Positions 1 to 64,000 of a DNA stretch of 64,000 nucleotides are shown here, piece after piece. The notes below the pieces were generated by a model, which had not been told where the DNA came from, did not search any database, and was given only the letters and a program-made list of their open reading frames with translations. Source of the DNA: Candidatus Latescibacterota bacterium (GTDB taxonomy: Bacteria; Krumholzibacteriota; Krumholzibacteriia; WVZY01; JAKEHA01); the NCBI GenBank assembly GCA_963707635.1, contig OY970173.1, forward strand, positions 1,824,001-1,888,000. The letters run 5' to 3'. Position 1 is the stretch's first letter. Each line of letters starts with the position of its first letter. Both the position numbers and the translations under genes were made by a program.

Positions 1-630
1 GGACGCGCCCGCTTCGACATCATTCCAAGGATCCCCTGCCAGGGCGGAATCCTGATCGTGTCGAACCACCAGTCCCTGGTCGACATCCCGGTGGTCTACA
101 AGTGCGTGCCCGACGGGTACCCGCGCATGGTATCGCACGCCCGCTACGGGCGCGGGGTCCCGCTGGTGTCCCTGACCATGAAACTCATGGGCGGCATCCT
201 GGTCCAGCCCGGGCGGACCGGGCGCGCCGAGCTCGAGGCCCTCATGGAAACGGCGCGCAAGAGCGACCACCCCATCGTCATCTTCCCCGAAGGGCACCGC
301 ACCCGCGACGGCGAGATCCGGCCCTGGAAACGCGCCGGACTGGAGACGTTTCTGTCCGCGCGCGAATGGGCCGTCCACGTGCTCGTGATCGACGGGCTGT
401 GGCGCGCCGCGCGCATCCCCGATTTCATCCGCACCATCGCGACCGTCGAGTGCCGGGTGGAATCGGCAGGGACGTTCGCGTACGACGGCCGCGGGCGCGC
501 GAATCACGACGAGTTCATCGACCGGTTGTACCGCGCGATGTGTGATAAGCTCACCGAGATGCGAGGCCGGGGCGACGCACGGAGCGAGACGCGTTCGGGC
601 GAAGGTGCGGTGAAGCAGCGTGATCGATAA
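1..630 (+). CDS. PlsC-family lysophospholipid/1-acyl-sn-glycerol-3-phosphate acyltransferase (5'-truncated by window edge)
   Basis: Frame open from base 1; NHQSLVD (NHxSxxD) and FPEGHRT acyltransferase motifs; stop TAA 628-630. Confidence 0.85.
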   Translation, partial: GRARFDIIPRIPCQGGILIVSNHQSLVDIPVVYKCVPDGYPRMVSHARYGRGVPLVSLTMKLMGGILVQPGRTGRAELEALMETARKSDHPIVIFPEGHRTRDGEIRPWKRAGLETFLSAREWAVHVLVIDGLWRAARIPDFIRTIATVECRVESAGTFAYDGRGRANHDEFIDRLYRAMCDKLTEMRGRGDARSETRSGEGAVKQRDR

Positions 631-631
631 C

Positions 632-1678
632 ATGAAACCGGCCGACGAATCTCGCGCCGTGGTGCGGCCGCTGCCGCGCGCGGCATCGACGCCGCACGAC
701 CCGGTTCCTCCCGAGGTGCGCGACATCGTGGATCGGCTGCGCGACGCCTGCGGCCGCAACCTCGTCGGACTCGTTTTCTTCGGGTCGCGGCTGCTCGGCA
801 CCTCCCCGGGGGAGGACAGCGCAGCGGACCTGTTCGTCGTGGTCGAGAACTACCTGCGCTTCTACGAGGCGATCGGATCGCGGCTGCCGACCGCGCGTCA
901 CAGCGGCATCATGGCGGCGCTCAACCGCGTGTTGCCCCCCAACATCATTTACCTGAACGATCCCGGCGGGCTGCGCGCGGGTGCCAAGTGTTTCGTGGTG
1001 AGCGAGGGCGATCTGGCCCTGGCGCTCTCCCCGGATGCGAAGGACCACTTCTTCCGCGGCCGTCTCTCGCAGCGCGTGCACGTGGTGTACGCGCGCTCGG
1101 AGCGCGACCGCCAGGCGTTCGACCTGCGCATCGACGCGACCCGCCGTCTCGCGCTGGACTGGGTGCCGCTCTACCTGCCGGACACGTTCGGCGTGCTCGA
1201 CTTCTGCCGCCGCATGATGGAGGTTTCCTACGCCGGCGAGATCCGTCCGGAGGCGCGCTCGCGCGTGCACGACGTCTATCAATCGCAGGTGAGCTTCTTC
1301 CGGCTCGTGTACGGGCGCGTGCTGCAGGAGGGGGTCCGCGATGGGACGCTGGTGGCGGACGGCGACCGCTACCGGCTGGCGAAGCGGCCGTCGTGGCGCG
1401 AGCGCCGGCGCTGGCGCGCGTTCTTCCAGCGCTCGAAGGCGCGCGCGACGCTGCGCTGGTTCAAGTACATGCTGACCTTCGACGACTGGCTCGACTACAT
1501 CGTGCGCAAGATCGAACGGCGATCCGGCATGCGCATCGAGCTGACCAAGGCCGAGCGCCGCTTCCCGGTGATCCTGCTCTGGCCGAAGGCGATCCGGGTG
1601 ATCCGCGCGATGCGCTCGGCGGAAGTGCGCGCGGCCGCGCGCGGCCCGGCGCCGGTCACCGACCGGGGCGACGCGTGA
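632..1678 (+). CDS. Tam41/Mmp37-like nucleotidyltransferase, putative phosphatidate cytidylyltransferase (CDP-DAG synthase)
   Basis: Pol-beta-type NTase motif FFGS...ADLFVVV, then AKCFVVS, FRGRLSQRV and VSYAGEIR, matching the order of Tam41 blocks as I recall them (YGS, D-x-I/V, KYGVVS, GRLQKPV, SYxGDxR); no TM segments; flanked by lipid genes. Start ATG 632 or GTG 620. Confidence 0.6.
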   Translation: MKPADESRAVVRPLPRAASTPHDPVPPEVRDIVDRLRDACGRNLVGLVFFGSRLLGTSPGEDSAADLFVVVENYLRFYEAIGSRLPTARHSGIMAALNRVLPPNIIYLNDPGGLRAGAKCFVVSEGDLALALSPDAKDHFFRGRLSQRVHVVYARSERDRQAFDLRIDATRRLALDWVPLYLPDTFGVLDFCRRMMEVSYAGEIRPEARSRVHDVYQSQVSFFRLVYGRVLQEGVRDGTLVADGDRYRLAKRPSWRERRRWRAFFQRSKARATLRWFKYMLTFDDWLDYIVRKIERRSGMRIELTKAERRFPVILLWPKAIRVIRAMRSAEVRAAARGPAPVTDRGDA

Positions 1679-2409
1679 GGCGCGAGCTGGCGGTGCTCGC
1701 GGGCGTGGTCGGGTTCGCGCTGGCGACCATGCTGGTCTACCGCCTGCGCCCCGCGAGCCGGACGACGGCCGACCTGACCGGACGCGGCGGGTCGTTCGTC
1801 CTCGGATTCTGGGTGCGCAACTGGTTCTACTGGCTGATTCGACCCGTCACCCGCGCCTCCCTGGCGCTGGGATTGACGCCCCTCTTCTATAATATGTTCG
1901 CCGTGGTGTGCGGCGTGGGCAGCATGCTCGGTTACGCGACCGGGCACTTGCCGACCGCCGGCTGGCTGGTGTTCGTGAGCGGGATCGCCGACGTGCTCGA
2001 CGGGGAGGTGGCCCGCGCGACGCACTCCGCGGATTCGCGCGGCGCGTTCCTCGATTCCACCCTGGACCGGTTCACCGAGTTCTTCGCGTTTGCGGGAATC
2101 GCGTATTCGTCCGCGCCGGGGTGGCGGACGCTGGCGGTTGTGGTGGCGCTCGGCGGATCGCTGCTCGTGAGCTATACCCGCGCGCGCGGCGAGAGCCTGG
2201 GGGTGCTGTGCAAGGTCGGGGTGATGCAGCGCGCGGAGCGGATGCTGCTGCTCGGGCTGGGGTCCATCCTTGATCCCGCCCTCTCGGCCCGGGCCGGGTG
2301 GGGGGAGGGGACGATCGTGGCCATCGTCGTCGTCGTTATCGCGGTCGGGACGGTGTGGACATCCGTATACCGAACGGTCTGGATCGCGCGGGCGCTCAAG
2401 GGGCGCTAG
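1675..2409 (+). CDS. CDP-alcohol phosphatidyltransferase (PIP-synthase/PgsA1-like)
   Basis: DVLDGEVAR...GAFLDSTLD signature; SYTRARGE and GVMQRAER motifs; GTG start overlaps upstream TGA (GTGA 1675-1678); multiple TM segments. Confidence 0.9.
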   Translation: MRRELAVLAGVVGFALATMLVYRLRPASRTTADLTGRGGSFVLGFWVRNWFYWLIRPVTRASLALGLTPLFYNMFAVVCGVGSMLGYATGHLPTAGWLVFVSGIADVLDGEVARATHSADSRGAFLDSTLDRFTEFFAFAGIAYSSAPGWRTLAVVVALGGSLLVSYTRARGESLGVLCKVGVMQRAERMLLLGLGSILDPALSARAGWGEGTIVAIVVVVIAVGTVWTSVYRTVWIARALKGR

Positions 2410-2490
2410 AAGGCAACCGGGCGGCCCTTCGGCCCGTATGCTACTATCCATCCCACCACGTTGTCATTCAACCGGAGGAGTTGCCACGCC

Positions 2491-5100
2491 ATGAGATCGG
2501 TGCGCCCGTTCGGATTCATGTGTCTCTTGCTCGTTGCCCTCACGTTCGCGTTCGTGCCGGCATTTGCCGACGAACCCCGACTCGATCCCAACGTCGCTCC
2601 GACCTCGGAGTCGATCGACCTGCAGCTGGATGCCGACCAGGAGAATTACGCCGGCACAGTGCGCATCGAGCTTCGGGTGCTCAAGCCGACGAAGGAGTTT
2701 CTCTTCCACGCTGAAGAGATGACGCTCGACAAGGTCGAACTCACGGGCAAGGCCGGCGCCGTCGGCGTGACGGTCGCGCCGGGCGGCGACCGCGGCACCC
2801 AGCGCGCCACCACCGCCGGCGAGCTGGCGCCCGGCGACTACATGCTCTCGATCGCCTTCTCGAAGCCCTACAACACCAAGGCCGTCGGCCTGTACCGCGT
2901 GCTGCAGGACGGGCGGCATTATCTCTTCACGCAGTTCGAGTCGCTCGACGCGCGCAAGGCGTTCCCGTGCTGGGACGAACCCATTTACAAGATCCCATTC
3001 CAGATGACGCTCACGGTTCCGCTTCTGCACGAAGGCGTCACCAACACGCCGCTCGAGAAGGAGACGCGCGGGGCGACCACGAAGACGCTTCAGTTCAAGC
3101 GTTCTCCGCCGATGTCGTCGTACCTGGTGGCGATCGCATCCGGACCCTTTGAGAGCGTTCCCATCACCGGGTTGTCCGTACCCGGCCGCATCTACACGGT
3201 GAAGGGCCAGAAGGCCAATACCAAGACCGCCGTCGCCATGGCCCCCGCCATACTCAAGGCGGTCGAGGCGTACTTCGGGACCAAGTATCCCTACGAGAAA
3301 CTCGACTTCGTCGCGATTCCGGAATACTGGTTCGGTGCGATGGAGAATCCGGGGCAGATCACCTTCCTGGACAAGATCCTGCTGATCGATCCCGCGGCCG
3401 CGACCCTGGCGCAGAAGCGGCGTCTTTCCGTCGTCATCATCCATGAGGTCGCCCACATGTGGTTCGGTGATCTGGTGACGATGGCGTGGTGGGACGATCT
3501 CTGGCTCAACGAGTCGTTCGCGGACTGGCTGGCGAACAAGATCGCCGTTCAGTTGAATCCCGAGTACCACCAGGAGACCGTGGATGTGCAGGAAGTGAGC
3601 CACACCATGACGGGCGACGCCAACGCGACCACCAACGCGATCCGCAAACCGGTCGATTCCGGGGCGGACATCATGGAGGACCTCGGCCTTGACTATCAGA
3701 AGGGCCGCACGGTGCTGCGCATGGTCGAAGAGTACATCGGCGACGACGCGTTTCAGCGCGGCGTGCGTCAATATATGGAACGGTATAAGTGGAAGAACGC
3801 GGTGGCGGCCGATCTGTTCGCCGCGCTCTCGGAGGCATCGGGCAAGGACCTCGAACCCATTCTGTCGAGCTATCTCGACCAGCCCGGCTTTCCGCTGGTG
3901 CGCGTCGACGTGGGTGCCAACGGCATGCTCACCGTTTCGCAGAAGCGGTTCCGGAACTACGGCGCCGAGGTGAAGGACGAGAACTGGGTGATGCCGGTCC
4001 GGCTGAAGATCTCGGACGGCAAGAACGTGCAGAAGCGCGTGGTCCTCCTCGACAAGCCCGAGACCCACGTCGAGGTTGCCGGCAAGGTGGACTGGGTGAT
4101 GCCGGACGAAGGCGGCGTGGGTTACTACCGGTGGGTCGTTCCCTCCGACATGATGATGAAGCTGGCCCAGAAACCGGCGGAAACCATGTCGAGCCGCGAA
4201 CGCACCCGCTTCCTGGGCAACGCGCGCGCCCTCCTCAATGCCGGCGAAATCACGGGCAGCGAATACCTGGCGATCGCCGCCTCGCTCGCCAACCACCCCG
4301 AGCCCGAGATCATCACGTCGGTGACGGGGGAACTGGGCAATCTCGTGATCCCGTTCGTGACCGACGACCTGCTGGACGCGTTTGCGACCTACGTGCGCCA
4401 GACGCTCGCGCCGGCGCGGGCGCGCTACGGGCTCGAGCCGCGTGCCGACGATCCCGAAGACGTGAAACTGCTTCGCCCCATGCTGCTCAAGTGGCTCGGT
4501 GACGCGGGCCGCGATCCGGAAGTACTGGCCTATTGCCAGAAACTGGCCGCGTCCTACATGAACGATCCCGCATCGGTCGATGCCTCGATCGCGGGCACCG
4601 CTCTCGAGGTCGCGGCGGGTCCCGGAGACCGGGCGATGTTCGACGCGTATCGCGCGAAATTGGAGGCCGCGAAGTTGCCGGCCGATCGCACCCGCTACCT
4701 GGGTGGACTGGGTGGGTTCGACGACCCGGCGCTTCAGGACGAACTTCTGAAGTACGCGCTGACGGATAAGATTCGTGTCACCGAGACCTATATGGCTCTT
4801 GGCGGGCTGGGCAAAACCGACACTGGTCGCACCAAGTTGTACAACTGGATGACGACGAACTACACCTTCCTTGCCTCGCGCCTGCCGCCCGAGTTCCAGG
4901 CCTACTTCCCGTTCTACGGGGGAGGCTGTTCCGAGCAGCGACTCGAAGCCCTGCACAAGTTCTTCTCGGAGCCCGCGCACCGGGTCGACGGAACCGACGA
5001 GAACCTGGCCAAGGTGAGCGAGCAGATCAACGACTGCTTGAGCCTGCGCGAGCGCGAGGGCGCGGCGGTGGCCACGTATCTTCGAGGTCTCACTCCGTGA
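2491..5100 (+). CDS. Exported M1-family aminopeptidase with ERAP1-like C-terminal domain
   Basis: GAMEN, HEVAH...NES zinc motifs, ARKAFPCWDEP; signal peptide ending AFA-D; GGAGG SD upstream. Confidence 0.93.
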   Translation: MRSVRPFGFMCLLLVALTFAFVPAFADEPRLDPNVAPTSESIDLQLDADQENYAGTVRIELRVLKPTKEFLFHAEEMTLDKVELTGKAGAVGVTVAPGGDRGTQRATTAGELAPGDYMLSIAFSKPYNTKAVGLYRVLQDGRHYLFTQFESLDARKAFPCWDEPIYKIPFQMTLTVPLLHEGVTNTPLEKETRGATTKTLQFKRSPPMSSYLVAIASGPFESVPITGLSVPGRIYTVKGQKANTKTAVAMAPAILKAVEAYFGTKYPYEKLDFVAIPEYWFGAMENPGQITFLDKILLIDPAAATLAQKRRLSVVIIHEVAHMWFGDLVTMAWWDDLWLNESFADWLANKIAVQLNPEYHQETVDVQEVSHTMTGDANATTNAIRKPVDSGADIMEDLGLDYQKGRTVLRMVEEYIGDDAFQRGVRQYMERYKWKNAVAADLFAALSEASGKDLEPILSSYLDQPGFPLVRVDVGANGMLTVSQKRFRNYGAEVKDENWVMPVRLKISDGKNVQKRVVLLDKPETHVEVAGKVDWVMPDEGGVGYYRWVVPSDMMMKLAQKPAETMSSRERTRFLGNARALLNAGEITGSEYLAIAASLANHPEPEIITSVTGELGNLVIPFVTDDLLDAFATYVRQTLAPARARYGLEPRADDPEDVKLLRPMLLKWLGDAGRDPEVLAYCQKLAASYMNDPASVDASIAGTALEVAAGPGDRAMFDAYRAKLEAAKLPADRTRYLGGLGGFDDPALQDELLKYALTDKIRVTETYMALGGLGKTDTGRTKLYNWMTTNYTFLASRLPPEFQAYFPFYGGGCSEQRLEALHKFFSEPAHRVDGTDENLAKVSEQINDCLSLREREGAAVATYLRGLTP

Positions 5101-6482
5101 GTGAGCCCGGGGCGGCCGCCACGCTGAGAATTGCGATCGTCGGCAGCGGGCCCAGCGGATTCTATGCCGCCGAGGCCCTGCTGGCCGCGCCGGTGCCGAT
5201 CGAGGTCGACGTGTTCGAGGCACTGCCGGCGCCGTTCGGTTTGGTGCGCTACGGCGTGGCGCCGGACCACGAGAAGATCAAGAACATCACCGCGCGCTAC
5301 GAAAAAACCGCCGCGCACCCCGGCTTCGCGTTCTTCGGCAACGTCCTCGTGGGGCGCGACCTCACGGTGGAGGAGTTGCGCCGCTCTTACCACGCGGTCA
5401 TCTTCGCGTGCGGCGCTCAGACCGACCGCCGGCTGGGGGTGCCCGGCGAGGACCTCCCGGGCAGCTACACCGCCACCGAGTTCGTGGCCTGGTACAACGC
5501 CCACCCCGACTACCGCGACCGCGCCTTCGATCTGGCGCACGAGCGCGCCATCGTCATCGGACAGGGCAACGTCGCCGTCGACGTCGCCCGCATTCTTTGC
5601 AAGACCGTCGACGAGCTCAAGGACACGGATATCGCGGCGCACGCGCTGGAGGCGCTTTCACGCTCGCGCGTGCGCGAGGTGTGGATGGTGGGGCGCCGGG
5701 GCCCGGTGCAGGCGGCCTTCACCCCGCCGGAGCTCAAGGAACTCGGCGAGCTGTCCGATTGCGACGCGATGGTGGACCCGGGCGAGCTGGAATTGAACGC
5801 GGCCAGCCGCGCGGAGCTCGAGGTGTTGAAGTGGCGCGACGCGCAGAAGAACTACGAGTTGCTCACCAAGCTGGCGGATCGGACCGCGCGCGGGGCGAGC
5901 CGGCGTCTGCGCATTGCGTTCTACCGCGGCCCGAAGGCGATCGAGGGCGAGCGGCGCGTCGAGGCGATCGTGCTGGAGCAAAACGCGCTCACGGGTGAGC
6001 CGGGCGCGCAGCGCGCGTCCGGCACCGGTGTTACCGAGCGAATCGAATGCGGCGCGGTGTTTCGCAGCGTCGGCTACCGCGGCGTGCCCATCGCCGGGAT
6101 TCCCTTCGACGAGAAAGCGGCGGTGTTTCCGAACGTGGAAGGACGCATCACGCGCGACGGCGCGGTGGTGCCGGGGCTGTACGCGGTGGGCTGGATAAAG
6201 CGGGGACCGTCGGGCGTGATCGGCACCAACAAGCCGGACAGCTTCGAGACGGTGAAGCACGTGCTCTCCGACGCGCCGGCGTTGCCACCCCCCGCGCACG
6301 GCTCGCGCGAGGCGGTAACGCGACTGCTCGCGTCGCGGGGCGTCTACCCCGTGAGCTACGAGGACTGGAAACGAATCGACGCGGCGGAGGCGGCCCGCGG
6401 CGCCGCGGTGGGAAAGCCGCGCGAGAAATTCGTCCGGGTGGACGAGATGCTGGCCGTGTCGAGTACATTGGGGAAGGAGTGA
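5097..6482 (+). CDS. Ferredoxin-NADP+ reductase (FprA/adrenodoxin reductase type)
   Basis: GSGPSG FAD motif, PFGLVRYGVAPDH, GQGNVAVDVAR, GWIKRGPSGVIGTN; GTGA overlap with upstream gene. Confidence 0.92.
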   Translation: MSEPGAAATLRIAIVGSGPSGFYAAEALLAAPVPIEVDVFEALPAPFGLVRYGVAPDHEKIKNITARYEKTAAHPGFAFFGNVLVGRDLTVEELRRSYHAVIFACGAQTDRRLGVPGEDLPGSYTATEFVAWYNAHPDYRDRAFDLAHERAIVIGQGNVAVDVARILCKTVDELKDTDIAAHALEALSRSRVREVWMVGRRGPVQAAFTPPELKELGELSDCDAMVDPGELELNAASRAELEVLKWRDAQKNYELLTKLADRTARGASRRLRIAFYRGPKAIEGERRVEAIVLEQNALTGEPGAQRASGTGVTERIECGAVFRSVGYRGVPIAGIPFDEKAAVFPNVEGRITRDGAVVPGLYAVGWIKRGPSGVIGTNKPDSFETVKHVLSDAPALPPPAHGSREAVTRLLASRGVYPVSYEDWKRIDAAEAARGAAVGKPREKFVRVDEMLAVSSTLGKE

Positions 6483-6486
6483 CCGC

Positions 6487-8148
6487 ATGCGCGCGTGGAA
6501 AGTCGGTTCCCTGGTAGGGCTGGCGCTCGGCGCGGGGTACGTGCTGGGCGTGGCCGAAGGCGAATTACCGTTTTCGAAGAACGACATCGCCGGCGCCGAG
6601 CGGCTGATCGGGATCGAGTTCAACGACGCCGAGCGCGACTCGATGCAGGGCGACCTCGCCGATTACCTGAAGGGCTACGTGACCATGCGCGTCACTCCGG
6701 TTCCGAACTCGGTGCCGCCGGCGCTGGTGTTCGAACCCGCGGTCGTGATGGCGCACCCGCCGCGGCCCGGCGACGGGACGAGCAATGTCCACTTGAGCAA
6801 GCCGTCCAAGAAGAAACGGCCGGCGAATCTGGAGGAGGCGGCGTACTGGCCGGTTCGCGACCTGGCTGAGTTACTGCGCACCAAGCAGGTCACGTCGGTC
6901 GAGTTGACGACCATGTACCTCGATCGGCTGAAGAAGTTCGGTCCGACGCTGGAGTGTGTGGTGACGCTCATGGAAGCGAGCGCGCTCGAGCAGGCCCGCC
7001 GCGCCGACGCGGAGATCGCGAAGGGGCACTACCGGGGCCCGCTGCACGGCATTCCCTACGGCGCGAAGGACCTGCTGGCCGTGAAGGGGACGAGGACGAC
7101 GTGGGGTTCGGTTCCATACCAGGACCAGATGATCGACGAGACCGCCACCGTGGTCCGCAAGCTCGACGAGGCGGGGGCGGTGCTGGTCGCGAAGCTCACC
7201 CTCGGCGAGCTCGCGTGGGGGGACGTGTGGTTCGGCGGCAAGACGCGCAATCCGTGGGACACCGAAGAGGGGTCGAGCGGGTCGTCGGCAGGTTCCGCGT
7301 CGGCGACCGCGGCCGGTCTGGTGGCCTTCGCGATCGGGACCGAAACCTGGGGGTCGATCGTGTCGCCGTCGACCCGCTGCGGGGCGACCGGGCTGCGCCC
7401 GACGTTCGGACGCGTCAGTCGAAGCGGCGCGATGGCGTTGTCGTGGTCGATGGACAAGATCGGGCCCATCTGCCGCGCCGTCGAAGACTGCGCGATCGTC
7501 TTCGACGCGATTCGGGGATCCGACGGGCTCGACCCGGCCGTGGTGGACGCCGAGTTTCGCTATCGCCCCGACGTGGACCTCGCCAGCCTCCGAATCGGCT
7601 ACGTGAAGTCGGCGTTCGACGAGGACTACCCCAACAAGGCCAACGATATGGCGACGCTGGAGGTCCTCCGGAAGCTGGGAGCCAATCTGGTTCCCATCGA
7701 GCTACCCGCCATCGACGTGACCCCGCTCGCCTGCATCCTTTCCGCCGAGGCCGCGGCCGCCTTCGACGACCTGACCCGGTCGAACCGCGACGATCTCCTG
7801 GTCCGGCAGGTCAAGGCGGCGTGGCCAAACACGCTCCGGGGCGCTCGCTTCATCCCGGCGGTGGAGTATATTCAGGCCAACCGGGTACGGACGCTCGTGA
7901 TGCGGGAGATGGAGAAGCTTCCAGTGGATGTCTATATCACGCCGGCCTTTGGCGGCAGCAACCTGCTGCTGACCAACCTGACCGGGCACCCGTGCGTGGT
8001 GCTGCCCAACGGCTTCACGGACAAGGGCACGCCGACCAGCATCACCTTCATGGGCCGGCTCTTCGACGAGGGGACGCTGCTGGCGGTGGCGAAGCACTAC
8101 CAGGATGCGACCGAGTTCGGCTCGAAGCATCCCCCGCGGTTCCCCTAG
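6487..8148 (+). CDS. Amidase signature family protein (GatA-like), probably exported
   Basis: GPLHGIPYGAKD (Lys), GSSGSSAGS, GTETWGSI Ser-cisSer-Lys triad motifs; hydrophobic N-terminus. Confidence 0.9.
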   Translation: MRAWKVGSLVGLALGAGYVLGVAEGELPFSKNDIAGAERLIGIEFNDAERDSMQGDLADYLKGYVTMRVTPVPNSVPPALVFEPAVVMAHPPRPGDGTSNVHLSKPSKKKRPANLEEAAYWPVRDLAELLRTKQVTSVELTTMYLDRLKKFGPTLECVVTLMEASALEQARRADAEIAKGHYRGPLHGIPYGAKDLLAVKGTRTTWGSVPYQDQMIDETATVVRKLDEAGAVLVAKLTLGELAWGDVWFGGKTRNPWDTEEGSSGSSAGSASATAAGLVAFAIGTETWGSIVSPSTRCGATGLRPTFGRVSRSGAMALSWSMDKIGPICRAVEDCAIVFDAIRGSDGLDPAVVDAEFRYRPDVDLASLRIGYVKSAFDEDYPNKANDMATLEVLRKLGANLVPIELPAIDVTPLACILSAEAAAAFDDLTRSNRDDLLVRQVKAAWPNTLRGARFIPAVEYIQANRVRTLVMREMEKLPVDVYITPAFGGSNLLLTNLTGHPCVVLPNGFTDKGTPTSITFMGRLFDEGTLLAVAKHYQDATEFGSKHPPRFP

Positions 8149-8196
8149 GCGGCGGGCCGCCGCCCGGTGCCCGATTCAGCCGTTTCTGCCCCGTGC

Positions 8197-8223
8197 GGAA
8201 ACCTCCGTCGGGCTTTCCCCGTA
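8197..8223 (+). promoter_or_regulatory. Candidate ECF-sigma (SigW-like) promoter
   Basis: GGAAAC-N17-CGTA upstream of the ABC exporter operon. Confidence 0.4.
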
Positions 8224-8288
8224 CTGCTATGCTGTGAGCACGAATAGCCTAATAGGTTGACCGAGAAGACCATGGAGGGTGGCGCAAG

Positions 8289-9563
8289 ATGAAGAAGAAA
8301 CCGCTGCTGATCGGCGCGGGCGTCGTGGTGCTGGCCGGGATCGTCACCGGCGGGATGGCCCTGCGCGGGCGCGACGAAAAGGCACCGACAGTGCAGACCG
8401 CCAAGGTCGACCGCCAGAAGATCGTGCAGAAGGTCGACGCCACCGGGAAGATCCAGCCGAAGGTCCAGGTCAAGATCAGCGCCGACGTGAGTGCCAAGAT
8501 CACGAAACTGCCGGTGGTGGAGGGGCAGTGGGTCGAAAAAGGCGCGCTGCTCGTGGAGCTGGATCGAGAGCGCTACAAGGCCGCGGTCGAAAGCGCCGAG
8601 GCGAGCGTGAGCTCGGCCACCGCGAATGCCTCCCTCGTGCAGCAGAATATGAACCGGGCGGAGAAGGAGTACAACCGCTCAAAGGAACTCCTGACCAAGG
8701 ACATGGAGTCGCAGGCGTCGTACGACGCGCTGGAAGCTGCCTACCATGTCGAGGTCGCCCGTTACAAGTCCGCGCAGGACCAGGTGGAGCAGGCGAAGGC
8801 GGCGCTGACGCAGGCCCGCGTCGACCTCTCCAAGACCACCATCTACGCGCCCATGTCCGGGACCATCAGCGACCTCAACAAAGAGCAGGGCGAGATCGCG
8901 ATCGGCTCGCAGTTCCAGCCGGACGTCATCCTCGTGATCGCCGATCTCTCCGCCATGGAAGCGCAGGTCGACGTGGACGAGAACGACATCGTCTCCGTGG
9001 CGGTGGGTCAGGAGGCCGAGATCAAAGTCGACGCGCTCGTCGACCAGACGCTCAAAGGCGTGGTGAGCGAGATTGCCAACAGCGCCAACGCGGCGGGTGC
9101 CGGTTCGGCGGATCAGAAAACCGAATTCGAAATCAAAATCACTATTACCGGTCCTCCGGACTCCCTGCGCCCGGGGATGACGGCCACCGCGGAGATCTTC
9201 ACCAAGTCCAACGACAGCGCGCTGAGCGTGCCCATCCAGAGCGTCGCGGTGCGAACCGTCGACCAGCTCGCCATGAAGGGCGAAGACCGGAAGGCGGCGG
9301 AGGCTCGCTTTACCGCGGACAAGGATGGATTCGTGGAGATCGTGTTCTGCATCGAAGACGGCAAGGCCGTCGCCCGGCAGGTCAAGACGGGCATCCAGAG
9401 CGACGAGCTGATCGAGATCCTCGACGGGCTGAAGGAAGGCGAGGAGGTCGTCACGGGGAGTTATCGCGCGATCTCCAAAGATCTCGTGAACGGCGTCGTG
9501 GTCACCGTGGACAACGAGGCGAAGCCGGCGGGCGAGGAGCAGGCGCGTGGCTCACAACGGTAA
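8289..9563 (+). CDS. MacA/HlyD-family periplasmic adaptor (membrane fusion protein)
   Basis: N-terminal TM anchor, coiled-coil hairpin, [26 protein letters not shown] motifs. Confidence 0.92.
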
Positions 9564-10290
9564 CGAACCGGCGCGAACGTCGAACGGGCCGACGCTCTCG
9601 CTCCAGGACGTGGTCAAGACCTACGTCATGGGGGCCGACACGGTGCACGCCCTGCGCGGCGTCTCGCTGGCCATCCACAGCAACGAATACGTCGCGGTCA
9701 TGGGACCGTCCGGGTCCGGCAAGTCGACCCTGATGAACGTGATCGGTTGCCTGGATGTGCCGACGTCGGGGACGTACTCGCTCGAGGGGCAAATGGTCGC
9801 CGAGATGTCCGAGTACCAGCTCGCCGATATCCGCAACCAGCGAATCGGTTTCGTCTTCCAGACCTTCAACCTGATACCACGCTCGAATATCTTTCACAAC
9901 GTCGAGTTGCCGCTGATCTACGCCGGTGTCTCCAAGGCCGAGCGTCGCGACCGCGTCGTGCACGCGATCGAGCGCGTCGGGCTCGCCGATCGCATGAAGC
10001 ACAAGCCGAACGAACTCTCCGGCGGACAGCGCCAGCGCGTAGCGATCGCGCGCGCGTTGGTCGGGAGGCCGTCGATCATCCTGGCGGACGAGCCCACCGG
10101 AAACCTCGACAGCAAGACCGGCGACGAAATCATGGCGATACTCGACGAGCTTCATCAGGGCGGTCAGACGATCATCCTGGTCACCCACGAAGACTACATC
10201 GCGGAGCACGCATTGCGGGTCATTCGGTTGAGGGATGGCGTGATCGAGAGCGACACGGAGTCACGCAGGCGGGTCGGCCATGCGAATTGA
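9547..10290 (+). CDS. ABC transporter ATP-binding protein (MacB/LolD type)
   Basis: Walker A GPSGSGKS, signature [14 protein letters not shown], Walker [15 protein letters not shown]. Confidence 0.95.
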
Positions 10291-10320
10291 GCGCTCGATG
10301 GTGCATGGGGGTCGTGAGCG

Positions 10321-11556
10321 ATGAGGCTGCGGGTCGATGTCGCCGAGTCTTTCCAGATCGCCCTGCAGGCGCTGCGCGCCAACAAGGCGCGCGCGACCCT
10401 GACCACCCTGGGCATCATCATCGGCATCGTCGCCGTGATCCTCACCATGACCGCCGCCAACGGGCTCCAGCGGGCGTTCCGTCAGAGCTTCTCGTCGGTG
10501 GGCACCGACGTGATCTACGTGTCGCGGATGCCGTGGATCATCATGAACGACTTCTTTCTCTACCGCAATCGCCCGCGCCTCGAGCTCCGGCAGGCCGAAG
10601 CGCTGGCGCACAAGCTGCAGGGCAAGGCCATCGTCAACCCGACCATCGACAACCGGCTCGACGTGAAATACCGGGCCGAGACGATGGAGGGCGTGACCGT
10701 CATCGGCACCACCGAGAAGCAAACCCTGGTCGCGAGCGCCCAGCCGGAGACCGGCCGGTTTCTGACCGACTTCGACGTCAGTCGCAAGAAGAACGTGTGC
10801 GTGATCGGCACCGACATTCAAAAGGGGCTCTTTGGATCCGCCAGCCCCATCAACCAGGAAATGAAAATCGGCCGCACGACGTTTCGAGTGATCGGCGTCA
10901 TGGAAAAGCAGGGGGGGAGCTTCCTGGGCGGTCCCAACTTCGACCGTCAAATCTTCATTCCGATCAGCTCGTACGTGAAGGCGTTCGGAGGGGATCGGCG
11001 TCAGGACGTGAACGTATCGGTCAAGGCGCCGTCGCAGGAATCGGTTGCGGACCTGGAGTTCGAGGTCATCGGCGAGATGCGCAAGATCCGGCACCTGCGC
11101 CCGTCCGAGCCCGATAATTTCTCGCTCAACAAGCTGGACACGCTGGTCGGCGCGTTCAGCAACGTGATGAGAGTCGTGCTGCTGGTAGGCCTGCTGGTGA
11201 CCAGCATTTCCCTGTTCGTCGGCGGGGTCGGCGTGATGAACATCATGTTCGTCTCCGTCACCGAGCGCACGCGCGAGATCGGCATTCGCAAGGCCATCGG
11301 CGCGAAACCTCACAGCATCCTCTTTCAGTTTCTTTTCGAGTCGGCCGCGATCTGCCTGACCGGCGGGCTCATCGGAATTGCGTTCGCCTCGATCCTGACC
11401 GCAGTGGTCAACGCCGTGCTCATGCCGGCCAGCGTGTCGCTACCGATTCTGGGCACCGCCGTCGTGGTGTCGATCGCGGTCGGAGTGGTGGCAGGGTTCG
11501 TACCCGCCTGGAAGGGCGCGAGGCTCAACCCGATCGAAGCGCTCCGCTACGAGTAG
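10321..11556 (+). CDS. ABC transporter permease (MacB/FtsX family)
   Basis: LTTLGIIIGI, GVMNIMFVSVTERTREIGIRKAIGA, PIEALRYE. Confidence 0.95.
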   Translation: MRLRVDVAESFQIALQALRANKARATLTTLGIIIGIVAVILTMTAANGLQRAFRQSFSSVGTDVIYVSRMPWIIMNDFFLYRNRPRLELRQAEALAHKLQGKAIVNPTIDNRLDVKYRAETMEGVTVIGTTEKQTLVASAQPETGRFLTDFDVSRKKNVCVIGTDIQKGLFGSASPINQEMKIGRTTFRVIGVMEKQGGSFLGGPNFDRQIFIPISSYVKAFGGDRRQDVNVSVKAPSQESVADLEFEVIGEMRKIRHLRPSEPDNFSLNKLDTLVGAFSNVMRVVLLVGLLVTSISLFVGGVGVMNIMFVSVTERTREIGIRKAIGAKPHSILFQFLFESAAICLTGGLIGIAFASILTAVVNAVLMPASVSLPILGTAVVVSIAVGVVAGFVPAWKGARLNPIEALRYE

Positions 11557-11571
11557 CGGCGAGGGATTCTC

Positions 11572-12819
11572 ATGCGGGCTCCGGACATCCTCTTCATGTC
11601 GCTGGGATCGATCGTCAGCAGCAAGCTGCGCTCGGTGCTCACACTCGTGGGCATCGTGGCGGGGGTGGCGTCGATCATCGCCGTCATGACGGCGATCGCC
11701 GTCGTCCAGTCCACCATGGAGAAGGAAATGAGCGTGCTCGGCGCCCAGGTCTTTCAGGCGCAGAAGTGGCCGGCGGGGGGATTCAACTCCGACGAAGAGC
11801 GGCGCAAGGCCATGAAGCGGCCGCCGCTGACGGTGGCCAACGCCAACGCCATCCGCGAGCAGGTGAAGACCGCCGACATCGTCGGGGCCGAGCTGTGGGA
11901 CTTTGGCTACACCGTCGAGTACAAGGGCGAAGCCACCAACGCGAACGTGTCCATATGCGGTGGGACCCCGGAGTATCCGCCGAACAACACGCACTACGTC
12001 GGCCTCGGGCGAAATCTTTCCCAGATGGACATCCGCACCGGTCGCAACGTGGCCGTCATTGGCCACGCGATCGGCAAGAAGCTGTTCCCGTTCGAGGACC
12101 CGATCGGGAAGGAGATCCGCCTCGACGGACGCAAGTACCAGGTGGTGGGAGTCTTCGACGAAAAGAAGTCCGCGTTTGGCTCGGGCTACGACAACTATGT
12201 GCTGATCCCGGTCTCTACCTACCTGGATACTTATGGCATGGTCAACCGGGATGGGTTCTCACGCTCCGTCAACATCACCGTGCGGGCGAAGACGCCGGAA
12301 CTCATGCGCGACGCGATGGAGGAGACACGCCAGGTGTTGCGCCGCGAGCGGGGCGTCAGACCCAACGAAGAGGACAATTTCAGTTTCTTCAACAGCGAGA
12401 GCCTGATCACGCAGTTCAATGAGATGACTTTGAAGATCAAGATCGCTGCCTTCGTGATCGGGATCATCGCGCTGGTCGTGGCGGGCATCGGCATCATGAA
12501 CATCATGCTGGTGTCGGTGACCGAGCGCACCAAGGAGATCGGCATTCGCAAGTCGCTCGGCGCCAACCCGGCCAACATCCTCGCCCAGTTCCTGCTGGAG
12601 GCGGTCATTCTGTGCAACATCGGCGGCGTGATCGGAATCGTGGTCGGTTTCGGGCTCGGGAATCTGGTGACCGCGTTCACGTCGTTCGACGTCAATGTGC
12701 CGCTGGAATGGGCGGTCATCGGGCTCGTGTTCTGCTCCACGGTCGGCATCGCCTTCGGACTGCTGCCTGCCATCCGCGCCTCCCGGCTCCATCCTATCGA
12801 CGCGTTACGCTACGAGTAG
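11572..12819 (+). CDS. ABC transporter permease (MacB/FtsX family), second paralog
   Basis: GIMNIMLVSVTERTKEIGIRKSLGA, PIDALRYE. Confidence 0.95.
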   Translation: MRAPDILFMSLGSIVSSKLRSVLTLVGIVAGVASIIAVMTAIAVVQSTMEKEMSVLGAQVFQAQKWPAGGFNSDEERRKAMKRPPLTVANANAIREQVKTADIVGAELWDFGYTVEYKGEATNANVSICGGTPEYPPNNTHYVGLGRNLSQMDIRTGRNVAVIGHAIGKKLFPFEDPIGKEIRLDGRKYQVVGVFDEKKSAFGSGYDNYVLIPVSTYLDTYGMVNRDGFSRSVNITVRAKTPELMRDAMEETRQVLRRERGVRPNEEDNFSFFNSESLITQFNEMTLKIKIAAFVIGIIALVVAGIGIMNIMLVSVTERTKEIGIRKSLGANPANILAQFLLEAVILCNIGGVIGIVVGFGLGNLVTAFTSFDVNVPLEWAVIGLVFCSTVGIAFGLLPAIRASRLHPIDALRYE

Positions 12820-12824
12820 CGCGG

Positions 12825-12861
12825 CGCGGGTCCTGTCGTCGCCACGCCGCGGGTCCTGTCG
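12825..12861. repeat. 14-bp direct repeat in convergent intergenic region
   Basis: CGCGGGTCCTGTCG at 12825-12838 and 12848-12861. Confidence 0.6.
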
Positions 12862-12977
12862 CCGACAGCCCGGGGCGGCTCGTTTCGTCCGCGCCTGCGC
12901 ACTAGACTCACTCGCCGCCCGGGCGCCCGTCGGCGCCACCCGCGCCGCGCCCGTTGGCCGCCACCCGCTTCGGCGCA

Positions 12978-13499
12978 TCAGCGTTCGGATTCCTGCGTGA
13001 GCCGGGTGACGAGCGCCAGGTGGTGATCGTCGTGCTCGGCGACGAAGAAGCAGAAGTCGATCAACCGCATCGGGCGCTTGAGGCGGGGGTGGAGCGCCGT
13101 GCGGACGACGTCCGCGTCCGTGGCGCCGTCCAGCCGCGCGACCAGTTGGGAACGCGCAACCGAGAATTCGGCGGCGATTGCCGCGACGGCCACCTCGTTG
13201 TGCCTGGCCTCGTAAGTCTTCCGGTTCGACATGTCCGCCGCGGAAAGCTCCTTCGCCCCGGCCATGAACTCCTCCACACGCAGCGACCACAGCGGCTCCA
13301 GGTCCAGCAGGTGACCGATGTGTTCCTGGATGGACCACCCGTCGCCGTCCCGGCGCGCCAGGGGCGTGCGGGTGGTCGACGCGATCCGATCCGACACGCG
13401 CGCCGGGGTGCCGCGCAGCCGCTCCACGATCATCGGGAATTCTCCAGCCGGGGGAACGTAGGCGAATTTTCGCTCCAGCCAGCGCGTCATCTCTTGCAT
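12978..13499 (-). CDS. DinB/YfiT-superfamily protein (putative thiol-dependent enzyme)
   Basis: WSIQEHIGHL and EHDDHHL His motifs; AGGAGG SD before ATG at 13499. Confidence 0.85.
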   Translation of the reverse strand: MQEMTRWLERKFAYVPPAGEFPMIVERLRGTPARVSDRIASTTRTPLARRDGDGWSIQEHIGHLLDLEPLWSLRVEEFMAGAKELSAADMSNRKTYEARHNEVAVAAIAAEFSVARSQLVARLDGATDADVVRTALHPRLKRPMRLIDFCFFVAEHDDHHLALVTRLTQESER

Positions 13500-13651
13500 G
13501 CGGGCCTCCTCGCGAGTTGGAAGCCAATGATATATCGCCGGTCGGCGTTCGCGCATCGGGATTCGATTCCGGCGATCCGGCGGGCGACATCCCTGCTTGC
13601 GCCGTTGCAGCCGAGCAGGTAGTCTCGCAGCGGTCGCCCAAGGAGTGCTAC

Positions 13652-14989
13652 ATGGCAGATGCCCTCGTCTGGCACCGTCTTCAATTCGCGTTCACCGCGG
13701 TTTACCACTACATCTTCCCGCAACTCACGATGGGGCTCACGTTCCTCATCGTGCTCATGAAATGGCGGGCGCTCAAGGGCGGCGGCGAGGCCTGGAACGA
13801 CGCGGCGCGCTTCTGGATCCGCATCCTGGGGTTGAACTTCGCCGTCGGAGTGGTGACGGGGATCCCGATGGAGTTCCAGTTCGGCACCAACTGGGCCGCT
13901 TTCTCGGACTACGCGGGGAAGGTCGTTGGGCACACGCTCGCGATGGAGGGGCTGTTCGCGTTCTTCCTCGAGTCCGGCTTCATCGCGATGCTCATCTGGG
14001 GCGAGAAGAGGCTGGGCGCGCAGCGACATTTTCTCGCCGCCGTTGCGCTCTGGATCGGAAGCTGGCTATCCGGCTATTTCATCGTGGCGACCAACGCGTT
14101 CATGCAGCGTCCGGTCGGCCACACCGTCGGGCCGGACGGCACGCTCTACCTCGTGGATTTCGGCGCGTTCCTGTTGAACCCGTGGGCGTTCGCGCAGTAC
14201 GCGCACACCATTCTCGCGTCGGTGGTGACGGCGTCGTTCGTCGTGGCCGCCGTGGGGGCCTTCTACCGCCTGCAGAATCGCCACGCCGACGCCGCCCACG
14301 CGTTCCTGCGGGTGGGAACGATGGTGGGCCTCGTGGCCAGTGTGCTGGTCGCGTTTCCGACTGGTGACCGCCAGGCCAAGCTGGTAGCGAAGCACCAGCC
14401 GATTTCGCTGGCTGCGATGGAGGGCCGGTTCGAGAGCGGCCCGATGGCCGGCATCACCCTCATCGGCCAGCCGAACATCCGCGCGCGCCGGCTCGACAAC
14501 CCCGTGACCGTGCCCGGGGCGCTGAGTTTCCTCGCGCTGGGCACGTTCCACGGCGACGTGCCAGGTCTCAACGCCTTCCCGGAGACTGACTGGCCGGACA
14601 ACATCGAGCTTCTGTACTACGCGTTTCACATCATGGCGGGTCTCGGCACCCTCATGATCGCGGTCATGCTCGTCGCCAACGCGTTGGCGTGGGCGCGGCG
14701 CCTGGAGGGCTCGCGGCCCATGCTGTGGGCGCTGATGCTGGCGCTCCCGTTCCCTTACATCGCCAACACCGCCGGCTGGCTCACCACCGAACTCGGGCGC
14801 CAGCCGTGGGTGGTGTACGGGCTCCTGCGCACTGCCGAGGCGTCGAGTCCCACGGTGCACTCCGGCACGGCGCTCTTCACTCTGATCGGATTCTGCGGAC
14901 TCTATCTCGTGCTCGGCGTCCTGTTCCTGTTCCTGGTATCGCGCGAGATCGCGCACGGACCCGTGGGGAGGGAGGCCATCCATGGTTGA
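13652..14989 (+). CDS. cydA: Cytochrome bd ubiquinol oxidase subunit I
   Basis: HYIF (His19 equivalent), GVVTGIPMEFQFGTNW, FFLES, HIMAG, ELGRQPW; AAGGAG SD. Confidence 0.95.
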   Translation: MADALVWHRLQFAFTAVYHYIFPQLTMGLTFLIVLMKWRALKGGGEAWNDAARFWIRILGLNFAVGVVTGIPMEFQFGTNWAAFSDYAGKVVGHTLAMEGLFAFFLESGFIAMLIWGEKRLGAQRHFLAAVALWIGSWLSGYFIVATNAFMQRPVGHTVGPDGTLYLVDFGAFLLNPWAFAQYAHTILASVVTASFVVAAVGAFYRLQNRHADAAHAFLRVGTMVGLVASVLVAFPTGDRQAKLVAKHQPISLAAMEGRFESGPMAGITLIGQPNIRARRLDNPVTVPGALSFLALGTFHGDVPGLNAFPETDWPDNIELLYYAFHIMAGLGTLMIAVMLVANALAWARRLEGSRPMLWALMLALPFPYIANTAGWLTTELGRQPWVVYGLLRTAEASSPTVHSGTALFTLIGFCGLYLVLGVLFLFLVSREIAHGPVGREAIHG

Positions 14990-16028
14990 ACTCTGGTTCG
15001 GCATCGTCGCCGTGATGCTCACGATGTACGTGGTGATGGACGGCTTCGACCTCGGCGCGGGCGTGCTCCACCTCCTGGTGGCCCGGACCAACGAGGAGCG
15101 CCGGCAGGTGCTGGCCGCTATCGGCCCGTACTGGGACGCGAACGAGGTATGGCTCCTGGCCACCGGCGGCGCGCTCTTCGTCTCGTTTCCAAAGGTGCTC
15201 GCGTCGGGTTTGTCCGGGTTCTACTTCGCCATCTTCCTGGTGTTGTGGTGTCTGATCCTGCGCGGTGTGTCCGTCGAGTTCCGCAGCCACGTGGTCGCGC
15301 CGATGTGGCGATCGTTCTGGGACGCGACCTTCGCGCTCGGGAGTACGCTCCTGTGCGTCTTTTTCGGTTGCGCGCTCGGCAATCTGCTGCGCGGGCTGCC
15401 GCTGGACGAGAACGGGTGGTTCGGTCTCGCGCTCTTTACCGACTTCTCCGCGCGCATGCCGGTCGGAATCCTCGACTGGTACACGGTGCTGGTCGGTGTC
15501 TACGCGCTGGCGGCGTTGGTGATGCACGGCGGCGCCTATCTGTGCTGGAAGACGGAAGGAACGGTGCTGGACCGAAGCCGCCGCCTGGCGCTGCGCGCGG
15601 CCGTGATCGTGGCGGCGCTGTGGCCTCTAATGACGGTGCTCACCGTGCGCATGAATCCCGCCATGTTCGAACAGTTCGCGCGGCGCCCGCTGGCGTGGGC
15701 GTGCGCGGCGATCGCCCTGGTCGGGTTGGTGGCCGTGCTGACTGGACTTCGACGCGGCGCGTACCGCCGGGCATTCCTGGGTTCGTCGGCGTTCCTGCTG
15801 GGGCTGATGGCGGCGACGGCGGCATCGATCTTCCCGGTCATGCTGCGCGGTCTGGCCGACGGGGGGCCGTCGATCACTGCGTTCGACGCGGCCAACGACG
15901 CGCACGGGTTGGGCGTGGCAATCCGCTGGTGGCTGGTTGGGATTCCGCTGGTGGTGGCGTACTTCGCGATCCAGTTCCGCGTGCACGGCGGCAAGGCGGC
16001 GGTGTCTCCCGAGGGAGAAGGGTACTGA
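14982..16028 (+). CDS. cydB: Cytochrome bd ubiquinol oxidase subunit II
   Basis: YVVMDGFDLGAG, IGPYWDANEVWL, LILRGVSVEFR; overlaps end of cydA. Confidence 0.95.
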   Translation: MVELWFGIVAVMLTMYVVMDGFDLGAGVLHLLVARTNEERRQVLAAIGPYWDANEVWLLATGGALFVSFPKVLASGLSGFYFAIFLVLWCLILRGVSVEFRSHVVAPMWRSFWDATFALGSTLLCVFFGCALGNLLRGLPLDENGWFGLALFTDFSARMPVGILDWYTVLVGVYALAALVMHGGAYLCWKTEGTVLDRSRRLALRAAVIVAALWPLMTVLTVRMNPAMFEQFARRPLAWACAAIALVGLVAVLTGLRRGAYRRAFLGSSAFLLGLMAATAASIFPVMLRGLADGGPSITAFDAANDAHGLGVAIRWWLVGIPLVVAYFAIQFRVHGGKAAVSPEGEGY

Positions 16029-16157
16029 CGGTTGCGTACCCGCGATGCTTGACGCAGCGTGTCCGATTTGCTTAGTCTCGCACCCAGTCCGGCGCAATCG
16101 AACACCCGAGACGCCGACTCTGGCCGCTATCCGCTGGGAACCGTGGAGGCCCCATCC

Positions 16158-16997
16158 ATGCTGACCACCCGCGTTACGGTTGCGTTGCCCGCCCTGATGT
16201 TCTCAGTCATGCTCGCCTGCTCGTCCTCGCCGCCGCCGCACGAGGGCTCGTCGTTGAGTCAAGCCGCGGATGAGGCGAAAAAGTCCGACGAAGAAAAGAA
16301 AAAAGCGCTCACGGCCACTCCGAAGGAAGAGCAGGAACACGCTCCCGCAGTGGTCGCGGCCACCACGACAGCCGCGGTGGTAGATGCAACGTCACCCGCG
16401 GACTCGTCGGCGCCGGCCCCGATCCCGTCGGACTCCGGCGAAGATATCCGCGCGATGGTGAGCCTTTTCGCCGGGGGCGGTGGGCTCGGGAGCGAGGACT
16501 TCGACGGGTTCGGAGTGTTCGGGGTCGGATTGGGGTTTCGTGTGGAGGAGCGAGTGCGCGTGGGGCTTTCGTTTCTCTACATACCGACCCAGCTCACGGA
16601 GAACAGCGGCGTGGTCGACGCTCTGACGGACGAAAAGGAAGTGGCGCTCGACGTGTTCCTCCGGTACTACTTCACCCCCGCTCACACCTTCGCTGGATTG
16701 TACGGAGTGATCGGTGGGCGCGCGGGGTGGTTGATGTGGAACTACGCGAACGACATCACGGTCGTGGACGAAAACGGCAATCCACGCACGCTCGAAGACG
16801 ACCGGCTCACGTACTACGCCGGTTATCTGGGGGTGGGAGTGGCGCCGGTGCAAACCGAGCACATCACGCTCGGCGTCGATCTCGACGTGGGGCTCAAGAC
16901 CTTCGAGAGCTACACCAGCGAAGGCTTCAACCAGGACCTCTTCGATGATTTCATCGAGTTCACGCAACTCCAGGTCAGCGTCGACTATCGATTCTGA
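16158..16997 (+). CDS. Hypothetical lipoprotein with C-terminal outer-membrane beta-barrel-like domain
   Basis: Lipobox VMLA-C, low-complexity linker, alternating hydrophobic strands, terminal VDYRF; GGAGG SD. Confidence 0.6.
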   Translation: MLTTRVTVALPALMFSVMLACSSSPPPHEGSSLSQAADEAKKSDEEKKKALTATPKEEQEHAPAVVAATTTAAVVDATSPADSSAPAPIPSDSGEDIRAMVSLFAGGGGLGSEDFDGFGVFGVGLGFRVEERVRVGLSFLYIPTQLTENSGVVDALTDEKEVALDVFLRYYFTPAHTFAGLYGVIGGRAGWLMWNYANDITVVDENGNPRTLEDDRLTYYAGYLGVGVAPVQTEHITLGVDLDVGLKTFESYTSEGFNQDLFDDFIEFTQLQVSVDYRF

Positions 16998-17000
16998 TCG

Positions 17001-20000
17001 CTAGTGAAAATCCCGGCCGCGCACGGGCGCGGGCGAACGCAGCGTCTCCGGCTCCCAGAGCGACTCCGCCACCACGTGCACGACGTTCGACTCGCGCTGG
17101 ATTTTTCCGGTCACGCCGAGGAACGACGACGTTTTTGCGAGCAGTGCATACCGGTCAAACACATCCTGCCATAGCACCACGTTCACGAATCCGGTCTCGT
17201 CTTCCATGGTCATGAAGACCACGCCCTTCGCGGTCGATGGCCGCTGGCGCACGATCACGAGCCCGGCGTAGCGCACGCGCCGGCCGTTGGGCAGCGCGGC
17301 GACCGCGCGCGCGTCGGGGAGTCCGATCGCGGTGAGGGTCGCGCGCAGGGGTCCCAACGGGTGCCCGCGCGGGCTGTGCCCGGTGGTCTCGTAATCCCAC
17401 GCGACCGTCTCCAGTTCCGTGAGCTCGCGAAACTCGACCGGCGCCTCGCCGCCGTCGAGCGGTAACGGCGGCGGCGCGAGCGACCCCGTCGCTGCCCACA
17501 GCGCGTCACGGCGTCCGGGCTCCAGCGCCTCGAACGCCCCCGCTTCCGCCAGCCGCGCGCGCATGCGCTCGTCGAGGTCCGATCGCTGGACGGCGTCCTC
17601 GACGGATACGAACGCGCGCTCGCGCCGGGCCGCGAGAATGCGCGCGGCCTGCGACTCCGCGAGCCCCTTCACGTAACGAAGCCCCATGCGCAGCGCGTAG
17701 GAGCGAACGCCCGTGTCGCCGGGGTGGCGCCGGCCCAGCGTGCGCAACGACTCCGGCGCGCTTACCAGCGTGCAATCCCACTCGCTCGCCTGCACGCACA
17801 CCGGCAGCACCCAGAGGCCGTGCCGCTTGGCGTCGTCGACGATGGTCGCGGGGGAATAGAAGCCCATCGGTTGCGCGTTCAGGAGCGCGCACGTGAACGA
17901 ATCCAGATAGTGACGCTTGAGCCACGCGGACACGTAGGCGATGAGTGCGAAGCTCGCCGCGTGACTCTCGGGGAAGCCGTAGTCGCCGAAGCCGCGAATC
18001 TGCTCGAACACCCGCTCGGCGAATTCCGCCTCGATGCCTTTCGCGCGCATGCGCGAGACGAGCTTCTCTTTGTGACGCTCGAGCCGGCCGCTTCGCCGCC
18101 ACGCCGCCATGTCGCGGCGCAGCTGGTCCGCCTCGCCGGGGGTGTAGTCGGCCGCCACGACGGCGAGCTTCATCACCTGCTCCTGAAACAGGGGGACGCC
18201 GAGGGTCTTTTTGAGCACAGGTTCCAGGCACTCATGCGGATAGACGACCGCCTCTTCGCCGTTTCGCCGGCGCAGGTACGGGTGCACCATGCCGCCCGTG
18301 ATGGGTCCGGGCCTCACGATGCTAACTTCAATAACCAGATCGTAATAGTTGCGCGGCTTCAAGCGGGGCAACATGGCCATCTGGGCCCGGCTTTCGATCT
18401 GGAACACCCCTACCGTATCGGCGCGGCGGATCATCTCGTAGGTGGGTTCGTCGCCGTGGGGGACGTTCGCCATCGTGAGCCGCTGGCGGTGGTGGTTTTC
18501 GATCAGGTCGAAGGCGCGGTTGACCACCGTGAGCATTCCCAGCCCCAGCAGGTCCACCTTGAAGAGGCCAATCGCCTCGAGGTCGTCCTTGTCCCACTGG
18601 ATCACGGTGCGGTTCTCCATGGTCGCATTCTCGATGGGCACCAGGTCGCGCACGGGCTCGTGCCCGAGCAGAAACCCGCCCGGGTGGATCGAGAGGTGGC
18701 GCGGGAAATCCTGGATCTCCGCGGCGAGTCGCACCAGGTGCAGGTGTGCCGGGGACTCCACGTCGAAGCCGGCGCGCGCGAGCGCGGCGGGCGAGAGGTC
18801 GTCGTAGTACGAGAGCAACCGCGCCACGCGGTCCAGGGTGGTGTCGGGAACGTCGAGCACTTTGCCCACGTCACGCACGGCCGAGCGCGCGCGGTAGCGC
18901 ACCACGTTGGCCGCCATGGCGGCGTGCGTGCGTCCGTACTTCTGGTAGACCCACTGGATCACTTCCTCGCGGCGGGCGTGCTCGATGTCCAGGTCGATGT
19001 CGGGCGGCTCCGCGCGTTCTCTCGAAATGAAGCGCTCGAACAGGAGATCCATCTGCACCGGGTCGACGGCGGTGATCCCGAGGCAGTAGCACACCGCGGA
19101 ATTCGCCGCCGACCCGCGGCCCTGGCAGAGAATGCGGTGCTGGCGGCAGAACTGCACGATCTCGTACATGGTGAGGAAGTAGCCTTCGTACTCGAGGTCG
19201 TGGATGACCTCGAGCTCCCGCTCCAGCTGTGCGGTGGTCTCGCGGGGAATCCCGGCCGGAAAGCGCTCGCGCGGGTAGCGCGCCGCGGCGCCCTCGAAGG
19301 TGAGCCGGCGCAGGTGCTCGCGCGACGTGGTTCCGTCGGGGAGCGCTTCGAGGGGGTAGCGGTAGCGAATGTCGCCCAGCGAGAACGTGCAGCGCGCGGC
19401 GACTTCCTCGGTGCGCGCAATGGAGGCCGGGTCGTCTTCGAAGAGCAGGCTGAACGCGTACGGCGAACGAAGCGCGTGCTCGGCGTTGGGGCGCGTGAGG
19501 CGGCCCGCGGTGGAGAGGGTGACGCCGTGGCGGATGCAGGTGAGCACGTCCTGAAGATCCCGCCGGGCAATGCTGTGGTAAAGCACCTCGCCGGCGGCGA
19601 CGGTGGGGACGCGAAAGCGCGCGGCGCGTTCGCGCACGCGTTTCTCGGTGGCGACGTCCTCCGCGCGGCGGTGACGGGTGATCATCGTGTAGAGCCGGTC
19701 CCCGAAGGCATCCTTGAGGTCGCGCGCCACGAAGACGGGGTCGGTGACGCCCGCGACGAGGCTCCCGTCGCCGCCCCAGAGCGCGATCACCCCGTCCGCG
19801 CGCTCGCACACCTCGCGCCAGCGCACCACGCACTCGCCCTTGGGGGACCGAAGCCGCCCGTCGGAGATCAGATTGCACAGGTTCGCGTAGCCGCGCCGGT
19901 CGAGCGCCAATAGCGTGACGTGCGACCCGTCCTCCATGGTGACTTGTGCTCCCGTGACGAGATGAATCCCGAGTTCGCGCGCCTTGACGAACGCGCGCAC

Positions 20001-20162
20001 GAGGCCGTAGACGCCGTCGCGGTCGGTGAGGGCGAGTGAGTGGATGCCGAGGCGCGCGGCTTCTTCCACCAGTTCGTCCGGGTGGCTCGCGCCTTCGAGG
20101 AAGGAGAAGTTGGACTTACACCAGAGGGGAGCGTAGGATGCGAGAGAAGAGAGGCGATTCAC
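17001..20162 (-). CDS. dnaE2: Error-prone DNA polymerase III alpha subunit DnaE2 (ImuC)
   Basis: [15 protein letters not shown] start, [35 protein letters not shown]-terminal GRDFH motif; start GTG 20162 (ATG 20171/20174 coincide with the -10 box). Confidence 0.95.
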
Positions 20163-20169
20163 ACTCCGC

Positions 20170-20198
20170 ATCATAGCAGACAAATGTCTTGTCTGCAA
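20170..20198 (-). promoter_or_regulatory. Sigma70-type promoter of dnaE2 containing a candidate LexA box
   Basis: Minus strand TTGCAG-N17-TATGAT with TG extension; near-palindrome AGACAAATGTCT (20178-20189) in the spacer. Confidence 0.7.
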
Positions 20199-20239
20199 GC
20201 GGGTCGACGACGCCGACTCCATTCGAAAGGACGGGCCCG

Positions 20240-21595
20240 GTGCCCTTCAGCAATTTCAAACTTCACCCCAATCTTCTCAGCGGGCTCAAGGACCTCGGAT
20301 TCACGCGCCCGACGCCGATCCAGGCCGAAGCCATTCCTCCCGGCGTCGAGGGGCGCGACATCCTCGCGTGCGCCATGACCGGCAGCGGCAAGACCGTCGC
20401 CTTCCTCCTGCCGATTCTCCACCACCTGATCGGCAAATCGCGCGGCACCACGCGCGCGCTCGTGCTCACCCCGACCCGCGAGCTGGCGGCGCAGATCCTC
20501 GAGGACTTGAACGACGTCGCCGTCCACACGCCGATCAACGGCGCCGCCGTCTACGGGGGCGTCGGAATGGGACCGCAGGAGCACGCGATCCGCAGCGGCG
20601 TGGACGTCATCGTCGCCACCCCCGGTCGCCTGCTCGATCACTTCGGGTACCCGTACGCCAAACTGAGCGGGCTCGAATTCCTCGTGCTCGACGAAGCGGA
20701 CCGCATGCTCGACATGGGGTTCTTGCCGGACATCCGCCGCATCCTGCGCCACATCCCGAAGCGCCGGCAGACGCTGTTCTTCAGCGCGACCATGCCCGCG
20801 CCAATCGCCGACCTCGCCCGCCAGATGCTCCACAACCCGGTGACGATCAACCTGGCGCGTCAGAGCGGGCCCGCGGTCGGCATCACGCAGGCGGTGTACC
20901 CGGTTTCGCAGGAACTGAAGGCCGCGCTGCTCGCCTCGCTCCTCGATCGCGGCGACCTGAAAGACGCGCTCGTCTTCACCCGCACCAAGCATCGCGCCGA
21001 CCGGGTTGCGCACTATCTGGTCAAGTGCGGGATCGCGGCCGAGCGCATCCATGGCAATCGCTCGCAGAACCAGCGCACGCTCGCCCTGGCGGGTTTCAAG
21101 AGCGGCAAGCACCAGGTGCTCGTCGCCACCGACATCGCCGCGCGCGGGATCGACGTCGAAGCGCTGGGGCACGTCGTGAATTTCGACGTGCCGAAGGCGC
21201 CCGAGGACTATATCCACCGGGTCGGCCGGACGGCGCGCGCCGAGTTGACCGGCGAGGCGTTCACGTTCGTGTCGCCCCAGGAGGAAGCGGACCTCGCCCG
21301 AATCGAGCGCGCGATCCACAAGCGGCTCCCGCGGATCACGGTTCCGGACTTCGACTATCGGGCGCGGCCCGAAGCGCGGCTGGAGCAGTCGAGCGCGGAG
21401 CGCCGCGCGGTGGGTCGCGCGAACCGGGGGCCGAGCGGTGGGCGCGGGCGCCCGAAGTCGGGAGGCCGTCCCCGGGGGACGCCGGGACCGTCCCGTCCGC
21501 ACGCGCCTGCATCCTCGCCGTCGACGCCCGCACGTGCCGGGGCGGGGCCGTCGCGCCAGCCACGCCGATCGCGCCGCAAAGGACGGAGCTGGTAG
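20240..21595 (+). CDS. DEAD-box RNA helicase (RhlE-like)
   Basis: [37 protein letters not shown]; basic C-terminal tail; GAAAGGA SD before GTG. Confidence 0.93.
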
Positions 21596-21619
21596 ACGAC
21601 TCCCGCCCGAAAAACAGGG

Positions 21620-21663
21620 TTGACGCGGGACCCCGCCGGGCATATAGTTGTTAGTGCCAACTA
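21620..21663 (+). promoter_or_regulatory. Sigma70-type promoter with overlapping candidate MarR operator
   Basis: TTGACG-N17-TATAGT; inverted repeat TAGTTG-N7-CAACTA at 21645-21663 over the -10/+1 region. Confidence 0.7.
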
Positions 21664-21670
21664 GGAGGCC

Positions 21671-22231
21671 ATGATGCCAACCAGGACAGCCAGATCGAGT
21701 GGTGTGGCGCCGGGTTCGACCCGGCGGGGCAACCGGGTGCACGCGGGGCGGAACCCTATCGATCGCGACGCCCGTGACCTGTACGAGGCCCTCACCGACC
21801 TCGTGCGTCTCTATCAGTTCCGGGATCGCAATGTCATCTGCTGCCACGACGTCTCCGTGACCCAGTGCTACGCGCTCCAGTCGCTGGTTCGCGGCGGCGC
21901 GATGACGCTCGGCGCGCTGGCGACCGAGCTCTATCTGGACAAGAGCACCGCGAGCCGGGTCGTGGAGGCGCTGGAGCGCAAGGGGTACGTGCGGCGGGCA
22001 CCGCACCCCGAGGACGCCCGCGCGATCCAACTGGTCGCTACGGCGCGGGGGAAGAGTCTCCACGCGGGTATCGAGGCGGCCCTGCTGGACGAGGAGCGGC
22101 GCCTCATCGCCGGGCTTTCGCCCGAGGTGCGCAAGGCGGCGACGGGGCTGATCCGCGACCTCGCGCGCGCGACGGCCAAGCGGATGGACGTGAACGCGCC
22201 GGGTTGCTGCGCGGGAACGTGCGCATCCTGA
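21671..22231 (+). CDS. MarR-family transcriptional regulator, Cys-rich (putative arsenic-responsive)
   Basis: wHTH LDKSTASRVVEALERKGYVRR...DAR; CCHDVSVTQC and C-terminal GCCAGTC; AGGAGG SD; directly upstream of arsM. Confidence 0.88.
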   Translation: MMPTRTARSSGVAPGSTRRGNRVHAGRNPIDRDARDLYEALTDLVRLYQFRDRNVICCHDVSVTQCYALQSLVRGGAMTLGALATELYLDKSTASRVVEALERKGYVRRAPHPEDARAIQLVATARGKSLHAGIEAALLDEERRLIAGLSPEVRKAATGLIRDLARATAKRMDVNAPGCCAGTCAS

Positions 22232-22255
22232 CGTTTTTTATTTTTTTGCATAACT

Positions 22256-22270
22256 GTTGCTACTGACAAC
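22256..22270. promoter_or_regulatory. Second candidate MarR operator upstream of arsM
   Basis: GTTG-CTACTGA-CAAC, same arms and 7-bp spacing as the site at 21647-21661; preceded by an AT-rich tract. Confidence 0.65.
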
Positions 22271-22288
22271 CAATACGAGGAGTAGGCG

Positions 22289-23182
22289 ATGAATCATCCA
22301 TCGATGGAAAGCGGCGCGTGCTGCGAGGGCAATTGCGCCTGCAATAATGAGCCGGTGAAGGAAGGGGCGCGGCCCGAGGCATCCGCCGAGATTCGCGCGG
22401 CCGTCCGCGAGCGCTACGCGAGCGCGGCGCGCGAGGTCGCGCGTGGTGGGCCGGGGTGCTGCGGGGACGCGTGCGGGTGTACGGACCCGGTAAGCGACAA
22501 CCTGTACGCTCCCGAGGAGATCGCCGGTCTTCCGGAGGCGGTGGTGCGGGCGTCGCTCGGCTGCGGCAATCCCACGCTGCTCGCCGATCTCGACGAGGGC
22601 GAGACGGTGCTGGACCTCGGCTCCGGCGGCGGGATCGACGTCCTGCTCTCGGCGCGCCGCGTCGGACCGGGAGGATTTGCGTTCGGCCTCGACATGACCG
22701 ACGAGATGCTCTCCCTCGCGCGCGACAACCAGCGGAAGTCGGGCATGTCCAACGTCGAATTCCTGAAGGGAGAAATCGAAGCCATCCCGCTCCCCGACGA
22801 CCACGTCGACGTGGTCATTTCCAACTGCGTGATCAACCTGTCGGCGGACAAACCCAAAGCGCTACGCGAGGCGTTTCGGGTGCTGAAACCCACGGGGCGC
22901 TTCGCGGTGAGCGACATCGTTGTGCGCAAGCCGCTCCCGGCGACGGTTCGGCGCGACGCCGAGCTGTGGGCCGGCTGCATGGCAGGCGCGCTCGAGGAGT
23001 GGACGTATCGCGGCCTGTTGGAGGAAGCGGGCTTCGTCGACGTGGAGATCGTCCCGACGCGGGTCTACACCCGCGAGGACGCGCGCTCGCTCATGGCGGG
23101 GTCCGGATTGAGCGCGGAGGATCTCGACGCGGTCGACGGGGCCTTCATGAGTGCGTTCGTTCGGGCGCGTAAGCCCGAATGA
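22289..23182 (+). CDS. arsM: Arsenite S-adenosylmethionine methyltransferase
   Basis: ASLGCGNP, VLDLGSGGGID, GLDMTDEML, ISNCVINLS, WAGCMAGAL; Cys-rich N-terminus. Confidence 0.92.
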   Translation: MNHPSMESGACCEGNCACNNEPVKEGARPEASAEIRAAVRERYASAAREVARGGPGCCGDACGCTDPVSDNLYAPEEIAGLPEAVVRASLGCGNPTLLADLDEGETVLDLGSGGGIDVLLSARRVGPGGFAFGLDMTDEMLSLARDNQRKSGMSNVEFLKGEIEAIPLPDDHVDVVISNCVINLSADKPKALREAFRVLKPTGRFAVSDIVVRKPLPATVRRDAELWAGCMAGALEEWTYRGLLEEAGFVDVEIVPTRVYTREDARSLMAGSGLSAEDLDAVDGAFMSAFVRARKPE

Positions 23183-23225
23183 ACGGTGACGACCAAAGAC
23201 ACGGAATACCGAAGGAGGTGGAGCC

Positions 23226-23288
23226 ATGAAGATCAACTCGTGCGGTTGCGGATGCGGTGGTGGTTGCGGCTGCGGCGGCGGAGACTAG
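23226..23288 (+). CDS. Small Cys/Gly-rich peptide MKINSCGCGCGGGCGCGGGD (metallothionein-like), absent from ORF track
   Basis: AAGGAGGTG SD 5 nt before ATG 23226; 20 codons to TAG 23286-23288; 5 Cys; just downstream of arsM. Confidence 0.65.
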   Translation: MKINSCGCGCGGGCGCGGGD

Positions 23289-23348
23289 TGGATCGACCGG
23301 GCGACGGCCCCGCGGGAGCGAATGCATCGCCGTCGCCCCGGTCGCCAC
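23288..23348 (+). terminator. Strong GC hairpin after the small peptide (terminator or 3' stabiliser; no U-tract)
   Basis: CGACCGGGCGACGGC (23294-23308) pairs with GCCGTCGCCCCGGTCG (23329-23344, one bulge), extended by GTGG/CCAC. Confidence 0.5.
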
Positions 23349-23427
23349 CCCTCTCTCCGGTGTGGCGCTGGCATGTTGGGCCGGGGTCTGATAAACTCGC
23401 CGCAACGGCCATGGTTTTCTCCCATCC

Positions 23428-24183
23428 TTGAAGACAATCTTCGACATCGGCATGTACGACGGGACGGACACCGCCTACTACCTGGAGAGTGGATACCGGG
23501 TGGTCGCCGTCGAGGCGAATCCGCTGCTGGTGGAACGCGCGCACGCGAAGTTCGCACCCCAGCTCGCGTCGGGTCAGCTTGTGTGTGTCAACGTGGCCGT
23601 CGCGGCCCGGGCCGAGCCGGTCGAATTGACCGTCAGCGGCGACGACCTCGGCTCGAGCTCGATCGTGAGCGGCAAGGTGGCGGACCGGCGTCCGATCGGG
23701 TCGATCACCGTGCAGGGGAGGACGATGCAGGAGTTGTTTGCGCAGCACGGCGTGCCGTACTACATGAAAGTCGATATCGAGGGCGCGGATCGGCTGTGCG
23801 TGCTCGGGCTCACGCCCACGGCCCGGCCGGACTACGTGTCGTTCGAAATCGGCGACGACGTCGAGGAACTGATCGCGCACGCGCAGACGGTCGGCTTGAC
23901 GCGCTTCAAGATCATCAACCAGGTGTGTCTGCGCGAACTGGCTCACGAGCGAAGCTTTTCCGACCGGGCGGTGCTGCGGCTGATGCGCCAGCTGGGGTAC
24001 GCGCAACCCCGCCTGATCCGGAGGGACAGCCGGTTTTTTTCGGCCGGTCTGTGCTCGGGTCCGGTGCCCTGGAAGACCGACGGCCGGTGGCACACCGGTG
24101 CCGAGACGATTTCGCGCTGGCGCACGGCGAAAGTCGCGAACGCCGGGTCTGCCTGGTACGACATCCACGCCGCCGTCGCCTGA
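23428..24183 (+). CDS. FkbM-family methyltransferase
   Basis: IFDIGMYDG, VVAVEANP, MKVDIEGAD; TTG start. Confidence 0.8.
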   Translation: MKTIFDIGMYDGTDTAYYLESGYRVVAVEANPLLVERAHAKFAPQLASGQLVCVNVAVAARAEPVELTVSGDDLGSSSIVSGKVADRRPIGSITVQGRTMQELFAQHGVPYYMKVDIEGADRLCVLGLTPTARPDYVSFEIGDDVEELIAHAQTVGLTRFKIINQVCLRELAHERSFSDRAVLRLMRQLGYAQPRLIRRDSRFFSAGLCSGPVPWKTDGRWHTGAETISRWRTAKVANAGSAWYDIHAAVA

Positions 24184-24198
24184 CGGGCGCCGCAGGGC

Positions 24199-25698
24199 TC
24201 ATTCCACTTCTCCGTGGATGAACCAGCTCATGCGCCGGCGGTCGTAGAACATCCACAGCGCGCGGCCGTTCGAGGTGCGGACGAAGTAATATTCGCGCTG
24301 CACCTCGCGCGACCACCAACCCCCCGACACGATATACGGCCCCAGCGTTTCCCGCACCGTCCCCTCGTCGATGTGGCGGATCAACTCCGCCTCCGCCTGG
24401 CGGTGACGGCCCGGCGAGAAGGGAAGCGGCCGGGCGTAGATTCGCCGCACGAGCGGAGGCGTGCGCACCGCGCGCGGTTTCGGCGGCGCCACCGACGCGA
24501 CCGGTTCCCAGTCGAAACGGGCCTCGGGGAGGTGCGCGTCGCGGAGCACGGCCTTGACGACGGCGCGGTCGCCCAGCTCGGCGCGCACGCGCGCCATCGC
24601 CCGCGCGGCGGCGGCGACGTCGCGCACCGCGCGGGCCGCGAACAGATCGGCCTGCACCTGCGACGCGGCCACGCCTTCCACTTCGACGCGCGCGGCGGTC
24701 ACCCCGCGAGCGTGCGCCTTCGACGCCAGCGTTCCGCCCAGGCGCAGCCGCACCAGCTCGACGATCTGCGCGAGCTCGAGCGTGGGCGACGCCGGTTGCA
24801 ATCCCTCGGTTGTTTTCGTCCCATCGTCGAAACCAAGTTCGATCGCGACCGCGCGCAAGACCTCGCCGCGCTCGTCCAGCCGCCGCGCGAGCGATTGCAG
24901 CTCGCGGTCGATTACGACCACGAGGCGATCCAGATTCGTCTCCGGGTCGTCGAGGTGCACCGACGAGACGAGCGGTTCGCGCGGCGCGCGCGGCTGCAGG
25001 GGGGCAGAGAGCTCCCCCTTCGCGGTCCGGTAGAGACGGTGTGCGGTTTCGCCGAAGCGCGTGCGGATGCCGTTGCCGGGCAGCGCCAGAAAGCCGGCGA
25101 GCGTCGTGATGCCGAGGCGGGCGAGCGTGTCGCGAAGCTCGGGCGAAACGCCGAGGCGGGAAAGCTCCACCGTGCCCGCGCGCTCGCGTTCATCGGTTTC
25201 GCTGTTGACGACATGGATGCCGTTGTCCGCCGACGCGTTGGCGATCGCATAGGTGCCAAAGCGCGTGAAGCCGACGACGATCGACGCGTGGAATTCGGCG
25301 CGCGCGATCTCTTCGTGCACGAGGCCGGCCCAGCGGCGCAGCGACGGATACAATAGAGACAGCCCCGACGCGCCGAGCCAGAACACGCCCGGCTCCGCGT
25401 CCGTGGGCTCGACCTCCGGCGTGTAGAAGCGCAGCGACTCGGTCAGCCGGTCGATTTCGGATTTGATTTCCGCCGCGGGCACTTCACCCGCGCGCAGGCC
25501 CGGAGCGAGCGAGAGGGCGGCGGCGTAACGAAGGCCGGGAAGGACGCGACTCGCCCGCGCGCGTTCGTTCGACCAGAGCACCACACCCTGCGCCGCGTCG
25601 CGGTCGACGACCGCGACCGGGTGTTCACTCCAGGCGGGGTGCGTGCGCAGGAGGAGCTGGAGGGGAAACTCCGGGAGATTCAGACACGCGAGGCGCAC
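24199..25698 (-). CDS. imuB: ImuB, catalytically inactive Y-family polymerase
   Basis: Y-family-like N-terminus lacking the catalytic acidic residues, YTPEVE, LARLGITTL, C-terminal GGWW...REYY...LWMFYD; cassette context. Confidence 0.88.
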   Translation of the reverse strand: MRLACLNLPEFPLQLLLRTHPAWSEHPVAVVDRDAAQGVVLWSNERARASRVLPGLRYAAALSLAPGLRAGEVPAAEIKSEIDRLTESLRFYTPEVEPTDAEPGVFWLGASGLSLLYPSLRRWAGLVHEEIARAEFHASIVVGFTRFGTYAIANASADNGIHVVNSETDERERAGTVELSRLGVSPELRDTLARLGITTLAGFLALPGNGIRTRFGETAHRLYRTAKGELSAPLQPRAPREPLVSSVHLDDPETNLDRLVVVIDRELQSLARRLDERGEVLRAVAIELGFDDGTKTTEGLQPASPTLELAQIVELVRLRLGGTLASKAHARGVTAARVEVEGVAASQVQADLFAARAVRDVAAAARAMARVRAELGDRAVVKAVLRDAHLPEARFDWEPVASVAPPKPRAVRTPPLVRRIYARPLPFSPGRHRQAEAELIRHIDEGTVRETLGPYIVSGGWWSREVQREYYFVRTSNGRALWMFYDRRRMSWFIHGEVE

Positions 25699-25705
25699 AC
25701 GCGCA

Positions 25706-26035
25706 TCACCGGGGTGGCAGCGTACTCACGAAGTCCAGGCTGCGATGGATCCAGCGCAACAGAGCCTGGTCGGACTCGTATCCCTCGCGCGCGATGTAGA
25801 CGAACCCCGTGAGCGGCCGGCCGGTGAAGTCCATCGGGCGCGCGTGGGGTTCCTGGAGCGCCTCCTGGTAGGCGTGCGGCCCCACGCGCACGACGAGGTT
25901 GTCCTCGATCACCCCGCAGCACATGTGCCCGTCGAGCATGAAGGCGGCGCCGCCGAACATCTGGCGCTCCGTGAGTCCACGCGTGTGCTTGAGCGTGCTG
26001 CGAATCCTGCTGGCGGTTTTCTCGTTGAAGGTCAT
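25706..26035 (-). CDS. TfoX/Sxy N-terminal domain protein
   Basis: ERQMFGGAAFMLDGHMCCGV, LVVRVGP, RPMDFTGRPLTGFVY. Confidence 0.85.
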   Translation of the reverse strand: MTFNEKTASRIRSTLKHTRGLTERQMFGGAAFMLDGHMCCGVIEDNLVVRVGPHAYQEALQEPHARPMDFTGRPLTGFVYIAREGYESDQALLRWIHRSLDFVSTLPPR

Positions 26036-26144
26036 GGCATCCTTTCATCGCGCATCGCGGGTCCCTTCCGCTCATGCACTCGCGCGCGAACGTTGAAAGC
26101 GCGCCTCGTGAAATCGCGTCAGAGACCCGCGACGCGCCCCATAA

Positions 26145-26789
26145 CTAATGCAGCCCTTCCGGGCCGCGGCATGATTGCACGTGGCTCCAGCCCGGGCCGC
26201 GTCGCTTGTCCTTGATGACGTGGATCTCCCACGCGAACCGATCAAAGTCTTCCCGGGTGACGTTCGTTTCGCCCCGAATCGAAACCAGCGAGCCGATGGA
26301 CGGTGCGTCACCGGCCTTGCGTGTCAGGCACACCACCGCGCAGCGGTGCGCGTTGGCGAGCCCCGCGAGCCGGCTCTGGACCGACATGCGCAGGTGCGAA
26401 TCCGCCGCCAGGTCCAGCACCACGATCGCGAAGCTGCCGGAGCGCAAGAGGTGATCCGCCGCGCGCGCCGCCTGGGTGGAGCCGTCCGCGCGGACGACGA
26501 CCAGCGCGTCGAGATCAACTCCGGACGCGGCGACATCCGGGGGATAGAAGCTCGATTCTCCGGTTGCGATCCACACCGACGGCTCGCCGGCGTGTTGCGC
26601 TTCGAGCACGAGCGAGGTCGCCGCGGTGAGCGAAGCGCTCATGGTCGCGCTCGATAATTCCACCATCCGACCCGCCAATGCCTCCAGCGTCCATTCGGGA
26701 GAGGAGGGAGTCCCGGCCGGGCCCTGACGGATACCCAGCCGGGACAGCACGTGGGTCAGTGGTGCGGAGGAGAGAACGTTGAGGCTCAT
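26145..26789 (-). CDS. imuA: ImuA/RecA-like protein with degenerate Walker A
   Basis: GRMVELS..., FYPPDVAASGVDLDALVVVR, ADHLLRSGSFAIVVLDL; lies between lexA and imuB. Confidence 0.8.
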   Translation of the reverse strand: MSLNVLSSAPLTHVLSRLGIRQGPAGTPSSPEWTLEALAGRMVELSSATMSASLTAATSLVLEAQHAGEPSVWIATGESSFYPPDVAASGVDLDALVVVRADGSTQAARAADHLLRSGSFAIVVLDLAADSHLRMSVQSRLAGLANAHRCAVVCLTRKAGDAPSIGSLVSIRGETNVTREDFDRFAWEIHVIKDKRRGPGWSHVQSCRGPEGLH

Positions 26790-26914
26790 GGTCAGTGCTC
26801 ATTGCCTCGAAAGACCGTTGGTGTTTCCGGCCCGCGCGACCGTGGCGCCCCTCGCCGTAAGTGGTGTGGGAGGAAGGGGCGAGGGACGCCCGTCGCGTCA
26901 CGCGGTTGCCGTAA

Positions 26915-27553
26915 CTAGTCCAGGTATCGACGAACCTCGATCACCTTGCCGAGAATCTTGCACTCGCTCGGGTCGAGCACGATCGGCTCGAAGGCCGGGT
27001 TTTCCGGCTGTAGCACGATCTTCCCGCGACGATGCCGCAGCGTCTTCACGGTGGCCTCGTCGCCGACCAGGGCAACGACGGCGTCACCCTGGTCGGCGGT
27101 TGGTTGGGCCCTGACAATGACGATATCGTCGGGAAGGATGCCGATTCCGGTCATGCTTTCGCCGCGCACGCGCAGCGCGAAGAGCGATTCGCTCCCGGCG
27201 CGGCGCCGGCCGCGTTGCACGGGGACCATGCCTTCACGATCCTCGATGGCGGCCTGGAGATTTCCGGCCTGGATGTGACCGACGAGGGGGGCGAAGACCG
27301 TCGGCCGCGCGTAGTCGACACTCGACTCGGGCAGTGAATACCCACGCGCGCGCGCTTTGTAGTCGCCCTGATTCTTCAACAGGCGTCCTTCGGCGACCAG
27401 CTGCTCGAGGTGCGCCTGCGCCGTCTGCACGGCTTTGAATCCGAACCTCGCCTGCACTTCACGAACCGTCGGCGGTTTACCTTCGAGCAGCCGGTCGCGC
27501 ATAAACTGGTAGATCGATTCCCGGGTTTCGCCTGGAGGGGTTTTGGGAGACAT
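26915..27553 (-). CDS. lexA: LexA repressor
   Basis: PPTVRE HTH, GHIQAG cleavage site, LRVRGESM (Ser), EATVK (Lys), LQPENP. Confidence 0.93.
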   Translation of the reverse strand: MSPKTPPGETRESIYQFMRDRLLEGKPPTVREVQARFGFKAVQTAQAHLEQLVAEGRLLKNQGDYKARARGYSLPESSVDYARPTVFAPLVGHIQAGNLQAAIEDREGMVPVQRGRRRAGSESLFALRVRGESMTGIGILPDDIVIVRAQPTADQGDAVVALVGDEATVKTLRHRRGKIVLQPENPAFEPIVLDPSECKILGKVIEVRRYLD

Positions 27554-27629
27554 GCCGGTTCCTTCCTGCTCCGGGCGGGTGTTCGGGCGCGTCACCGTGG
27601 CGCGCCAGCCCGTCCGATCTGGTGAGCAC

Positions 27630-27658
27630 AGTAAACAGACAATTGTCTTTTTTGGCAA
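27630..27658 (-). promoter_or_regulatory. lexA promoter containing a candidate LexA box
   Basis: Minus strand TTGCCA-N17-TTTACT; perfect palindrome AGACAATTGTCT (27637-27648) in the spacer. Confidence 0.7.
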
Positions 27659-27718
27659 GAGGGTTTATTTTGGGGTCCGTCGGAGGGTAAGGTACGAGGG
27701 GTTGGGGAGCGTCTATCA

Positions 27719-28234
27719 ATGTCACTGACGGCCGACGATATCCGGCGCCTGCTTCGGCTCGAGCCGCTTGCGGAAGAGGGGGGTCTCTTCCGGGAAATAT
27801 ACCGGTCCGCGCTGATGCTGCCGGCGGCGGTGCTGCCGCCATGGTACCGGGGGGAGCGCAACGCCAGCACCGCGATCTATTATCTCCTATCGCCGGGTGA
27901 GTTTTCCGCGCTGCACCGGGTGCGCGGCGACGAGGTGTTCCACTTCTATCTCGGCGGCCCGGTCGAGATGCTCCAGCTGTTTCCCAACGGGACCAGCCGC
28001 GTGGTCGTAATCGGCACGGATATCCAAAGCGGCATGCAGCCGCAGGTCGTGGTGCCGGGCGGCGTGTGGCAGGGGTGTCGTGTGGTCGGGGCACAATTCG
28101 CGCTGATGGGGACGACGATGTCTCCCGGATTCGACGCGCGCGACTTCGAGTTGGGGGAGCGCGCGGCGTTGATCGACCGCTACCCGCAACAGAGCGAAAT
28201 GATCACGGCGCTGACCCGGACGCAAGAAACTTGA
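27719..28234 (+). CDS. Cupin_5 (DUF985) family protein
   Basis: EGGLFREIYRS, STAIYYLL, SALHRV..DEVFHFYLG, QVVVPGGVWQ, PGFD. Confidence 0.88.
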   Translation: MSLTADDIRRLLRLEPLAEEGGLFREIYRSALMLPAAVLPPWYRGERNASTAIYYLLSPGEFSALHRVRGDEVFHFYLGGPVEMLQLFPNGTSRVVVIGTDIQSGMQPQVVVPGGVWQGCRVVGAQFALMGTTMSPGFDARDFELGERAALIDRYPQQSEMITALTRTQET

Positions 28235-28317
28235 CGGCGTCTATCACGCCCTGGACGATCGTTCCAGGGATTGAATCCGTGGTATCGTGCCGCTCAATGT
28301 ACACAGGGAGTTTCAGC

Positions 28318-28785
28318 ATGAGAGAAATCGAGCGGATTGCCGAACTGGTTGCGTCGGGCTATCGCGACGGCGCCTGGCCCGGTGTGTCGGTGCGGGAGGT
28401 CCTGAGAAGTCTCTCGGCCACGGAGGCGTCCGCCCACCCGGTGGCCGGCTGTCACAGCGCATGGGAGATTGCGCTGCACATCTCCTTCTGGCACGACGCC
28501 GTGCGCCGGCGGCTGGGGGGAGATCCCGTCGACTGTGGGGACGACGAGGACTGGCCGGTGCCCGCCGCACCGACGCCCGCGAACTGGCATGCCGTGCTCG
28601 AAGAGATGGATGCGGTCCACCAGAGGCTCGTCGACACCGTCCGGACATTGAACCCCGACATACTGGACCGGCCGTCGCCCGGGAAGACATTCACCGTCTA
28701 TTTCATGCTGCATGGAGTCCCGCAACACGACCTGTACCACGGAGGCCAGGTCGTGCTGCTCAAGAAAGCGAGTCATTCCGCGTGA
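28318..28785 (+). CDS. DinB-family protein
   Basis: HSAWEIALHI, QHDLYHGGQ. Confidence 0.85.
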   Translation: MREIERIAELVASGYRDGAWPGVSVREVLRSLSATEASAHPVAGCHSAWEIALHISFWHDAVRRRLGGDPVDCGDDEDWPVPAAPTPANWHAVLEEMDAVHQRLVDTVRTLNPDILDRPSPGKTFTVYFMLHGVPQHDLYHGGQVVLLKKASHSA

Positions 28786-29285
28786 ACACCAATGACATTT
28801 CCACTCTCTACGCCTACAACCGCTGGGCGAATCGTCGCACGCTGGGATCGGTGCGGCCGCTCGACCATGAGGAGTTCACCCGCGACCTCGGCACCAGCCA
28901 CGGCTCCATCCGCGGAACGCTCGTTCACACGATGTGGTCCGACTGGATATGGCTGCGGCGGTGGCACGGCGAGTCGCCGAAGCGGTCGCCTTTCGACCCC
29001 AACGAATTTGCCGACCTCGCGGCCGTCGAAACGTACTGGCAGGGACTCGAACGCGAGCGGGAGGGTTTTATCGACCGCTTGACGGATCAGCGCCTCCAGG
29101 AGTCGCTCACCTACGAGAACCTGAAGGATGAACGGTGGACCTACACGTTCGAGCATATGCTGCAGCACGTGGTCAACCACGCCTCTTATCATCGCGGCCA
29201 GATCGTCACGCTCCTGCGACAACTCGGACGCACGCCGACGTCGACCGATTTCCTCGAGTTCTTTGACGAGGCCGGAGCCACGTAG
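28782..29285 (+). CDS. DinB-family protein (B. subtilis DinB type)
   Basis: YNRWAN, SIRGTLVH, HVVNHASYHRGQIVTLLRQLG; GTGA overlap. Confidence 0.88.
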   Translation: MNTNDISTLYAYNRWANRRTLGSVRPLDHEEFTRDLGTSHGSIRGTLVHTMWSDWIWLRRWHGESPKRSPFDPNEFADLAAVETYWQGLEREREGFIDRLTDQRLQESLTYENLKDERWTYTFEHMLQHVVNHASYHRGQIVTLLRQLGRTPTSTDFLEFFDEAGAT

Positions 29286-29303
29286 ACAGACGCAGGCATA
29301 GCC

Positions 29304-30092
29304 GTGACGGAGAAACGAAAGCGGTCCGCAGTGCGCCGATGGATTCGATGGGCGTTCCTGTTTTGGGCTGTGGTCTCGACCGCGTGGCTCGCAAACTCGT
29401 TTCGCACCCGAGGGGTCGGCGACGACAAGCTGCAGAGTAGCGCGACGGTCTCCGTGGTCGACGGAAAGGCGTGCCTGGAGTTCTCGCCCATGTCGCCGGG
29501 CACTGCGTCCGCGTTGATCTTCTTCTGCGGCTCCGGCGTCTCGGCACGCGCGTACGCGCCGCTGGTTCGCCCGATCGCGGAAGCCGGGTATCCAGTCTTC
29601 GTGGTCAAGTTGCCTTATCGTTTTGCGCCGCTTGAATCAAACAAGCGAGCTGCGGTGGACCGCGCCCTGCATGTGATCGCGCAGCATCCCCGGATCCCGG
29701 CATGGGTGGTGTCGGGACATTCGCTTGGCGGGGCACTGGCCTGCCGCCTGGTGCAGACCGACCCCGACGCGGTTTCAGCGATGGTGCTGGTCGGCACGAC
29801 GCACCCGAAGGACGAGGATCTGTCGCGCCTTCGATTGCCGGTCACGAAAGTCTACGCCTCGAACGATGGCATCGCACCGCCGGAGCGAGTCCGCGCGAAT
29901 CAGGCGTTGCTTCCGGCCCACACGAAATGGGTCGAGATCGAAGGAGGCAACCATTCACAGTTTGGCTACTATGGTCACCAGCTCCTGGATGGCACAGCGA
30001 CCGCCAGTCGGGAGGCGCAACAGGAGATCACCCGCTCCGCGTTGCTCGCGGCGCTCGCCGAAGCCGGGGGCTTCGGAGTGTTGAATCCATGA
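29304..30092 (+). CDS. Alpha/beta hydrolase with N-terminal anchor
   Basis: GHSLGG nucleophile, ND, IEGGNHSQFGYYG. Confidence 0.85.
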   Translation: MTEKRKRSAVRRWIRWAFLFWAVVSTAWLANSFRTRGVGDDKLQSSATVSVVDGKACLEFSPMSPGTASALIFFCGSGVSARAYAPLVRPIAEAGYPVFVVKLPYRFAPLESNKRAAVDRALHVIAQHPRIPAWVVSGHSLGGALACRLVQTDPDAVSAMVLVGTTHPKDEDLSRLRLPVTKVYASNDGIAPPERVRANQALLPAHTKWVEIEGGNHSQFGYYGHQLLDGTATASREAQQEITRSALLAALAEAGGFGVLNP

Positions 30093-31103
30093 AAGCGATG
30101 CTCCTCGACACCCCGGGACGTCCGCTGCGCGCGGCCGAGTTGCCGCGGCCGGTGCCCAGCCCCGGTGAACTCCTGTTGCGCGTGGGCGCCTGCGCCGTCT
30201 GCCGCACCGACCTCCACGTCGTCGACGGCGAACTCCCGAATCCCACGCTCCCGCTCGTGCCCGGACACGAGATCGTCGGCACGGTGGTTGACGTGGGTGC
30301 GGGAACCGAGCGCTTCGCGCCCGGGGCGCGCGTGGGCGTGCCGTGGCTCGGATGGACGTGCGGAGAGTGTTCCTATTGCCGCGCCGGCGCGGAGAACCTG
30401 TGCACGGACGCCCGGTTCACGGGCTACACACGCAACGGCGGCTACGCCGAGTATCACGATCGCCGACGCGCGTTTCTGCTTTCCCCTGCCCGATACGTAC
30501 GACGACGTTCACGCGGCGCCGCTCTTGTGCGCGGGCCTGATCGGCCATCGCGCGTACACTGTCGCGACGGAGCGTCCGTTCGGCGGGGAAGCCGCCCGAA
30601 TCGGGCTCTATGGCTTCGGCGCGGCGGCGCATCTCGTCGCGCAGGTGGCGGCGGCGGACGGACGCACTGTCTTCGCCTTCACGCGACCGGGCGATACCGC
30701 GGCGCAGGCGCATGCCCGCGCGCTCGGTGCCGCGTGGGCCGGCGGGTCGGACGAGGCTCCGCCGGAGCCGTTGGATGCTGCACTTCTATTCGCGCCCGTG
30801 GGCGCCTTGGTGCCGGCGGCGCTGCGAGCTGTGCGTCCGGGCGGGGTGGTGGTGTGCGCCGGGATCCATATGAGCGACATCCCAACGTTCCCATATGCTC
30901 TGCTATGGAGCGAGCGCTCGGTGCGATCGGTGGCCAACCTGACACGCGCGGACGGCGAGGTGTTTCTCGCTCTGGCCGCGCGGGTGCCGCTGCGCGTGGA
31001 CGCGACGGCGTACCGGCTCGACGCCGCGAACGAAGCGCTCGCCGATCTTCGCGCGGGACGGGTGCAGGGTGCGGCGGTGCTGGTGCCGAACGGCGTGCCA
31101 TGA
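30089..31103 (+). pseudogene. Zinc-dependent alcohol dehydrogenase family, +1 frameshift near 30454 (pseudogene or sequencing indel)
   Basis: First half CAVCRTD, GHEIVG, CGECSYC...C in one frame; second half APLLCAGLIG, GLYGFGAAA in another; removing one base at GAG TATC ACG ATC restores E-Y-T-I-A-D. Confidence 0.8.
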
Positions 31104-31155
31104 TTCGTGGTACCATTCCCACGCACACTGTTTCGGACCGCTCGTGGAGCATGGT

Positions 31156-33345
31156 ATGAAGCACCGCCCCTGGACCGCCGGATCGATCCATTTTCTGTGC
31201 ACGCTGGCGCTGTCGGTTTCCGCATGGGCGGCCGGCGGCACGCCGCAGGTTGACCGCACGTCGATTTCCACCGGCATTCTCTACGACCTCGTGGCCCCGA
31301 TCGCGCACGTCGAACGCTTTGACGGGTCGGCGTCGGCGCCGGTCGCGAATTCGGCGACGCTCCGGCAGATCGTGCACGAACTCACCCGCGCCTCGCTCGA
31401 CCCGCCGGCATGGGCGGACGCGAGCGCCTTTCGCGACGACGGGAACCTCGTGGTGCGCCTCGGCCTCGTCGACGTGCGCTACGACCGCCTCCGCGCGGGG
31501 GCCGTGAGCTCCGGTGCCGCGCGCGTCGAGGGCGACCGGCTGGTGCTCGAAGCGGGTGCGCTGGAGACGGCCCGCGCGTTCGTCGTGGCGCCGGTGCGCG
31601 ACTACAGCTACCGCGGCTCCAATGTCACATTCATCCTGGACGCGAGCCTGTTTGTCGGCGGCGCGCCCGCCAGCCGGCCGGAGAGCGTCGAGACCGATTT
31701 CGGCGACGGCAGTGGCTACCGTCCGCTGCGCTGGAACGAGCAAGCAATCGTCCAGTACCCGGCGACCGGGGTCTACACGGTGCGTGTGCGCGCGACGGAT
31801 GTAAGCGGTACGGTGCGCCACGCCGCGTTCGGGTTCGAGGTGCGCGCGCTGGCCACCCCGGCGCCACAGGACACCATTCCACTCACCGGCACGATGGCCT
31901 ACAACGGCGGCACGGCCACGGGTCGCGCGTTCGTCTATCTGTCCGCCGCGCATTCCGTGCTCACCCGTCCCGCCGTCGTGGTCGAAGGGTTCGACATCGA
32001 CAACACGATGAACTGGGACGAGCTCTACGCGCTCCTCAATCAGCAGGGGCTGGTGGAAGAGCTGCGCACGCGCGGCTACGACGCGGTCGTGCTCGATTTC
32101 ACCGAATCGACCGAATACATCCAGCGCAACGCCTTCGTGCTGGTCGACCTGCTGCACCAGGTGCAGGCGACGATCGGCAGCCAGCAGGACTTCCCGCTGG
32201 TCGGCGCGAGCATGGGCGGGCTGGTCGCGCGCTACGCGCTCTCCTGGATGGAAGCCAACGCCGACCCGTATCGCGTGCGCAACTTCGTCTCCTTCGACGT
32301 GCCGCACGCCGGGGCGAACATTCCACTCGGCATCCAGTACTGGCTGGACTTCTTCTCCGACCAGGCCGCCGAGGCGGCGAATCTGCTCGGCCGTCTCGAC
32401 ACGCCCGCCGCGCGACAGATGCTCCTGTATCACCACACGACGCCGCCCGGCGGGACGGGCGAGCCGGATCCGCTGCGCGCCGGGTTCGAGTCCGAGCTGG
32501 CGGGCCTCGGCGATTATCCGTCGCAGCCCCGGGTGGTGGCGCTGTCCAACGGGAGCGGCATCGGGGCCAACCAGGGCTTTGCCGCCGGCGCACAGATCAT
32601 CCAGTACGCATACAACCTGATCTTCTTCGCGACCATCCGTGGGCACGTGTGGGCGGTGCCGAACGGGGGAGCGCTCAAGATTTTCGACGGGCTGATCCAG
32701 GTGATCTTCCAGCCCACCCAGTCGCTGGTGGTGAACGTCTCCGGAACGCTTCCCTGGGACAACGCGCCGGGCGGCTCGCGCAATTCGATGGCGCAGATGG
32801 ACTCGGTGGCAGCACCCTACGGCGACATCATCGCGCTCCACCAGCGCCACTGCTTCATTCCCACGGTGAGCGCGCTCGACATCGCGACCGCGGACCCGTT
32901 CTACGATGTTGCGGGGGATCCCGATCTGCTCGCCCACACGCCGTTCGACAATCTCTATGTGCCCGTCGCCAACGAGCCGCACGTCACGGTGACCCCAGAG
33001 AACGCCGTGTGGCTGCTGGATGAGATCGACCCGCCGGCGACCGCCGTGCGGAACGGCACCGCGCCACGCGCGTTCACGTTGCTGGAGGCCGCGCCGAATC
33101 CCTTCGGCGAAACGACCACCGTGCGCTGGCAGCTGGCGCGCGCTACGCGCGTGCGCGCCGAAGTCTTCGACGTGCGCGGCCGCCGGGTGGTTTCGCTCCT
33201 CGACGGTGTGCGTTCCGCCGGGCCGGGAGAGGTCCGTTGGACCGGCCGTGACGGAAACGGCCGCGCGCTGGCCGCCGGCGTGTATTTCATTCGGGTCGTG
33301 GCGGCGGGAGAGACCCGCGCCCGCCGGGTCGTCCTCGTTCATTGA
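31156..33345 (+). CDS. Secreted alpha/beta hydrolase (lipase/esterase-like) with PKD-like module and C-terminal FlgD-Ig/T9SS-CTD-like domain
   Basis: Signal peptide; DFGDGSG module; VEGFD, GASMGG, PHAGAN; C-terminal APNPF...FDVRGRRV...WTGRDGNG...AGVYF. Confidence 0.8.
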   Translation: MKHRPWTAGSIHFLCTLALSVSAWAAGGTPQVDRTSISTGILYDLVAPIAHVERFDGSASAPVANSATLRQIVHELTRASLDPPAWADASAFRDDGNLVVRLGLVDVRYDRLRAGAVSSGAARVEGDRLVLEAGALETARAFVVAPVRDYSYRGSNVTFILDASLFVGGAPASRPESVETDFGDGSGYRPLRWNEQAIVQYPATGVYTVRVRATDVSGTVRHAAFGFEVRALATPAPQDTIPLTGTMAYNGGTATGRAFVYLSAAHSVLTRPAVVVEGFDIDNTMNWDELYALLNQQGLVEELRTRGYDAVVLDFTESTEYIQRNAFVLVDLLHQVQATIGSQQDFPLVGASMGGLVARYALSWMEANADPYRVRNFVSFDVPHAGANIPLGIQYWLDFFSDQAAEAANLLGRLDTPAARQMLLYHHTTPPGGTGEPDPLRAGFESELAGLGDYPSQPRVVALSNGSGIGANQGFAAGAQIIQYAYNLIFFATIRGHVWAVPNGGALKIFDGLIQVIFQPTQSLVVNVSGTLPWDNAPGGSRNSMAQMDSVAAPYGDIIALHQRHCFIPTVSALDIATADPFYDVAGDPDLLAHTPFDNLYVPVANEPHVTVTPENAVWLLDEIDPPATAVRNGTAPRAFTLLEAAPNPFGETTTVRWQLARATRVRAEVFDVRGRRVVSLLDGVRSAGPGEVRWTGRDGNGRALAAGVYFIRVVAAGETRARRVVLVH

Positions 33346-33353
33346 CGGGTACG

Positions 33354-33920
33354 ATGATCGACCCACCGTACTCCGGCGATGAGATAGCGGCCAACTGCCG
33401 CATTATTTCTGTGCACATCGAAGAGTTGAACCAATTGTTCAACTCCCTGGACCCGTCCCCGTTCCACAGGCGGGACCTGGATCGCAGCGCGGTGGAATAC
33501 ATCGTCAGCAGCGCCCAGGAGCTGCCCCGAACGCCCTTGGCGCTGGTGTTGTACCTGGATGGGCCGGCTGGGCCTCCCGACGAAGGTCGCGTGGTCGGCG
33601 ACGCCGTCCGCGAGTATTTCAGCCGGGAATCGGAATACACGCGTCGTCATCTGCGACGAGTGCTTCGCCAAGGCTGGGCGAGCCTGGCCATCGGAGTGGC
33701 GTTTCTGGCGGCCGCGTTCGCCGCCGGCGCGTTCGTCGCCAGCGTGACTTCGGAGCCGCTCGCACCGATCCTGCGAGAAAGCCTGCTCATCGGTGGTTGG
33801 GTCGCCATGTGGCGGCCGCTGGAGACGTTCTTATACGACTGGTGGCCGATCGTGGGCGAGCGACGACTCCACGACCGTTTGAGTCGCATGGCGGTGCGCA
33901 TCGTGTACACGGGCACATGA
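33354..33920 (+). CDS. Conserved hypothetical membrane protein
   Basis: QLFNSLDPSPF..RDLD, two TM segments, GWVAMWRPLE; start ATG 33354 or TTG 33342. Confidence 0.7.
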   Translation: MIDPPYSGDEIAANCRIISVHIEELNQLFNSLDPSPFHRRDLDRSAVEYIVSSAQELPRTPLALVLYLDGPAGPPDEGRVVGDAVREYFSRESEYTRRHLRRVLRQGWASLAIGVAFLAAAFAAGAFVASVTSEPLAPILRESLLIGGWVAMWRPLETFLYDWWPIVGERRLHDRLSRMAVRIVYTGT

Positions 33921-33936
33921 CCGGCGGGAGGTAACG

Positions 33937-34329
33937 ATGTACGATCTAACGATCCATCTGGAGGATCGGCCGGGTGCGCTTGCCGAGATGGGGGAGGTGT
34001 TGGGGCGCGCGGGCGTGAGTATCGAGGGCGGAGGGGTCTGGGTGGTGGGCGCCTGCGGCGTCGCCCATTTCCTGTTCGAGGATGGAGCCGCCGCGCGCCG
34101 GGCGCTCGAAGCGGCCGGCATCCGGGTCGTCGCACAGAGGGACGTTCTCGTGCAACGATTGCGGCAGGGAGTGCCCGGCCAACTCGGCCTGCTCACGCGC
34201 CGGATGGCCGAGGCCGGCGTCAATATCGAGGTCTTGTACAGCGACCATGACCATCAGCTGATCCTGGTCGTCGACGACCTCGCGCGCGGGCGCGAGGTCT
34301 CGGAGGCGTGGACACGCGAAACTCGATGA
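33937..34329 (+). CDS. Tandem ACT-domain protein
   Basis: EDRPGALA..GVSI and PGQLG...AGVNIE ACT repeats; GGAGG SD. Confidence 0.85.
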   Translation: MYDLTIHLEDRPGALAEMGEVLGRAGVSIEGGGVWVVGACGVAHFLFEDGAAARRALEAAGIRVVAQRDVLVQRLRQGVPGQLGLLTRRMAEAGVNIEVLYSDHDHQLILVVDDLARGREVSEAWTRETR

Positions 34330-34340
34330 AAGGGGACGGT

Positions 34341-35366
34341 ATGAAACGGGCGCAGACGATGACGAGATGGCTCCGATACTTCGTGTTCGTCGCCGCGTTG
34401 CTCGCGCTTGCCGGGTGTGAGAGCCGGAGCCCCACGCGCGCAAGCTCCACGTCCTCGTCCGGAGTTTTCAAGCTGGAGGAAGGCTTTGTCGACGCCGGAG
34501 GCGTGCTCATTTATTACCGCGCGCTCGGAACGGGACCGCCGCTGGTGGTTCTTCACGGCGGCCCGGGCGCTTCGCACGACTATTTCCTGCCCTACCTGCT
34601 GCCTCTGGCGCGAACCAATCGAGTCGTCTTCATCGACGAGCGCGGATCCGGACGCTCGGAGAAACTCGAGGACGCGGCCGGCTACACCATCGAGAACATG
34701 GTGGAAGACGTGGAAGCGGTCCGGGGCGCGCTCGGGCTGGGGAAGATCAACCTGCTCGGCCACTCCTTCGGCGGAGCGCTCGCGCAGGCCTATGCACTCA
34801 AGTACCAGGCGAACCTCTCGCACTTGGTGCTGTGCAGCACGTTCCACAGCACTCGCCAGCTGAATGACACCCTGCTGCGAATGAAAGACGCGATGACGCC
34901 CGGGCTGCGCGCGCGTGTCGACGGGATGGAGAAGAAGGGGCTGTTCGGCAACGGGAAGGACTACGAGAAGAACCGGTACACCACCGACTACATGATCGCC
35001 GCGTGGGGAGAAGGCTATTTCCCGTTTCTCTACCAGCGGCGCCCGGACCCGAACTACGACCCCACTGCGACCGCCGGCATGGCGTGGGACCTCTACCGCG
35101 AAATGTGGGGTTCCAACGGGGAGTTCGTGGTCGACGGCAACCTGGTGTCGGTGGAGTACGCGGACCGCCTGGGGTCCATCACGGTTCCGACCCTGATCAC
35201 GGTGGGCGACCACGACCAGGTGGAACCGGCGATCGCTCGCGAGATGCAGCAGAAGATTCCGGGGTCGACGCTGGTCGTGCTCCCGCAGAGCGGCCACATG
35301 ACGTTCGTCGACCAGCCGGGATTGTTCATCGCCGCGGTGGACGACTTCGTCCATGGAAGGAAGTAA
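34341..35366 (+). CDS. Proline iminopeptidase-family (S33) hydrolase, lipoprotein
   Basis: HGGPG, GHSFGG, GDHD, SGH; lipobox LAG-C. Confidence 0.85.
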   Translation: MKRAQTMTRWLRYFVFVAALLALAGCESRSPTRASSTSSSGVFKLEEGFVDAGGVLIYYRALGTGPPLVVLHGGPGASHDYFLPYLLPLARTNRVVFIDERGSGRSEKLEDAAGYTIENMVEDVEAVRGALGLGKINLLGHSFGGALAQAYALKYQANLSHLVLCSTFHSTRQLNDTLLRMKDAMTPGLRARVDGMEKKGLFGNGKDYEKNRYTTDYMIAAWGEGYFPFLYQRRPDPNYDPTATAGMAWDLYREMWGSNGEFVVDGNLVSVEYADRLGSITVPTLITVGDHDQVEPAIAREMQQKIPGSTLVVLPQSGHMTFVDQPGLFIAAVDDFVHGRK

Positions 35367-35368
35367 CG

Positions 35369-35773
35369 ATGTTCCTCACCCTGCTCCTCGTCACGTTCGC
35401 CATCGCCGTGCTGGTCTCGTTCGGGGTCGCTAGCCTGTTTCGCAACTCGCTCCGCACCATTCTCAATCGCATACTCTCTCCCGACCTGGTGTCCGCGTGG
35501 TATCGCTACATCACGTTTGCGATCTACGTGGTGGGGGTTTCGGGCGGGGTGCGGATCTGGGAGCTGGAGAAGTACATCACCCCGCGCACCGAGACCGAGA
35601 TCCCCATCGTGCTCAACGCGGATCGCTGGCTGCTCGAGATGTACCGCACGGTCATCGCCACCCTGCAGAGCACGGCCTGGATGCTGCTGGTGGTCTTCGC
35701 GGTGACGCTGATCGCCGTGGTCATCGTCCGGGGGCAGGAGCTGAAGCACGGCAAGGCTACGGGTGGCGGATAG
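35369..35773 (+). CDS. Hypothetical membrane protein (3 TM)
   Basis: Hydrophobic segments, GC3-biased codons, GGAAGG SD. Confidence 0.65.
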   Translation: MFLTLLLVTFAIAVLVSFGVASLFRNSLRTILNRILSPDLVSAWYRYITFAIYVVGVSGGVRIWELEKYITPRTETEIPIVLNADRWLLEMYRTVIATLQSTAWMLLVVFAVTLIAVVIVRGQELKHGKATGGG

Positions 35774-35777
35774 TGTG

Positions 35778-36395
35778 CTACGCCCGGATGGCCCTCGCGA
35801 TGCGTCGCGTCAGCACCGTGTAGATGAGAGCGGTGAGCCCGTGCCCGCCGAGGATCAGCCCCATCAGGATGATGTACCCCTCGAAGTGCCCGCCCGACTT
35901 CGCGACCATCATCATGTTCACGATGCCGTAGACCCCGAGCGCGATCGCCGCGAGTGATAACAGCAACACCGTCCAGCGCAGCCACGCGACGCGCGGCCCC
36001 TTGATCAGATAGGCCCAGGTAAGCCCGCTGTAGGCGAAGAAACCGGCGGCGACGGCGCGCCAGAGCGGGATGTGCGCGGGGTCGCGCGAGGGGAGCACGA
36101 CCGTGATGACGAAGATCAGCCACAATCCGACCAGCACGGTCGCGAGCGACATGAAAATGAGCATCAACCGGAAGGGGAGCACGAAGCGGTCGAACTTCCG
36201 CGCGAATTCGTCCGGCGCGCCGAAGCGATGGACGGCTTGCTCTTCTGCGTCGTGGTCGGACATGCCTGACTTCCTTTCTTCTTCCGCGGCCAGCAGCAGA
36301 TGGTCGCGGACTTCTTCCAGCACGCGCCGGGCGAGCAGGGGATTTCCCTTGAGCGCGGCGCGCAGACGGGCGAGGTAGGAGTCGATCGGGCTCAT
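35778..36395 (-). CDS. HAAS/permease-prefix domain membrane protein
   Basis: YLARL...EEVRDHL...AVHRFGAP then 4 TM segments; follows PadR. Confidence 0.8.
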   Translation of the reverse strand: MSPIDSYLARLRAALKGNPLLARRVLEEVRDHLLLAAEEERKSGMSDHDAEEQAVHRFGAPDEFARKFDRFVLPFRLMLIFMSLATVLVGLWLIFVITVVLPSRDPAHIPLWRAVAAGFFAYSGLTWAYLIKGPRVAWLRWTVLLLSLAAIALGVYGIVNMMMVAKSGGHFEGYIILMGLILGGHGLTALIYTVLTRRIARAIRA

Positions 36396-36406
36396 GAACG
36401 CCAGCG

Positions 36407-36745
36407 CTACGCGCGCCCGATCGCGGTTCCGCGCAGGATGGCGTCGACGCCGCGGACCAACTCGCGCCAGCTCGTTTCGCGCTCCTTGAGGGCGGCTCGC
36501 CCTGCGCGTGTGATCCGGTAGGTGCGGCGGACGCGCCCCGACACCTGTTCGGCGTCGCTCTCGACGAAACCCGCCGCCTCCAGCCGGTAGAGCGCGGGGT
36601 AGACGGTTCCCTCGGGGAGGTCGAAGACGCCGCGGCTCCGGTCGCGAAGCTGCGCGATGATCGCGTAGCCGTGGGCCGGCCCGCGCGCGACCAGCGAGAG
36701 CAGCAGCATGTCGATCTGCCCGCTCAGGAGCGGTTCTTTGCTCAT
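36407..36745 (-). CDS. PadR-family transcriptional regulator
   Basis: HGYAI, EGTVYPALYRLE, RRTYRIT..G. Confidence 0.92.
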   Translation of the reverse strand: MSKEPLLSGQIDMLLLSLVARGPAHGYAIIAQLRDRSRGVFDLPEGTVYPALYRLEAAGFVESDAEQVSGRVRRTYRITRAGRAALKERETSWRELVRGVDAILRGTAIGRA

Positions 36746-36794
36746 GGTCGAAAACCTACCTCATGGTGGTGCATCGGGTCGAGTGTTCGTACGC

Positions 36795-38195
36795 CTACTC
36801 GGGTTGGGGCTCCATCGAACTGATCTTTCCCTCGCCGTCGACGTCGATGGTCCAGACAATGGAGCGCGAGGCGTAGCTCGCGCGATAGCGGAGCGTGCGG
36901 CCTCCATCGTGGGCCGTGGTCTCCAGCAGGACGAGCGATTGCAGGGTACCGAGGGGACCGAGGAAATGCGGACCCGCGCTTCGGATCATCGGGACGGTTT
37001 CGGTCTTTCCCCGCGATGAGAACAGGGCCTCGTCGACCTCGCCGCGGGCCGCGGACGCGAAGACGAGCTTCAGTCGCTCGGTCAGCGCAGGGTCGGGGTC
37101 GTCGATGCCCGCGTTGCCCGCGTCGGAGAGCGCGGGGAGGTACATCGTCGCGACCCGCCGCGCCAGCTTGCGGGTCTCGGCGCCCCGGAGGTTGGCGAGC
37201 ACGATCACGCTGAGCCCGTCGTCGGGATAGCGAAGGATGGTCGCGTCGAAGCCGAGCGCGCCACCCTGATGACCCGCCACGCGATGGCCGTGATCGCGAT
37301 CCAGTTCGTTGCCGAGCCCGTAGTGCGCCTCCGAGCCGTCGGCCAGACGGACCGGGGCCTCCATCTCGCGCCACGTTGCGGCGTCGAGCAGACGACCCGA
37401 CGCGATCGCGCATTCCCAGCGCGCCAGATCTCGTGCGTCCGATACCACCGCACCCGCCGCCCATTTCCGGCTGGGGCTCACGTATTCTTCGTTCCGAAGC
37501 CCGTCGCGCGTCCACGCGTAGCCGGCGGCGCGATGCGGAATGACGGCGGCGAGGTCGTTCATGCGCGTCGACGTCATGCCGAGCGGGTCGAAGACCTGCT
37601 GCGAGAGAAACTGCGGCAGCGGTTTCCCCGCGACTTTCTCGACGATGAGACCGAGCAGGAAATAGCCGGTATTGCTGTAGGACCAGCGCGTGCCGGGCTC
37701 GAAGTCGAGCGGCTTCGCGGCCACACTCGCGACGACCTCCTGCGGCGACGTCTCGAGCCGGACTGACTTCCAGAAGTCGGGGGCCTTCGTGTACTCCGGG
37801 ATTCCGGCGGTGTGGGACAGCAGCTGGCGCACGGTGACCTTTCGCCAGGCAGCGGGACTCTCCGGGAGGTAGTCCCCGAGGGTTCCGTCGAGTTCCAGCG
37901 TGCCGTCTGCCGCGAGGTGCATCACGGCAGCGGCGACGAACTGCTTGCCGAGCGAGAGCAGCTCGTAGACCGAGGTGTCGCTTGCCGCCGCGGCCCACTC
38001 GACGTTGGCGAGGCCCCAGCCCCGGGCCAGCACGACGTTCCCGTTCTGCACCACGGCGACCGAGACCCCGGGAATGTGATTGGACTTCATGGCAGTGCGC
38101 ACGATGTCGTCCAGCGAATCGGCGGCCGGCCCGGCGGCAGCGCCAGCCGACAGGCACGCCGCGGCGATCCCCGCGGCCAGAGAGCGAGACTGCAT
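36795..38195 (-). CDS. Exported serine hydrolase, beta-lactamase class C/S12 family
   Basis: SLGK (SxxK), LLSHTAG, YSN, HQGG; signal peptide; AGGAGG SD. Confidence 0.88.
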   Translation of the reverse strand: MQSRSLAAGIAAACLSAGAAAGPAADSLDDIVRTAMKSNHIPGVSVAVVQNGNVVLARGWGLANVEWAAAASDTSVYELLSLGKQFVAAAVMHLAADGTLELDGTLGDYLPESPAAWRKVTVRQLLSHTAGIPEYTKAPDFWKSVRLETSPQEVVASVAAKPLDFEPGTRWSYSNTGYFLLGLIVEKVAGKPLPQFLSQQVFDPLGMTSTRMNDLAAVIPHRAAGYAWTRDGLRNEEYVSPSRKWAAGAVVSDARDLARWECAIASGRLLDAATWREMEAPVRLADGSEAHYGLGNELDRDHGHRVAGHQGGALGFDATILRYPDDGLSVIVLANLRGAETRKLARRVATMYLPALSDAGNAGIDDPDPALTERLKLVFASAARGEVDEALFSSRGKTETVPMIRSAGPHFLGPLGTLQSLVLLETTAHDGGRTLRYRASYASRSIVWTIDVDGEGKISSMEPQPE

Positions 38196-38250
38196 CGAAT
38201 GCCTCCTGGTTCGGAACTGCGTCGGGGCCCGGGAGCCGGGACGCGCTAAT

Positions 38251-38287
38251 ACATAGACAAACATAGCATAGCTTCTCTGGGTGTCAA
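38251..38287 (-). promoter_or_regulatory. Sigma70-type promoter for the hydrolase-padR-HAAS operon
   Basis: Minus strand TTGACA-N16-TATGTT with TG extension; CATAG repeated three times across the -10/+1 region. Confidence 0.55.
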
Positions 38288-38421
38288 GGATATCTTTCGC
38301 CCCGTGCGCGACCCGGCGCCGGCCCTGAGGTCTCGTACCGGCATCTGTACAGCTGCCGGCGTTGCGCGTACAATGACGGGCTCTTGCCCGGTTGAAAAAC
38401 ACGTATAGAAAGGAACCCGTA

Positions 38422-39003
38422 ATGAACGCACATAGACTCGTGGGACTGGCGCTCGTGGTAACGGTCCTGGCACCGCTTTCCGCATTCGGGCAGGGAGGTC
38501 CGGATTCGGCGGCGCGTCTTGCGGCCCAGCGCGAGGGCATGATCCCGCTCGCCTACATGAATGGCGTATGGAGAGGGCCCGCGTGGACAGTCCTCCCGTC
38601 CGGGGAGAAGCACACCATCACGCAAACCGAACGGATCGGACCGTTCCTGGACGGAGCGGTGAAGGTCATCGAGGGACGGGGATACGACGCCGACGGCAAG
38701 GTCGCGTTCAACGCGTTCGGCACCATCTCGTTCGACCCGGCCACACACACGTACACGCTACATTCGTATGCGATGGGGTACGTCGGCGACTTCGTGCTGA
38801 CCCCGATCACCGACGGATACACCTGGGAGATTCCCGCCGGGCCGATGACGATTCGCTACACGGCGACCGTCAAGAACGGCACCTGGACCGAGGTGGGCGA
38901 TCGCATCGCCAAGGATCAGCCGCCGGTTCGCTTCTTTGAAATGACCCTTACCCGCGTGGGCGATACCGACTGGCCGGCGGCCGGCGCGGTTCCTCCCCGA
39001 TAG
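38422..39003 (+). CDS. Exported hypothetical protein (DUF1579-like beta-barrel)
   Basis: Signal peptide, G.WRG, TQTERIG, FFEMTLTR; AAGGA SD. Confidence 0.65.
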   Translation: MNAHRLVGLALVVTVLAPLSAFGQGGPDSAARLAAQREGMIPLAYMNGVWRGPAWTVLPSGEKHTITQTERIGPFLDGAVKVIEGRGYDADGKVAFNAFGTISFDPATHTYTLHSYAMGYVGDFVLTPITDGYTWEIPAGPMTIRYTATVKNGTWTEVGDRIAKDQPPVRFFEMTLTRVGDTDWPAAGAVPPR

Positions 39004-39082
39004 CAGATCGCGCGCCGATGCCGTGGCGTTGCGCGCCCATTTTCGCTACCATCGGGCGGCAACGCGACCAAAAGGAGAACGC

Positions 39083-41200
39083 ATGAAGACAGGTGCCATC
39101 GGTATGACGCTGTTCTTGTCCATCGCCGGACTGGCGGGAACCCAACGCGCGCTGGCGCAGGACAATCCCTTTTTCGCCCCGTACGGGACGCCGTGGGAGG
39201 TGCCGCCGTTCGACCGTATTCGCAACGAGCACTTCATGCCGGCCTTCGAGAAGGGGATCGCCGAGCAGAAAGCCGAGGTCGCCGCGATCCGCGACAACAC
39301 GCAGGCGCCGACGTTCGCCAATACCGTGGAGGCGCTGGAGACCAGCGGTCAGTTGCTGCTGCGCGTGAGCGACGTGTTCTTCAACCTCAACGGGGCGGAG
39401 ACGAACGACGAGATGCAGGCCATCGCGCGCGACGTCGCACCGCTTCTGTCCGCGCTCAACGACGACATCTATCTGGACCCCAAGCTGTTTGCGCGCGTCA
39501 AGGCCGTGCACCTGAAGCGGGATAGCCTGAAGCTCACCACCGAGCAACGCCGCCTGCTCGACGAGCAGTACAAGGACTTCGTGCGCGGCGGCGCCAATCT
39601 TTCCGATGACGACAAGAACGTGTTTCGTGAGATCAACGAGCGCCTGTCGGTACTGTCCCTCAAGTTCGGCGAGAACATCCTGGCCGAGGAGAACGCGTAC
39701 GAACTGGTGATCGACAACCAGGCGAATCTGGCGGGGCTGTCCGACAACGACATCCAGGCGGCGGCGGAAACCGCGAAGGAGCGCAAGCACGAGGGCAAGT
39801 GGGTCTTCACGCTGCACAAGCCGAGCCTGATTCCGTTCCTCACCTACGCGCAGCGGCGCGACCTGCGCGAGAGGATATACCTCGCCTACTGCAACCGCGG
39901 GAACAACGGCGGCGAGTACGACAACCGGGAGATTCTCAAGGAAGAGGCCACGCTGCGCGCGAAAAGGGCCAAGTTGCTCGGCTACAAGAGCCACGCGGAC
40001 TATGTCCTCGAGGACAACATGGCGAAGACGCCGGCCCGCGTCTACGAGCTGCTCGACCGGCTGTGGGCGCCGGCGTTGGCCCGGTCGGTCCGCGAGCGCG
40101 ATGCCATGCAGGCCATGGTCGACGCGGAAGGCGGGAAGTTCAAGATCGCGTCCTGGGACTGGTGGTACTACAGCGAGAAGGTCAAGAAGGCGCGTTACGA
40201 GTTCGACGACTCGGTGCTGCGGCCGTACTTCGAGCTGGACCACGTCCGCCAGGGTGCGTTCGACACCGCCACCAAGCTCTTCGGCATCACCTTCGAGGAG
40301 CGCTTCGACCTGCCGAAGTACAATGCCGAGGTCCGCACCTTCGAGGTGAAGGACGCCGACGGGTCGCACCTGGCCGTCTATTATGTCGACTATCACCCGC
40401 GCCCGGGCAAGCGCAACGGCGCGTGGATGAGCGAGTACCGCCGGCAGTCCCGCGTCGGGGGCGTCGAGACGACGCCGGTCATTGTTAATGTTTCCAATGT
40501 CTCGCGCGCGACGGCGGACGAGCCAGCGTTGTTGTCGTTGGACGAGGTGACCACGCTGTTCCACGAGTTCGGCCACGCGCTGCACGGCATGCTCTCGGAC
40601 GTGACCTACAGCAGCCTCTCCGGGACCAACGTGGCCACCGACTTCGTCGAAATGCCGTCGCAGGTGATCGAAAACTGGGCGACGGAGCCGGAGGTCATGA
40701 AGACCTATGCGAAGCACTACCAGACCGGCGAGGTGATCCCGGACGCGCTGATCGCGAAGATGTCCAACGCGAAGCTCTTCAACCAGGGATTCGCCACCGT
40801 CGAGTACCTGGCGGCGTGCTACCTCGACATGGACTGGCACACCCTCCAGGGTGACGCGCCCGCCGACGCGATGGCGTTCGAGGCGCAACGGCTGAACGCG
40901 ATCGGCCTGATACCGGAGATCGTGTCGCGCTATCGCAGCCCCTACTTCCGCCACATCTTCTCCGGCGGGTATTCCGCCGGGTACTACAGCTACATCTGGG
41001 CGGAGGTGGTGGACGCGGACGCGTTCCAGGCGTTCAAGGACGCGGGCCTGTTCGACAAGAAGACCGCGGATCGGTTCCGCAAGTACATCCTCTCCGCGGG
41101 AGGCACCGAGGACCCGATGGTTCTGTACAAGAAGTTCCGCGGGCGCGAACCGGAGATCGAGCCGCTGCTCGAGCGCCGGGGGTTGAAGACCGATTCCTAG
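39083..41200 (+). CDS. dcp: M3A peptidyl-dipeptidase Dcp with signal peptide
   Basis: NPF, PPFD, KRNGAWM, FHEFGHALH, DFVEMPSQ, YSAGYYSYIW. Confidence 0.9.
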   Translation: MKTGAIGMTLFLSIAGLAGTQRALAQDNPFFAPYGTPWEVPPFDRIRNEHFMPAFEKGIAEQKAEVAAIRDNTQAPTFANTVEALETSGQLLLRVSDVFFNLNGAETNDEMQAIARDVAPLLSALNDDIYLDPKLFARVKAVHLKRDSLKLTTEQRRLLDEQYKDFVRGGANLSDDDKNVFREINERLSVLSLKFGENILAEENAYELVIDNQANLAGLSDNDIQAAAETAKERKHEGKWVFTLHKPSLIPFLTYAQRRDLRERIYLAYCNRGNNGGEYDNREILKEEATLRAKRAKLLGYKSHADYVLEDNMAKTPARVYELLDRLWAPALARSVRERDAMQAMVDAEGGKFKIASWDWWYYSEKVKKARYEFDDSVLRPYFELDHVRQGAFDTATKLFGITFEERFDLPKYNAEVRTFEVKDADGSHLAVYYVDYHPRPGKRNGAWMSEYRRQSRVGGVETTPVIVNVSNVSRATADEPALLSLDEVTTLFHEFGHALHGMLSDVTYSSLSGTNVATDFVEMPSQVIENWATEPEVMKTYAKHYQTGEVIPDALIAKMSNAKLFNQGFATVEYLAACYLDMDWHTLQGDAPADAMAFEAQRLNAIGLIPEIVSRYRSPYFRHIFSGGYSAGYYSYIWAEVVDADAFQAFKDAGLFDKKTADRFRKYILSAGGTEDPMVLYKKFRGREPEIEPLLERRGLKTDS

Positions 41201-41219
41201 AACCACTCCGGGACCCATC

Positions 41220-41777
41220 GTGCCTGTGTACGTAGCGTTCCTCCGTGCTCTCAATGTGGGCGGCCACCATACCGTCAAGATGGAGGACCTGCGCGCCCAC
41301 TTCGAGGCGCTTGGCTTCGCGCGCGTCGAGACCTTCATCGCGAGCGGCAACGTCATTTTCGCGTCGAACGCACGCGACACGGCGGCCATGAGCAGGCGCA
41401 TCCAGGCCCATCTGCACAAGGCCCTCGGCTACGAGGTGACGACGTTCATCCGGACCGACGCGGAAGTCGCGGCGATCGCGCGCTACCGGCCGTTCGAGAG
41501 CGCGTTGCTCGCGACCGCGAAGGCGCTCAACGTCGCATTCCTGGCCGACCCGCTCCCGGCCGCGACACGCAAGGCCGTGATGCAATTCACCACCGACATC
41601 GACCAGTTTCACGTCCACGGGCGGGAAGTGTACTGGTTGTGCCGGAAGGGGCAGGGCCAGTCGAAGTTCTCCAACGCGCGCTTCGAGAAAGCCCTGAAGA
41701 TCCAGGCGACGTTTCGCGGTTTCAACACCATCCAGCGCCTGGCCGACAAGTATCCGCCGTCACGCCCGGCCGGCTAG
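41220..41777 (+). CDS. DUF1697 family protein
   Basis: YVAFLRALNVGG, VETFIASGNV, ATFR. Confidence 0.88.
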   Translation: MPVYVAFLRALNVGGHHTVKMEDLRAHFEALGFARVETFIASGNVIFASNARDTAAMSRRIQAHLHKALGYEVTTFIRTDAEVAAIARYRPFESALLATAKALNVAFLADPLPAATRKAVMQFTTDIDQFHVHGREVYWLCRKGQGQSKFSNARFEKALKIQATFRGFNTIQRLADKYPPSRPAG

Positions 41778-41806
41778 TGGATACCCGCGTCCCGCGCGCT
41801 GCGTTC

Positions 41807-42769
41807 ATGCACAAGACTCGACTGATCCTGATCGCGGTCGCACTGGCCGTGCTGATCACACCGTGCGTGGTCCTCGGCCCGTACGTGCTCCGGGTGCGGC
41901 ACTTCCGCGCCGACGCGGGCGCCGGATACCACGCCGACTTCTATCTCTATGTGGCGCCCGCCGCGAAGCGCGCTGCAAAAGACGGCAAACGGGCGACTCT
42001 ATTGGTGCAGCCCAACAACTCCGGAACCAACTCCGACGACCCCGGCGTGCACCGGCGGGACGCGTGGTGGACCGGCTTCGGCCGCCACGGAATTGCGGAC
42101 GAGTTGGGCGTGGTGCTCCTTGTCCCCGCCTTTGTTCGACCTGCCGGCGACTGGCAGATCTATACCCACGCGCTCGATCGCGATGCGCTCACGACGGCGC
42201 GGCCGGATCTCGCGCGGGTGGACCTCCAGCTCCTCGCGATGGTGGACCATGCGCGCGCCGTGCTGGCGGACGAAGGACTGCCGGCCGACGAGCGCTTCCT
42301 GATCCAGGGGTTTTCAGCCAGCGGGATGTTCGCAAACCGGTTCACCGTCCTGCACCCAGGGCGGGTCAAGGCGGTCGCGTCGGGATCACCGGGCGGCTGG
42401 CCGATCGCACCGCTGGCCCGTTTCGGAGGGGAGGCCCTGCCGTACCCCCTCGGAGTCGCGGACTTCGAGGCGTTGACGGGCTCGCCGTTCGACTCGCTGG
42501 CTTTCAACGCGGTGCCGCAGCTGTTCGTGATGGGCTCGCTCGACGACAACGATTCTCTCGACTTCGAGGACGGGTGGGAGAAAGCGTCGGCGGCAACGGC
42601 CGACCGGCTGTTCGGGACGAACCCTCTCGCGCGCTGGGCCGCCGCCGAATCCCTGTATCGCGATGCGGGTGCCAACGCACGCTTCGTACTGGTCGACGGC
42701 GTGGGACACGACCGCAAGCAGCTGCAGAGTTTTTCGACCGGGTTCTTCGCCGGCGTCCTGGATCGTTAG
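41807..42769 (+). CDS. Putative alpha/beta hydrolase with N-terminal anchor
   Basis: GFSASG nucleophile elbow, GSLD, GVGH. Confidence 0.65.
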   Translation: MHKTRLILIAVALAVLITPCVVLGPYVLRVRHFRADAGAGYHADFYLYVAPAAKRAAKDGKRATLLVQPNNSGTNSDDPGVHRRDAWWTGFGRHGIADELGVVLLVPAFVRPAGDWQIYTHALDRDALTTARPDLARVDLQLLAMVDHARAVLADEGLPADERFLIQGFSASGMFANRFTVLHPGRVKAVASGSPGGWPIAPLARFGGEALPYPLGVADFEALTGSPFDSLAFNAVPQLFVMGSLDDNDSLDFEDGWEKASAATADRLFGTNPLARWAAAESLYRDAGANARFVLVDGVGHDRKQLQSFSTGFFAGVLDR

Positions 42770-42877
42770 CGGTGGGGTCGACGACGTCCTTGGAATCGAG
42801 GGGTCGAGGAAGTATTCTATCGCACGCTGCTCGCAGGAGGGGGACGGCGGCACGCCCATGAGCGCCGAACGCGGGTT

Positions 42878-43462
42878 ATGACCAAAGGCCGACTCGAAGC
42901 ATTCAGCGATGGCGTGATCGCCATCATCATCACCATCATGGTGCTCGAGCTCAGAGTGCCGCATGGCACCGATGCCGCATCGCTGCGCCCGTTGATTCCG
43001 GCGTTCATGTGCTATGTCTTGAGTTTTCTCTATCTGGGCATCTACTGGAACAATCATCATCACCTCATGCAGGCCGCGCGGCATGTCGATGGCCGCATTC
43101 TGTGGGCCAACCTCCACCTGCTGTTCTGGCTGTCGCTGATTCCGTTCGTGACGCGCTGGATGGGTGAGAACCACTTCGCGCGCGTGCCGGTGGCCATTTA
43201 CGGCGTTCCGCTCCTGTGCGCCGCGATGGCGTACTACATATTGACGCTGGCCCTGGTCGCCCGCCACGGGAAGGACTCCGCGCTGGCGGTGGCACTCGGG
43301 GCCGATTTCAAAGGCAAGATTTCGATGGCGATCTACGCGGTGGCGATTCCGCTTGCACTGGCGAGCGCGCTGGCCGCGTGTCTGTTGTACGTCCTGGTGG
43401 CCCTGATGTGGCTGGTCCCGGACCGCCGCTTCGAGAAGGCCCTGGCGGAGTCACGAGGGTGA
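42878..43462 (+). CDS. TMEM175-family (DUF1211) potassium channel
   Basis: RLEAFSDGVIAIIITIMVLEL, YWNNHH, WLSLIPF. Confidence 0.92.
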   Translation: MTKGRLEAFSDGVIAIIITIMVLELRVPHGTDAASLRPLIPAFMCYVLSFLYLGIYWNNHHHLMQAARHVDGRILWANLHLLFWLSLIPFVTRWMGENHFARVPVAIYGVPLLCAAMAYYILTLALVARHGKDSALAVALGADFKGKISMAIYAVAIPLALASALAACLLYVLVALMWLVPDRRFEKALAESRG

Positions 43463-43488
43463 GGATCACACGTTTCAAGGAGACCCTG

Positions 43489-46400
43489 ATGCGCTGCACA
43501 ATCATGGCGGTATTGCTCCTGGTGGTTTCCGCGCCGACGGTGTTTGCCGCCGACGACGGCAAGAAGCCCGCTGACAAGAAAGAATGGGACGTCGAGGCGC
43601 CGCTGGGGCCGACCCGCACGGTCGAGTTCACCACCGACGAAGGCACCTGGATGAATCTCGACGTCAGCCCCGACGGGAAGGAGATCGTGTTCGACCTCCT
43701 CGGCGACATCTATATCATGCCCATCGGCGGTGGGGCGGCAACCGTGCTCCGCGGCGGCCCGGCATTCGACGTGCAGCCCCGCTTCTCGCCGGACGGCTCG
43801 CGCATCAGCTACACCTCCGACAAGGGCGGCGGGGACAACGTCTGGGTCATGAATCGCGACGGCTCCAAGCCCAGGCCGATCACCAAGGAAGACTTTCGCC
43901 TGGTGAACAACGCGGTGTGGACGCCGGACGGCGAGTACGTGGTCGCGAAGAAGCACTTCACCAGCACGCGCTCGCTGGGCGCGGGCGAGATGTGGCTCTA
44001 CCACGTGACGGGCGGCGAGGGACTTCAGATCACCAAGCGGCGGAACGATCAACAGGACGTGGGCGAACCGTGCGTCTCGCCCGACGGCCGTTACGTCTAT
44101 TTCAGCGAAGACATGAGCCCGGGGCCCAACTTCCAGTACAACAAGGATCCCAACGGCACCATCTACGTGATCCGGCGTGCCGATCGCGAATCGGGCGAGG
44201 TGAAGAGCATCGTCACCGGCCCGGGCGGCGCGGTTCGCCCCCAGGTGTCCCCGGACGGCAAGCGTCTCGCATACGTGCACCGTGTGCGCAACCACACCGT
44301 GCTCTACGTGCAGGACCTGGACTCGGGCGAACAGCACCCGGTCTACGACGACTTGAGCAGGGATCAGATGGAGACGTGGGCGACCTTCGGCGTCTATCCC
44401 AACTACCAGTGGATGCCCGACGGCAAGGGCATCGTCCTGTGGGCGAAGGGAAAGATCTGGAGAATCGACATCGCCTCGGGCACGGCGGTGAACATCCCGT
44501 TCGAGGTGCATGCGCGTCACGTGATCAACGAGGCGCTCCGCTTCCCGCAGGACGTGAGCCCGCCCCGATTCGAAGCGAAGATGATCCGCCACGGCGTCAC
44601 CTCGCCCGACGGCGGCTGGTTCGTTTTCAGCGCGGTCGGGCACATCTGGAAGAAGCGGCTCCCCGACGGAGCGCCGACCCGCGTTACCAAAGACCCGTGG
44701 TGGGAATACTGGCCGTCCTTCAGCCCCGACGGCAAGTGGCTCGTCTATACCACCTGGGACAACGACGCGGCGGGTGCCATCTACAAGGCGCACCTCGACG
44801 GCGGCGGCAAGAAGAAGCTCTCGTCGCGCCCGGGATTCTACTACTCGCCCTCGTTCTCGTCCGACGGGAAGCGCGTCGTCTACCAGCGCGGCGACGGCAA
44901 CGCGATCCTCGGGCTTACCTACGGCACCGAGCCGGGGCTCTACTGGATGCCGGCGGACGGAGAGACGGACGGGAAGACCCACCTGATCCGCGAGCAGGGT
45001 GAGCTGCCGCGCTTCAGCCGCGACGGTGAGCGCGTGTACTTCGTCGAGGGGATCGAGGAGCAGAAGCAGGCGTTCAAGAGCGTCTGGCTCGACGGCGGCG
45101 ACGAGCGCACGCTCTTCACCTCGAAGTACGCGACCCAGTTCGTTCCCAGCCCGGACGAGAACTGGCTGGCGTTCACGGAACTCTTCCAGGCCTACGTCGT
45201 CCCGTTTCCGAAGACGGGCCGCGAAGTCGATTTGAGCGCGAAGGAAAAGGCGGTGCCGATCAAGCAGGTGACGCGGGACGCGGGCAGCTTCCTGCACTGG
45301 TCGGCGGACAGTCAGTCGCTCCACTGGACGATCGGCGCCCAGTACTTCTCGCGCTCGCTCAAGGAGAGCTTCGCGTTCGTGAAGGGGGCCGCGGATTCGA
45401 TCGCTCCGCCGGACACCAGCGGCATCGACGTGGGCCTGGTCCTGGACACCGACGTCCCGACGGGAAGCGTGGCGTTCACGAACGCGCGCATCATCACGAT
45501 GAAGGGCGACGAGGTGATCGAGCGGGGCACGGTGGTGGTGGATGGCAACCGCATCCGCGCCGTCGGGCCGGCGGCGACGGTGGAGGTCCCGCGCGGCGCG
45601 CTCACGATCGACTGCGCGGGAAAAACCATCATGCCCGGCCTGATCGACGTACATTCGCACATGTGGCACCCGTCGATCACGCCGGCCCAGAGCTGGATCT
45701 ATCTCGCCAACCTCGCCTTCGGCGTTACCACCACCCACGACCCCTCGAACCCGACCGAGACCGTGTTCACCAACTCCGAGATGGTCCGGGCCGGGTACCT
45801 CCGGGGTCCGCGTGTCTTCTCGACCGGCACCATCCTCTACGGCGCCGAGGGCGACTTCAAGGCCGTGGTCAATTCCCTCGACGACGCACGCTCGCACCTG
45901 CGCCGCATGAAGGCGGTCGGCGCCTTCTCGGTGAAGAGCTACAACCAGCCACGACGCAATCAGCGCCAGCAGATCATCAAGGCGGCGCGAGAGCTTCACA
46001 TGATGGTGGTGCCGGAAGGCGGGTCGTTCTTCTATCACAATATGTCGATGATCCTCGACGGACACACCGGCATCGAGCACACCATCCCGATCGCGCCCAT
46101 CTACCAGGACGTCACCGCACTCTGGGGGGCGAGCGAGACCGGGTCGACGCCCACGCTCATCGTCGGCTACGGAGGGCTGTGGGGCGAGAATTACTGGTAC
46201 CAGAAGACGAACGTCTGGGAGAACGAGCGGCTGCTCACCTTCACACCGCGCGCGGTGGTCGACGCCCGCTCGCGGCGGCGAACGATGGCTCCCGACGACG
46301 AGTTCAACCACATCGCCCTGGCCCGAAACTGCAAGCAGCTCACCGACGCGGGGGTGCGCGTAAACCTGGGCGCCCACGGCCAGCTGCAGGGACTGGGGGC

Positions 46401-46767
46401 GCACTGGGAGCTGTGGATGTTCACGCAGGGCGGCATGACCAACCTGGAAGCGCTGCGCGCGGCCACGTGGAACGGGGCCCGGTACATCGGCATGGACCAC
46501 GATCTGGGCTCGCTCGAGGCCGGGAAGCTGGCGGATCTGATCGTGCTGGACGCGAACCCACTCGACGACATCAAGAACAGCGAGACCGTTCGTTACACCA
46601 TGGCGAACGGACGGTTGTACGACGCGCACACGATGAACGAGGTCGGCAACCACCCGCGCGCGCGGCTGCCGTTCTACTGGGAGAAGCCCGGCGCGAGCGA
46701 CGCGTTCGTCTGGCAGGGCGCCGCGACGGGCTTCATGCCGGGAGGCTGCGGCTGCTTCGTGCACTAG
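43489..46767 (+). CDS. Exported amidohydrolase with TolB/PD40 beta-propeller repeats
   Basis: Signal peptide; many SPDG repeats; MPGLIDVHSH, GSLEAGKLADLIVLDANP; C-terminal GCGCFVH. Confidence 0.9.
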   Translation: MRCTIMAVLLLVVSAPTVFAADDGKKPADKKEWDVEAPLGPTRTVEFTTDEGTWMNLDVSPDGKEIVFDLLGDIYIMPIGGGAATVLRGGPAFDVQPRFSPDGSRISYTSDKGGGDNVWVMNRDGSKPRPITKEDFRLVNNAVWTPDGEYVVAKKHFTSTRSLGAGEMWLYHVTGGEGLQITKRRNDQQDVGEPCVSPDGRYVYFSEDMSPGPNFQYNKDPNGTIYVIRRADRESGEVKSIVTGPGGAVRPQVSPDGKRLAYVHRVRNHTVLYVQDLDSGEQHPVYDDLSRDQMETWATFGVYPNYQWMPDGKGIVLWAKGKIWRIDIASGTAVNIPFEVHARHVINEALRFPQDVSPPRFEAKMIRHGVTSPDGGWFVFSAVGHIWKKRLPDGAPTRVTKDPWWEYWPSFSPDGKWLVYTTWDNDAAGAIYKAHLDGGGKKKLSSRPGFYYSPSFSSDGKRVVYQRGDGNAILGLTYGTEPGLYWMPADGETDGKTHLIREQGELPRFSRDGERVYFVEGIEEQKQAFKSVWLDGGDERTLFTSKYATQFVPSPDENWLAFTELFQAYVVPFPKTGREVDLSAKEKAVPIKQVTRDAGSFLHWSADSQSLHWTIGAQYFSRSLKESFAFVKGAADSIAPPDTSGIDVGLVLDTDVPTGSVAFTNARIITMKGDEVIERGTVVVDGNRIRAVGPAATVEVPRGALTIDCAGKTIMPGLIDVHSHMWHPSITPAQSWIYLANLAFGVTTTHDPSNPTETVFTNSEMVRAGYLRGPRVFSTGTILYGAEGDFKAVVNSLDDARSHLRRMKAVGAFSVKSYNQPRRNQRQQIIKAARELHMMVVPEGGSFFYHNMSMILDGHTGIEHTIPIAPIYQDVTALWGASETGSTPTLIVGYGGLWGENYWYQKTNVWENERLLTFTPRAVVDARSRRRTMAPDDEFNHIALARNCKQLTDAGVRVNLGAHGQLQGLGAHWELWMFTQGGMTNLEALRAATWNGARYIGMDHDLGSLEAGKLADLIVLDANPLDDIKNSETVRYTMANGRLYDAHTMNEVGNHPRARLPFYWEKPGASDAFVWQGAATGFMPGGCGCFVH

Positions 46768-46782
46768 CCCGCGAAACCAGAG

Positions 46783-47037
46783 ATGACCGCCTGGTACGTG
46801 TACATCGTTCGGTGCGCGGATCGCTCGCTCTATACCGGCGTCACGACCGACCCGGACAAGCGGGTCGGCGAGCACAATCAGGGCAACGGCGCCAGGTACA
46901 CACGCTCCCGGCTGCCGGTCGAGCTCGTTCATCTGGAAGCAGCCGCCGACCGGAGCGCCGCGATGCGGCGCGAAAGCGAGATCAAGGGCATGCGTGCGGC
47001 CGACAAGCGCCGATTGATCGAGGGGGTAAGAGTATGA
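46783..47037 (+). CDS. GIY-YIG nuclease family protein (UPF0213)
   Basis: YVYIVRC..SLYTG, HNQGNGARYTR. Confidence 0.9.
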   Translation: MTAWYVYIVRCADRSLYTGVTTDPDKRVGEHNQGNGARYTRSRLPVELVHLEAAADRSAAMRRESEIKGMRAADKRRLIEGVRV

Positions 47038-47411
47038 GCACGCTGGGGAATATTCTCTGGGTCCTGTTGGGCGGCGGCCTTTTCCTGTTCGTCCTGTATC
47101 TGCTGGGGGGCACGCTTCTGTGTCTGACGATCATCGGGATTCCATTCGGGATTCAGTGCCTGAAGCTTTCCATGCTCGCCCTGGTCCCGTTCGGGAAGCG
47201 CGTCGAAGGCACCGCATCGGCGACCGGAGGCCTGGCGGTCTTCATGAACATCCTGTGGGTCCTCTTCGGCGGGATCGTGCTCGCGGTGACGCACGTGTCG
47301 TTCGGGCTGCTCTGCGCCGTCACCATCATCGGCCTTCCGTTCGCGCGACAACACCTGAAGCTCGCGACGCTGGCGCTGGTCCCGTTCGGACACACGGTTC
47401 GATCGCGGTGA
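47034..47411 (+). CDS. YccF-domain membrane protein
   Basis: Two repeats of NILW..GG...TIIG.PF...PFG. Confidence 0.92.
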   Translation: MSTLGNILWVLLGGGLFLFVLYLLGGTLLCLTIIGIPFGIQCLKLSMLALVPFGKRVEGTASATGGLAVFMNILWVLFGGIVLAVTHVSFGLLCAVTIIGLPFARQHLKLATLALVPFGHTVRSR

Positions 47412-47469
47412 GGCCTGTGGTATCCTCCGACACGCCGCGTGAACCCATAGCCGGGAAGGGTGATTGCCA

Positions 47470-47799
47470 ATGGACAATGCCATGACCACCACCGCGTTCG
47501 AGCTGGAGGGCTTCCGCGTGACGCGCAACCTCGGCGTCGTGCGCGGTATCACCGTCCGGTCGCGCTCGATCTTCGGGAGCATCGGGGCGTCGATCCAGAC
47601 CCTCTTCGGGGGCAACATTACTCTAATGACGGAATTGTGCGAGAAGACGCGCAGTGACGCGTTTCGCATGATGCTCGATCACGCTCAGGCCATGGGCGCG
47701 AATGCGGTGATCGGCGTCCGCTACGACGCCAATGAGCTCATGGATGGAGTCACCGAAGTGCTGTGCTACGGCACCGCGGTGGTAGTCGAGCGGGGCTGA
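47470..47799 (+). CDS. YbjQ/UPF0145 family protein
   Basis: [22 protein letters not shown]. Confidence 0.92.
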
Positions 47800-47826
47800 C
47801 CCCGCTCCGAGAGGAGGACGCGAGTC

Positions 47827-48363
47827 ATGTCGAATCGAATCCTGCAGGGTGCGTTTGCGCTCACGATCGCGGTGGGGGTAGCGAGTTGCTCGCGAAAGAC
47901 CCCCGAGACATCCGTCGCGGTGTTGGCGCAGTATCCCATTTCGGGGACACTGGACGTGCTGACGCGTGACAGCATCGCGGTGGACAACGCCATTACGTCC
48001 GATGGAAACGGGTCGCTTCGCATCCATGTCGACAGCACCACCACCATTCGCCTCTACGAGGCCGGCGACCTCGACGTTGAGAACGCCCGCATCGTCTACC
48101 AGGCGAAGATCCGGACTGAAGGGGTCGAGGGAAAGGTCTACCTGGAGATGTGGTGCAGCTTCCCGGGCAAGGGTGAATTCTTCTCCCGCGCGCTGCAGGC
48201 GCCGCTGACCGGGACGACGGAATGGACGACGCAGGAGACGCCGTTCTTCCTCAAGACGGGCGAGAACCCGGACAACGTGAAACTCAACCTCGTGATCGAC
48301 GGCAAGGGGACAGTGTGGATCGACGACATCACTGTCACTAAGGGACCGCTGAACGAAAGCTGA
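47827..48363 (+). CDS. Hypothetical lipoprotein (beta-sandwich, carbohydrate-binding-like)
   Basis: Lipobox VAS-C; YLEMWC, GTTEW, GTVWIDDI; GGAGG SD. Confidence 0.65.
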   Translation: MSNRILQGAFALTIAVGVASCSRKTPETSVAVLAQYPISGTLDVLTRDSIAVDNAITSDGNGSLRIHVDSTTTIRLYEAGDLDVENARIVYQAKIRTEGVEGKVYLEMWCSFPGKGEFFSRALQAPLTGTTEWTTQETPFFLKTGENPDNVKLNLVIDGKGTVWIDDITVTKGPLNES

Positions 48364-49178
48364 TGGCGACCGAAAACGAGTACGTTCTGGGGACCGACGA
48401 AGCCGAGCGGGTTCGGCTCGGGCTGCAGCACCGGCTGTGGAGCGCGCAGGCGTTCGCGTGCTGGGAGCGCGCGGGGATCAAGCCGGGCGTGACCGTCCTC
48501 GATGTGGGGTCGGGCCCCGGCTTCGCCACCCTGGACCTCGCGCAGCTGGTCACGCCGGCCGGGCGCGTGGTCGCCGTCGACGAATCGGAACGCTTTCTCA
48601 CCCACCTGCGAGAACGCGCCGCCGCCGCCGGGATCACGCACGTCGACACGATCCTCCGGGATGTGCAGAGCCTCGATGTCCCGGCGGGGAGCGTCGACGT
48701 CGCGTACGCGCGCTGGGTGCTGTGTTTCACGCCCCGTCCGCTCGATGTTCTCAAGGGTGTCGCCTCCGCGCTCAAACCCGGCGGCGTGCTCGCGGTGCAG
48801 GACTACACGGATTGGGCTGCGCTCCGGCTCTCACCGGTGAGCGAGGCGTTTCTGCGCGTGATGCCGGCGGTTGGAATCAGCTGGCGCGCGCGCGGCGGCG
48901 ACCCGTCGATCGGCCAGCGGCTGCCGGCCCTGATGAAGGAATGCGGGCTCCTCGTCGAATCGATCACGCCGCTGCAGCGCATCGCGCGACCGCGCGACCC
49001 GTTGTGGCAGTGGCCGACCATCTTTTTCTTCAGCTTCATTCCACGCCTGGTGGAGCAGGGCCTGGTGAGCGCCGACGACTGGCGCGCGCTCGAGCGCGAA
49101 TGGAAGGAACGCTCCGGCGACGACAACGCCTTCTTCTGGACCCCGCCGATGGTCGAGATCATCGCGCGCCGCCCCTGA
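48363..49178 (+). CDS. Class I SAM-dependent methyltransferase
   Basis: VLDVGSGPG, LKPGG; TGATG coupling. Confidence 0.88.
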   Translation: MATENEYVLGTDEAERVRLGLQHRLWSAQAFACWERAGIKPGVTVLDVGSGPGFATLDLAQLVTPAGRVVAVDESERFLTHLRERAAAAGITHVDTILRDVQSLDVPAGSVDVAYARWVLCFTPRPLDVLKGVASALKPGGVLAVQDYTDWAALRLSPVSEAFLRVMPAVGISWRARGGDPSIGQRLPALMKECGLLVESITPLQRIARPRDPLWQWPTIFFFSFIPRLVEQGLVSADDWRALEREWKERSGDDNAFFWTPPMVEIIARRP

Positions 49179-49778
49179 GTGCAGGCCATCGTCGTGGAGA
49201 CCATTCTCAGCATTCTCATCGGGGTCGGACTCGCGGCGGCGTGCGGGTTCCGCGTGTTCCTGCCTCTGCTGGCGCTGAGCATCGCCGCCCATGGGGGCCA
49301 TGTTCCGCTTTCGTCCGACTTCGCCTGGGTCGCGTCGACCCCGGCGCTGGTCGCGCTCGCGACCGCGGCGACGTTCGAGGTCGGCGCCTACTACGTGCCA
49401 TGGCTGGACCACGCGCTCGACGTCGTGGCCACACCGGCGGCCGTCCTCGCGGGGGTCGTGGCGACCGCCGCGGTCGTGACGGAGCTCTCGCCGGTGGTGC
49501 GCTGGGGGGTTGCGATCATCGCCGGGGGCGGAATCGCGGGCGCGGTGCAGGGTGCGACCGTGCTGACCCGGCTCAAGTCGGGCGTCACCACCGCGGGACT
49601 CGCCAACCCCGTGGTAGCAACCGGGGAACTGGTCGCGTCGGCGGTGCAGTCGTTTCTGGCGATCGTGATCCCGGTGCTCGCCTTCGTCGGGATAGTCGTC
49701 CTGCTCGTCGTCGTGTTCACGGCCACGCGGCGGATCCTCTTCGGACGTCCGCGTCGCGTTCACGATGAACCGCGTTAG
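49179..49778 (+). CDS. DUF4126 family membrane protein
   Basis: GLAAACGFRVFLP, YYVPWLDHALD, GLANPVV. Confidence 0.88.
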   Translation: MQAIVVETILSILIGVGLAAACGFRVFLPLLALSIAAHGGHVPLSSDFAWVASTPALVALATAATFEVGAYYVPWLDHALDVVATPAAVLAGVVATAAVVTELSPVVRWGVAIIAGGGIAGAVQGATVLTRLKSGVTTAGLANPVVATGELVASAVQSFLAIVIPVLAFVGIVVLLVVVFTATRRILFGRPRRVHDEPR

Positions 49779-49856
49779 TCCCGCCGCAGGAATCGCTGGA
49801 CGATGCCCGCCCCGGCCGCTACCGTTAGGCGAAGCGGCGCCGCACGGGGTTCGGCG

Positions 49857-50567
49857 ATGACAAAACGCCTCCAGGTCTATGAGACTCCCGAGATCACGGT
49901 CACGTTCGACCCGAATGTCTGTATCCATTCCGGGTGCTGCATCGCGACCCTGCCGGCGGTATTCGACGTCCGGCGCAAGCGCTGGATCCGGCCGGAGTTG
50001 GCGAGTGCCGATGCCGTGGCGGACGCTATCACGAACTGTCCGTCCGGGGCCTTGCGGTACTACCGTAATGTATCTCGTGATCCATCTGCCAAATCATCAC
50101 TTGCGCGTGCGGTCCTGCTCAACCAGCTGGCGATGATTCTCGCTTCCGAATCCCCCCGCGAGGCCCGCGCGCACCAGTTCGCGGAGGCGATCCGCGCCGC
50201 GCGCGGCTACCGCTGGGTGGGCATCTATACCGTCGGTTCGGAAGAGATCGCCGTGGTCGGCTTTACCGGCGAGGCCGCACCCGTGTTCCCACGCTTTCCG
50301 CTGACCCAGGGATTGAACGGCGCCGCGGTGTCCTCGGGCGAACCCGTCGTCATCAACAACGTGGCCGAGGACCCGCGCTACCTGACCGCGTTTGGCAGCA
50401 CGCGTTCGGAAATGATCGTGCCGGTGGTTCACCCCGCGACGCGCGAGGTGGTGGGCACGATCGACGTCGAAAGCGAGCGGGTGAACGCCTTCACCGACGA
50501 CGACCGCGCGCTGGTGGAAGACTGCGCGCGTGCCATCGTCGCCTGGTGGGAGCAGGGGACGCCATGA
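49857..50567 (+). CDS. Fusion of divergent Fe-S ferredoxin-like domain (YjdI/Fer4_19) and GAF domain
   Basis: CIHSGCC...VFD...WI.P...CPSGAL followed by WVGIY, SEMIVPV, GTIDVES, AFTDDD. Confidence 0.75.
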   Translation: MTKRLQVYETPEITVTFDPNVCIHSGCCIATLPAVFDVRRKRWIRPELASADAVADAITNCPSGALRYYRNVSRDPSAKSSLARAVLLNQLAMILASESPREARAHQFAEAIRAARGYRWVGIYTVGSEEIAVVGFTGEAAPVFPRFPLTQGLNGAAVSSGEPVVINNVAEDPRYLTAFGSTRSEMIVPVVHPATREVVGTIDVESERVNAFTDDDRALVEDCARAIVAWWEQGTP

Positions 50568-51463
50568 CGGGCGCGGACCAGAATTCCGCGGGCGCGGCGC
50601 CGGGCTATCGCATCGACGCGTCCGCCCACATCGGCTACGCGCACCTGCGCGTGCGCGACCTCGATCGATCGCTGTCGTTCTATTTGGACGTACTCGGGCT
50701 AAAGCTGGTCAGCGGGGGCGCGCACACGGCGACGCTCTCGGCCAACGGGCGCGGTCCGGGTCTGATCGTGCTCACGGCGAAGAAGGACGCGCCCGCGCGC
50801 CCGCTGCGCAGCACGGGGCTCTTTCACGTGGCGATCCGGGTGCCGAGCCGAAGGGCGCTGGCACAGATGATCCGGCACCTGCTCGAGTCGCAATGGCTCC
50901 TCCAGGGGTTTGCGAACCACGACGTCAGCGAAGCGGTGTACTTGATGGACCCGGACGGAAACGGCCTCGAGGTCTACGCGGACCGCCCGCGCGACGAGTG
51001 GCCGCTTCGCAACGGCCTGGTCGAGATGGTCACCGAGCCGCTCGACCTGGACGACGTGCTCGACGAACTGGCGGATTGGCCGTCCCCGTGGGAGGGAATC
51101 GACCCGGGCGCGAATATCGGCCACGTGCATCTGCGCGTGTCGCAGCTGGAGCGCGCGGAAGCCTTCTATCACGGGGTCCTGGGATTCGACGTGACCCAGC
51201 GCGATCTGGTGGGCGCGCTCTTCATGTCCGCGGGCGGATACCATCACCACGTCGGGGCGAACGTCTGGTCCAGCGAAGACGGGCCTCGACCGCCGGCGGA
51301 CGCGGTGGGGCTGATTGCGTTCAGCGTGGTGGTGCCGCCGGCCACGCTGCTGGAGCTGGAAACACGAATGCGGGCCGCCGGGGTTCCCGCCCGCAACGAC
51401 GACGAGGGGCGCATCCGCGCGGGCGACCCCGACGGAAATTTCATCGAATTGGTGGAGCGCTAA
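50564..51463 (+). CDS. VOC-family protein (CatE-like catechol 2,3-dioxygenase)
   Basis: GLFHVA, HDVSEAVYL.DPDGNGLEVY, GHVHL, GGYHHH.G.N.W. Confidence 0.88.
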   Translation: MTGADQNSAGAAPGYRIDASAHIGYAHLRVRDLDRSLSFYLDVLGLKLVSGGAHTATLSANGRGPGLIVLTAKKDAPARPLRSTGLFHVAIRVPSRRALAQMIRHLLESQWLLQGFANHDVSEAVYLMDPDGNGLEVYADRPRDEWPLRNGLVEMVTEPLDLDDVLDELADWPSPWEGIDPGANIGHVHLRVSQLERAEAFYHGVLGFDVTQRDLVGALFMSAGGYHHHVGANVWSSEDGPRPPADAVGLIAFSVVVPPATLLELETRMRAAGVPARNDDEGRIRAGDPDGNFIELVER

Positions 51464-51474
51464 GGAGGATCGGG

Positions 51475-53610
51475 ATGCGTAGCTGGAGGAGTAGCGGGTT
51501 TCTGTTTATGGTGGCGATTGGTTCCGCCGTCGCTCCGGCGTTGGCGCTCGACCTGAAGCCTCCGGTGGCGGACAAGCGGCCGCACCTGAGCGTGACCCAC
51601 GGCGACACGCTGCGCGACGACTACTTCTGGCTTCGGGAAAAGACCAGCCCGGACGTGGTGCGCTATCTGGAGGCCGAGAACGCCTACGTGGACGCCGTCA
51701 TGGAGCCGACGAAGGCGCTGCAGGAAACGCTCTACGGTGAAATGCTGGGGCGGATCAAGGAGACCGACGAGGAGGTCCCGTACCGGGATGGCGGCCACTA
51801 CTACTATTCACGGACCGAAGAGGGCAAGCAGTATGTCATCTACGCGCGGAAACGGGGGAGTCTCGAGGCGCCGGAGCAGGTGATCCTCGACGTGAACGAG
51901 CTGGCGACGGGCCACGCGTTCATGGGTGTGACCGACCTGACGGTGAGCGACGACGGGAATTTCCTCGCGTTTTCGACCGACACCACCGGCTTTCGCCAGT
52001 ATGACCTGCACGTGAAGGACCTGCGCACCGGGGTGATCCTGCCCGACCACGCCGAACGCGTGACGACGATCACGTGGGCGGCCGACAACCGGACGCTGTT
52101 CTACACCCAGGAGGACCCGGTGTCGAAGCGCTGGTACCGGCTCTACCGTCACGTGCTCGGTTCGAAAGACGCGGACGAACTGGTCTACGAGGAAAAGAAC
52201 GAGCTGTTCGACATCTGGGCGTGGCGTTCACGCAGCCATGCGTACGTCTTCGTAGGGTCGTCGAGCTCGACCACGAGCGAGATGTGGTTCATCCCGGCCG
52301 ATCGCTCCACGGCGCCCATGGCCTCGGTCGCCGGCAGGCGCGACGGGCGCGAATACTATATCGATCACGCCGGCGATCGTTTCTACCTGCGCACCAACGA
52401 TACCGGCCGGAACTTCCGGCTGGTGTCGGCGCCGGTCAACGCACCGGGCGAGGTGTGGACCGAGCTCGTGCCGCACCGCGACGACGTCATGCTGGAGGAC
52501 ATCGACTGCTTCGCCGGGCACTATGTGCTCGAGGAACGCGAGAACGGGGTACCACGCCTGCGCGTGGTGGATATCGGCAGCGGCGCCTCCCAGACCATCG
52601 ACATGCCCGAACCGGTCTACCAGGTGTATTCGAGCGACAACTACGAGTTCGACACCACCGTGTTCCGCTTCGGCTATGAATCGTTCATCACACCGGAGTC
52701 GATCTACGACTACGACGTGAAGACAAAGCAGCGCACGCTCCTCAAGCAGATGCCGGTCCTCGGCGGGTACGACCCGAAACGCTATCGTTCCGAGCGGCTC
52801 TACGCGACCGCGACCGACGGCACCCGCATTCCGATCTCCATCGTCTACCGGGTCGACGCCGGGGAAAAGAGCCCGCACGGCCGGCCGATGCTGCTGTTGG
52901 GCTATGGCTCCTACGGCATCTCGATGGATGTGTCGTTCAGCTCGAATCGCGTGAGCCTGCTGGACCGCGGCATGATCTACGGCATCGCGCACATCCGGGG
53001 GGGCGGCGAGCTCGGCAAGCGCTGGCACGAAGAAGGCCGCCTGATGACGAAGCGCAACACGTTCACCGATTTCATCGCCTGCGCGGAGTATCTGATCGCG
53101 CAGGGGTACACCTCGAAGGATCAGCTCGCCGCGACCGGGCGAAGCGCCGGGGGGCTGCTCATGGGAGCCATCGCCAACCTGCGACCCGATCTGTTCAAGG
53201 TGGTGTTCACCGCGGTGCCGTTCGTGGACGTGATGAACACGATGCTCGACGCCTCGCTCCCGCTCACGACCCAGGAATACCTGGAGTGGGGCGACCCCAA
53301 TCAGAAGGCGGCGTACGACTACATGAAGAGCTATTCGCCCTATGACAACGTAGCGCACAAGGCGTATCCGGTGATGCTGGTACGCACCTCGTTCAACGAC
53401 AGCCAGGTCATGTACTGGGAGCCGGCGAAGTGGGTCGCGAAGCTGCGCGCCGACAAGACCGACGACCACCTGCTGTTGTTCAAGACCAAGCTCGATCCCG
53501 GCGGGCACGGTGGGGCGTCGGGCCGCTACGACCGCCTGCGCGACACGGCATTCGAATACGCGTTTCTGCTGACCCAGCTCGGCGTGGTGCACACCGGGGC
53601 GACGCAGTAG
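51475..53610 (+). CDS. ptrB: Oligopeptidase B (S9A) with signal peptide
   Basis: DDYFWLR, GYGSYG, HIRGGGE, GRSAGG, VPFVD, EWGDP, GGHGG; AAGGAGG SD. Confidence 0.92.
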   Translation: MRSWRSSGFLFMVAIGSAVAPALALDLKPPVADKRPHLSVTHGDTLRDDYFWLREKTSPDVVRYLEAENAYVDAVMEPTKALQETLYGEMLGRIKETDEEVPYRDGGHYYYSRTEEGKQYVIYARKRGSLEAPEQVILDVNELATGHAFMGVTDLTVSDDGNFLAFSTDTTGFRQYDLHVKDLRTGVILPDHAERVTTITWAADNRTLFYTQEDPVSKRWYRLYRHVLGSKDADELVYEEKNELFDIWAWRSRSHAYVFVGSSSSTTSEMWFIPADRSTAPMASVAGRRDGREYYIDHAGDRFYLRTNDTGRNFRLVSAPVNAPGEVWTELVPHRDDVMLEDIDCFAGHYVLEERENGVPRLRVVDIGSGASQTIDMPEPVYQVYSSDNYEFDTTVFRFGYESFITPESIYDYDVKTKQRTLLKQMPVLGGYDPKRYRSERLYATATDGTRIPISIVYRVDAGEKSPHGRPMLLLGYGSYGISMDVSFSSNRVSLLDRGMIYGIAHIRGGGELGKRWHEEGRLMTKRNTFTDFIACAEYLIAQGYTSKDQLAATGRSAGGLLMGAIANLRPDLFKVVFTAVPFVDVMNTMLDASLPLTTQEYLEWGDPNQKAAYDYMKSYSPYDNVAHKAYPVMLVRTSFNDSQVMYWEPAKWVAKLRADKTDDHLLLFKTKLDPGGHGGASGRYDRLRDTAFEYAFLLTQLGVVHTGATQ

Positions 53611-53616
53611 CCACCC

Positions 53617-54420
53617 ATGTCAGGAACGCGCGCCCCAAAACACGCCACGGCGTGGCTGCCCCTGCTGCACGAAATCGCCGACCGCGCGGACGGGATCGCG
53701 CTGCGTCTGTTTCGCGACGCCGGTCTTCGCGTCGAGAGCAAGGCGGACGATTCGCCGGTGAGCGAGGCCGATCGCGCCATCGAGACGATGGCGCGCGAGG
53801 TGATCGCGGCGCGCGCGCCCGAGACAGGTGTCTTCGGCGAGGAGGGGGGCGAGAGTCCGTCGGGTGACGGCACCCGGTTCATCATCGACCCGATCGATGG
53901 CACGCGTAATTTCGTGCGCGGCGTGCCCGTGTTTGGAACGCTGCTCGCGATCGAACAGGATGGCGTCGTGCTGGCGGGGGTGGTGTCGGCCCCGGCCTTG
54001 CGCGCACGCTGGCACGCCGCGCGCGGCGCGGGCGCATTTGCGGGCGCGAGGCGCATTCGCGTGTCCACGGTGAACGACCTGTCCCGCGCCCATGTCTTCC
54101 ACGGCGACTTGAGCGGGCGAACCGAGGGACCGCGGCCCGCCCGTCTCGCGGAGCTGTTCGCCGCCGCCGAGCGCACCCGCGGCTTCGGCGATTTCTATCA
54201 GCACATGCTGGTCGCGGAAGGCGCCGGTGAAGTCGCGATCGACCCGAAGATGCAGCCGTGGGACATCGCGGCGGTGAAGATCGTGGTGGAGGAAGCCGGC
54301 GGCCGTTCGACGTCGTTCGCGGGCGCAGCGACCATCCACGGCGGAAACCTCGTGTCCACCAACGGGGTGCTGCACGCGCGGGCGCTCGAGTTTCTGGACA
54401 GTACGCCACGGTCGCGCTAG
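53617..54420 (+). CDS. Inositol monophosphatase family, histidinol-phosphatase (HisN) type
   Basis: GEE, DPIDGT, RTRGFGDFY, PWDIAA, EEAGG. Confidence 0.85.
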   Translation: MSGTRAPKHATAWLPLLHEIADRADGIALRLFRDAGLRVESKADDSPVSEADRAIETMAREVIAARAPETGVFGEEGGESPSGDGTRFIIDPIDGTRNFVRGVPVFGTLLAIEQDGVVLAGVVSAPALRARWHAARGAGAFAGARRIRVSTVNDLSRAHVFHGDLSGRTEGPRPARLAELFAAAERTRGFGDFYQHMLVAEGAGEVAIDPKMQPWDIAAVKIVVEEAGGRSTSFAGAATIHGGNLVSTNGVLHARALEFLDSTPRSR

Positions 54421-54429
54421 CATATCCGC

Positions 54430-54879
54430 ATGCGTCCGAAGCGCGTCTTTCCACCGTTCTACTTCCTGCTGACCGTCGGGTTGATGATCGTGCTCGACCG
54501 CTGGGCGCCGGGCGTTCGCTGGCTGACCCGTCCGCGCACGCTGGCCGGCGTCTTGCCGTTCGTGGTCGGGCTGGGATTCATGATCGCGACCATGCGGTCG
54601 TTTCGTCGCCACCAGACGACGATCAAGCCGTTCGAGGCATCGGCGACGCTGGTCACAGGCGGGCCGTTTCGGGTATCGCGCAACCCGATCTACCTGGGGA
54701 TGACGCTGATGCTGCTGGGTGTCGCGCTCTTCCTCGGCTCGGTGACACCGCTCATCCTCGTGGTCCTGTTTGCGCTCTGGATCCAGGCGCGCTTCATCGT
54801 GAACGAAGAGGCCCACCTCACGGAACAATTCGGCGACACGTATCGCGCCTACCAGGCGAGCGTGCGCCGCTGGGTGTGA
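54430..54879 (+). CDS. Isoprenylcysteine carboxyl methyltransferase/PEMT-family membrane protein
   Basis: LVTGGPFRVSRNPIY, EEAHL..QFG..Y..Y...VRRW. Confidence 0.88.
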   Translation: MRPKRVFPPFYFLLTVGLMIVLDRWAPGVRWLTRPRTLAGVLPFVVGLGFMIATMRSFRRHQTTIKPFEASATLVTGGPFRVSRNPIYLGMTLMLLGVALFLGSVTPLILVVLFALWIQARFIVNEEAHLTEQFGDTYRAYQASVRRWV

Positions 54880-54884
54880 TCACG

Positions 54885-55202
54885 ATGGCGTGGACGTATC
54901 TGCTGATTGCGGGGGTGATGGAGTGGGGTTGGCCGGTGGGCCTGAAGCTGGCGGCGAACCCGGCGTACCGGCTGTGGTCGGTCGTGCTCGCGGTGGTGTC
55001 GATCGTCCTGAGCAGTTACTTCCTTTTCGTGGCTCAGCGGACGATTCCGATGGGGACCGCCTACGCGGTATGGACGGGGATCGGCGCGGTGGGGACTTTT
55101 CTGCTCGGGATTCTCATCTTCCACGAGCCCGCGACGCTGGCGAGGTTCTTCTTCGTGAGCATGATCATCGGCGGGATCCTGGGGCTCAAGTGGGCGAGCT
55201 GA
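54885..55202 (+). CDS. SMR-family transporter (SugE/Gdx-like)
   Basis: MAW.YL..AG.ME, IPMGTAYAVWTGIG, GLK. Confidence 0.88.
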   Translation: MAWTYLLIAGVMEWGWPVGLKLAANPAYRLWSVVLAVVSIVLSSYFLFVAQRTIPMGTAYAVWTGIGAVGTFLLGILIFHEPATLARFFFVSMIIGGILGLKWAS

Positions 55203-55249
55203 GATTTGTCCGGCGCGAGCTCCATCGGACGCGAGCGGGCAAATCTCGA

Positions 55250-55310
55250 TTGACAGGGCGTCGGAGCCTTTGTTACGGTTCAACCCAAGGATGAGCGCTT
55301 GAGCGCTCAT
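55250..55310 (+). promoter_or_regulatory. Candidate promoter plus palindromic operator/hairpin upstream of the methyltransferase-sulfotransferase cluster
   Basis: TTGACA at 55250; ATGAGCGC-TTGA-GCGCTCAT at 55291-55310. Confidence 0.45.
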
Positions 55311-55400
55311 TTCTCATAATGGTCGGGGCTGGTCGGGAAGATGTCGCGCGTTCCCCGATATCGACCGCCCCGCACCCCGGTCGCCGGAGAGAGTTGCACG

Positions 55401-56201
55401 ATGAATGATTGGCTGCCGGGGAGGCTCAAGAAACACTACATTAGACCCTTCCTGCGCTATTTGACCGACCGCGAAACGTACCGTCGTGTGTACGAACCGT
55501 CGGAATTCTTCGATCAGATTCACCACCTTGGCGAGAACGGCATCGACGCGGACACCATCTCGCCGGGCTACCCTATCGTCGATGCGACTTACCACTACAA
55601 CGCCGTCGAGAACGGGATAATGGCTCACTTCAAGGAGCGGGGAATCCACCCGGACGTGGTGCTCGACATCGGCGCCGGGTCGGGGCACTGGGTGGACTTC
55701 TACACGACGGTGTACGCACCCCGCGCCGTGCACGCGGCGGATATCTCGGCGGAGTCGGTACGGAAACTGAAGAAGCGATTCGAGCTCCTACCCAACGTGC
55801 ACGTGCACCAAACCGACCTCGTCTCGTCCGACCAATGGGCAAACGGCACCTTCAACGTGATCAACGCGATCGGCGTGATGTTCCACATCGTGGACGACCA
55901 CAAATGGGCACGCACTGTCCAGTGGTGCAGCGACAAGTTGGTGCCCGGCGGTGTGTTAGTCGTCGGCGGGCTCTTTGGGCCCTTCAGTGCCAACGTCCAG
56001 TTCAACCCCGTGCGCTTCGACTCGGCCGACGAGATCGAGCACGGCACCGCCGGGTTGGCCTGCAACAAGCGCGTGCGTTCACGCTGGAAGTGGTCGCGTA
56101 CCTTGAAAGCGTGCGGGTTTCGCAGAGTGACCTACCGGAGGACGCACATCGCGCGCTCGATCCAGACGCCCGAGAACAACCTGCTGTTTGCGGTGAAATG
56201 A
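55401..56201 (+). CDS. Class I SAM-dependent methyltransferase
   Basis: VLDIGAGSG, VMFHIVDD, LVPGG. Confidence 0.82.
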   Translation: MNDWLPGRLKKHYIRPFLRYLTDRETYRRVYEPSEFFDQIHHLGENGIDADTISPGYPIVDATYHYNAVENGIMAHFKERGIHPDVVLDIGAGSGHWVDFYTTVYAPRAVHAADISAESVRKLKKRFELLPNVHVHQTDLVSSDQWANGTFNVINAIGVMFHIVDDHKWARTVQWCSDKLVPGGVLVVGGLFGPFSANVQFNPVRFDSADEIEHGTAGLACNKRVRSRWKWSRTLKACGFRRVTYRRTHIARSIQTPENNLLFAVK

Positions 56202-57194
56202 TTGGGGGCTAAGCCGCGCATCGTCACGGAAGAGATCTGGACGCAAGAGTGGCAGCGCGTAGCGGATTCGTGCTCGTACGCGACTTTCTTCCACACGCCG
56301 CTCTGGTACGGGGCCTTTAGCCGCATGGATTCCCACGCGCGGGTTGCCACACGCACGGTCCGCTTCGCGGACGGCAAGTCGGCCGTACTGCCCCTCATGG
56401 TGAGGCGCCGCTACGGAGGCCTGGTGCGCGCTTACGAGACGTCACCGGCGGGGTGTTACGGCGGTTGGATCAGCGTGGACGATCTGGGCCCGGAGCACGT
56501 GCACGCGCTGGCCTCGCTCATCACCGAAGGGCTCGGCGACGTGTACTGGCGCGTCAACCCGTTCGACCCGGCGGCGGCCGCGCTGGCGGTGCCCGGCGCC
56601 GTTGCGGACTCGACCGAGGCGCTGTTTCTCGACCGTTTCCCCGACGAAGATGCGCTGCGCGCGCATTACCGTCACAGCGTACGCAAACAGATCAACAAGG
56701 GCGAGCGCTTCGGGCTGGCTGTGCGGCCGGCTTCGGACTGGGGAGACTGGGAGGCGTACTTCGAGATCTACCGCCTATCGCTGCAGCGCTGGGTGACGCC
56801 ATCTTCGTACTACCCCCTCGATTTCTTCCGCGGTCTCTTCGAGGCGAAAAGCGAGCGAATACGGTTGTGGTTGGTCACACATGGGAGCCAGATCGTTGGC
56901 GGAAACCTGAACTTCTACCAAGGAACGCACTGCGTGGAATGGCACGCGGTGTTCGTAGACGAGTACTTCCGGCACGGCTCGCGTAACTTTCTGGTGCACA
57001 AACTAATCCTCGACGCGCACGCGCGAGGGTTTCGCGTGTACGATTTCAACCCCAGCGGAAGCAACGAGAGCACGCGCGCGTTCAAGCGCAGCTACGGAAC
57101 TGAGTCTTTGGCGGCGAATGTGTTCGAACGGCGCCGTTTCAAGGCGGTGCGATCCATGCTGCGGCGCTCGCGAGGGCCGCAAACCACGCGTTGA
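56202..57194 (+). CDS. GNAT/FemAB-like N-acyltransferase family protein
   Basis: ATFFHTP.W, RKQINK, YDFNPSG, RAFKRSYG; start uncertain (TTG). Confidence 0.78.
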   Translation: MGAKPRIVTEEIWTQEWQRVADSCSYATFFHTPLWYGAFSRMDSHARVATRTVRFADGKSAVLPLMVRRRYGGLVRAYETSPAGCYGGWISVDDLGPEHVHALASLITEGLGDVYWRVNPFDPAAAALAVPGAVADSTEALFLDRFPDEDALRAHYRHSVRKQINKGERFGLAVRPASDWGDWEAYFEIYRLSLQRWVTPSSYYPLDFFRGLFEAKSERIRLWLVTHGSQIVGGNLNFYQGTHCVEWHAVFVDEYFRHGSRNFLVHKLILDAHARGFRVYDFNPSGSNESTRAFKRSYGTESLAANVFERRRFKAVRSMLRRSRGPQTTR

Positions 57195-57913
57195 TGGATT
57201 TCCTGATTTTGGACGCACTGGATCAATACTACGGAAGAGTTGGAATCACGTCGCCTGCCTATTGGGTCTACCGGATCGCCGGGCACGGCATCCGCGAACG
57301 GGCGGCTCATTACTTCTCCGGCCGGCTCCTGGACGTGGGGTGCGGAACCAAGGCGAAGCAGCTCCTGGTGGGCGACTTGGTCGACGAGTACGTGGGCCTC
57401 GACCACGAGGCAAGCCCGCACGGCCTCGCGCGGGTCGACCTCGTGGGAACGGCCTACGAGATTCCGGAAGCGGACGGGGCCTTCGACTGCATCCTGTGCA
57501 CGGCGGTGTTGGAGCACCTCGAGGACCCTGCGCGGGCCCTGCGCGAGTCGCTGCGTGTGCTCAGACCAGGCGGTTACGCGCTTTACACGGTGCCTCTCTT
57601 CTGGCCCGTGCACGAAGAGCCGCGCGATTTCTTCCGGTACACCGAGTTCGGGTGCCGCTATCTCTTCGAGAACGCAGGCTTCGACATAATCGAAATCGCC
57701 CCGATGTCGGGCTACTGGATCACGGCGGGCGTGATGCGGGCGAGCTTCATCAACTCTATGCGGCTGGGGCGGGCGCGCGTGTTGGTGAGCGCCGCCGTCG
57801 CCGTCGTCCACCTAGTCACGCCGATCCTTGACCGTCTGGAACGACGCTTCAATCGCGGCGCCCATCGTTGGACGTGGATGTACGTCGTGGTCGCGCGCAA
57901 GCCGGAGTCGTAA
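57194..57913 (+). CDS. Class I SAM-dependent methyltransferase (Methyltransf_11)
   Basis: LLDVGCG, VLEHLEDP, RVLRPGG, HEEPRDFFRYT. Confidence 0.88.
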   Translation: MDFLILDALDQYYGRVGITSPAYWVYRIAGHGIRERAAHYFSGRLLDVGCGTKAKQLLVGDLVDEYVGLDHEASPHGLARVDLVGTAYEIPEADGAFDCILCTAVLEHLEDPARALRESLRVLRPGGYALYTVPLFWPVHEEPRDFFRYTEFGCRYLFENAGFDIIEIAPMSGYWITAGVMRASFINSMRLGRARVLVSAAVAVVHLVTPILDRLERRFNRGAHRWTWMYVVVARKPES

Positions 57914-58839
57914 TGGCCAGCATCGTCGGGAAGATGGTGCATCGCGCACTGCGCGCCCCGGAGGAAGCGGCGGAAGCGGTGTTTGAAAGCGCGCACCACC
58001 CGCGCTCCGGCGCGCCGCCGTCGGCGCCTGTCTTCATCCTGGGGCTGCCCCGCTCGGGAACGACGCTGATCTACCAGTACATCGTCCATCGCAAGCACGT
58101 CGCGTATTTTACCAACGGGGTCGGAAAGCGTGTGTACAGCCCCTGCCTGATCAGCTATTTGCAGCGCCGGCGGAACGAACCGTACCGCTCGGACTTTGTC
58201 AGCAAGTACGGGCGCAGCGATGGCCCAATGGCGCCGCGAGAGGGCGGCTCGTTATGGCTGCGATTCTTCGACCTTGACGCCTACCAATCGTTCGCCGATC
58301 TGTCACCTCGTGTGGTGAGCCGGCTGCGCGTGCTGGTGGGGTGCGTCGAGGCGATTTTCGACGGTGCTCCGTTCGTCAACAAGAACGTCAAGCACCTGCT
58401 CCGCATCGACGCGTTGGCAAAGATATTCCCGGATTCGAGCTTCCTCTTGATCAACCGGGATATCGCCGACGTGGCCCTTTCCGTGCTGCGGGGGCGCGTA
58501 CAATATTCCGGGGGCGCCGCGGAGTGGTTCTCGGCCAAGCCTGAAAACTACAAAGAGCTGGTCGATCTCGACCCGGTCGACCAGATCGTAGGGCAGTTGG
58601 TCGCGCTGGACCGGCGGCTACGCGCTGACCTCGCCCTCTTGGAGCCGTCGCGCGTGCACGAGGTACACTACGATGACTTTTGCGCGCGACCCGACAACGT
58701 CGTGGATGGTGTCCCCGTGCTGGCGCGATGCGCCGAGAAGAACGCGGCGGTGACGTCGTTCGAGGTCCGACACAACCGACCCCAGAACGAGGACGAAGAA
58801 CGCCTGGTGGAGGGCGTACGCCGGGCGTTCAGGGCGTAG
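57913..58839 (+). CDS. PAPS-dependent sulfotransferase
   Basis: 5'-PSB loop PVFILGLPRSGTT; 3'-PB RD...VALS; YDDFC..P; TAATG coupling. Confidence 0.85.
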   Translation: MASIVGKMVHRALRAPEEAAEAVFESAHHPRSGAPPSAPVFILGLPRSGTTLIYQYIVHRKHVAYFTNGVGKRVYSPCLISYLQRRRNEPYRSDFVSKYGRSDGPMAPREGGSLWLRFFDLDAYQSFADLSPRVVSRLRVLVGCVEAIFDGAPFVNKNVKHLLRIDALAKIFPDSSFLLINRDIADVALSVLRGRVQYSGGAAEWFSAKPENYKELVDLDPVDQIVGQLVALDRRLRADLALLEPSRVHEVHYDDFCARPDNVVDGVPVLARCAEKNAAVTSFEVRHNRPQNEDEERLVEGVRRAFRA

Positions 58840-58953
58840 GTTTGTGCGATGCCGGCAGCGCGGGCCCGCTCGGACAGGTAGCACCAGCGCCGTTCCGGCC
58901 CGGCGGAGCCGAGACAGGTGAGTTGTGGCGACCAACGCGAATTTGAGCGGACC

Positions 58954-60789
58954 TTAGACGGTGGCGGGCTTCTTGGCCGCCACCTTCCGCTCCTGGTCCT
59001 TGAGGATCTTCTTCCGCAGCCGGATCGACTTGGGCGTGATCTCCACCAGCTCGTCGTCCTCGATGAACTCCAGCGCGAATTCGAGCGTCATCTCGCGCGG
59101 CGGTGTGAGCTGAATCGCTTCGTCCGCCCCCGACGCCCGCATATTCGTGAGCTTCTTCTCTTTGATCGCGTTGACGACCAGGTCCGCACCCTTGCTGTTG
59201 GCCCCGATGATCATGCCTTCGTAGACCGGGTCGCCCGGGCGGATGAGAATTTCGCCGCGCTCCTCGAGGCTCCACAGGGCGTACGCCACCGCGGTGCCGG
59301 GGTGGAGCGCGATCTGGACGCCGTGGGTTCGCTTCGGCAACTCGCCTTTGTACGCCTGGTACTCGTAGAAATTCTGGTACATGACGCCGGTGCCGCGCGT
59401 CATGGTGAGGAACTCGCTGCGGAAACCGATGAGGGCGCGGGTCGCGATGATGAACTCCATCCGAATCGTGCCCACCGCGCTGTGGGACATCGATTTCATC
59501 TCGCCCTTGCGCTTGCCGAGCGCGTCGATCACGGAGCCCTCGTACCCGGGGTCCACTTCGACCACGACTTCCTCGACTGGCTCCAGGATCTCGTCTTCGA
59601 CCTGCTTCAGGATCACCCGCGGCCGCGAGACCTCCATTTCGTAGCCTTCGCGGCGCATGGTCTCGATCAGGATCGCGAGGTGGAGCTCACCCCGCCCGGA
59701 CACCTTGAAGCGCTCGCCGCCGTCGGCGTCTTCGACCCGGATCCCCACGTTGATCATCGCTTCGTGTTCGAGGCGCTCGCGGATATGCCGCGAGGTCAGA
59801 AAGCGTCCCCCGTCCTTGCCCGAGAGCGGGCTGGTGCTGTGGGAGAAGAACATCGAGATGGTGGGTTCGTCGATCTTGATCAGCGGCAGCGCCTCCGGGC
59901 GTTCGGGAGAGGCCAGGGTCTCGCCGACGTGGACGTCCTCGATCCCTGCGATGGAGACGATGTCACCGGCGAGGGCGGACTGGACCTCGTGACGCTTCAG
60001 CCCGGTGTACCGTAGAATCCGCGTCACCTTTGAGCGGACGGAGGTCCCGTCCCGTTTGATGAGGATGACGGGGTCGCCGATCTTGACCACGCCGTGATAA
60101 ATGCGCCCGCTCGCGATCCGACCCACATACGAGTCGTAGTCGAGCATGGTGACCAGCATCTGAAAGGGGTGGTCGACTTCGGCGATTGGCGGCAATACGC
60201 GGTGGACGATGGTCTCGAGGAGCGCCTTCATGTCGGTGGCGGGTTCGTCGAGATCCAGGGTGGCCCAGCCGAGCTTTCCGGACGCGTATACGATGGGGAA
60301 GTCGAGCTGCTCGTCGGTGGCATTCAACTCGCAAAACAGGTCGAAGGTCAGGTCGGCGACTTCGTGTGGGCGGCAGTGCGGCCGGTCGACCTTGTTGATG
60401 ACCACGATGGGCTTGAGGTGCAGCTCGAGCGATTTCTTGAGTACGAACTTGGTCTGTGGCATCGGGCCCTCGAACGCGTCGACCAGCAGCAGCACGCCGT
60501 CGACCATGCGCAGGATCCGCTCCACCTCGCTGCCAAAGTCGGCGTGGCCGGGGGTGTCGACGATGTTGATCGTCAGCTCCTTGTACCGGATCGAGGCGTT
60601 CTTGGAGAAAATCGTGATCCCGCGCTCCTTCTCGAGCGGGTTCGAGTCGAGGATCGTCACTTCGCCTTCCTTGAAGGCGTAGGCCCCGGTCTGCTTCAGG
60701 AGCGCGTCGACCAGGGTGGTCTTCCCGTGGTCGACGTGGGCGATGATCGCGATATTGCGGACGTCTTTGCGTCGTTTCTGATTCGGCAT
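58954..60789 (-). CDS. typA: Translational GTPase TypA/BipA
   Basis: RNIAIIAHVDHGKTT, DTPGHADF, NKVD, GRGELHL, LTNMRASGAD, ELVEITP. Confidence 0.97.
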   Translation of the reverse strand: MPNQKRRKDVRNIAIIAHVDHGKTTLVDALLKQTGAYAFKEGEVTILDSNPLEKERGITIFSKNASIRYKELTINIVDTPGHADFGSEVERILRMVDGVLLLVDAFEGPMPQTKFVLKKSLELHLKPIVVINKVDRPHCRPHEVADLTFDLFCELNATDEQLDFPIVYASGKLGWATLDLDEPATDMKALLETIVHRVLPPIAEVDHPFQMLVTMLDYDSYVGRIASGRIYHGVVKIGDPVILIKRDGTSVRSKVTRILRYTGLKRHEVQSALAGDIVSIAGIEDVHVGETLASPERPEALPLIKIDEPTISMFFSHSTSPLSGKDGGRFLTSRHIRERLEHEAMINVGIRVEDADGGERFKVSGRGELHLAILIETMRREGYEMEVSRPRVILKQVEDEILEPVEEVVVEVDPGYEGSVIDALGKRKGEMKSMSHSAVGTIRMEFIIATRALIGFRSEFLTMTRGTGVMYQNFYEYQAYKGELPKRTHGVQIALHPGTAVAYALWSLEERGEILIRPGDPVYEGMIIGANSKGADLVVNAIKEKKLTNMRASGADEAIQLTPPREMTLEFALEFIEDDELVEITPKSIRLRKKILKDQERKVAAKKPATV

Positions 60790-60826
60790 GGTCCGAGGTG
60801 GCCCGAGAGGGGTCCGATTGGATGAC

Positions 60827-60856
60827 AAAAAAGGAAGGCCGCTCGATACGGCCTTC
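60827..60856 (-). terminator. Intrinsic-terminator-like hairpin within the typA 5' leader
   Basis: Minus strand GAAGGCCG-TATCGAG-CGGCCTTC-C-TTTTTT, about 40 nt upstream of the typA ATG. Confidence 0.6.
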
Positions 60857-60882
60857 GTTGCGCACGATTGCGTAGGCATCTT

Positions 60883-60912
60883 AATATAGGCGAAACCTGC
60901 GCCGAGGCGCAA
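60883..60912 (-). promoter_or_regulatory. Candidate sigma70 promoter of typA
   Basis: Minus strand TTGCGC-N18-TATATT. Confidence 0.5.
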
Positions 60913-60917
60913 GCCCG

Positions 60918-61679
60918 ATGAGCCACCCCGAGGACCCGCAACCACCCCGCATGCGTGCTCGCATGGTCGAGACGATTCGCCGCCTGTGGGCGCGCCGCTT
61001 CTTGCGCGTGGCGGCGTGGCTCGCGCTGGTGGGGCTGACGGCGACGGTCGTGCCGGTGGTCGCCCTGCGCTGGGTTGACCCGCCGACGTCCGCGTTCATG
61101 CTCGAGCGGCGGGTCGAGGGGTTGGCGAACCCCGCCCGGCGCGTGCCCGTCGACTATCAATGGAAGGACTGGGAGGCGGTGTCGCCGAACGCGCGGCTCG
61201 CCATGGTGGCGGCCGAGGATCAGAAGTTTCTCGAGCACGAAGGGTTCGATTTCGAGTCGATCGAGAAAGCGGTGGAGTCGAACAAGCGGCGCGGGCGAAC
61301 GCGCGGGGCCAGCACGATATCGCAGCAGGTGGCGAAGAACCTCTTCCTGTGGCCGGGCAAGAACTACTTTCGCAAGGTTCTCGAAGCGGGCTACACCATT
61401 CTGATCGAAGCGTTCTGGCCGAAGCGGAGGATTCTGGAGGTCTATTTGAACATCGCGGAATTTGGCGACGGCACCTACGGCGTGGAGGCGGCGTCGCGCC
61501 GTTTCTTCCACAAGTCGTCGTCGCGGCTCACCCGCTACGAGGGGGCGTTGCTGGCGGCCGTGCTGCCCAACCCGAAACGCATGCAGGCGGACCGGCCGAC
61601 GCGCTACGTGGAGCGCCGCGCGTGGTGGATCGAGCGGCAGATGATGCGCCTTGGATATCACCACCTCGATGAACTCTGA
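60918..61679 (+). CDS. mtgA: Monofunctional biosynthetic peptidoglycan transglycosylase
   Basis: AAEDQKF..H.GFD, RGASTISQQVAKNLFL, KRRILEVYLN, LPNP; start may be 60951 or 60963. Confidence 0.93.
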   Translation: MSHPEDPQPPRMRARMVETIRRLWARRFLRVAAWLALVGLTATVVPVVALRWVDPPTSAFMLERRVEGLANPARRVPVDYQWKDWEAVSPNARLAMVAAEDQKFLEHEGFDFESIEKAVESNKRRGRTRGASTISQQVAKNLFLWPGKNYFRKVLEAGYTILIEAFWPKRRILEVYLNIAEFGDGTYGVEAASRRFFHKSSSRLTRYEGALLAAVLPNPKRMQADRPTRYVERRAWWIERQMMRLGYHHLDEL

Positions 61680-62127
61680 TCGCGGACCGCAATCCACGCC
61701 CGCCCGGGTGGCCAGGGTGCTGGCCTACGTGTGGGCGCTGCCGACCACCCTGGTCGGAGCGGGATTCGCCGCCGCAGCCGCCGCGACCGGCGGGAAAGCG
61801 GCGCTCGTCGACGGCGTGCTCGAGGCGCACGGCGGCGTGCTGGACGTGATGCTCCGGAGGCTGGTGCCGTTGCGCGGCGGGGCCAGCGCCATGGCGCTCG
61901 GGCACGTGGTGGTCGCGCGCAACGCCGGTTGCCTGGAACGAACCCGGGCGCACGAACGGGCCCACGTTCGTCAAGCGGAACGGTGGGGAGTGCTCTTCGT
62001 CCCGGCCTACTTCGTGTCGTCGCTGGTGGCCGCGGCGCGCGGCGGGCACTACTACCGCGACAATCGCTTCGAGCGCGACGCGCTGGAGAAGGCGACCGCA
62101 GCGGCTCGACGCACACTGATCGTCTGA
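61669..62127 (+). CDS. Hypothetical protein with HExxH motif
   Basis: LGHVV, HERAHVRQ.ERWG, YYRDNRFE. Confidence 0.7.
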   Translation: MNSDRGPQSTPARVARVLAYVWALPTTLVGAGFAAAAAATGGKAALVDGVLEAHGGVLDVMLRRLVPLRGGASAMALGHVVVARNAGCLERTRAHERAHVRQAERWGVLFVPAYFVSSLVAAARGGHYYRDNRFERDALEKATAAARRTLIV

Positions 62128-62139
62128 TAGAGGAATACC

Positions 62140-62480
62140 GTGACCGTCCTGATCACAGTCGCCATGCTGACCGCATCCAACGTCTTCATGACGTTTGCCT
62201 GGTACGGCCACTTGCGAAACATGAGCGGCCGGCCCTGGTTCATCGCCGCGACCGTCAGCTGGGGAATCGCGTTTTTTGAGTATTTGCTCCAGGTGCCCGC
62301 CAATCGTGTCGGCTTTCGCACACTGGCCTCGCCCAGCTCAAGATCGTCCAGGAAGTGGTGACATTGTCGGTGTTCGTGCCGTTCGCCGTGTTCTACATCA
62401 AGGAGCGTCCCCGGCTCGACTTCCTCTGGGCGGGGCTGTGCCTGATCGCCGCGGTCTACTTCATGTTTCGCCGTCCGTAG
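62140..62480 (+). pseudogene. DMT-family small membrane protein, one base missing near 62326 (pseudogene or sequencing indel)
   Basis: SNVFMTFAWYGHL...FEYLLQVPANR in one frame continues as LAQLKIVQEVVTLSVF...VYFMFRRP* in the -1 frame. Confidence 0.82.
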
Positions 62481-62613
62481 CTGCATTGCCACAGCGGACT
62501 TTTGCTTTGACCCTGGTCCGCGCGGGACGCTACCATTAGGTGTTCGGGGCTGCCGACCCGGTTGCCAGGGGCACACCCGGGGCAGCGCGGGCGTGTCCCC
62601 CGCGCGGAAGTCG

Positions 62614-64000
62614 ATGATCCCTCGCTTGTTTCACCAGTGGCGACGGACGCGGATAGGGCCGGCCGTGTGCCTGATTTTCCTCCTCGGACCGGGGGTGGGG
62701 GGCCTCGCCTTTGCGCCCGGACCCGCGGCCGCGGACACCTACCAGGGTCTGCACCCACGGCTCTTGTTCTCCAATGACGACCTCCCGGACCTGCGCGCGA
62801 AGGTGCGCGACGGCGGCGTCGACGACGACTGCTACGCGTACATCCGCGATCGGCTCCACACCTACTACCTGACCGAACCCTACGATTCGCTCCTGCGCAA
62901 CGACTTCGCGCTCGAGGCCATGCTGAACATCGGGCTCGCGGCTCATCTCGAGGACCCGGTCGATCCGGTCGCGCTGGCGCTCGGGATTGACCTCACCCAG
63001 CACATCGCCCGCACCTGGAACGTCGACACGGATGCGTACGCGTCCTCGCTGCGACTGCGGGCGCTGGCGCTCGGATACGACATGTGCTTTCAGCCTGCCA
63101 GCGAGGCGGAGCGGCAGGAAATTCGCGACGAGATCGCGAGCTACATTTCCTACCTGACCACGAGCATGAACTACGACATCTGGCGCTGGAGCCCGTATGT
63201 GAGCAACAAGACGGCGATGGTGGCCGCCGCGCTGGGGCTGGCGTCCATCGTGCTCGACGGCGAGGCGAACCCGGCGCTCACCAGCGCGGGACTGGCCCGC
63301 GCGGACGTGTTTTACACCGCGTGGCGCGACGCCCACCTCGCGGGCGACGGGGCGTATCGCGAAGGCAGCCTGTACGCGGCGTGGAGCATGCGCAACCTCA
63401 TCTACTATTTCGAGGCCCGGAAGCGTTTCGACGGGTACAACTACGCGTTCGACAGTCCCATTCGCGCGATCGAGCAGTGGTTTCCCTACGAGCTGGACCC
63501 TCGCGGCGGCGCGCGGCTCAACAATATCCAGGATCAGAGCGATTCTCCGCTGCCGCTCGCGCGCCACACCACCTACTGGGACTGGGCGATGTCGGAGTGG
63601 GGAAGCGGAATCGCCGCGTACGTGTGGGAGCACGCGGCCGGCACCTACGGCTACGACATGCTCGACGAGGCGGACAAGGCGGCGACCGTGCTCTGGCACC
63701 GCGAGATCCCGCCGACGAACCCGGGAACACTCCTGCCGCCGAGCAGGGTGTGGGAGGCTCGCGGTCTCTACTATTTCCGCACCGGCTGGCCGGGTGGGGC
63801 GGCGTCCGACGACGTCGCGTTCAGTTTCTACTCGGGCGAATTCCGCGGCGGGCACGCCCAGGAGGATCAGAACCAGTTCACCCTTGCCGCGTACGGCGAG
63901 AAGCTGGTGGTCGACCACGGCGCCGGCGCCACCGCGAAACAGTCCGAAGCCCACAACCTGGTACGCATCGACGGGATGGGGCAACACAACGCCGGCGCGT
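62614..64000 (+). CDS. Exported heparinase II/III-like polysaccharide lyase (3'-truncated by window edge; not in ORF track)
   Basis: Manual translation: signal-like N-terminus, HPRLLF, EGSLY, FRTGW, GHAQEDQNQFTL...G..LVVDHG, AHNLVRIDGMGQ. Confidence 0.75.
   Translation, partial: MIPRLFHQWRRTRIGPAVCLIFLLGPGVGGLAFAPGPAAADTYQGLHPRLLFSNDDLPDLRAKVRDGGVDDDCYAYIRDRLHTYYLTEPYDSLLRNDFALEAMLNIGLAAHLEDPVDPVALALGIDLTQHIARTWNVDTDAYASSLRLRALALGYDMCFQPASEAERQEIRDEIASYISYLTTSMNYDIWRWSPYVSNKTAMVAAALGLASIVLDGEANPALTSAGLARADVFYTAWRDAHLAGDGAYREGSLYAAWSMRNLIYYFEARKRFDGYNYAFDSPIRAIEQWFPYELDPRGGARLNNIQDQSDSPLPLARHTTYWDWAMSEWGSGIAAYVWEHAAGTYGYDMLDEADKAATVLWHREIPPTNPGTLLPPSRVWEARGLYYFRTGWPGGAASDDVAFSFYSGEFRGGHAQEDQNQFTLAAYGEKLVVDHGAGATAKQSEAHNLVRIDGMGQHNAGA

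What the first reader, a model, noticed from the sequence alone, without database searches (positions are those of the whole stretch)
23211..23348. Unannotated 20-aa Cys/Gly micro-peptide ending the marR-arsM unit
Seen: AAGGAGGTG SD, then ATG and MKINSCGCGCGGGCGCGGGD*, then a strong hairpin. Gly codons vary (GGT/GGA/GGC), which argues for coding rather than slippage. Established: metallothioneins and phytochelatins bind As(III) and soft metals through closely spaced Cys. Inference: a ribosomally made phytochelatin-like As chelator, chaperone or reductant for ArsM, giving a compact sensor-methylase-chelator system that gene callers would miss.
Basis: partly seen in the sequence, partly recalled or inferred. 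Interest (0 to 1): 0.82.

Follow-up and report, generated by a model that had tools for sequence, protein, structure and literature searches.

The report
Hidden cysteine micro-peptide in arsenic operons
A 20-amino-acid cysteine/glycine reading frame, absent from the protein databases checked, closes an arsenic-defence gene unit in 15 of 17 genomes of one bacterial genus, stays even where the arsenic-methylating gene is missing, and likely acts as a tiny arsenic-binding sponge that the unit's predicted arsenic sensor would switch on.

Summary
Observation confirmed: SD 23212-23219, ATG 23226, MKINSCGCGCGGGCGCGGGD, TAG 23288, hairpin to 23348, after a three-Cys MarR (MarR_ars type) and arsM. It is a gene under selection: 15 of 17 genomes of this Ca. 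Krumholzibacteriia genus carry an 18-23 aa Cys/Gly peptide there, with in-frame length changes, three different stop codons, third-position variation and unconserved flanks. It follows the MarR unit, not ArsM: 4 of 15 carriers have arsN2 and no arsM found, and in two loci an operator-like box sits directly before its SD. Other 16-32 aa CC peptides fill the same slot in other lineages, sometimes as the only gene behind MarR or an ArsR/SmtB regulator. Best reading: an inducible micro-metallothionein that binds As(III), Sb(III) or methylarsenite (0.55). An ArsM-specific chaperone or reductant is less likely; 'phytochelatin' is an analogy only. Translation, induction and binding are untested. I found no description in 10 literature searches. 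The scan noted analogous peptides in archaea on other DNA.

The parts
21620..21648 (+). sigma-70-like promoter (TTGACG, 17 nt, TATAGT); its -10 overlaps operator box 1
   Evidence: 10 of 12 matches; 2 sites found, 0.2 expected in shuffles
21647..21661 (.). operator-like inverted repeat GTTG-N7-CAAC, box 1 (predicted MarR site)
   Evidence: best site in the genome with a matrix built from 26 sites of relatives (31.9 bits; best site outside this unit 13.8)
21671..22231 (+). MarR-family repressor with C57, C58, C179 (MarR_ars-type triad)
   Evidence: PF12802, PF01047 over cut-off; three Cys invariant in 30 sequences; paper
22256..22270 (.). operator-like box 2, between marR and arsM
   Evidence: 25.2 bits, second-best site in the genome
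22289..23182 (+). arsM, arsenite methyltransferase with a Cys-rich N-terminal extension
   Evidence: NF008823 340.6 bits, cut-off 263
23212..23219 (+). Shine-Dalgarno sequence AAGGAGGT of the micro-peptide
   Evidence: (5-7 nt from the SD core to the start in all 23 loci)
23226..23288 (+). 20-aa Cys/Gly micro-peptide gene MKINSCGCGCGGGCGCGGGD*
23288..23348 (+). GC-rich 3' hairpin without U-tail; probable transcript end or 3' protection
   Evidence: (z below -2 in 15 of 20 family loci, median -3.4; sequence not conserved)
23428..24183 (+). FkbM-family methyltransferase after the hairpin; not part of the unit (this neighbour only here and in L145)

Best explanation
The ORF is a conserved 20-codon cysteine/glycine gene at the end of a marR-arsM unit, and its product is likely a micro-metallothionein that would be made when trivalent arsenic or antimony lifts the MarR repressor and would then bind As(III), Sb(III) or methylarsenite through its two cysteine clusters. 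Shown by sequence: the ORF, its selection as a coding sequence, the two operator-like boxes, its presence with arsM, with an arsN2::arsM fusion or with arsN2 alone. From a paper on a homologous subfamily: such MarR proteins are As(III)/Sb(III)-released repressors. Inferred: (1) metalloid releases MarR from boxes 1 and 2; (2) the peptide is translated in quantity from its strong SD on the same transcript, which ends at the hairpin; (3) the flexible Gly chain lets three thiols close on As(III) or two on methylarsenite, so one chain would hold one or two atoms; (4) it acts as a stoichiometric buffer alongside, not through, the enzyme upstream, also lowering the free inducer so that MarR resets.
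For: Coding: 21 distinct CDS of 57-72 nt, all multiples of 3; stops TGA 11, TAG 8, TAA 2; over the last 9 codons 715 of 1185 pairwise differences fall on codon position 3, 553 synonymous against 344 non-synonymous codon differences in 190 non-independent pairs; identity 0.82/0.91/0.58 at positions 1/2/3 against 0.29 upstream and 0.33 downstream. Start overlaps the arsN2 stop in G006, G010, G014, L154 and L156. Tie to the MarR unit: 15 of 17 genus genomes, single copy in G000, kept behind arsM (3), arsN2::arsM (8, two of them with an M28 peptidase in between) or arsN2 alone (4). A box lies directly before the SD in G012 and, with one mismatch, in L151. Composition is kept, order is not: 4-7 Cys in CC or CxC clusters split by a Gly spacer, as expected of a chelator rather than a docking partner. 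Same slot elsewhere: of 143 marR loci, 6 have a short ORF right behind box 2 and 5 of these carry CC. L169 and L186 are marR-box-peptide-hairpin with no enzyme; three more 30-32 aa relatives exist (context unknown). A separate 16-17 aa PRVAHCCEGA family occurs in 11 of 201 genomes with 0 reversed-pattern controls, behind MarR units or ArsR/SmtB regulators. Chemistry: a three-Cys pseudopeptide binds As(III) as AsS3 with Kd 5.5 uM (PMC10155180, passages). No SmtA-type metallothionein (control rang) and no gshB over cut-off were found in G000.
Against: No translation, induction or binding data. Cys number and spacing give no arsenic specificity; Cu, Cd, Zn or Hg would bind too. The peptide is missing from G007 (87% complete; locus intact) and L150, both inside the carrier clade, from 16 of 16 MarR genomes outside the genus in this phylum (several contigs end early) and from most other MarR loci, so the unit works without it. 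A 2 kDa unfolded peptide may be short-lived and a stoichiometric sink has small capacity (own reasoning); G000 has acr3 efflux elsewhere. The ligand of this MarR is untested and it was not aligned to the characterised protein. L215 shows that a Cys-rich micro-ORF in this slot can be the remnant of a deleted arsM. The other peptide families are not shown to be homologous, and the PRVAHCCEGA family has only two Cys.
Confidence: 0.55

Rival explanations
1. The peptide is mainly a regulatory part: it tunes or resets the MarR switch (takes metalloid from MarR or binds it), or its translation next to the 3' structure controls the stability of the transcript.
For: Minimal units hold only regulator plus peptide (L169, L186, L238, L241, four ArsR units). 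The regulon in G000 is only this unit. A structured 3' end always follows, and in the PRVAHCCEGA family a covarying pseudoknot candidate starts about 4 nt after the stop.
Against: A loop with no other output makes little sense unless the peptide itself protects. The residues are too variable for a protein interface. In this family the 3' element is a plain hairpin of unconserved sequence.
Confidence: 0.15
2. The peptide serves the enzyme upstream, as As(III) chaperone or thiol reductant for ArsM or for ArsN2.
For: 11 of 15 carriers have arsM. ArsM N-termini carry similar CCGG/CGCGGGD segments. No gshB over cut-off in G000. Start-stop overlap with arsN2 in five loci.
Against: 4 of 15 carriers lack a detectable arsM (best E 7.6e-12 to 1.3e-13 range, 81-92% complete). 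ArsM orthologs outside the genus and G007 lack the peptide. No single enzyme is shared by all carriers.
Confidence: 0.12
3. It is a general soft-metal or redox buffer (Cu, Cd, Zn, Hg, or disulfide exchange) that happens to be under this MarR.
For: Four to seven Cys in CC/CxC fit metal-thiolate sites. The same type of tail ends SlyD-like isomerases (L064) and TIGR04222 membrane proteins (L060). The ArsR/SmtB regulators before the PRVAHCCEGA family have no assigned ligand.
Against: Every genus carrier lies behind arsM or arsN2, and arsC flanks several loci. The MarR has the three-Cys pattern reported for As(III)/Sb(III) sensing.
Confidence: 0.1
4. It is a non-functional remnant of a Cys-rich ArsM N-terminus or a slippage repeat.
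For: L215 is such a remnant. ArsM of L166 holds CGCGGGD before its DPI motif. Lost in G007 and L150.
Against: Codon-position pattern, stop-codon interchange and SD conservation across the whole genus. Present on both sides of the deepest split of the 24-row MarR clade, support 100/98. Coexists with intact arsM. Origin from such a segment remains possible; lack of function is unlikely.
Confidence: 0.05
5. It is a RiPP precursor or an attenuator leader for the next gene.
For: Short N-terminal part plus Cys/Gly core. A CAAX-protease-like gene (PF02517) follows in 4 of 15 carriers and an M28 peptidase precedes it in 2 of 15.
Against: No maturase is shared by the carriers. The next gene is a convergent Y-family polymerase-like gene in 8 of 15 and four different same-strand genes in the other 7, so there is nothing constant to attenuate.
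Confidence: 0.04

Closest known systems
MarR_ars units (Yu et al., bioRxiv 10.1101/2021.08.12.456183; parts 1-2 of 3 of the text read)
   Same: MarR with a Cys pair and a C-terminal Cys about 120 residues later (C57, C58, C179 here; C36, C37, C157 there), next to ars genes such as arsN and arsV.
   Different: The parts read name no small peptide and no operator sequence; here the effectors are arsM, arsN2 or their fusion, followed by a micro-ORF.
SmtB-SmtA and other bacterial metallothioneins (MymT, BmtA)
   Same: Thiol-sensing repressor plus a small gene-encoded Cys-rich peptide (SmtB-SmtA layout recalled; reference titles only in PMC4284471; MymT passage in PMC11672702).
   Different: 18-23 aa against 45-80 aa for MymT/BmtA (PMC13519478, passages); Gly-rich, no Pfam or NCBIfam match; MarR regulator and metalloid context instead of Zn/Cd/Cu.
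Phytochelatins
   Same: Short flexible poly-thiol peptides that bind As(III) and soft metals (abstract of PMC9917255).
   Different: Made by phytochelatin synthase from glutathione; this one is ribosomal, with Cys-Gly and no Glu.
Tetracysteine (CCPGCC) biarsenical-binding tag
   Same: CC-spacer-CC, as in CCGGGCC of G008 and G015, binds trivalent organoarsenic through dithiols (recalled; one search gave a listing only).
   Different: Engineered, with a two-residue spacer; here natural, spacer 3-4 Gly, many members CxC.
Cys/Gly C-terminal tails of TIGR04222 membrane proteins and SlyD-like isomerases
   Same: End in CGGGD or CGCDD like the peptide; the search pattern selected for this ending.
   Different: Tails of 200-490 aa proteins, not free peptides; no ars context was examined or is implied.

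Membership tests
Metallothionein (broad definition) | Small, gene-encoded, about 20-30% Cys in CC/CxC motifs, few aromatic residues | tested here: met
   25% Cys, 39% Gly, under 1% Tyr over 21 CDS; clusters listed. Definition recalled.
Metallothionein (broad definition) | Binds several metal(loid) ions through thiolates | not testable with these tools
   Needs MS, UV or ITC on the peptide.
Metallothionein (broad definition) | Induced by metal(loid) through a sensing repressor | tested here: inconclusive
   Lies behind a three-Cys MarR and two operator-like boxes; induction not shown; RNA run uninformative.
SmtA/BmtA bacterial metallothionein (PF02069) or any curated family | Profile match | tested here: not met
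   8 peptides against Pfam at E up to 1: one chance hit under cut-off; NCBIfam 0 hits for 3 family peptides.
Phytochelatin | Non-ribosomal gamma-Glu-Cys repeats made by phytochelatin synthase | tested here: not met
   Gene-encoded, no Glu in this peptide. PF05023 not found in G000, but no control genome rang.
MarR_ars (regulator) | MarR fold with conserved Cys pair and C-terminal Cys | tested here: met
   spacing 121 against 120 residues; not aligned to AdMarR_ars itself.
MarR_ars (regulator) | Located beside ars genes | tested here: met
   arsM, arsN2, arsN1, ArsO-like monooxygenase, arsC.
MarR_ars (regulator) | Released from DNA by As(III)/Sb(III) | not testable with these tools
   Shown only for the Achromobacter protein.
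ArsM (upstream gene) | NF008823 over cut-off | tested here: met
   340.6 against 263 bits.
RiPP precursor | Dedicated maturase kept in the locus | tested here: not met
   No gene other than marR is shared by the 15 carriers.
Attenuator leader peptide | Constant same-strand gene downstream of the peptide and hairpin | tested here: not met
   Convergent gene in 8 of 15, four different genes in the other 7.

The most novel reading that the evidence does not exclude
Bacteria have an overlooked third arm of arsenic defence, sequestration, beside efflux and chemical conversion: ribosomal micro-metallothioneins of 16-32 residues, below gene-caller limits, recruited several times into the effector slot of MarR_ars and ArsR/SmtB units, in part born from the Cys-rich extensions of ArsM, and in some genomes the only output of the sensor.
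Probability: 0.4. Interest if true: 0.8.

Novelty: new variant of a known kind. Interest (0 to 1): 0.62.

Why it matters
Bacterial ars units are described as sensor plus efflux or enzyme. A gene-encoded As(III)/methylarsenite sink of about 2 kDa would be smaller than the bacterial metallothioneins in the papers seen (45-80 aa) and the first tied to a MarR-type metalloid sensor that I could find. It is cheap to test, since the peptide can be synthesised, and natural variants (CC-GGG-CC to (CG)6) give a ready series for thiol spacing. The work also yields a candidate MarR_ars operator (GTTG-N7-CAAC) and shows that ars inventories miss genes under 30 codons. The limit: this family was found in one uncultured genus, and the function rests on context and composition.

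Tried and rejected
Expression: one metatranscriptome held 0.06 of the words. One 178-nt contig at depth 3.5 covers 23221-23384 with 10 differences and an in-frame 6-nt insertion, but all 30 of 30 bins of window 15000-30000 have cover, so DNA or other organisms cannot be excluded; no conclusion on transcription. Profile searches of the peptides: nothing over cut-off. Rfam on 4 loci: 7 matches, all under gathering score, none at the peptide ends. ESM Atlas: holds the L169 peptide letter for letter, no usable hit. Viral contigs: 10 pattern matches, none beside marR, and 0 for the PRVAHCCEGA pattern. 401 genomes of the phylum of G208: 0 matches to an SD-ATG-CCGG pattern. Plasmids: 3 MarR hits, not opened. 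Eight genomes (G016 and seven of other genera) plus G007: 0 matches to a relaxed pattern, with G013 as positive control. Fold and complex prediction were not run: the peptide is under the 30-residue minimum. The taxonomy of L169, L186 and L215 stayed unchecked. Rejected: slippage repeat (codon pattern), attenuator leader (no constant downstream gene), RiPP (no shared maturase), selenocysteine read-through (stop codons interchange), L215 as support for function (arsM deletion remnant). Literature: 10 searches listed no paper on such a peptide; the library lacks most subscription journals, and bioRxiv supplements (the MarR_ars alignment, Fig. S3) could not be seen.

Full report
Observation. The window has AAGGAGGT at 23212-23219, ATG at 23226, the 20 codons MKINSCGCGCGGGCGCGGGD and TAG at 23286-23288. 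A hairpin spans 23288-23348 (-39.1 kcal/mol, z -2.57), without a U-tail. Upstream lie a MarR gene (21671-22231) and arsM (22289-23182; NF008823 340.6 bits, cut-off 263). Among 1632 SD-preceded ORFs of 10-60 aa in the genome this is the only Cys/Gly-rich one, and it is single copy. None of 8 family peptides looked up is in the 15-billion protein collection, and no Pfam or NCBIfam model matches.

It is a gene. Record titles place the genus in Ca. Krumholzibacteriia. Fifteen of its 17 genomes carry an 18-23 aa relative at the end of the same unit. G016's contig ends inside arsM; G007 has an intact locus without it, and a relaxed pattern found none in either. Nine of 80 metagenome marR loci add further copies, three of them duplicates. 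Over 21 distinct CDS all lengths are multiples of three, the stop is TGA, TAG or TAA, and the SD core lies 5-7 nt before the start in all 23 loci. In the last nine codons 715 of 1185 pairwise differences are at position 3 and 553 codon differences are synonymous against 344 non-synonymous (the pairs are related, so these are descriptive). Identity is 0.82, 0.91 and 0.58 at the three codon positions, 0.62 in the SD zone, 0.29 upstream and 0.33 downstream (20 loci). The gap to the upstream stop runs from -4 to 104 nt; in five loci the start overlaps the arsN2 stop. A hairpin of unconserved sequence follows (z below -2 in 15 of 20).

Range. A pattern scan of 185,579 genomes gave 40 loci. Ten are in-frame SD-ATG peptides, all from this genus; the scan missed 4 of the 14 known non-own copies. 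The other 30 are out of frame, mostly Cys/Gly tails of long proteins; of 4 scanned, one is a TIGR04222 protein and one an SlyD-like isomerase under cut-off. In the phylum, 32 of 208 genomes have the MarR; none of the 16 outside the genus showed the peptide in the stretch fetched, though several contigs end early. On a MarR tree (35 of 38 intended rows; three dropped by my motif filter) the carriers fall in one 24-row clade with support 100/98, and the two loci without it (G007, L150) lie inside. So this family is old within one genus and was probably lost once or twice.

What it follows. The MarR has C57, C58 and C179 invariant in 30 aligned homologs, the pattern of the As(III)/Sb(III)-released MarR_ars repressor (C36, C37, C157; bioRxiv 10.1101/2021.08.12.456183, parts 1-2 of 3 read). 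An inverted repeat GTTG-N7-CAAC lies before marR and before the effector gene in most loci. A matrix from 26 sites of relatives finds just two strong sites in G000, at window 21647 and 22256; box 1 overlaps a sigma-70-like -10. The gene upstream varies among the 15 carriers: arsM in 3 (frameshifted in G013), an arsN2::arsM fusion in 8 (two split over contigs, two with an M28 peptidase before the peptide), arsN2 alone in 4. In those four the best ArsM match is 1e-11 to 1e-13, against 1e-77 or better in carriers with arsM (81-92% complete). In G012 and, with one mismatch, L151 a box lies directly before the peptide's SD. The downstream gene is convergent in 8 of 15 and differs among the rest. 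The peptide is therefore an output of the MarR unit, not a partner of one enzyme and not a leader.

The same slot elsewhere. Of 143 marR loci, 72 have a long ORF behind box 2, 13 an open one, 52 could not be scored, and 6 a short ORF; 5 of the 6 carry CC. L169 and L186 (32 and 30 aa, ending GGGCCGG(I)GGCC) are marR-box-peptide-hairpin with no enzyme. A profile of the two found three more 30-32 aa proteins among 20 hits; the other 17 are long proteins with partial repeats, not examined. They share GCCGGGGCC with some genus peptides, but low complexity prevents a homology claim. L238 and L241 belong to a 16-17 aa PRVAHCCEGA family found in 11 of 201 genomes around G391 with 0 reversed-pattern controls (the tally includes unpublished G599, which I left out). 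Of the 10 examined, 2 follow the MarR box directly, 2 follow a box and a methyltransferase, 4 follow an ArsR/SmtB regulator over cut-off, 1 follows a similar unscanned ORF and 1 is unresolved. L215 is a caution: it shares its 5' region and N-terminus with the Cys-rich extension of ArsM in near-identical loci and looks like a deletion remnant. That shows both a route of birth and that not every such ORF is functional.

Mechanism. Shown: ORF, selection, boxes, context. Inferred: metalloid releases MarR, the peptide is made from a strong SD, and its 4-7 Cys, in CC or CxC clusters with a Gly spacer, bind As(III) through three thiols or methylarsenite through two. A three-Cys pseudopeptide binds As(III) with Kd 5.5 uM (PMC10155180, passages). 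That composition is kept while order varies fits a chelator better than a protein interface. G000 has acr3 elsewhere without a box, a BshC-like gene under cut-off, no gshB over cut-off and no SmtA-type gene. I give the sink model 0.55, a mainly regulatory role 0.15, enzyme partner 0.12, general soft-metal or redox buffer 0.10, remnant 0.05, RiPP or leader 0.04. Against the best model: no expression or binding data, no arsenic specificity in the sequence, absence from most MarR_ars units, and the small capacity of a stoichiometric sink.

Comparison. It works like a metallothionein under a thiol-sensing repressor (SmtB-SmtA layout, recalled) but matches no curated family and is half the size of MymT or BmtA (45-80 aa; PMC13519478, passages). 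It is not a phytochelatin, which is made enzymatically from glutathione (PMC9917255, passages). arsN2 is a named but, in the passages seen, uncharacterised clade (PMC6465285). PMC11672702 and PMC4284471 were seen as passages only. Ten searches listed no description of the peptide; subscription papers and bioRxiv supplements were out of reach. Earlier notes of this scan describe analogous Cys mini-genes at arsM in archaea; I did not test them, and nothing was found for this locus or its relatives.

Verdict. Observation confirmed; interpretation partly supported. New variant of a known kind; interest 0.62.

Noticed in passing
L273-L280, L282, L283 (e.g. L279:1486-1575): 16-17 aa PRVAHCCEGA micro-peptide family behind MarR_ars units and ArsR/SmtB regulators in genomes of the class of G208; 11 of 201 genomes, 0 controls.
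   Followed up: partly
alignment A3 columns 71-103 (e.g. L279:1538-1566): Candidate H-type RNA pseudoknot starting about 4 nt after the stop of the PRVAHCCEGA peptides: 83.8% of cells paired, 5 of 11 pairs with two-sided changes in 9 sequences (structure drawn by eye from these sequences); no Rfam match in the two loci searched. L276 has a plain hairpin instead.
   Followed up: partly
window 21647-21661 and 22256-22270; most marR loci fetched: GTTG-N7-CAAC inverted repeat, a candidate MarR_ars operator, conserved across several lineages.
   Followed up: partly
L116:3794-5155, L143:2851-4254, L139:1163-2386 and others: ArsN2::ArsM fusion proteins of about 410-470 aa in many Krumholzibacteriia.
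   Followed up: partly
L128, L129, L130, L133, L134, L135, L137, L120, L144: An M28-family peptidase, often with a signal-like N-terminus and in G015 a Cys-rich insert, lies in MarR_ars units of several Krumholzibacteriota; an unexplained ars-associated gene.
   Followed up: no
L215:4538-4630 against L226-L228: A 30-aa Cys-rich ORF that appears to be the N-terminal extension of ArsM left after an internal deletion.
   Followed up: partly
L224:737-907 against L209-L213: A 56-aa CC-rich ORF resembles the Cys-rich N-terminal extension of ArsO-like monooxygenases in related loci (fission or fusion); a SigZ-type sigma factor follows it.
   Followed up: no
L243, L245, L247, L250, L253: MarR relatives that lack the Cys pair keep the same box and precede a roughly 315-aa gene that looks like MsrP (label recalled, not scanned).
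   Followed up: no
hairpins after the peptide in G002, G003, G006, G010, G011, G014, L154, L165: The hairpin loop holds a self-complementary hexamer (GGGCCC or GGCGCC), possibly a kissing loop.
   Followed up: no
L045-L083 (e.g. L060:2585-4057, L065:3314-4066): Many long proteins from several phyla end in GGCGGCGGGD, the same ending as the peptide; one is TIGR04222. The pattern selected for this ending.
   Followed up: partly
window 17001-20222, 24199-25698, 26145-26789, 26915-27658 (all -): The ars unit, an RNA helicase and an FkbM gene interrupt what looks like a lexA-imuA-imuB-dnaE2 mutagenesis cassette (names from sequence reading; the imuB-like relative gave only weak DNA polymerase IV hits). 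In most relatives the ars unit sits between the same two genes.
   Followed up: no
G013:C6:9503-10385: arsM is split by a frameshift while the peptide gene behind it is intact.
   Followed up: no
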